DNA of 63,842 bases, filler included, from Reclinomonas americana ATCC 50394 (taxonomy: Eukaryota), in NCBI GenBank assembly GCA_048213135.1. It is 21 parts of 21 records of this genome, joined end to end, with 100 filler letters (N's around TTAATTAATTAA, not from the genome) between each part and the next. Parts side by side here need not be neighbours in the genome. Positions count along the whole stretch, not along the records: positions 1 to 7,665 come from AFZH01021030.1; positions 7,766 to 15,035 come from AFZH01021031.1; 19 more parts are not named here. One strand, 5' to 3'. The notes beneath the pieces are model-generated. The model saw nothing but the letters and a program-made list of their open reading frames with translations. It did no database searches and was not told where the DNA came from. Of the stretch, positions 1 to 63,842 are shown piece after piece; the stretch's first letter is position 1; each line of letters opens with the position of its first letter. The position numbers were made by a program, and so were the translations under genes.

Positions 1-101
1 TCTCTCCTCCCTCCTCTCGCCTCTCTCTCTCTCTCCTCCCTCCTCCTCTCTCTCTCCTCCCCTCCTCCTCTCTCTCTCCCCTCCTCCCTCTCTCTCTCTC
101 T

Positions 102-867
102 GTGAAGATGTGGCGTCATTTGGTGGTGAATCCCAGTGCGTCGTCTGTCAGTGAGGAAGAGGAGGCGGTGGAGGTGCGTGGAGGGAATGAGTGGGCGCGC
201 GTGATGGGTGCGTTGGCGGGTGCGTTGCAGGCGTCGGCGGTGCAAGAGCAGGCGGGTGTGGTGGAGAGTGTGGTGAGTGTGTGAGAAGGGGAGGCGGGAG
301 AAGGGAAGGTGATCTTCTTCTTCCTCTCCCTCTGCCGTGTACGCACAGAGAGAAAGAGACGAAGAGAGAGAACACAGCAGTGGCGTATGTGTGTGTGTGT
401 GTGTGTGCGTGAGCGAGAGAGAAGGGAAGGTGAACTGTGCTTGATCTTCTTCCTCTCCCCCTGTCGTGTCACGTGCATACACACACTTTGCATGCTCATG
501 CCCACACATTGAGAGAGCAGGAGGAAACAGTAATGAGCTCGATGGTCAGTTTGCAGAGAGTGCTCGCAAGACTCGCAGGAAGGAGACAAGGCCTCGGGAA
601 AACTTGCCACGGCAGAACACTGGAGAGATGTTTGCATCAGCAACCAGTCTGTGTGTGTGTTTGAGAGGTCATGAGACGAGGGAAGAGAGCTCGGAGCAGG
701 ATTGCATCAGAAGAGAGCTTGAACTTGAGAGATTGAGATTGCCACGGGAGAACGAGGCTATTGCAGTCTTGCATCTGACTTGAGCGCGTCTGTAGGTGAG
801 AAGGGAGGTTCGAGCTGAGATGCAGATCATTCGCCGGCTGCTGCGCATTGGTGAAGAGCCGCAGTGA
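102..867 (+). other. Possible short spliced or degenerate coiled-coil-like gene
   Basis: ORF 102-273 ends at a GTGAGT donor. Later pieces EETVMSSMVSLQRVL.., ELELERLRL.. and VRREVRAEMQIIRRLL; no consistent model. Confidence 0.2.
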
Positions 868-1157
868 ATGCTGGACTGTCCCTTTTTCACTGACGGAACA
901 GCACGCAAGGCGGCCCTGCTGCCTGACTTATCCACTCACGTCGGGATTGGCGAATTATCCAAGACCTCCATGGATCCACGTTCGTTGAGGTGGAGCCCTA
1001 TCCACAGGGCACGTTTTTGCACAACAGCTCTTTTACTCCCGCGCGCGATGATATTCACCTCTCTCGCCTGCACCATCTTCCGTGGTTCGTGAAGCCGTCA
1101 GCAATTTCGTTTCTTCTTCTTTCCGTCTTGACACGGTTTATTCTTCTTCTTCTTCTT

Positions 1158-4100
1158 CTACTTCTTTTTGTTGATGTTGTTCTTGTTTTTGTTCTTGTTC
1201 TCCTTCTTCTTCCTCTTCTCCTGCTCGTCCTCCTCCTCCTCCTCCTCCTCCTCCTCTTTCTTCACCACCTCCATTTTCACCGGCTTCTCGTCACTCAGCA
1301 CTGCATTTCTGCTCGTCAGTGCTGATGCTCGCACAACATCCAACAACACAAGGTGACCCCAGATTGTTGCATTTATAGCACTCACCAGCACGCGCAATAT
1401 CCGCCTTTGAAAGACAACCGTCTTGAAGCAGAGTGGCCAACAGGCCAGGGCAGTTGTGGAGCAGTTGCATGGCTTGTGTGACAAAAGTCAGAAGAGCATT
1501 TGGAGTGCTTCCCTTCTGAATGTGCTCGGCACATTCCTATAACCCGAGAAAAGCTATGTAAGTCAGCATCGTCAAATCACGACAGCGTACACAATCATGA
1601 TTGACATGCCTCAGAGTGCCCACGCTCGTCAATCGTTATCAGTGGCCTCTCAACAGCATCCACCAGTGCAGCGTCGCGAAGTCCGCTCTTCTAATGATTC
1701 CGCATGCACGCGATGGCAGGCAGGTAAGTTGCCACGCACACCGCAAGCGGATGTGAATCAGAAAAAACAACTGGCACTCACCTCGATGAAGTTACTCACG
1801 CTCTCAAGCACACCCTCCACTGACTTGGGCGTCGTGCGGCGTGCCGTGTTGGCACTGCCGGCAACACTCTTGCCAAATGCAGCCATGACTACGGATGATG
1901 GACTGCCCGGTCCATCCGACGGTATTCCGCAGTCGTCACAGGCAAGTTGGAAGAGAGCGCGCTGATGATGGACGACTGTAGACTCCATCACCACGGGTGC
2001 CATGAGACCGAATGCCTTCACCATCATCCTCTTCTTGTTACCGCCCTGCTCTCGGGTGTGACGGATGGGTGGGAGCGAGTGAGGAGCCGACGATGACAGC
2101 AATGTCGGCGATACAAAGAACACGTAACAAGCAGTTTCGCAAGCATCAATTGCTCGTTGATGCTCAACTTCGCAGGATCAATCTTGCGGCGCTGTGAAAC
2201 ACAAGCCACGCAGTGTTGAGACGCACCTCAAACATCTCTCATAGAAAGCAGCGTCGGGCGTACCTTGTTTTTCTTCGCGTCATCGTCCACATTGTCGCTG
2301 TCGTCATCATCTTCTTCCTGCTCACCCTTCCTCTCCTCCTCTTTCTTCACCATCTCCATCTCCCTGACGACTGGTCACTCATTTCTCAGCACACGTAAGC
2401 AACGAAGAAACGAGCACAAGCAACCAAACCTCTTTCACTGCACCATGCGGCGGCACGTGCAATCTCCGCCTGCGAAAGGCAGCCGTCCCGAAGCAGAGTG
2501 GCCAGCAGGTTCGGACAGCCGTGGAGAGCCTGTATGGCCTGGGTAACGAATGGCAGAAGAGCATTTGGAGTGCCTCCCTTCTGCAACTTTGCTGCCGATT
2601 CCTGTCATCCAAGCCACAGCAGTACTCGTGAGCCAGCTTTCAATGACGCACATCAGCACGCACACAATTTCACACGCGCCTCAGAGTAGCCACGTTCGTC
2701 AATCACAATCAGTGGCTTCTCGACGGCATCCACCAGCTCAGCTCCTCGGAGCCCACTTTTCTGATGGCGACATCCACGTCAAAGTCGAGTCAGGTACCAC
2801 GCACATAACAATCGGAAGGACACTGAAACAACACACCGACACACTCACCTCTATGAAGTTGCTCATGCTCTTGAGCACACCCTCCACTGACTTGGGCGTC
2901 GTGCCGCGTGCTGTATTGGCACTGTCGGCAAGAGTCTTGACAAATGCAGACTCGACTGCGGATGATGGACGGCCAGGTCCCTCAAACGGTATTCCGCATT
3001 CGTCACAGGCAAGTTGCAGGAGAACGCGCTGATGACGGAGGACTGTGGATTTGAGCACCACAGGTGCCATCAGACCAAATGCCTTCACCAGTATCGTCTT
3101 CTTGTTGCGACCCTGCTCCGAGGCGAGGTGAGCAGATGGGAGTAACAGCATTGTCGATGACATGCAGAGATGATAGCAACACGCAACAAGCAGTTTCGCC
3201 AGCATCAGTTGCTCGTTGACGCTCAGCTTCCCAGGACCACTCTTGCGGAGCTGTGAAGGGCAATCACGAAAGGGTTAGGACACGCACCTGCCTCGCATCT
3301 AACGGAAACGAGCGACGGGCGTACCTTGCCATCGTCCTCGTCCTCCTCTTGTTCTTCCTCCCTCTTCTCTTCTTTCTTCACCATATTCATCTCCCTCAGT
3401 GCTGTTCAGTCGTTGTTTAGCACATACGCACACTGTGCAGCTATGCAAGTCACACAACCAAACCTCGTTCACTGCACCACTCGACAGCACGTGCGATCTC
3501 TGTCTTCGAAAAACAGCCGTCTCGAAGCAGAGTGGACAGCAGGTCAGGGCAGTTGTGGAGAGCTTGCGCTGCCAGCGTGATGAATGGTTGATGGAGTGTC
3601 TGCCTTCTGTGCTGCATCGTCGGCAACTTTGACGACTCCTGACACGCGAATTCCAGAACACGGAGCATGAGAATATGGCAGCCAATTTGAACAACGCACA
3701 CAGATCGCAAGACAGCCAACCTCCGAATAGCCACGTTCATCCACAACAACCAGGGGTCTCTCAATGGCATTCGCCAGAGCAGTGCCACGCAGTTCACTCT
3801 TCTGCATAATAATACATACATTAGCGATGATATTGATTCAGTCGTGCGAAATGGACGCTGCTCACCTCGATAAAGTCGCTCATCATCTGCAGCACTCCCT
3901 CAACCGACTTGGGCGTTGTGGTGCGTGCCTTGTTGACGGCATGGCCAAGACTCTTGCCGAATGAGCTCACGACTACCGCCGAAAGGCAGCCTGCTTTCGA
4001 TGAAGGGATGCCACACTCCTCGCTTGCCAAGTCAAAGAGAATGCGCTGATGATGCCGGACGGTGGATGGCATAACCATTGGTGCCATGATGCCAAACGCC

Positions 4101-6915
4101 ATCACCAGTACCTTCCTCTTGTTGCAGCACTGCTCTCCCATGAATCAGATGAGAGGTGCGATGAACACTCAAGTAGCCAGACGACTACCGAAGAAAGACA
4201 AGACTGCATACACACGCAACTAGTAGCCTCGCCAACATCAGCTTCTCGTCCTTGCTCATTGTGTGAGAATCACTCTCTTGTCGCTGTGAATGCGTTCCAT
4301 GAGACGATGCCAGTATGCACTCACCCCATCATTCATGGTCATACCTTGCTCCTGTTACTCTCACCCATGACGTCCTTCTCATCCCCCTCCCCGTCGACCC
4401 TCGAATCACCCTCCTTTTCCTCCTCCTCCTCCATCTGCATCTCTTCTTTCTTCAGCACCTTGGCTTCCAGCAGAGCTGCATCTCGCCTGTCAGCACTGAC
4501 ATTTCGCACAAAAGAACGCACCCTATGCCATCCAACCTCTCTCACTGCACCACTCGACTGCACGTGCGATCTCCTCCTCGGAGAGACAACCGTCTCGAAT
4601 CAGCGACGCTTGCAAGCCAGGATACTCACGCAGGGCCTGCGCGGCTTGGACGATGAGCGGCAGGAGAAGGTCGTTTCTCTTCCCTCTTTTCTCCATCATA
4701 TTCCACGACTCCTGAAGCACGTTCGACATCGTGAAAGAAACGGGTGAGTCGACACAACCAGGAAATGTAGAAAGCGCACGAAGGAAAGTTGGCTTACCTC
4801 GGAATGGCCCCGTTCATCAACCACAATCAGCGGTCTCTCAACGGCATCCGCCAGGGCAGCGCCGCGCAGTTCACTCTTCTGTATGTATTAATGCTGGTTC
4901 ACTTTGCAGTCACGGTGAAATGGATAGCACAGGCAGATGCTCACCTTGATGAAGTCGCTCATGCTCTGCAGCACTCCCTCAACCGACTTGGGCGTCGTGG
5001 CGCGTGTCATGTTGACGACACGGCCAAGACTCTTGCCGAATGAATCCGTGACTGCGGGCGACGGACTGCCAGCTCCCGATGAAGGAATACCACACTCCTT
5101 GCAGGCGAGTTCAAAAAGTCGGCGTCGATGATGACAGACTGTGTTTCGTTTCAGAATCGGTGCCATGATACCAAATGCCGTCACCAGTAGCTTCTTATTG
5201 TTGCACCGCTGTTCGCACACAATGACGCACGCACCAGGTGTTATGACAGGCAAGCACATGGCAGAGTGCAACTAATCTGCCTTGCTGGGGTATTGCAGCA
5301 CATAAACACGCAACAAGCAGTCTGTGCAGTACGGTTCGCTCGTCTTTGCTCAAATCCGCATTGAATACAAGGCGACCACAATTGACGCGCTGAAAACGCA
5401 CAACCCATGCAACATCGACAATCAACACAACTGCCTCCCAAGCCATACACAGGCGACGACAACGTCGTACCTTTCTCGGAATTGATTCTTCGCCATCATC
5501 ACTTCCTGCATCCTCCTGTGAAAGCCGCATCAGCGGGTGGCCGATTCCACGAAGACACACCCAGTCTCCGTCATTCATGAACTGTTGATGCTCACCTTGG
5601 AGTAATCGTCTTCATGCTTGATGTCATCGTCGTCTTTCTTCACCACCATTTTCACATCGCCAGATTCTGCGTAATGCTGGTCAACACCAGTGCATGCAAC
5701 AACAACAGCCGCGAAGGATCGCAGACCTTTTGATTGGCACCACGTGACGGCGTGCGCAATCTCGGCCTCAGAGAGGTGGCTGTCTCGAAGCAGAGAAGCC
5801 AGAAGACCATCGCACTTGCGCAACGCACCCATGGCCTGTGTGACAAACGGCTGAAGTTGGTCTTTCTTGTTCTTAAACTGCTGTGGCAGTTTCAACCACG
5901 ATTCCTATCTCGAACAAGCCGAGAGAATAAACGTCAGTCGGCATGATCACAGCTTACGCAAAGTATCATGCATCACAAATTCACCTCCGAATGCCCACGC
6001 TCATCCACCTCAATCAGTGGTCTCTCTACAGCATCCACCAGAGCCGCGCCACTGAGCTGGCTCATCTGCATTGTGCAATCATCTGCACGTTGGTTCATCT
6101 GTCACTGTCGTCACAAGGCACACATGCTTGCTCACCTCGATATAGTTGCTCACGCTCCGAAGCACGCCCTCAACTGATTTGGGCATCTTGCTTCGCGAGT
6201 TTTTGGCAGTCTTACCGAGACTCTTGCAAAATGCAATCTTGACTGCAGACGACGTGCAACCCCGCTCCGACGATGGAATTCTGCAGTCGTCACAGGCAAG
6301 CTCAAAGATAACACTCTGATGGTGGATGACGGTGGATTTCTGAACAACGGGTGCCATCAACCCGAATGCCTTCACCAGGATCCTCTTCCGATTGCATCGC
6401 TGTGAGTGATGCAAGAAGAATGGTGAGTGCATCGAGGGAAAGAAGGAGTGAGCAGGGTTGCAATAATGTCAGAGAGAGCACGCACACGCAACAAGCAGCT
6501 TGTTCAGCAGCAGCTCCTCGTCGGCGCTCAACTCCTCTGGCTCTCTCGTAGCTCGAGTCTTGCCACGCTGTGAATTCACACCATGCGTCATTGACACACC
6601 AGAGAACCCAAATGCAGATCGATGAACAAGCACAATAATGTCAGCGACAGAGAATTCACACCTTCTTCTTCTTCTTTGGCGGCGCAAGCTCGTCATCGTT
6701 GGATGCATCCACCTGCAGAGAATGAACAATACGTCAGGTGCCAACTGCGAAGCACAAGAGAGAGGCAAAGAGCGACGCATGCCTCAACGAAGCTCACCTC
6801 CAGAGAACGCTTGCGGACCGATGTCTCAACTGAGCCACGTGCAGGCAAGTTCTCACTGTGATCCACCGGAGACGAATCGACTCGCTGCCTCCTCACACGT
6901 TGCTGTGCAATCATG

Positions 6916-6956
<41 letters not shown>

Positions 6957-7370
6957 TTCAGTGAGGGACATGCTTATCTTGGGATGACGCACAATCACTA
7001 TACCTCGACAATGCCTTCCATCGCTGTGCGTTCCATGTGCTCCTGGTGGGCAGCTGTGTGACATGCATCGCCCAGATGAGACATTACGTGACGCGAGAAC
7101 ATAAAAGACAGCAAGAGAGACGCACAATGCTCAGCGCGATTCTCCGAGTCACTTTGGGCAGCGGCAATGGCAGCTGTGCTCTCGTCGGCGTGCTTCTTCT
7201 TCTTGGCCTTCAAGAGGCCAGCTGGCTCTGCAACACGGAACGAAAACAGCGACAATCTATGATGAGAAAGAAGAAGAAGAAGAAGAAGAAGAAGAAGAAG
7301 AAGAAGAAGAAGAAGAAGAAGAAAAAGAAGGAGGAGGAGAGAGAAACGATGCACTCTCCTTCATCATCAT
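1158..7370 (-). CDS. Multi-exon gene A: unknown protein with five tandem ~200-230 aa modules, N-terminal NLS and acidic linkers (both ends approximate)
   Basis: Five ~1.1 kb units (about 6575-5594, 5530-4345, 4290-3323, 3260-2263, 2200-1160). Each splices to LSxxExLML.KLL | ..LVKAFGLMAP.V..STV.HHQR.LF.LAC.xCGIP...TPKSVEGVL.S.S.FIE | KS.LRGAAL.DA.ERPLI..DERGHSE | ..L.PFV.QA.QAL..C.GLLA.LLRDGCLS.AEIARA..WC | acidic linker. Upstream exon reads VDASNDDELAPPKKKKK. The low-complexity ORF from ATG 8084 may be its first exon. Confidence 0.85.
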
Positions 7371-7539
7371 CACTCAGCATCGCTTTGAGAGGAAAACAGA
7401 TGCGGCGCTCAACACAATAACACACACGCTGGGGAGAGGGAGAGAAAGCACGCACAGTTGTGGCCATATGAAGGGCACAAAGAGTACATCGGCAGCACAC
7501 AAGTGCAACAGGCACAAGCAGAAGGGAGAGAGAGATGAA

Positions 7540-7540
<1 letters not shown>

Positions 7541-7636
<96 letters not shown>
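7541..7636. repeat. (CA)n microsatellite; representative of many (CA/TG), (GA/TC) and (AAG) tracts
   Basis: About 48 CA units; (AAG)n at 7268-7330; (GA)n at 14930-14992, 57367-57460 and 59514-59605. Confidence 0.95.
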
Positions 7637-7638
<2 letters not shown>

Positions 7639-7665
7639 CTACGTACGTACGTACGACGTACGTAC

Positions 7666-7765
7666 NNNNNNNNNNNNNNNNNNNNNNNNNNNNNNNNNNN
7701 NNNNNNNNNTTAATTAATTAANNNNNNNNNNNNNNNNNNNNNNNNNNNNNNNNNNNNNNNNNNNN
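7666..7765. other. Artificial scaffold spacer (first of 20)
   Basis: 44 N + TTAATTAATTAA + 44 N. Identical copies start at 15036, 17693, 23482, 29273, 32245, 34301, 36816, 39736, 41289, 43602, 45128, 47792, 50114, 51556, 55386, 57267, 59623, 61268 and 62710. Confidence 0.98.
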
Positions 7766-8084
7766 TGACGGACGTGGAAGAAGAAGAAGAAGAGGAGGCA
7801 GGCACTCGTCGCCTCGCCATCGCAGGTACACCACGATGAGCAGACGACCGCAATGTGCTCTTCATCTTCTTCTCATCATCATCATCATCGTTGCTGTTGA
7901 TGGAGGCAGAGAAGGAATGCATCTTCATCTTCTTCGTCGTCACATGCTGCTTGCTGTCGACGAGCATCATGTCTGCTTTCTCGTCGTCGCACGGAGAAGA
8001 GGCAGACATTGACAGCGAAAGAGTTGTTGTTGTTGTTGAGCGAGAGCGCGGTGGAGGAGGAGGAGGAGGACGTCGAGCGGCCAT
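7766..8084 (-). CDS. Low-complexity ORF (MAARRPPPPPPPRSRS...) running into the gap; possibly first exon of gene A
   Basis: ATG at 8084, open to the spacer; Pro/Ser/Asp/Lys rich; same strand as and upstream of gene A. Confidence 0.35.
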
Positions 8085-9170
8085 TTGTGTGTGTCTTTGC
8101 AGTTGTTTCACACACACGCGCGCGCTGCGTGATGCAAGAAACTAAGAGAGTAGAGAGTGAGAGCAATGAAGATTCGTTGATCCGAACAGCAAAGATGAAA
8201 AAGGTGACAAGTCGTAATGTGGGAAGAGGAGGAGGAGTGTGGTGAGGAGGGTGAGAAGGGGGGGAGAGGAGGTGTCAGAGAACTGGGCATCCTTGGGTGC
8301 ATCGTCGACTGCGATTGTTTGTCTCTTTGTTTTGATCATGGAGAGAACATGGATCAGGGGATGCTGCAGCTGGGATGCTGATGGACAACAACTCCACAGA
8401 GAGTACAACAGGGCACATGAGCAGCATCCCCTCGATGGACACCGAGGAAGAGCCACGGACAGATACAATGAGAAGGTCACGATATCGCGATCCGGCTGAA
8501 AACCACAACCCTGATCGTCATCGAGACTGCATGCGAACCACACCCGCTGCAGTGGAGCCGATAGGAGGCGCAGGAGTATCAACAGGACCAACAAAGCAGC
8601 ATTGCCTGCTGCTCAATCCACATCGATCCACAGGAAATACGAGTCACTTGCACAATCTCGAGATCGACGACTCCCTCCCCCGCAGCTGCTGGTGGGCCAT
8701 TATGCACCAGCGGCCTGCTGCTCTGCCGCTGCCATGAACAGAGAAGAAGCAAGTGTCGCTGCTTTCTAATATGGCTGGCCTTGGTCAACAAGACAGCCAT
8801 TCTCGTGCAAAATCACGACAGCAAATGCATGCCTCCGGGGCGGCTACATGCACAGCAGCATTCATTCGCCTCCCAAGTCAAATGAAGGCCCCGGTTCCAA
8901 TCCTTCACTCATCTTGCTCTTCCTCCTGCGACAACAACAGGCAATCAGCTGCATGCAGAGAAAAACACACATGCAGAGTCCATGCCTCACAACACACGGC
9001 AGCGGCTCAAAATGTCCCTGAGGGATTCTGCAATCTTCTTCTTCGACAGGCTCCATCGACATCACAACACCATGCATGCGCTGCTTGGCCAGTGAACCCT
9101 CTTCCCCTCTCTCATCCCACCCGCTGCCACTCATTCCCACTCCCCCGCCACGCACCGACGCAGGCATACA

Positions 9171-12100
9171 TCATCGTCCATCGACAGCAGCGTCTTGCTC
9201 TTCACATCCAGCTCCTCCTCCTCCAGAACCATCCTGAATTGGTTGTTCTACATGTATTCCTCCTCGTCCTCCTCGTCCTCCTCGTCCTCCCTCGTCCTCC
9301 TCCTCGTCCTCTTTCTTCACCACCTCCATCTTCACCGGCTTCTCGTCACCCAGTGCTGCATTATGCTCGTTAGAGAGGACGGTGGTACGACATCCACCAA
9401 CACAAGGTGCTCCCACATTGTTGCATTTGGGAGCTCTCACCGGCACGCTCGATCACCGCCTTTGAAAGACAACCGTCTCGAAGCAGAGTGGCCAGCAGGC
9501 CAGGGCAATTGTGGAGCAGATGCATGGCTTGTGTGACAAAAGGCAGAAGAGCATTTGGAGTGCTTCCCTTCCGAATGTGCTCGGCACATTCCTACAATCC
9601 GACAAAAGCAAAGTAAGTCAGCATCGTCAAATCACAACATGATACACAATCATGATTGACATGCCTCAGAGTGCCCACGCTCGTTAATCACAATCAGTGG
9701 TCTCTCGACAGCATCCACCAGCGCAGCGTCGCGAAGACCGCTCTTCTAATGGCCTCGCATGTACACGATGGAAGCTCGGTCAGTTGCCAGACACAACACA
9801 AGCGGATATGAACAAACTGGCACTCACCTCGACATAGTTGCTAACGCTCTCGAGCACACCCTCTACTGACTTGGGCGTTGTGCGGCGTGCCACCTTGGCA
9901 CTGCTGGCAAGACTCTTGCTAAATGCAGCCATGACTGCGGATGATGGGCAACCCGGTCCCTTCGATGGTATTCCGAAGTTGTCACAGGCCAGCTGGAAGA
10001 GAATGCGCTGATGATGGACGACTGTAGACTCCATCACCACGGGTGCCATGAGGCCGAATGCCTTCACCAGCATCCTCTTCCTGTTCCCGCCCTGCTCTCA
10101 GGCGTGAGGAGTTTGTGACAGCAATGTCGGCGATACAAAGAACACGCAACAAGAAATCTCGCCAGCATCAATTGCTCGTTGATGCTCAACTTCGCAGGAT
10201 CAATCTTGCGGCGCTGTTAAAACACAGGCCACGCAGTGTTGAGACGTACCTCATACATATCTCATAGAAAGCAGCGTCGGGCGTACCTTGTTTCTCTTCG
10301 CGTCATCGTCCACACTCTCGATGTCGTCATCATCTTCTTCCTGCTCACCCTTCCTCTCCTCCTCTTTCTTCACCATCTCCATCTCCCTGACGACTGGTCA
10401 CTCATTTCTCAGCACAAGTAAGCAACAAAGCCACGGGCACAAGCAGCCAAACCTCTTTCACTGCACCATTCGGCAGCACGTGCAATCTCCGCCTGCGAAA
10501 GGCAGCCGTCCCGAAGCAGAGTGGCCAGCAGGTCTGAACAGCCGTGGAGAGCCTGCATGGCCTGTCTGACGTGTGGGAGAAGAGCACTAGAAGTGGCTCC
10601 CTTCTGCAACTTTGCTGATTCCTGTCATCCAGTGTGAGCCAGCTTTCAATGACGCGCATTAGCAAACACACAATTTCACACGCACCTCAGAGTGGCCACG
10701 GTCATCAATCACAATCAGTGGCTTCTCGACGGCATCCACCAGCTCAGCTCCCCGAAGGCCACTCTTCTGATGGCGACATCCACGTCGAAGTCGGGTCAGG
10801 TACCACGAACATAACAATCGGTAGGATACTGAAACAACACACCGACACTCACCTCAGTGAAGTTGCTCACACTCATGAGCACACCCTCCACTGACTTGGG
10901 CGTCACGCCACGTGCTCTATTGGCACTTGTGGCAAGACTCTTAACAAATGCAGACAAGACTGTGGCCGAAGGGCAGCCCCGTCCCTCCAATGGTATTCCG
11001 CATTCGTCACAAGCAAGCTGGAAGAAAAGGCGCTGATGATGGAGGACTGTGGATTTGAGCACCACAGGTGCCATGAGGCCACACGCCTTCACCAGTATCC
11101 TCTTGCTGTTGCAACCCTGCTCCGAGGCGAGGTGAGCAGATGGGAGTAACAGCATTGTCGGTGACGTGCAGAGATAACAGCAACACGCAACAAGCAGTTT
11201 CGCCAACATCAGTTGCTCGTTGATGCTCAGCTTCCCATGACCACTCTTGCGGCGCTGTGAAGCGCAAACCACACAGAATTAGGCCACGCACCTGTCTCGC
11301 ATCTAACGGAAACGGGCGACGGGCGTACCTTGCCATCGTCAGCATCCTCATGCTCTTCCTCCCTCTTCTCCTCTTTCTTCACCATCTTCATCTCCCTCAG
11401 TGCTGTTCAGTCGTTGGTGAGCATATGCACACACTATGCAGCTATGCAAGTCACGCAGCCCAACCTCGTGCACTACACCACTCGGCGGCACGTGTGATCT
11501 CTGCCTTCGAAAGACAGCCGTCTCGGAGCAGAGTGGCCAGCAGGCCAGGGCAGTTGTGGAGAGCTTGCATTGCCTGCGCGACGAATGGCAGAAGAGGACT
11601 CTGCCTTCTGTGCTGCACCCTCGACAAGCGTGACGACTCCTGACACGCGAATTCCAGAATAGAAAGCATGAGAATATGGCAGCCAATATGTACAACGCAC
11701 ACTGAGTGCAGGGCAGCCAACCTCCGAATAGCCACGCTCATCCACCACAACCAGGGGTCTCTCAATGGCATCCGTCAGGGCAGCGCCACGCAGTTCACTC
11801 TTTTGCATAATGCCACATACATTAGCGATGATATTGATTCAGTCGCGCGAAATGGACGCTGCTCACCTCGATAAAGTCGCTCATCATCTGCAGCACTCCC
11901 TCAACAGACTTGGGCGTCTTATCGCGTACCTGTTGGACGACACTGCCAAGACTCTTGCCGAACGAGCTCACGACTACCGCCGAAAGGCAGCCTGCTTTCG
12001 ATGAGGGGATGCCACACTCCTTGCTTGCCAAGTCAAAAAGAATGCGCTGGTGATGCCGGACGGTGGATGGCAGCACAATTGGCGCCATGATGCCAAACGT

Positions 12101-14911
12101 CATCACCAGTACCCTCCTCTTATTGCAGCACTGCTCTCGCATGAATCACATTGGTGGTGCGGTGAAAACTCAATCAGCCAGACAACTACCAAAGAAGAAC
12201 AAGACTGCAATCAAACGCAACAAGAAGCCTCGCCAGCATCAGTTGCTCGTCCTTGCTCATCGTTGTTGGAGCAGTCCCTCGTCGCTGTGAATGCGCATCA
12301 TGAGATGCTGCCACAACGTGCACCCACACCATCATTCATGGTCATACCTTGCTCTTGTCACCTTCGGCGACGTCGTCCTTCTCATCCTCCTCCCCGTCGA
12401 CCCTCGAATCATCCTCCTCCTCCTCCTCCTCCTTTTTTATCTCTTCTTCCTTCAGCACCTTCACATCCAGCAGAGCTGCATCTCGTTCGTCAGTTCTGAC
12501 AAATTTCACAGGAGAACGTATTCGACGCCGTCAAACCTTTGTTGGTGCACCACTCTGCGGCCCGTGCAATCTCCGCCTCGGAGAGACAGCCGTCTCGAAT
12601 CAGCAACGCTTGCAAGGCAGGACACTCACGCAGGGCCTGCGCGGCTTGGACGACGAGCGGCAGGAGAAGGTCGTTGCCATTCGGCTTCTTCTCCATCATA
12701 TTCCATGACTCCTGAAGCACGATCGACATCGTGAAAGAAGCGAGTGAGTCGACACAAACCGGGAAATGGTGAGAGCACACAACGGAAAGTTTGCACACCT
12801 CCGAATGGCCCCGTTCATCAACCACAATCAGTGGTCTCTCAATGACATCTGCCAGAGCTGCGCCGCGCAGTTCACTGTTCTGCAAGAGTTACATATGTAT
12901 TAATGCTGGTTCACTTTGCAGTCACGTGTGAAATAGACAGCACAGGCAGATACTCACCTTGATGAAATCGCTCATGCTCCGGAGAACTCCCTCAACTGAT
13001 TTGGATGTCTTGGTGCGCGCTTGCTGGACGACATGGACAAGAGTCTTGGCGAATAAATCCATGACTGCGGGCGACGGACTGCCAGCTCCCGATGAAGGAA
13101 TACCACACTCATTGCAGGCGAGTTCAACGAGAACGCGCTGATGATGCCAGACTGTGCTTCGTTTCAGAATCGGCGCCATAATGCCGAACGCCGTCACCAA
13201 TAGCTTCTTCTTGTTGCACCGCTGTTCGCACACATTGACGCACGCACCAGGTGTTATGACAGGCAAGCACATGGCAGAGAGCAACTACTCTGCCTTGCTG
13301 GGGTATTGCACACGCAACAAGCAGTCTGTCCAGCATCATTCGCTCGTCCATGCTCAAATCCGCATTGAATACATAGCGACTGCGCTTGACGCGCTGCAAA
13401 TACGAACCCCATGAGACATCAACTTATCAACACAACTGCCTCCCAAGCCATTCAAATGCGGCGACAACGACGCACCTTGCTCGTCATTGATTCCTCACCA
13501 TCATCACTTCCTGCATCCTCCTGTGAACGCAACGCATCAGCGCGTGGCCGAGAGTCCACGAAGACACACCCAGTCTCCGTCATTCATGAACTGTTGATGC
13601 TCACCTTGGTGTCATCTTCTTCATGCTTGATGTCATCGTCGTCTTTCTTCACCACCATTTTCACATCGCCAGATTCTGCGTAATGCTGGTCAACACCAGC
13701 GCATGCAACAACAACAGCCGCATGAAGTTGCAGACTTTTTGATTGGCACCACGTGACGGCGTGCGCAATCTCGGCCTCAGAGAGGTGGCTGTCTCGAAGC
13801 AGAGAAGTCAGAAGACCATCACACTCGCGCAGCGCATCCATAGCCTGCTTGACATTTGGCTGATGACGGTCTTTCAGGGCCTTGTTTGCTGGAGGCATTC
13901 TCTCCCATGATTCCTGTCACAAACAAGCCGAATGAACGAGGATCAGTCGACACGATCGCAACAGACAAAACGTATCATGCAGATACAACGAACCTCCGAA
14001 TGTCCACGCTCATCAACCACAATCAGCGGTCTCTCAATAGCATCCGCCAGAGCCGCGCCGCTGAGCTGGCTCACCTGCATTGTGCAATCATCTGCACGTT
14101 GGTTCAATATGCCACGGTCGTCACAACGCACACATGCTTGCTCACCTCGATATAGTTGCTCACGCTACGGAGCACACCCTCCACTGATTTGAGCATTGAG
14201 TGGCGTGAATGATGGGCAGCTCCGCCAAGCCTCTTGAAGAATGCAATCTTGACTGCAGACGACGTGCAACCCCGCTCCGACGATGGAACTCTGCAGTCGT
14301 CACAGGCAAGCTCAAAGAGGACACTCTGATGGTGGATGACTGCGGACCCTTGAACAACGGGTGCCATCAACCCGAACGCCTTCACCAGAATCCTTTTCCG
14401 ATTACATCGCTGCGAGTGACAGGAGAAGAATTGTGAGTGCGACGAGGAGAAGGAGGAGGCTGAAGGGGTTACAATGATGACACAGAGAGCATGCACACGC
14501 AACAAGCAGCTTGTTCAGCAACAGCTTCTCGTCTGTGCTCAACTCCACTGCTTCTTTCGCAGCTCGAGTCTTGCCTTGCTGTGAATCCACAACATGCGTC
14601 ATTGACACAAGAGAACCCAAATGCACATCGATGAAGAAACACAACAATGTTAGCGACAGTATCCACACCTTCTTCTTCTTTGGTGGTGCAAGCTCGTCAT
14701 CGCTGGATGCATCAACCTGTAGTGAATGAACAATACGTCAGGTGCCAACTGTCATGCACGATCGATATCAAGATGCAAGCGATGCGCATGCCTCATCGGA
14801 GTACACCTCCAGAGAACGCTTGCGGGATGATGTTTCAACTGAGTCACGTGCAGGCAAGTCCTCACTGTGATCAACCAGAGGCAAGTCGACTCGCTGTCTC
14901 CTTGCATGTTG
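9171..14911 (-). CDS. Multi-exon gene B: paralogue of gene A with five tandem modules; 5' end lost in gap, 3' end uncertain
   Basis: Colinear with gene A at about 8.1 kb offset. Same exon order and splice sites, similar introns (1560-1610 vs 9613-9665), and an ELAPPKKKK exon near 14670-14720. Confidence 0.85.
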
Positions 14912-14923
14912 CTGTGCAATCAT

Positions 14924-14994
<71 letters not shown>

Positions 14995-15499
14995 GACGGT
15001 ACGAGACGTACGGTACGACGTACGTACGTCGTACGNNNNNNNNNNNNNNNNNNNNNNNNNNNNNNNNNNNNNNNNNNNNTTAATTAATTAANNNNNNNNN
15101 NNNNNNNNNNNNNNNNNNNNNNNNNNNNNNNNNNNTCTTCTCTCTCTCTCCTCCCTCCCTCCCTCCTCTCTCTCTCTCTCTCGTTCTCCCTCAGTCTCTT
15201 TCAGTCTTTCTCTCTGTGTCTCTCCTCCTCACTGTCTCTCTCTCCCTCTCCACCTCTTCCTCTCGTTTCAGTCTTCTTCGCTTTCTCTTTCTCTTTCTCT
15301 TTCTCTCTCCGTCTCTCCCCCTCCGTCTCTCTCTCCTCAGTCTCTGCCTTACTCATTCTCTCTCAGTCTCTCTCGTTCCCTCTTCTTAGCTATCTTTCTC
15401 TGTTTGTCTTCCTCTCGTTCCCTCTTCCTTTGTCTCCCTCACTCTCTCTCTCTCTCTTTCATCCGTTCCCCTTCTCCGCTCTCTCACCCATTCACAGGT

Positions 15500-16851
15500 G
15501 ATGGACGAGGTTCGATCGTCGGGCACCAGTGCGCCACTAATGGCCAGTCCCGAGCGCGTGCAACTGGAGCGCGCTCTGCGACACTACGAGCTGGAGGACG
15601 CAGTGGGGATGATGGGCGGCGGGGAGCTGACGTGGTCGGTTCCGTCGTCGCGGGTGAGTGAGCGTGCGCAGCGCGAGGCCGGGTGGTCGGCCGAGGATCG
15701 TGCGGCGGTCGTCGTGCAAAAGTGGGTGCGAAGGTGCGGATGTGGGGAGAGAAAGAGAGAGCGTGAAACAACGCAAAGTGAGCGAAGATGTACGTGCGAG
15801 TGGAAGAGAGTAATGCAGTGTGTTTTTCGTCTCTCCTCCGTGTGCTCACCGGGTGTATGTGGTTGCAGGTGGCTGGCGCAGCAGCAGTTTATGCAGTTGC
15901 TGTTGGAGCAGTACGAGGAGAGCGGGCGGGAGCGTGATATTGTGGAGCGAGAGGTCGCCGAGGAGGTGGCGATGGAGCAGAAGCTGTTGCGGTTGCGGTG
16001 GTGATTAGGGGAAAGGACCTGTGTGTCAGCAGCTCACGTGATGGTTGTTGGCAGGGAGGAACTCAGTGCGTCGCGTGAGTTGCGCGAGTTGGCGAGGGAG
16101 GCGCGGGTGGCGCGGCGGTGGCATGCTGCGTTTGTCATTCAAATGGCCTGGTTGCGGTGGTGGCCGCAGGAGAAGGCAGTTGCGTTGAGTGGGGGGAAGG
16201 GGGAAAAGGGAGGGTGAAAGGAAGGACGCAGATTGAGAGGGAGGGAGGGGAGAGAGCACGCGGTTTGTGAGGCAGAAGTAATGTGCAGAACGCTGCCATG
16301 AGAAGCTAAACAGACTTTTACATCTCGTGCTTTCCGAAGTGAGGTGTGATGCTGTCTCCATTTCATATCTCGCGCCTCGTGAACTGCGAACTGAGCTGGG
16401 GCACGATGGTCTGAAGTCTCGACAGCGCAGTCGGGCTACAGTCTGAGAGGGAATGGTGGGATGCTGCATCTGTGCGGAGAGGCCCACAGCCTTTACTCTC
16501 TCTCTCTCTCTCTCTTTTCTCTCGTTCCACAGCGCCGCCTGATGACCGCCCCTTCCTCACACGACGCAGCCAGCCGCCGTGTGGCTGCTCTGCTGGCTGA
16601 CATCGAGTCGTCCGCTTTGTGGCGTCACCGGCACGTTTCCAAGCTGCAGCAGGCGGAATTGGAGCACCTGGTCACGGCACTGGACCGGCGACTGCAACGT
16701 TGCGTGCACGGCATTGTTAGTATATCGTTGTCATCTTGGTCTCACTGCGTGCTCGGCAGTGGCCAACGAATCACTGGTCCACGCGCTGGAGGAGCGCGAC
16801 GACCTGCTCGACCTAGTGGCCTCCCGCGCCCCCACACTCGACGACGATTGA
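15500..16851 (+). CDS. IQ-motif protein with C-terminal SCHIP1/FEZ-like coiled coil (5 exons)
   Basis: IQ-like motifs AAVVVQKWVRRWLAQQQF and AAFVIQMAWLRWW. GTTGCG donor at 16179 joins in frame to RRLMTAPSS..; C-terminus VSKLQQAELEHLVTALDRRLQLANESLVHALEERDDLLDLV, TGA at 16851. Confidence 0.65.
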
Positions 16852-17369
16852 CGCGCCTCTTTGACGAAGAATGGGTGGCAAAAGAAGGTGCAACCGCAGC
16901 GAAATACGCTCGCAAATGTGGGTTGGATCACAATGGCCGTCGCCACGCCCTGGTCGAGAGGGCAAGTGCATGAAGCGTCAAGAGATTCAACTGCCAAAAT
17001 TGACGAAGAGTGAAGTCGCGAGGGCGATCATGATAGCCGCTGAGTGGATACTTTTTGAGGCCGACACCCTTTGGAGACGAGAAATTATGTGTTTGCAACA
17101 ACAACAAGTCATTCACCAACAAACATGCAACAGCTGTCTTGATGACCAAGTTCAACCGTATCCAAAACATCAACACTGACACCACTATATTGTTGGTGTG
17201 CAAAAGTCATTGTCGGCAAGGGATTTGTGGACATTTGGCGCATTTGCAATGTGGTGAACGCAGTGTCTTGTTTGGTACAAGCCGCGAGAACTTCGCATCC
17301 TCTTTTGTGTCCGAGTGTCCGCACAACGCATTGATTGTTCCGCTCCCTCCCTTCCCTCCTCAGCAACGA

Positions 17370-17636
17370 ATGAGCGACCAGGCGGCCATTGAAATGAGCA
17401 CGCGCGTTGCAGCGCACATGCGACCACACCGCGAGTCCAGTGTGACTGCACACGCCACGTCACCCTTCCGTCGCGGTCGCATCTTGGCCGAGTTCATTGC
17501 AGCACTCATTCTCTCAGTGAGTGTCACAGAGAGACAGAGAGAGAGAGAAAGTGAGAAAGGGATGCTAACCGGTGCTCTTTCTGTGTGTGTGTGTGCGTGT
17601 GTGTGTGTGTGTGTGTGTCGTGTGTGTGTGTGTGTC

Positions 17637-17685
<49 letters not shown>

Positions 17686-20600
17686 GTGTGTGNNNNNNNN
17701 NNNNNNNNNNNNNNNNNNNNNNNNNNNNNNNNNNNNTTAATTAATTAANNNNNNNNNNNNNNNNNNNNNNNNNNNNNNNNNNNNNNNNNNNNACGCCGAC
17801 GTCGTGTTTGCGCAGGGCGTGGTGCACGCACAGGTTGGACATGCACAGCTTGTTTTTTGTTCAGCTCGTTGCTCACACGTATCGGCAATGCAGGAACGCA
17901 TGTGGCAAATGGAGTTCCAGCGAGCAGTCGGCAACGGGCGACTCAGTGAGATTGTCGGTGCCAACGGCTACGATCTCGACGTCTACATGCGCACGCTGGG
18001 CATCTACAAGGCGGCGCAGACGGGATACGACAGCCTGATGCCGGAGACGCGCAGGCTGGTCGACTCGTATGTCGCGGTTTGTCACATCGATTGCATTTCT
18101 TGATGTGCTTGGTTTCTGAGCTGGTTGTGCAGGGTGTGAATGCATACCTGGCCTCGAAGCAGCCCCTCGGCATCGAGTTCTTCCTCCTGGGATACACGCC
18201 GGAGCCGTGGAAGCCGGCTGACGTGGTGATTATCGGCAAGCTGATGAGGTGAGACTGCGATGGTGGGAGTTTTAGGGTGGAATCCATGGATATTCACCCA
18301 CACGCTGTGCAGTTTGAGCCTGTCGATGAATGCGTACATTGAGAAGGATCGATACGACTTGCTGCGGCGGGGGCTTTCGATTGATGAGGTGCGGATAGAT
18401 TCTTCCCCCCTCCCCCCCTCCCTCTCCTAAAGCGCCTTTTGACTTTGTTCGTTTCGCCACATTTGCTCTTCACTTTCTCTCTTCCCGCTCCCCCGTTCTC
18501 TATTTCCTCCATTTCTTAATCCTCTCACTTCTTCTTTCTTTCTTCTTTCTGTCTTCCCAGCCTCTCTCTCTTGCCCACTTTCCCCTCTCTTTCCCCTCTC
18601 TCCATTTCTTTCCTCTCTTCCCACTGTCCCTCTTTCCTTTCTCCCTCCCTTCCCTCTTCTCATCTCTTCACCTCTCTCCGCCTCATTTCTCCTTTCCCTT
18701 CTTTTCCCCTCTCCTCCACTCTCCTCCACTCTCCTCCCCTCTCCTCCCCTCTCCTCTCCTCTCCCCCCTCTTTCCCCTCTTTCCCTCCTTTCCCTCCTTT
18801 CCTCTCTTCCCGCTGTCCATCTTTCCCCTCTCTCCCCTCTCCCTCCCCTCTCCCTCTCTCTCCCTCCCTCTCCCTCCCCTCTCCCTCCCCTCTCCCTTCC
18901 CCTTTCCCTTCCCACCCTCCGCCTCACTGTTCCTTCTCCCTTTCCCCTCCCTCTCACGCCGCAGGTCGAGCGCCTCATCACCTCCTACCCCGACGACGGA
19001 GTCACGGTGCTCTCCGACGAGGACATTGCTGGCAATAATTACAAGGGTAAGGCGAGCGATTTCACCCGCCATCTCATCTCTCCTCTCACCATCCACCACA
19101 GCCATTCCGGTCAACGCCACCGTCAGCGACGCCATGATTCCCGCCTTTGTGCAAAAGATGCACCCGCGAACTGGAGAGGTTGCGTCGTGTCGCGACTCGT
19201 TGTATCGACACGCTCGTCGCCACTCATTTTGCAGACGCAGTCCTTCTCGTCCACCACCAACTTGTACAAGCGCGTGGAGGGTCTTCTCGGCACCGTCATG
19301 CCTGACCGCCTCCGACAGTCGAACAACTGGGTGCGCGAGATTTGGTGAATGCTGCTGCGCTGGCACAAACTCATTTTTTGTGTGACAAAAGGTGGTGGGC
19401 AAGAACACCAAGTCCGGCAAGCCCCTGCTGGCCAACGGTGCGTGCGGAGGGAAATGTTGTGCGATCCTATAGCTGTTTCTGACGAGTTCATGATGCAGAC
19501 CCGCATCTGGAACTCACGCTGCCGTCGATCTGGATCCTCAACCACTTGCGCTCGGCCAACTTTGAGGTCATTGGCGCTGCATTCCCTGGTTTGTGGATTA
19601 ATCACTGTGTGCTTTTGTCGCTAGTGCGTGGCTCAAGGCAATTGTTCGCGACAGGTGCTCCGGGTGTGATTATTGGACGCAACGAAGTGATTGCGTGGGG
19701 AGTGACCAATGCCGGTACCGATGTGCAGGCGAGTGTGGATTGACGGCAGAAAGCTCCTCATGAAATCCTCTCACGTGCCACTGCAGGACCACTTTATCAT
19801 GGACGGCACCGCCACCCAGTACAAGTGAGTTGTTGACTGGCGCTGCTCCTCTTTCTTTCTCACTTCTCACTCGCTCATCAGGCACGAGGGCGAGATGAAG
19901 CCGTACACTATGCGACAGGTCCGTTTCCTTACTGTGGTGTTGTTGTCGATCTTGTTTCTTCTTTCTTCCTCTCTTTGTCTTCTCTTCTTCTTCCTGTTTG
20001 TTCTCCTTCTCGTTCTGCTTCATCTTCTCTCCTCTTACTCCTCCTCTCTTCGTTGTGTTCTTCCATTTCCTTCATTCTATTGCGCTCTTTCGCAGCACTC
20101 ACTTTCGTGATCGCAGGAGGTGATCAAGATCAAGGGAAAGAGCTCGGTGAGTGCCGCTTGCTTGCGTTTCCGGGCGACTGAATCATCGTTGCTCACTGCC
20201 TCGTTGTCGCAGAAAACCATCCAAGTTCGCGAGTCCGTGTACGGTCCCGTGATCAACGAGGAGGGCGTAACTTCAAGCGGCGAGCAGCCTCTGTGCTTGC
20301 ACTGGATCGGACTGTTCCCGGGTGACACGACGTTGCGTGTGCGGTGTCAAACGGTGGTCAAAGTGATGAGCAGCACGCTGACGGTATCATGCGCAGCCTC
20401 GATTCAATGTACAAGATGGCGCGTGCGGCCAGCTGGGCCGATTTTGAGGATGCCTTGCGGTCGTACACGGCACCGGCTCAGGTCTTGCGGTCTTCTTGTA
20501 GTTGTCTATCTTGGTGGTCACTTACACGCTTTGCGATTGCAGAACTTTGTTTATGCCGATGTCAAGGTTTGACATGAATTGTGTGCTTTCAATGTTGGAT

Positions 20601-23600
20601 TTGTTGCTGATGGATGTTGCCACTTGCAGGGCAATTTTGGATATCGCACGAGTGGACTGGTGCCCGTTCGCAGTTGCGTTTGGACCAACAGCGTGGGAGA
20701 GCAGGATCGTTCTCCGTTCTTCCTCCGCAGAGGGAGAGGGGCAGACAGCGAGACGTAAGGAACTTCTCTCATTCCCCGTTTTTTTAGTTCCATTCGCACC
20801 CTTCGTTCTCTTCCCATCCCCTTCCTCCTCAGTCCCTTCTCTCTTCTCCTTCCTCCTCAATCCTTTCTCTCTTCTCCTTCTTCTCAACACTCATCACCTT
20901 CCCTTCCGCTTCCCCTTCCCCTTCCCCTTCCCTTTCCCCTCTTCCCACTTCCCCTCCCTTCCCCCTTCCTCTTCTCCCTTCCTCTTCTCCCTTCCCCCTT
21001 CTCCCTTCCCCTTCCTCTCCCTCTCCCTCCCCCTTCCCATTCCCCCTGCTCCCTTCCCGCTTCCCCTTCCCCTCAATCCCTTCCCCTCAATCTCTTCCCC
21101 TCAATCCCTTCTCCCTCTCCCTCCCCCCTTCCCATTCCCCCTTTCCTTCCCTTCCCCTTCATTCCCCAGACGGCTACTCCGGCAAGTACCCCGCCCCCGG
21201 CAACGGCGATTTCAAGTGGGTCGAGTTCCTGCCATTCGGTTCGCAGCATCCAACTTTCCCTCTCCCTCCCTCATTCCCTTTTCTCACCGACCACCACAGA
21301 CCAAATGCCATACACCCTCAACCCGGCCAAGGGCTACATCGTCTCCGCCAACAACAAGATCACGCCGAACTCGTACCCGCACACGATTGCCACCGACTGG
21401 GAGGATCCCTACCGGTACGCTCCCCATCGCATCTCCTGCCCATTGTGCAAATCCTCACCAACCAACTTTGGCACAGCGCTCAGCAAATCACCAACATGCT
21501 CACCTCGCAAATCGCCCGTGGTCGAGTGTCGCGCGAAGACATGGCCGCCATCCAGATGAGCCAGCACTCGCTGTTCTTTGACGCCGTCAAGCCGCTGCTC
21601 ATGGGCTATCAGGCCAAGGCCGTCGTCAAATGGTTTGCTCACGAAATCTTTGTGATATGATGATTTTGCTTGTCGTCGACTCATTTGTGTGATTGCAGCT
21701 CGGCGCAAGCTTCCGATTTCTTCTCCGTCATTGGCGCGCACAATGGTGACGCGACGGTGGGCTCGTTTGGGCCAACGTACTTTGCCATGTGGTGCGTGTG
21801 TGATGGAGGTGTGCTGTTGGGAAGGATCAAGATGCTGACCCACCGCAGGTATCGCTCGATTGCGCGAGTGGCCGCCAAGCGCACCGGGGAGACGTATTGG
21901 AGGTGTGTGGTGGGTGGGAGGGGGGGAGGGAGGGAGGAAGAGGGAGAGGGAAGAAGTGAGAGAGGAAAGTGAGAGAACAATGTATCATGCTGACATGTGT
22001 ACTCGCGAAGGAGAATGTGAATGAGACGGACGAAGAGAAGAATCAGTGACTGCAATCTTTGCAACTGAGAAAGAGAGAGGGTATCGACGAAAAGAGCTTG
22101 AGTGTGTGGAGAGTAGAGGAGAAAGAGAACGGGGAAGAGAGCGCTGGCAATTGAGGCGTGGGTAGGCAAGTGGGAAAGCAGCGTATTTGCTCACAAATGC
22201 AAAGAAGCAATCAAATGTGAATCGGGGCGCAGTCTCTGCCACACTCTCTCACGCTCACATTCCTTTTTCCGCTCGCTCACTCTCTCATACGCGCCCATTC
22301 TCACAAACCCACTCACTCGATCACTTTTTCCACCCTTTCAATATCTCTCGCTCACTCCCTCTCTCTCTCCGACTCTCTTCTTCACTCTCTTGCACCCTGT
22401 GTTAAATGCCTGATTGCATCTGTTTGGCGCTCTGTGCTGGTGCATGAGAGCTGGAGATCTCATTGCACGAGTGATGGTTGTTGTGATTTTTTTGGAGGTG
22501 GACGACCAAGAGCATCAATCTCGTGTCCTTTCCTTCTATTATTCGCTCGTTCTATTCTCATGCTCACACCTTTGCGTGCCCTCTTTCCCTTCCTTGCCAT
22601 GCTCACTGCCTCTCCTTTTGCCTTCCCCGCAGGGACCTCGGATTCACACTTTCCGGTTCGTATTCCAGCTCTCTACCCGTTCCCTGTCCACATTGGCGGC
22701 TCACTGTTCATCGTAGTCCTCAAGACTCCCGCCGACTACGACACCTATTGCCTGGCCGACTTTGGAGTGACGTGCGAACAAGCCATTGTCCAATCAGTGT
22801 GCGAGGCTGCGACGGCGGCCAAGGGTCACGCGTGGGGCAAGGATGTTGCGTTGTCGTCAATCTCTCTTTCTGGTGATGCACAGACCTTTCTCACCTGCCG
22901 TACGCTACAGGAGCACATCATGATGATTTCACACCGAGTGCTGGGCCAGTCTTCTCTGGCTTGCTGTGCCAATCGTGCGGTCGGTGTCGGTGGCGATCAG
23001 TGGACGTGCGTAACTGCTGCACTCGAAGCTCCTTCCCTTGGTTTTAACCAAGAGTTTCTGTCTGTGTCTGCAGTCCAAACGTGTCGGCGTACACACTGCG
23101 AAGCGATATGCACTTTGAGTCGCACCACGGCGCCTCGTATCGACAGATTGTCGACCTCGGTTCTCCAGAATCAAGGTGCGGCCTTGATCACTATGCACTG
23201 CACTCTCTCGCTCACTGCCTTCTGCACTCAATCAATGCACCAATTCTCTTGCACTCACTCACTCACTCCCCCAATCATTTCGTCACTCACTCCCTGACTC
23301 TCTTCCTTTTCTCACTCCCCTCTCGCTCTCCCCTCTCGCTCTCCCCTCTCGCTCTCCCTTCTCGCTCTCACTTCTCGCTCTCCCTTCTCGCTGCTCTCCC
23401 TCTCCCTCTTCCCTCTCGCTCTCCCTTCTCGCTCTCCCCTCTCGCTCTCCCTCCCCTCTCGCTCTCCCCTCTCGCTCTCCCNNNNNNNNNNNNNNNNNNN
23501 NNNNNNNNNNNNNNNNNNNNNNNNNTTAATTAATTAANNNNNNNNNNNNNNNNNNNNNNNNNNNNNNNNNNNNNNNNNNNNCCCCTCTCGCTCTCCCCTC

Positions 23601-23955
23601 TCGCTCTCCCCTCTCGCTCTCCCCTCTCGCTCTCCCTTCTCGCTCTCCCACTCCCCTTCTCACTCTTCCCCTTCCTCCCTCTCACAAACTCTCCCCCTTG
23701 CCCCTTCCTCCTCCCCTCCCCCTGTGCAGCATGTTCGTGCTGCCTGCCGGGCAGTCGGGACACCTGCTGAGCCCGCAGTACGACGACCAGATTAGCTTGT
23801 GGTTGTCGGGCCAGTATCTGCAGTTGCGTTGCTGCTTCGATTCTTCCTCACCACGCAGCTGAGCTTATCGTGGCACCCCCAGAATGGACATTGTGTCGTT
23901 TGATGCGGTCAAGGAACTTGATCTGGTGCCGCCGAACTACACGCCGGGTGTGTAG
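17370..23955 (+). CDS. Penicillin amidase / AHL acylase family Ntn hydrolase (peptidase S45), >25 exons, spans two gaps
   Basis: FAQGVVHAQERMWQMEFQRAVGNGRLSEIVG; beta-chain start SNNW|VVGKNTKSGKPLLANDPHL; IGRNEVIAWGVTN; PAQNFVYADVKGNFGY; NPAKGYIVSANNK; GASYRQIVDL; PAGQSGHLLSPQYDDQISLWLSG; TAG at 23955. First exon (ATG 17370) is assigned by inference. Confidence 0.93.
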
Positions 23956-24056
23956 TATCGCGTCTAGAAAAGGAAGATGTAATGGCGTGCGCACAGAATC
24001 GTCTTGCATTGTTTTTTCTCTCGCTCTCCTCTCCTTTCCTATTTTTGTATGGACTC

Positions 24057-37125: not shown

Positions 37126-40100
37126 GCCTCACCCTCCCCTCCATGATGCTCCCGGCATCCATCCGTGCCCGTCTGAGTGCTCGTGGCGGCGCACCATCCC
37201 CCTCCAGCTCGGCCAGTCGTCCCGGCACGGCAACTGGTGTGGTCTCCTTCTCTCCTTCCCTGTCTTCTCCCTTCCCACTGTTTCTGACATTTGGGATCCC
37301 GTGACAGGATCACGATTCCTGGCGCAGCACGAGGCGAACCCAGACCACTCGCCGAGCGAGTCGGAGAGTGATGGCCACGGCGCCGCGGCGACTGCACGAG
37401 ATCGACCTGGCTCCGCCCCCACGCACTCGTCGGCATCCAACGCCGCACGCACCGCCTTGCGTTTGCTGCGTGGCGCCGGTCAGCCGCAGCAACCGGGCGA
37501 CAGTCCTCGCAGCGGCACGCCAGCAAGTCCTCGCCCCAACAGCTCCACCTCGATGGCCTCTGCGAGGCGTGCACGAGCCGCAGCGGCGGTGAGTTTTGTG
37601 GCAAAGCGTGGTGCTTTTTTGATGCCTCTTTCTTATCTTGCAAGCAGGATGGAAGCGACGACAGCGATGACAGTCTTGACCGAGCTGTGGCACCGCGGCT
37701 GTCGACCCCGTTGGAGCAGTATCGGCGGCGACTTGGCGGGTGAGTCTCGGTCTTTTTTCCTGCAAGAGTTGTGTCTTTTTCTCACCGTCCACTGCAGGAG
37801 TGATGTGGCAGCCGATGCTGAAGCTCGTGAGTGCTTGTGGCAATCCTCTCTCTCCATGTACTTGCTTTTCTCATTCTTCTCTTTCGCAGGCCGTCAACGC
37901 AACCTGGTTCCGCGAGCCTATGCCGTGTATCCCGGCCTGCCGGGTCGCGGTGGATTCCTGCAGAGTTCGATTGTGTTCGACCTCTCCATGTTTGAGCGGC
38001 AACCAGGCACGCGACAGGTCGACTGTTCTCGACGACCTCCAAGTTGAGTAACATGGGTCTCATTCCCTTCTCAGTTTGTGATCTCAACTCCTCTTCCTCC
38101 ACACCAGTGCCGCTGGATGAGCCACATGTGAACGGCGATGTGCATGCCCTCCCGCACGATGAAAAGGAGGAGGAATTCGTCGTGCCCGGCGGTCTGCAGC
38201 GCATCGTGCACAGCAATGTGGAGGAGACCGAGCGACACTTGCAGTGGATGTGTGCGCCGAATACTGTCCCCTTGGTGATGGGGCTGGCGGCCACGTTCCG
38301 CACGCCCGTCATGATGCACAATATTCACCTGTTTGCGCCTGCCTCGGGTTTGTGCTGACGTGCTGCGAATCCAAGATCATGGGTGGTGGTGACTCACGTG
38401 TGCGAGTGCGCAGGACTGACTCCACGCGATGTGGTGTTTGGCGGACTGGTGGCCTCGGTGTGCCCGGGTAACGTGCACGGCGGACGCATCGGCTCACTGA
38501 GGCTACGTTACGAGCCGACGGATCTTGTCGGTGGCGAGCACGTGGTGGATTTGCGGGACGGCAGGTGCGCTCACTTTGGTCTGTCTGGCCTGTATCCTGT
38601 TTGCTAATCACCTCGCTCGCAGCAACGTGTTCGAGCCACTTCGCGTGCTGCTGGTGCCACTGCTGTTTGCCAATGCCGCGGCTGATGTGGTGGTGATTGG
38701 CAACACGATTACACCGCGTGGACCGAATGTCGAGGCCGTGTATGGAGTTGCGGCTGAATCACATGCACTTGTGTGCTGTTTTCCTGGTTGCTTACTGGTC
38801 GATGCAGATTCTGTTCCACATGCTGCGGTGCACGGGTGCGGAACTCACTCTCGACATTGAGAAGCGGTGAGTGGCGACTGTGGCGGCAGGTGGAATGCAC
38901 ACCCTGCGCTCACTCTTCCGCTCGCAGATCATTCCCACCGCATGCCACTGGTCGTATCCGTGTGAAGCTTGGCGAACCAGCGCGCGCATTGCGTGCTTTC
39001 AAGTACCACGTGTTTGGCGACGTGATGCGTCTCACTGGCAAGGTTCTGGTCGGCGGCCAAGTGCCCTTCAAGGTCTGTCTTGGCGATTGACAGCTTTCGT
39101 GGAGCGCCCCCGGGCTCATAGTGTGACGAATAGGTGGGTCGCGAGGTCTGCCGCGCCATTCAGGAGATCTTCCAGCAAGATGAGGATTTGCGGGAGATTC
39201 CGCTGGATGTGAGTGTGCACAAGTACCCAAAGGAGCTCAACGATGGGACGGGATGTGCTGTGTTGTTGCGTGGCGCGAGAAGGGGAAGGGAGGGAGGGTG
39301 GGGGAGAGAAGGGATGTGCTCATGTGGTGTGGTGTGCAGTTTGCTGGGTGAGACGACGACGGATGTGGCGTTCTTCTCGCAGGCGTTGCGAACGGAGCAA
39401 GGTTTGTAGCGCTGCAGAGGGGGAGGAGAGGAGGGAGGGCAAGGGGGGAGGGGGCAGGGGAGGAGGGAGAGAGAGGAGGGAGAGAGAGGAGGGAGAGAGA
39501 GAGGAGGAGGGATAGGAAGAGAGGAGGGAGGAGAGGACGGAGAGAGAGAGGGAGGGCAAGAGAGGAAGGAGACGCACACCATCCCGCAGCAGAGACAGAC
39601 GTAAGAGGGAAAAGAGGAAGAGGCAGAAGAGGAGAGAAGGGAGAGACGGAAATCAAGGAGAGACGAAGCCGTGCAGTGCTGAGAGAGAAAGAGTGAAAGA
39701 GATGAGCGTGTGAGAGAGATAAAGGAGACCAAGCCNNNNNNNNNNNNNNNNNNNNNNNNNNNNNNNNNNNNNNNNNNNNTTAATTAATTAANNNNNNNNN
39801 NNNNNNNNNNNNNNNNNNNNNNNNNNNNNNNNNNNTGGAATAGGGAAAAGAGGAAGAGGCAGAAAAGGAGAGAAGGGAGAGACGGAAATCAAGGAGAGAC
39901 TAAGACGTGCAGTGCTGAGAGAGAAGGAGTGGAAGAGATGAGTGTGTGAGAGAGAGATGAAGGAGACCAAGCCTTACGTCATCCTGTAGCAGCAGAGAGA
40001 AAAGAGGAAGAGGCAGAAGAGGAGAGAAGGGAGAGACGTTATTCAAGGAGAGACGAAGCCGTGCAGTGCTGAGAGAGAAAGAGTGGAAGAGATGAGTGTG

Positions 40101-41121
40101 AGAGAGAGAGATAAAGGAGACCAAGAGAAGAGAAAGCATGAGAGTGGAAGTCTTGCAGTTACCCAACGGCCGCAGTCACTGTTGAAACATGTAATATTGT
40201 GAGACACTTGAGTGATTAGAGATCAGGATGATGGGAGAGTAGGAAGAGAGGAACGCATGGCGTGGTGAGGGACGGAACCATACAGTTATTGCGGAAGAGA
40301 AAAAGAGAGAGGATACGAGGACACTAGGGACGAGACGGAGAGGATCTGTGATCACAGAAGAGTGTGAGAGAGAATGAAAAAGAGAGGGAGGGCAAGAGTT
40401 TAGGGAGATACAAGTTATGTAGGAGAGAAGACTGACGAGAGGCTGGAAGGAAGAAGTCTTCCGGGAGAGCATTTTTGGAGGCACAGTGCCGGACGGAAGG
40501 ACGCAATCTTGGAGAAGAGAAAGGGAGAAGAAGACAAGAGGGGTGACGGGCAGATACAGTATTATGAGAGAATGCGTGTGAGAGTGCAATTGAGTGGAGA
40601 CTCGCGCTCTACCTTCTGGAGCACCGTTTGTGAACTCGCACCTTTCGCAGACGGCGTGTTCCACTCACACGAGCTGGCTGTGGAGATTGCGAACGACGTC
40701 AAGATGCGCATCACTCGCGCTTTCTGTGTCGACAAGTTGCGCACTCCTGCCTCTCTCGTATTCTCTCTTCGTCGTCGCACTCACCTCTTCCATTCCCAGC
40801 GATTTTGTGGAGCTGCTGGTGACACTCATGGCGCTGGCCGACGGGCAGTCGCAGCTGCTGGTCGCACAGGAGGCGCTGACTCAGGAGGTGTTGCAACTCA
40901 TGTCGGTGATTGAGTTTATGACAGCGGTTCGTGTGGGGGTGGTAACTTCGTGATTACGTCGTGTGAGCAGAAAGGCTGACTCGCGCTGTGATGCATAGGT
41001 TCGCTTCTCGGTACAGCACAACAACGAGAAGCAGACGGTGTTGATCGAGTGCGAGGGTGTGGCCTTTATTAACCCGGTGTGGTCGACGGCCTCGATCGAT
41101 TTGCTGGATGCTGGTGTTTGA
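37126..41121 (+). CDS. Divergent RNA 3'-terminal phosphate cyclase (RtcA-like) protein with long disordered N-terminal extension, predicted catalytically inactive
   Basis: GLAATFRTPVMMHNI..GL..VASVCPGNVHGGRIGSLRLRYEP..VGGEHVVD..LLVPLLFA..GNT...GPNVE..LDIEKRSFPP, then CVD..LMALADGQS..LTQEV..VLIECEGVAFIN; TGA at 41121; spans the gap at 39736. Confidence 0.75.
39605..40125. repeat. Intronic ~130-155 nt direct repeat, 3 copies, split by a spacer
   Basis: GAAAAGAGGAAGAGGCAGAA..GTGCAGTGCTGAGAGAGAA..AAGGAGACCAAG recurs near 39610, 39845 and 40000. Confidence 0.8.
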
Positions 41122-42098
41122 GGTGGGGAGTGAATTAACTACGGCAACTACTTTATCCAAGCAGCATGATGTGGGTGAGCAATCGGAACTGATGAGAAGA
41201 CTGGCGCTTATGGAAGAGAAAGCACTAGGTAGATAGCAAGGGTCAAATGGAAGCTGGGGAAACAGAGGGTGAGGACAACGACGCAGCGNNNNNNNNNNNN
41301 NNNNNNNNNNNNNNNNNNNNNNNNNNNNNNNNTTAATTAATTAANNNNNNNNNNNNNNNNNNNNNNNNNNNNNNNNNNNNNNNNNNNNGCCCTCCCTGAT
41401 CAGAGGACGTCGGTGTCTTTTAATGACCGATGTGAGTGGCACTAAATGTGCGCGCTACTGACTGCAGCTCGTCGATTGTGGGTCGAAGAGCCAAAACCGG
41501 ATCCGGACGCGCGTTCAAGAAAGCCGACTTCACGGTGCAAAATTTAAAGCGTTTCCTTCTCTCAACGAGCACGTTCTCCGACTGGTAAGACATGCAGGTA
41601 AAAGAAATACGCACCGTCACCAGCCTCAGTCTTTCGCGACCAAGCTGCAGCTGGCTTGGGCCGCAGACGTGGAGCACACCCGCGCTGCCCCGCTCTTCCG
41701 CATCTGGAGAGCGTCGGTGCCCTTCAGGTGGTGCATGTGAGTGGCACTATGTGTGCGCAGTGCCATCTGCAGCTCTGCATTCGTGGAGGAGCCAAAACCG
41801 GACCCGCAATCGACGTGTCCAGTTTCTCGGAGTATCGAAAAAGCCCACAATAGACCTCGCACCTGTGGGAATTGCACGCATGTCATCTCGCATGCTTACC
41901 TCGTTCAGTGACGCCGGTACCCTCTGCGCTGGATGGGACTCCTCCGCGCTGGATGGGTGTGGGCAATGCGGGTGGGTTCCACGTCTGCGGCCCTACATCA
42001 ACCTTTCGCCTGACTGGTCATAAGGATTGGTGACGGCAACAACTCTTTTGCTGCTTCTCACCCACGCACGGCCGATTCATTTTTTTCGGAGACCTCAA

Positions 42099-45024
42099 TC
42101 AAGGCGCCGCGGCCACAGCCGACACCGTGCCCGCCACCACCGCATGCCGCGAGCCAGAACCCGACGCACCACCCGATCCACCCTCGTCGTGCTGCTGAAT
42201 CACGAGCATGACTGGACTCGCGACTCGCACCACCCTGCTCGAGTCGAGCATCACCAACTCAATGCCGTCCAACGGGTGCATGCCGGGCGACACGGCCAGC
42301 AGCGTCAGCAGGCAGTCAATGTATCCGCCGGCCGCCACGACACCCACATTCTGTTGGGGAGGGAAAGGGTGGTTGAGCAAGGAAATTGGAAGGAGTGTGT
42401 GTCTCTCTCTGTGAGTGAATGAGTGACTCTCTTCTTTCTCTCCACTACGACCAGCGCAGGTCGCCGGCGAGAAGCGCTTCCGCATGTGGGCGCCGGAGAT
42501 GGGCTACCACATGAAAAACACATTCCGCGGCACGTCTCGCAGATCCACCACGCCGAGAACCTACTCTCTCTCTCTCACTCTCTCTCTCTCTCTGTGAGTG
42601 AGTGAGTGTGCATCACAACTCTCACCAATGCAGCATTCTCATACGCGCGGATCTCTGGGAACGACGAGTCATTCTTGCGCAGCATTAACCGGTGGCTGAT
42701 GGCGGTGCGATTGATCACGCGCAAACGCGCGGTGAATGGTCGCTCCACCTCCGCCTCTGCCACATCCGCATAGCCGAGGAACTCGACGGCCAAATCCACG
42801 GGTGCCACGGCCTGGCGGGCGAGGGGGAGAGTAAGAAAAGGGAAGTGGAAGGGAGAGGGTGGTGCAACGCACCCGATACTGAATGGGCGTGACGAGGATG
42901 CGACCGGTGTCGAAGAATGACGAGCGCCACTCGATGCGCAGGTCGCCGAGGACCACAGTGCCGGCGGATGTGCGGCCCTGCGAAGAATGGAGAAGGAAAG
43001 GGGAACAGTGAGGGGGAGGGCAAGGGGGAAAGAGAGGGCAAGGGGGAAGGGAAAGGGAGGAAAAGAGGAAGGAAGGGGGAGAGAGAATGAGGGGAAGGCG
43101 GCGGAGAAATGGGAGAAGGAGGAGAAGGGAGAAGAGACAGAGATACAGAGAGACAGACTGAGACAGAGAGGCAGAGAGACTGAGAAACAGAGACTGAAAC
43201 AGTGACAAAGAGAGGGAGGAAGACAGAGAGAGACTGAGAGACAGAACAGAGACAGAGAGACAGAGGAAGAGACAGAGACAGCGAGAGAGAAGCAGAAACG
43301 CATGACAGACACAGAGACAGAGACAGAGACACAGAGAGAGACACAGACAGAGACAGAGAAACAGTGAACGAGAGACAGAGACAGAGATTGTGGCAGAGAC
43401 ACCGACAGTGGCAGAAACAGAGGCAGAGACAGAAGCAGAATCAGAGAGATAGAGAGAGATATGACAGAAGAGAGGGAGAGAGAGGGAGGGACAGAGAAAC
43501 AGAGACAGAGACAGAGACAGAGACAGAGAGACAGAGACAGAGACAGAGGCAGAGAGAGAGAAGCAGAAACGCATGACAGACACAGAGACAGAGATAGAGA
43601 CNNNNNNNNNNNNNNNNNNNNNNNNNNNNNNNNNNNNNNNNNNNNTTAATTAATTAANNNNNNNNNNNNNNNNNNNNNNNNNNNNNNNNNNNNNNNNNNN
43701 NGGGAGAGAGATATATGACAGAGGAGAGGGGGAGAGAGAGGGAGGGACAGAGGCAGAGAAAGAGAAGGGGAAGAGACAGAGGCAGAGTTAAGACAGCACG
43801 AGAGGCAGAGGCAGAGACAAACAAAAAAAGCGAGACAGTGACAGTGACAGTCAGAGGCACAGACGCAGGGAAAGAGAGAGAAACCGCGCGGAACAGACCG
43901 GAACCGAGGCATCCTTCAGTGACCGGTCGATGAATTCGTAGACGTAGCTGCGAGCCTCGTCCTTGCCCATGATCTTCTCGGCGGCACTGTGGCGGGGAAG
44001 GGATAAGCAAAGAGGGTGGAAAGAACAACACATGCATAACAAGAAAGAGTACGCGACAAGAGACAGCCACCAAGTCAGGAGACCAAACAACTACTCCGAG
44101 ACACTCACTTTTCCTCATTGTGCGACCTCAGCTCGAACTCGGGACTGGCAAAGAACTGCAGCGACTCGAGATACAAGGCCTGCCCTGACACGTTTTGCAG
44201 ATCCACCGTCAGGTACACGTTGCCCTGCGCCAGAAGAGGGTCAGACGAGAACAGACAGCACATGCTACGATGTCGCTCACCTTGCCCAGATTAACCAACG
44301 TGTTGAACTGCAGCGCGTGTTCGACGGTGAACTTGAAGGAGCGCTCGTATCGTCTGGCCAAGTGGGAGGCGTCGTTGAATGACAGCGCGCATTTCATGCT
44401 GGAGGGCGATGAGCAATGGAGACAGTGAATAAAGGCGATGATGAAGCGCGACGCAACACATAGTCGCCGGCCTCGTTGAGGGGGAACTCAATGGGCACGC
44501 TGATGGTGTGGCCGGAGAGGAGGGAGACGGGGTCGGTGGCGGGAACGGTGGACAGCTTTTTGGAGGGGGATTCGATTTGAAGCTGCGCACAGGGGGAAGG
44601 GTGGGGGGAAGGGAACAGGGGAAAAGGGGGTGGGGAAAAGAGACAAGGCATAATGAGAGAGAGAGAGAGAGAGGCACGAGCGAGTGCAGGGAGGAAGGGA
44701 AAAGGGACAAGGGGTGGAATACAATCGGCAGAGCATAAAGAGAGAGGCATTAGCAAGAGCGAGTGCAGAGAGGGAGGGACAAGAGAGAATGCAAGCATGA
44801 CTCAAAATCAACCCAGCAATGAACGTACCACCACCGTAAAGGCGCTGACATCAAAGTTGACCAGGTTCTGGAACGAGAACATGGCCTTGAAGATCTCGCC
44901 GACAAACAGCTTTCTGCAAGCGGGTAATGAGAACAGAGGAAAGGGAGAACGAGATGGCATGTGGCTGCCTGTTGTTATCGAGTAGCTTCTTGCCACGCGC
45001 TGGGCCCCATGCGTCTATTTCCAT
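42099..45024 (-). CDS. TRAPPC13: Trafficking protein particle complex subunit 13-like
   Basis: KLFVGEIFKAMFSFQN, LNEAGDY, YERSFKFTV, VDLQNVS..LYLESLQF, RSYVY, LGDLRIEWRSSFFDTGRI, VERPFTARLRVINRT, LTLLAVSPGMHPLDGIEL; start uncertain. Confidence 0.85.
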
Positions 45025-45233
45025 GGATCTCTGTGCTCTTCTTCCTTGCGTGCTCGTGTTCCCCAACGAGACTAATTGCCACGCTGTCAGCTTATTTGCA
45101 TCTTTCGCTCTCCCTCCCTCTTCCCTCNNNNNNNNNNNNNNNNNNNNNNNNNNNNNNNNNNNNNNNNNNNNTTAATTAATTAANNNNNNNNNNNNNNNNN
45201 NNNNNNNNNNNNNNNNNNNNNNNNNNNACACTA

Positions 45234-45298
<65 letters not shown>

Positions 45299-45510
45299 AC
45301 TTTGCTCTCTCTTCTCTCACTTTGCTCTCTCTCTCTCTCTCTCACTCCTCGCCTTTCACTTGCACAATCTGATCACTGCGCAGGTTGGTGTGTTGCGGCA
45401 CATGTGGCGCGCCACTGCCAGCACCAGCAGTCGCCATGTTCTCACAAAAGACAAAGAGAAAGAGAGGACGAGTGTGTCCTGTGAGTGTGTTGTCAGTGAG
45501 TGAGTGAGAG

Positions 45511-45634
45511 ATGGCGTTTCTCAAGGCGGATACTGTGCAAGTGGTGGCGCAGACAATGGGCATTGGTGTGTGTGTGTGAGGGAGTGAGTGGAAAGTGTGT
45601 GATTGAGTGAGATTTGCATGTTGTGTGTGTCTCT

Positions 45635-45674
<40 letters not shown>

Positions 45675-45771
45675 GTGTGTGTGCGAGAGAGAGAGACGCG
45701 CGAGTTTGCATTGTGGCTGTGTGTGCATGTCTCAATGTGTTTGCATGTCTGTCTGTGTTCATGTGTGTGCA

Positions 45772-45806
<35 letters not shown>

Positions 45807-48677
45807 GAGAGTAAGAGAGAAGAGTGTGCGCGAGAGACAAGAGAGTAAGAGTGACAGAGACAAGAGATTGCATTCCTGTTGTCTCACATTCTGTCTCTGT
45901 TTTATGTATGTGCGTGTGATACACACACGCACACACACACACACACAAAACTCAAGAGGGCTTGTGAATGTGCAAGTGAGAGAGAATGCATGCAAACTCA
46001 CACATGCACGCAGACTCCTCTTTCTTCTTCTTCTTGTCTCTCTCTCTCTCTCTCTTGTCTCTCACCTCGTTTCTTATTTTTGCAGAGCGCCTTGACGATG
46101 AGATCGCCAAGCATCTTGCGCACGATGTCGAGTTCCACATTCGCCTGATTGTGCTCGAGGCACTCAAGCTGATGAAACACGGAAAGGTAAGCAAGCTCGT
46201 TCTCACATACATGCACGCTCACTCTCTCACAAGTGACTTGACTGCAAGTTGTCTCTCACTAGCCTCTCTCTTACTGCTCCTCTCTTGTTCTCTCCTCTCT
46301 CTGTCGTGCTCTCTTCTTCTTCTTCACTCGCTCTGTTGCTTTTCCTTGCACACTCTTGCAGGTTGTTCCTCTCTCTCATTGCTCCTCTCGTGTTCTCTTC
46401 GTCCTCCCTCTCCCCCTTGCACTCTCTTGCATCCCCCTCCCCCATCTCCCTCTCTCTTCCTCACTTGTTCTCTTGTTCTTTCGCTCTCCTTTGCAACTTC
46501 GTATTGTGTTCCTTTTTGAATCGGCTGCTTCGGTCCTCGCTCGCTTCTTTCTTCCTATTGCGCTCTTTCTGTGCGTTCACTTCCGCTCTCGAAACGCTAA
46601 CTGCATTCTCTGTCCCTTTCGCCTTTGACAATCACCGGCAGTGCATATTCTCTTTCTTACTCATGCCCACTCTCCTGCTCTTCCATTGCTTCTGTCCCTC
46701 CAATGATACACTGGCGAGGTTCCTCGTCTTTCCTCTTGCCAAGCAACACCTTCTTTTCGTTCTCATTTCTGGAATCGCTCTCTTACACTTCTCTGCTCAT
46801 CTTCTCCCCTTCCCCTTCTTCCCCCTTCTTCCCCCTTCCCCCTTCTCCCCCCTTCCTTCCCCCCTTCGCCCCCTCCAGCGCACCCGCCTCACCACCGACG
46901 ACGTCAACCACGCTCTCCGCCTTCTCAACGTGGAGGGCCTCTATGGCTTCTCCGCCACGGAAAGCATGGATTTCGTGCGCGCCGCCCCCGACCTCTTCTT
47001 CATCCCCGACGAGGAGCTGGAGACGCGCACGATTCTCACCCAGCACATCCCCAACGTGCCGCTGGAGCCGACCTTCCACGCGCACTGGCTGGCCGTCGAC
47101 GGCACGCAGCCGGTGATTCCCGAGAATCCGCTTCCCGAAGAGTTTGAGAAGCGGCTGCGGCGGAAGCGTGCGCGCGAGGAGGCGGGCTTGCCGCCGGCGG
47201 AGCCACTCGTGCCGCTCTCCAGCACGCCCGAGGTGATGACGGCCGATCAGGGACCAGTCCTCAATCCGGTCACGGGGCTGCCCGAGCCGGCGGGTATGTG
47301 ATCGGGAGGGAATGAGAGAGAGGAAGTCAAGAGTGACTTACTATTTGTCGCTCCCCAGCACCACCGCTCGTACGGCACGTGCTGTCGCAAGAGTTGATTG
47401 AGTACTACGAGCGTGTGACGGACGCGGTGCGGTCGTACACCTCGGCGGCAAGTGGCGAGTCGGCGGCAGCAGAGGGCTCTGGTGCAGCGGCAGCGGCATC
47501 GGCGGCGGCGGCATCGGCAGCGCCAGCGCAGCGGTCGTGGGGTGCGGTTGCTGATGGTGAGCTAAAGTAAGAGATTCTGAGACCATTTGGGAGGCTTGTG
47601 CTCACGGAGAGTGGCAGATCGCGGAAGTGGCGCAGCGCCTGCGGTGCCCACTCCACGCTCCATCGACGTGCTCAAGCTGGCCTTTATGAGTGTGGCGCAC
47701 GACCCCGGTCTGCAGAGCCTTGTGCCGTATTTTGTCGACTTTATCGCGAAGGAGGTGAGGTGGAGATAAGGGAGAGGGGAAAGAGGGGAGANNNNNNNNN
47801 NNNNNNNNNNNNNNNNNNNNNNNNNNNNNNNNNNNTTAATTAATTAANNNNNNNNNNNNNNNNNNNNNNNNNNNNNNNNNNNNNNNNNNNNCACTCCCTC
47901 GCCCTTCTCCCTTTCTCCACTCCCTCACCCTTTCCCTTCACCTCATCGCAGGTCATCACCTCCCTCGTGCGCGCCATGCTGGACCCGAAGAACACGCTGC
48001 CCATGCGATACGGCGCCATTGTCGGCATTGCCGAGCTGGGACCGGAAGCTGTGCAACAGCAGCTGCTGGAGCCCATTGGAGAGTCCAACATGCTCTTTTT
48101 GCATCACATGGTTGGTTCGGCGTCCTCTTCCGGCCCTTGCTCCTTCTCGTAATTCTCATCCTCTTCTCCCAGTTCCGCCGCGAGTACGAAACCACCAGCA
48201 GCATGTCGCTGCAGGTGCAAATCACGTACTGCCAGGCGGCGCTGATGAAGGCCGCTGGAGTGTTCTTCCGGAAGGTGGTGCACACCACCTCCACCTCGGT
48301 GCAGCCGGCCAGAGCAACGGGTCGCACCAGCAAGACTGCAGCAGCCGGCCCATCGTCTGCCGCCGCCGCTTCCGCAATGGAGACACCGGAGCAGGAGTTG
48401 CGCTGACACGCTCGCCTCCTTATTTCTGTCTCGTCTCACGATTGTCGTCGACAGGCAACTCGCGGCGGAGAGTCGCGCACGCATGAAGGCACAGCTGACA
48501 AAGAACATGAACATGTCGGATCATTATCAGGAGCTGTACCGGATCTTTGGTGAGTGGGAAGCCGCTTGTGATCACTCTGCTTGTTGCTGACGCTCGCGCT
48601 CAGGCCACTCGGTCACGGCACTGGCGTCGCCACACGTGAGCAGCGGGCCGTCGGAATTGAGGAATCTGCTGGTGTAA
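45511..48677 (+). CDS. TAF6: TFIID subunit 6
   Basis: Histone fold ([51 protein letters not shown]), HWLAVDGTQPVIPENP, HVLSQEL..YYE, DPGLQSLVPYF, YGAIVGIAELG; TAA at 48677. Confidence 0.95.
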
Positions 48678-48775
48678 AATTGGGAAGGGAGGAAGGCGAG
48701 GGCGAGAAGAAACAAATCATTGAAAGGCGTCAAAATATTTCTATGACTCTGTGCGCGTGTATTATTCTATTCTTT

Positions 48776-50307
48776 TCACAGCTTGTCTTCGTCGTATTGC
48801 ATCCAGTGCTGCCAATCGAGCATGTCGCGAGCATCCAGTTGGTCCGTCACCTTTCGTAACCGGTCGGTCCAGTCGCGTGCTTCTTGGATGCGTTCTTGAA
48901 CGACCTGCGAGGGGGGGAAGGGCGGAAAAGGGAAAGTAAGGGAAGTGGAAGAGAGGGCAAGGGAGAGGGGGAAGGAGGGAGGAAGGAAGAGGAGAGGGTA
49001 AGGGAGGGAGGGAGGAAGCGAGGGAGGGAAGCAAGAAGAGTAAGGGTGCAGCAATTTCACAACGGGCTGAGTGAAGCAAGAAGAGTGAGGGTGGGTTTGC
49101 GTGTGAAAGAGGCGATCAGGAAAATGCAACAACTCCTTTCCTGTGAGACAACAGGATGACAGAAGACAGCTTCTCACTTGTACGGAGAGCAACTCGACGG
49201 CATTCTCAACTGCTGTCAGACGATGACTTGACACGTCTCCCAACCAAAAGAGCGAGACAGATAACTTCTCAACGCCCTCAGACGATATCACAATGTGAGA
49301 AGAGGACGAGGGCTCAACTATCTGACAAGGGCAAGAACGAAAAACAAGCAATCTCCATCGCAGTCGTCTCACGGTCTCATACACAGTGCTACGAAGCAAG
49401 AGAGCAAGTCTGGCGTCTTCTCGACTGCAAGGCAGCAGAACAGCACCCGATCGTCTTCCTCATGCAGAGTGCACAGAGCGACCTCGTAAATACATTCTCT
49501 AACGAGGAGAACAATGACGCGAAACAGAAGGTAGATGCACTCGCAACAGAGTTCGCAGTCCGTTCTTCGTTTCAAAAACAAAGAAAGGAAACATCGCGAG
49601 CTCACCTCCCTTTCCCTCCTCCTGCCCCCTTTCCCTTCCCCCCTCTCTCACCTCAATATTATTGTGCCCTCGCCACCGAATCATGCGAAACAGTCTCCTC
49701 TCGTTCTGATAGTTGCTTCGCTCGATGAATTCGTCGGCCCAGTACCGCCCGTAGATGACCGAGACCTTGCGCGCCACATCTTCTTGTGCGTCCACCAGAC
49801 TCTCCGTCATCACGTGCAGTCTGCGAATACACAGTCAGCCACGGCACACCTGCGAGTCTGAAAATGGACAATGACGCAACACTTTCACAGCCTCGTTCAA
49901 CCGCTCCTCGTCGACCTCGGTCAGCGGCGGTGCCTCCGCCGTCTTCCACTCGTCAATGTCGGCCGGCAGCTCGTAACCCTCCTTCTTCGCACGTTCGTGT
50001 GCGAGGTCCAGCATGCTGTCCACCAGCTGCGGAGTGGGGGAAGGGGGAAGGGAGAATGAGGGAGACGGAGGCAGGGGGGAGAATGATCTCTCTCTCTCTC
50101 TCTCTCGCTCGTCNNNNNNNNNNNNNNNNNNNNNNNNNNNNNNNNNNNNNNNNNNNNTTAATTAATTAANNNNNNNNNNNNNNNNNNNNNNNNNNNNNNN
50201 NNNNNNNNNNNNNACGACGTCGACGTCGTCCGACCGACGACGTCGGACGGAGGGAGGGAGGGGAAGGGAGGAGAGAGGAGGACGGACGGACGGAGGGAGG
50301 AGTAGTA

Positions 50308-50365
<58 letters not shown>

Positions 50366-63842: not shown

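Follow-up and report, generated by a model that had tools for sequence, protein, structure and literature searches.

UBF combines several HMG boxes of about 75 aa with an acidic tail, and nucleolin is likewise a nuclear protein in which tandem domains are accompanied by acidic segments. In the following, we describe two genes of Reclinomonas americana ATCC 50394, referred to as A and B, whose products resemble these proteins in architecture only: they comprise serial basic, helical domains together with Glu/Asp-rich stretches and lysine clusters, a layout suited to contacting nucleic acid or chromatin in a multivalent manner. Their repeated domain, however, spans about 190 aa and is neither an HMG box nor an RRM, and an acidic stretch is found between every pair of domains instead of in a single tail.

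Protists that have been poorly sampled often carry orphan genes, and A and B share the main traits of the orphan repeat proteins encoded there, namely the absence of an outside homolog, a domain amplification followed by a gene duplication, and moderate purifying selection. They are distinct only in the size of the repeated unit (~190 aa, five exons) and in the strict conservation of its exon structure.

Two paralogous genes on separate contigs

The window, i.e. the whole stretch of 63,842 nt that was analyzed, is a chain of unrelated contigs concatenated via 20 linkers of the form N44-TTAATTAATTAA-N44, which are visible as 40 runs of N; spacing and adjacency across these joints are without meaning. 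Gene A (1158..6914, minus strand) is located on the contig at 1..7665 and encodes 1218 aa in 28 exons. Its two N-terminal exons (6914-6798 and 6712-6662) are followed by modules A1–A5, and the spliced model is uninterrupted from the ATG to the stop codon at 1160-1158. Gene B (9171..14923, minus strand), its paralog on the contig at 7766..15035, encodes 1227 aa, also in 28 exons; here, the N-terminal exons (14923-14807 and 14716-14669) precede modules B1–B5, and the open frame was obtained by applying the exon plan of gene A. This places the start of gene B at 14923, and not at 14911 as given in the first-pass annotation, which had rightly described the module as multi-exonic.

All 27 introns of gene A end in an AG acceptor and begin with a GT (25) or GC (2) donor. 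Taken together, the 54 introns of both genes are 59–106 nt long (median 80), with 51 GT and 3 GC donors, AG acceptors throughout, CAG at the acceptor in 48 cases and G at +5 in 42; read-through is impossible in 47 of them. Where the homologous gene bodies differ by indels, all three exonic ones measure 3 nt, while just 3 of the 19 intronic ones are multiples of three. Each gene encodes a protein of ~135 kDa that has no N-terminal hydrophobic signal and begins with a short basic N-terminus, in which a KKKK(K)R cluster precedes the five modules. In protein A, basic clusters are found at residues 52 (KKKKKR), 982 (KKNKRRK) and 1200 (KRKKK).

The two proteins are 79.6% identical (965/1213), and their genes diverge by 0.11 at codon positions 1 and 2 versus 0.185 at position 3, with a whole-gene dN/dS of 0.44 over 1213 codons. 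For the module cores, dN/dS amounts to 0.35–0.57 in the five A/B pairs and to 0.26–0.42 in 20 within-gene pairs, so that it stays well under 1, the neutral value proposed as a check beforehand, in all 25 module comparisons with a defined dS; the values between the paralogs represent moderate constraint only. In this short-intron eukaryote, A and B are paralogous protein-coding genes that are intact and subject to purifying selection, and we regard the gene-structure part of this account as highly probable.

Decaying, non-functional or transposon-borne sequence of gene-like appearance would be in line with the lack of homologs in the profile search and with the differing flanking contexts of the copies. 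Such an origin is nevertheless very improbable, given two frames of ~3.66 kb that remain open over 28 exons each, 27 introns per gene, usable splice sites in 54 of 54 cases, in-frame exonic indels and a dN/dS below 1 in every comparison. Likewise, exon-level Pfam scans returned no transposase, integrase, reverse transcriptase or RNase H domain, and the only repeats in the window are the modules themselves and microsatellites; terminal repeats were not found. Rfam yielded no match across the whole window.

The genes had also been proposed to be tandem paralogs. While their paralogy is borne out by the protein identity, their adjacency and spacing are no evidence for a tandem arrangement, because they reside on different contigs that were joined artificially. 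One such joint (7666..7765) separates the contig of gene A from that of gene B, and another (15036..15135) is found just upstream of gene B, whose contig breaks off 112 nt 5' of the ATG, in an (AG)n run that gives way to TACG-like junk. This layout raises the question of whether A and B could be alleles or haplotigs, or whether the assembly could have duplicated one gene: they are found on different short contigs that both break in microsatellites, and their homology extends through the 5' (AG)n run, i.e. through (AG)19 at 6919..6956, directly 5' of the start codon of gene A, and its counterpart (AG)32 at 14929-14993, which precedes gene B. Against this, the genes differ by 14% at the nucleotide and 20% at the protein level, with a dN of 0.118, and their collinearity is restricted to 1189-6956 versus 9243-14966 (85.8% identity). 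Moreover, a 2-nt indel sets their C-terminal tails apart, leaving the tail of B5 frame-shifted relative to A, and the 1.1–1.4 kb compared below the two stop codons share no similarity. In our judgement, this divergence probably exceeds that expected of alleles, and we consider a single underlying gene improbable.

A module repeated five times per gene

A repeat search recovered a ten-copy family with 62–86% identity to a 300-nt reference copy. The copies are located at 1774, 2841, 3858, 4937 and 6128 in gene A and at 9820, 10845, 11859, 12950 and 14138 in gene B, with a spacing of 1014–1191 nt inside each unit, and an HMM of the module matched the 63.8-kb window in the two gene stretches only, with E-values down to 1e-52. 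We therefore agree with the first-pass annotation that there are ten copies of one module, five per gene. Its estimate of ~200–230 aa is close to the measured 218–247 aa including the linker, of which the core accounts for ~190 aa (about 191–199).

All modules are encoded on the minus strand by exons a–e in register. In gene A, these are A1 (5471..6567; a 6567-6493, b 6399-6136, c 6065-5985, d 5904-5727, e 5666-5596 and an additional e2 5515-5471), A2 (4345..5389; a 5389-5315, b 5208-4945, c 4878-4798, d 4711-4537, e 4475-4345), A3 (3325..4283; a 4283-4221, b 4129-3866, c 3801-3721, d 3638-3464, e 3401-3325), A4 (2264..3250; a 3250-3188, b 3112-2849, c 2760-2680 with a GC donor, d 2601-2430, e 2370-2264) and A5 (1158..2191; a 2191-2129, b 2045-1782, c 1690-1610 with a GC donor, d 1536-1386, e 1300-1158). 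Gene B follows the same plan with B1 (13476..14578; a 14578-14504, b 14409-14146, c 14074-13994, d 13913-13736, e 13675-13605, e2 13520-13476), B2 (12348..13393; a 13393-13319, b 13221-12958, c 12879-12799, d 12711-12537, e 12475-12348), B3 (11329..12284; a 12284-12222, b 12130-11867, c 11799-11722, d 11639-11465, e 11402-11329), B4 (10287..11254; a 11254-11192, b 11116-10853, c 10766-10686, d 10621-10453, e 10393-10287) and B5 (9171..10213; a 10213-10151, b 10091-9828, c 9745-9665 with a GC donor, d 9591-9441, e 9355-9171). In B3, the acceptor of exon c has moved by 3 nt, because the CAG is now CAA.

The motifs noticed at first sight are indeed present on the minus strand, and those that we counted occur in eight or nine of the ten modules: FG[LI]MAP in nine (CGLMAP in the remaining one), [PL]KSVEGVL in nine (otherwise SKSVEGVL), E[RK]PL..[IV]D[ED]RG[HY]SE in nine (INERG in B5) and LL[RQ]D[GS][CH][LF]S in eight (LIRDGCLS in A2 and B2). 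Exon b, the 88-aa core exon, has zero indels across the copies, 25 invariant columns and a mean column identity of 72%. Over the whole core, 48 columns are invariant, among them no cysteine, a single histidine (H52) and the charged residues E17, K84, R94, K99, E102, E127, R136, E140, E141 and D181 (module numbering). Nine of the ten cores are basic (pI 8.7–9.4) and nine carry a net charge of +4 to +8; in A5, the core is neutral (pI 7.1) and the tail, which is first Glu-rich and then Lys/Asn-rich, is basic. The linkers, 25–56 aa long and Glu/Asp-rich, have a pI of 4.1–4.9 and a net charge of -3 to -13 in nine of ten cases. This alternation of basic cores and acidic linkers fits the proposed beads-on-a-string organization. 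Within a single module, a comparison of the a+b half with the c+d half in hhalign revealed no internal repeat (probability 0.6%).

Each module of A pairs with its counterpart in B in the module tree (5/5, support of at least 96/93), in agreement with the identity matrix. Since counterparts are closer to each other (76–82% identity) than any other pairs (46–69%), the internal five-fold duplication is older than the duplication of the gene.

Relatives and predicted structure

For both searches and models, single exons, or pieces with a read-through intron, served as queries; assuming an altered code in order to read across introns with stop codons, and so to gain longer chains, was rejected. None of ten ORF translations scored above the Pfam cut-off, and seven had no match at E<=1; the remaining three had sub-threshold matches to NpmA (0.094), HTH_24 (0.099) and RTX (0.028). 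No family matched any of the ten exon b members at E<=10, and exon d matched five families, each in one or two of its ten members and all under the cut-off. By contrast, single exons of neighboring contigs matched APH, Laminin_G_3, HECT, RNase H2B, TLDc and Penicil_amidase (E 2e-5 to 5e-18), so that the exon-level method works on this genome, even if motifs across exon junctions, such as a helix-turn-helix over exons a and b, are invisible to it.

A profile of exon b against 1,835,955,588 representative proteins gave no match at E<=1e-10; two matches at E<=0.001 (4.8e-4 and 9.8e-4) turned out on reading to be unrelated repeat proteins. The exon d alignment, consisting of exon d rows only, found nothing at E<=0.01 in a word-index search of longer proteins, and profiles of PDB sequences returned nothing at E <0.1, the best values being 0.51 (exon b) and 0.11 (exon d). 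When the alignment of exon b was used for scans, its patterns matched 32 metagenome, 24 prokaryote-genome and 25 viral stretches, none of which was confirmed by tblastn. In the ESM Atlas, recognition reached 1651 and 1725, below the mark of 2300, and we treated the best scores (0.90 for an unnamed bacterial cluster, 0.83 for ILVD_EDD_N) as well as a DndB match (0.89, 148 shared features) as chance-level. A full-text literature search for four of the module motif strings returned no paper. At the level of exon queries, the domain appears to have no relative detectable by sequence, as had been suspected when it was initially called unrecognized. As the domain matches no known family, we regard the protein as real yet functionally unexplained and lineage-specific. 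A full-module search could still place the domain in a known fold or family.

AlphaFold2 modeled exons a and b with five helices (pLDDT 70.4, pTM 0.61; residues 71–110 at 83–93) and exon d with three (pLDDT 72–79), so that the earlier description as mainly helical holds for these exons; exon c is of low confidence, and the second half-domain was modeled poorly (pLDDT 61.2, pTM 0.38). Fold searches with the half-domain models gave no match above background. When the four exon products of A4 were submitted to complex prediction as separate chains, the outcome spoke neither for nor against an assembly (score 0.01 against a mark of 0.34), with chains of <30 residues outside the calibration and the alignments unused.

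Two known motifs warrant comparison. The exon d segment LLATLLRDGCLSQAEIARA aligns weakly to profile positions 8–26 of HTH_24 (PF13412) and is modeled as a helix-turn-helix. However, just two of ten modules match (E ~0.06), at 13 bits versus a cut-off of 21.9, and the second helix is followed by the acidic linker and not by a recognition helix or wing. As no winged-helix structure stands out in the half-domain fold searches either, we rejected membership in this winged helix-turn-helix family. SAP/HeH is a DNA-binding, 35-residue two-helix motif with a conserved glycine in its linker. The junction of exons a and b, where each of the ten copies has an intron, may similarly form an amphipathic helix (LS.DE.L.L..LL), a short turn and a basic helix (NKK..LVKAF), but its turn has an invariant asparagine in place of the glycine; we consider this putative resemblance a lead only.

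Possible functions of the module

The clustered His, Cys and Asp/Glu residues had been thought to bind metal or to form a catalytic site. Each module would then be a small metal-binding or catalytic domain and the whole protein an array of five enzymatic or redox units, with the residues of HH-x8-C-x2-C and DERG(H/Y)SE forming a Zn or active site. Both proteins are in fact rich in these residues (31–33 Cys, 25–34 His), H52 occurs in every module, H51 and C64 in nine and C61 in eight, and the D-E-R-G block is nearly invariant. Yet none of the 48 invariant core columns is a cysteine, the CxxC has lost a cysteine to serine in A3 and B3 and to phenylalanine in B5, the H/Y position is variable, and no four Cys/His ligands are conserved in every copy, as a structural zinc site or zinc finger would demand. 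Furthermore, the HH and CxxC flank a single predicted helix, one at either end (model residues 67–85), and are, judging from helix geometry, therefore probably too far apart for one metal site. Exon-level Pfam scans matched no enzyme or zinc-finger family, and five active sites in tandem would be unusual. The proposal is thus unsupported, and we find both a metal site and an enzymatic array implausible, though metal binding in some modules would still be compatible with the lost cysteines.

Our best guess, which we offer tentatively, is a nuclear, multivalent and non-enzymatic binder or scaffold. The lysine/arginine clusters resemble, by eye, import signals and may direct the protein to the nucleus, where each of its five basic and largely helical domains would make contact with a partner that is polyanionic or repeated, most likely nucleic acid or chromatin. 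The invariant charged residues would form a fold-stabilizing or binding surface, and the acidic linkers would serve as flexible spacers. In addition, the linkers may act as a shield for the basic domains or as binding sites for basic partners, for example histones.

A structural or scaffold role in the cytoplasm, for instance in the cytoskeleton or cilium, with repeats that bind a polymer or other proteins and not nucleic acid, appears somewhat less likely than this nuclear binder. The repeat architecture would suit such a role, microtubule-associated proteins often carry acidic stretches, and the organism encodes a TPGS2-like protein of the tubulin-polyglutamylase machinery, which makes cilia or flagella probable. 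A word-index search with this TPGS2-like sequence gave 44 hits; the full-length ones came from diverse protists and were at most ~61% identical, and one short fragment had 81% identity over 22% of the query. On the other hand, the N-terminal and inter-module lysine clusters, like the basic cores, would be at least equally in line with nucleic-acid binding in the nucleus, and neither a coiled coil nor a known cytoskeletal domain was found (exon-level Pfam).

In its most far-reaching form, which we regard as rather doubtful, the nuclear proposal would make the module a new domain of ~190 aa whose fold is likewise new and mostly helical. The domain would be restricted to one undersampled lineage of protists, in which a five-fold amplification preceded the gene duplication, and would define a new class of nuclear proteins that bind nucleic acid or chromatin multivalently and in which acidic linkers, alternating with the basic domains, tune or mask this binding. 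If truly new, it would add a family missing from current databases, and it would provide a clean natural case of exon-preserving domain amplification, with five exons per module in register over ten copies. As counterpoints to a nuclear binder, we note that non-nuclear proteins also alternate basic and acidic segments, and that the core of module A5 is neutral, with a pI of 7.1.

Ten modules on two contigs

A repeat search of the window returned a family of ten members, with a spacing of 1014-1191 nt on either contig and 62-86% identity to the reference copy, together with long two-copy families that bridge both contigs at 81-95% identity. The peptide motifs listed in the first-pass annotation are found in 8-10 of the 10 modules, all on the minus strand, with conservative variants in the remainder, so that its central claim, ten copies of one module, is borne out. 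A module HMM detected no further copies in the other 48 kb.

The window gives no evidence for a tandem arrangement of the two five-module units. The window is made up of 21 short contigs of ~1.3-7.7 kb and contains 40 N runs, each of exactly 44 N and arranged as 20 pairs, with the 12-mer TTAATTAATTAA inside every pair. This N44-TTAATTAATTAA-N44 element is a six-frame stop linker that chains separate contigs (joints at 7666-7765, 15036-15135, 17693-17792, 23482-23581 and 16 further places). The ten modules are spread over two contigs (1..7665 and 7766..15035); their side-by-side position and ~8 kb spacing are therefore products of concatenation, which may or may not match the real genome arrangement, and any argument from distance or adjacency across the joints is unsafe. 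Both gene contigs finish with a microsatellite, (AC)48 and (AG)32, followed directly by TACG-periodic junk (7637-7665 and 14990-15035), which resembles a flow-order or read-end artefact of the sequencing chemistry rather than biology.

The DNA of the ten modules was aligned and the conserved splice sites were read off, and the resulting single exon plan was used on both contigs. It yields two related minus-strand gene models with uninterrupted frames and 28 exons each, gene A (6914..1158; 1218 aa) and gene B (14923..9171; 1227 aa), whose modules we refer to as A1-A5 and B1-B5. Each module comprises five exons, to which A1 and B1 add one small linker exon: exon a (21-25 aa; LS.DE.L.L..LL), exon b (88 aa, free of indels throughout the ten copies), exon c (27 aa, 26 in B3; ERPL..VDERGHSE), exon d (50-59 aa; LLRDGCLS.AEIA) and exon e, an acidic linker that starts with a conserved MVKKEE-like stretch.

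The 54 predicted introns are 59-106 nt long (median 80), with GT donors in 51 cases, GC donors in three and AG acceptors throughout; 48 end in CAG, 42 carry G at +5, and 44 are in phase 0 and 10 in phase 1. Only seven are in-frame and stop-free, so the reading frame relies on splicing. The GC donors (first intron bases 2679, 1609 and 9664, minus strand) follow exon c of A4, A5 and B5; since B4, the counterpart of A4, has GT at this position, the donor type appears to have switched after the gene duplication. In B3, the exon c acceptor has changed from CAG to CAA (11799-11802) and the AG lies 3 nt downstream, which keeps the frame with the loss of one Lys codon. Finally, (AG)n runs, (CT)n on the coding strand, end a few bases before both start codons (6919-6956 in gene A and 14929-14993 in gene B); given their different lengths of 19 and 32 units, they are probably 5'UTR or promoter microsatellites.

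Order of duplication and constraint

Genes A and B align collinearly, with 85.8% identity, over a stretch that begins slightly inside the last exon and reaches the (AG)n before the ATG, and their proteins are 79.6% identical (965/1213 aligned residues). Modules at equivalent positions share 76-82% identity, every other pair 46-69%, and in a maximum-likelihood tree each A module pairs with its B counterpart (support at least 96/93), with modules 4 and 5 grouping together (96/95). This pairing places the five-fold array first, with the split between modules 4 and 5 as the youngest, and the copying of the whole gene later. The 1.1-1.4 kb stretches below the two stop codons show no similarity to each other, and the flanks of both genes have no match in the rest of the window; in view of the dissimilar downstream flanks, we consider the two genes more likely to be paralogues than alleles.

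A comparison of dN/dS between copies, as proposed in the first-pass annotation, came out in favour of its reading, with 0.44 for A versus B (dN 0.118, dS 0.269) and 0.26-0.57 over the module cores (0.35-0.57 in the five A/B module pairs; 0.26-0.42 in the 20 within-gene pairs, where dS, at 0.49-1.45, is partly saturated). Codon divergence between the genes is 0.185 at third positions versus 0.11 at positions 1 and 2, and all three exonic indels in the gene body are exactly 3 nt long, compared with three of 19 intronic indels whose length is divisible by three. Within the Glu-rich tail, a 2-nt indel (near 1235 in gene A; 9258-9311 in B) shifts the frame of the last ~45 codons of gene B and moves its stop codon; as a result, the protein of gene A closes with Glu/Lys/Asn runs and that of gene B with Gly/Arg runs, the latter encoded over a (TCC)n repeat. 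An origin of these genes as a transposon, pseudogene or artefact fits poorly; as judged from their sequences, A and B can be regarded as established to be an intact, selected and lineage-restricted gene pair.

Intron divergence between A and B (0.158, Jukes-Cantor) is lower than dS (0.269), an observation that counts against selection. It may be that splicing constrains these very short introns, that codon usage affects dS or that gene conversion has been patchy. The constraint on both genes is moderate, not strong.

Homology searches and predicted structure

Pfam scans of ten ORF translations, and of exons b and d from every one of the ten modules, produced no match above cut-off; the sole recurring trace, HTH_24, appeared below cut-off in two of ten copies (E about 0.06). 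These scans work at the exon level. A candidate SAP-like two-helix motif, of which the turn residue does not match, may span the junction of exons a and b. As a control, exons of ordinary families on other contigs were scanned singly, with clear matches to Penicil_amidase (20759-21559, plus strand; 3e-10), RNase H2 subunit B (33619-34155, minus; 4.5e-6 and 2.2e-5), APH phosphotransferase (56086-57264, plus; 1.6e-9), TLDc (58721-59116, plus; 7e-11), HECT (60515-61045, minus; 4.7e-18) and Laminin_G_3 (61544-62320, minus; 1.9e-13).

A profile of exon b, searched against 1,835,955,588 representative proteins including protist proteomes (EukProt and MMETSP entries), gave two matches at E<=0.001, neither of which reached E<=1e-10; both are unrelated repeat proteins and were rejected as relatives. 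PDB sequence profiles, a word-index search with exon d, exon-pattern scans of metagenome, prokaryote and viral contigs and two ESM Atlas look-ups were empty or at chance level, and a full-text literature search with the module motif strings was empty. At the exon level, these results uphold the earlier view of an unrecognised domain.

For structure prediction, two contiguous translations were folded, each with an in-frame intron as an insert, so that the models represent half-domains rather than a whole module. The model of A4 exons a and b (134 aa, 18-row alignment; pLDDT 70.4, pTM 0.61) has five helices, with region 71-110 at 83-93 and the intron-coded part below 50. In that of B2 exons c and d (114 aa, 10 rows; pLDDT 61.2, pTM 0.38), the three helices predicted for exon d score 72-79, and exon c pairs with the intron-coded part in an unconvincing hairpin. 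The suggestion of a mainly helical module holds in these models for exons a, b and d, exon c being modelled at low confidence. In Foldseek searches against the PDB, neither half-domain model had a match at E<=0.001.

Possible roles of the encoded proteins

The module cores are basic (pI 8.7-9.4, net charge +4 to +8 in nine of ten; A5 is neutral) and alternate with acidic linkers (pI 4.1-4.9, net charge -3 to -13 in nine of ten), in keeping with the beads-on-a-string architecture originally proposed. On present sequence evidence, this architecture, built from a domain that matches no current sequence library, may be taken as established, and A and B as a genuine, tidy orphan repeat family that would be new at the protein-family level within reach of the searches run.

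The first-pass annotation had also pointed to clustered His, Cys and Asp/Glu residues as a potential metal-binding or catalytic site. This explanation is weakened: the core has 199 columns, and the 48 invariant ones include one His and no Cys, which leaves no Cys ligand common to all modules, and the HH and CxxC motifs are placed at either end of a single predicted helix, although individual modules may differ. The predicted proteins have no hydrophobic N-terminus, and they carry a KKKK(K)R cluster at residue 52 and more K/R clusters between modules. The basic and helical character of the domains, the acidic spacers, the lysine clusters and the lack of a signal peptide or enzyme signature, all of them circumstantial, lead us to the tentative and rather doubtful guess that the proteins are nuclear and bind nucleic acid or chromatin multivalently.

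Elsewhere in the window, a TPGS2-like gene (tubulin polyglutamylase complex subunit 2; 62811-63804, minus strand) has its best full-length relatives, only ~47-61% identical, in diverse protists, which indicates that the organism is poorly sampled; one fragment reaches 81% over 22% of the query. The organism is probably ciliated or flagellated.
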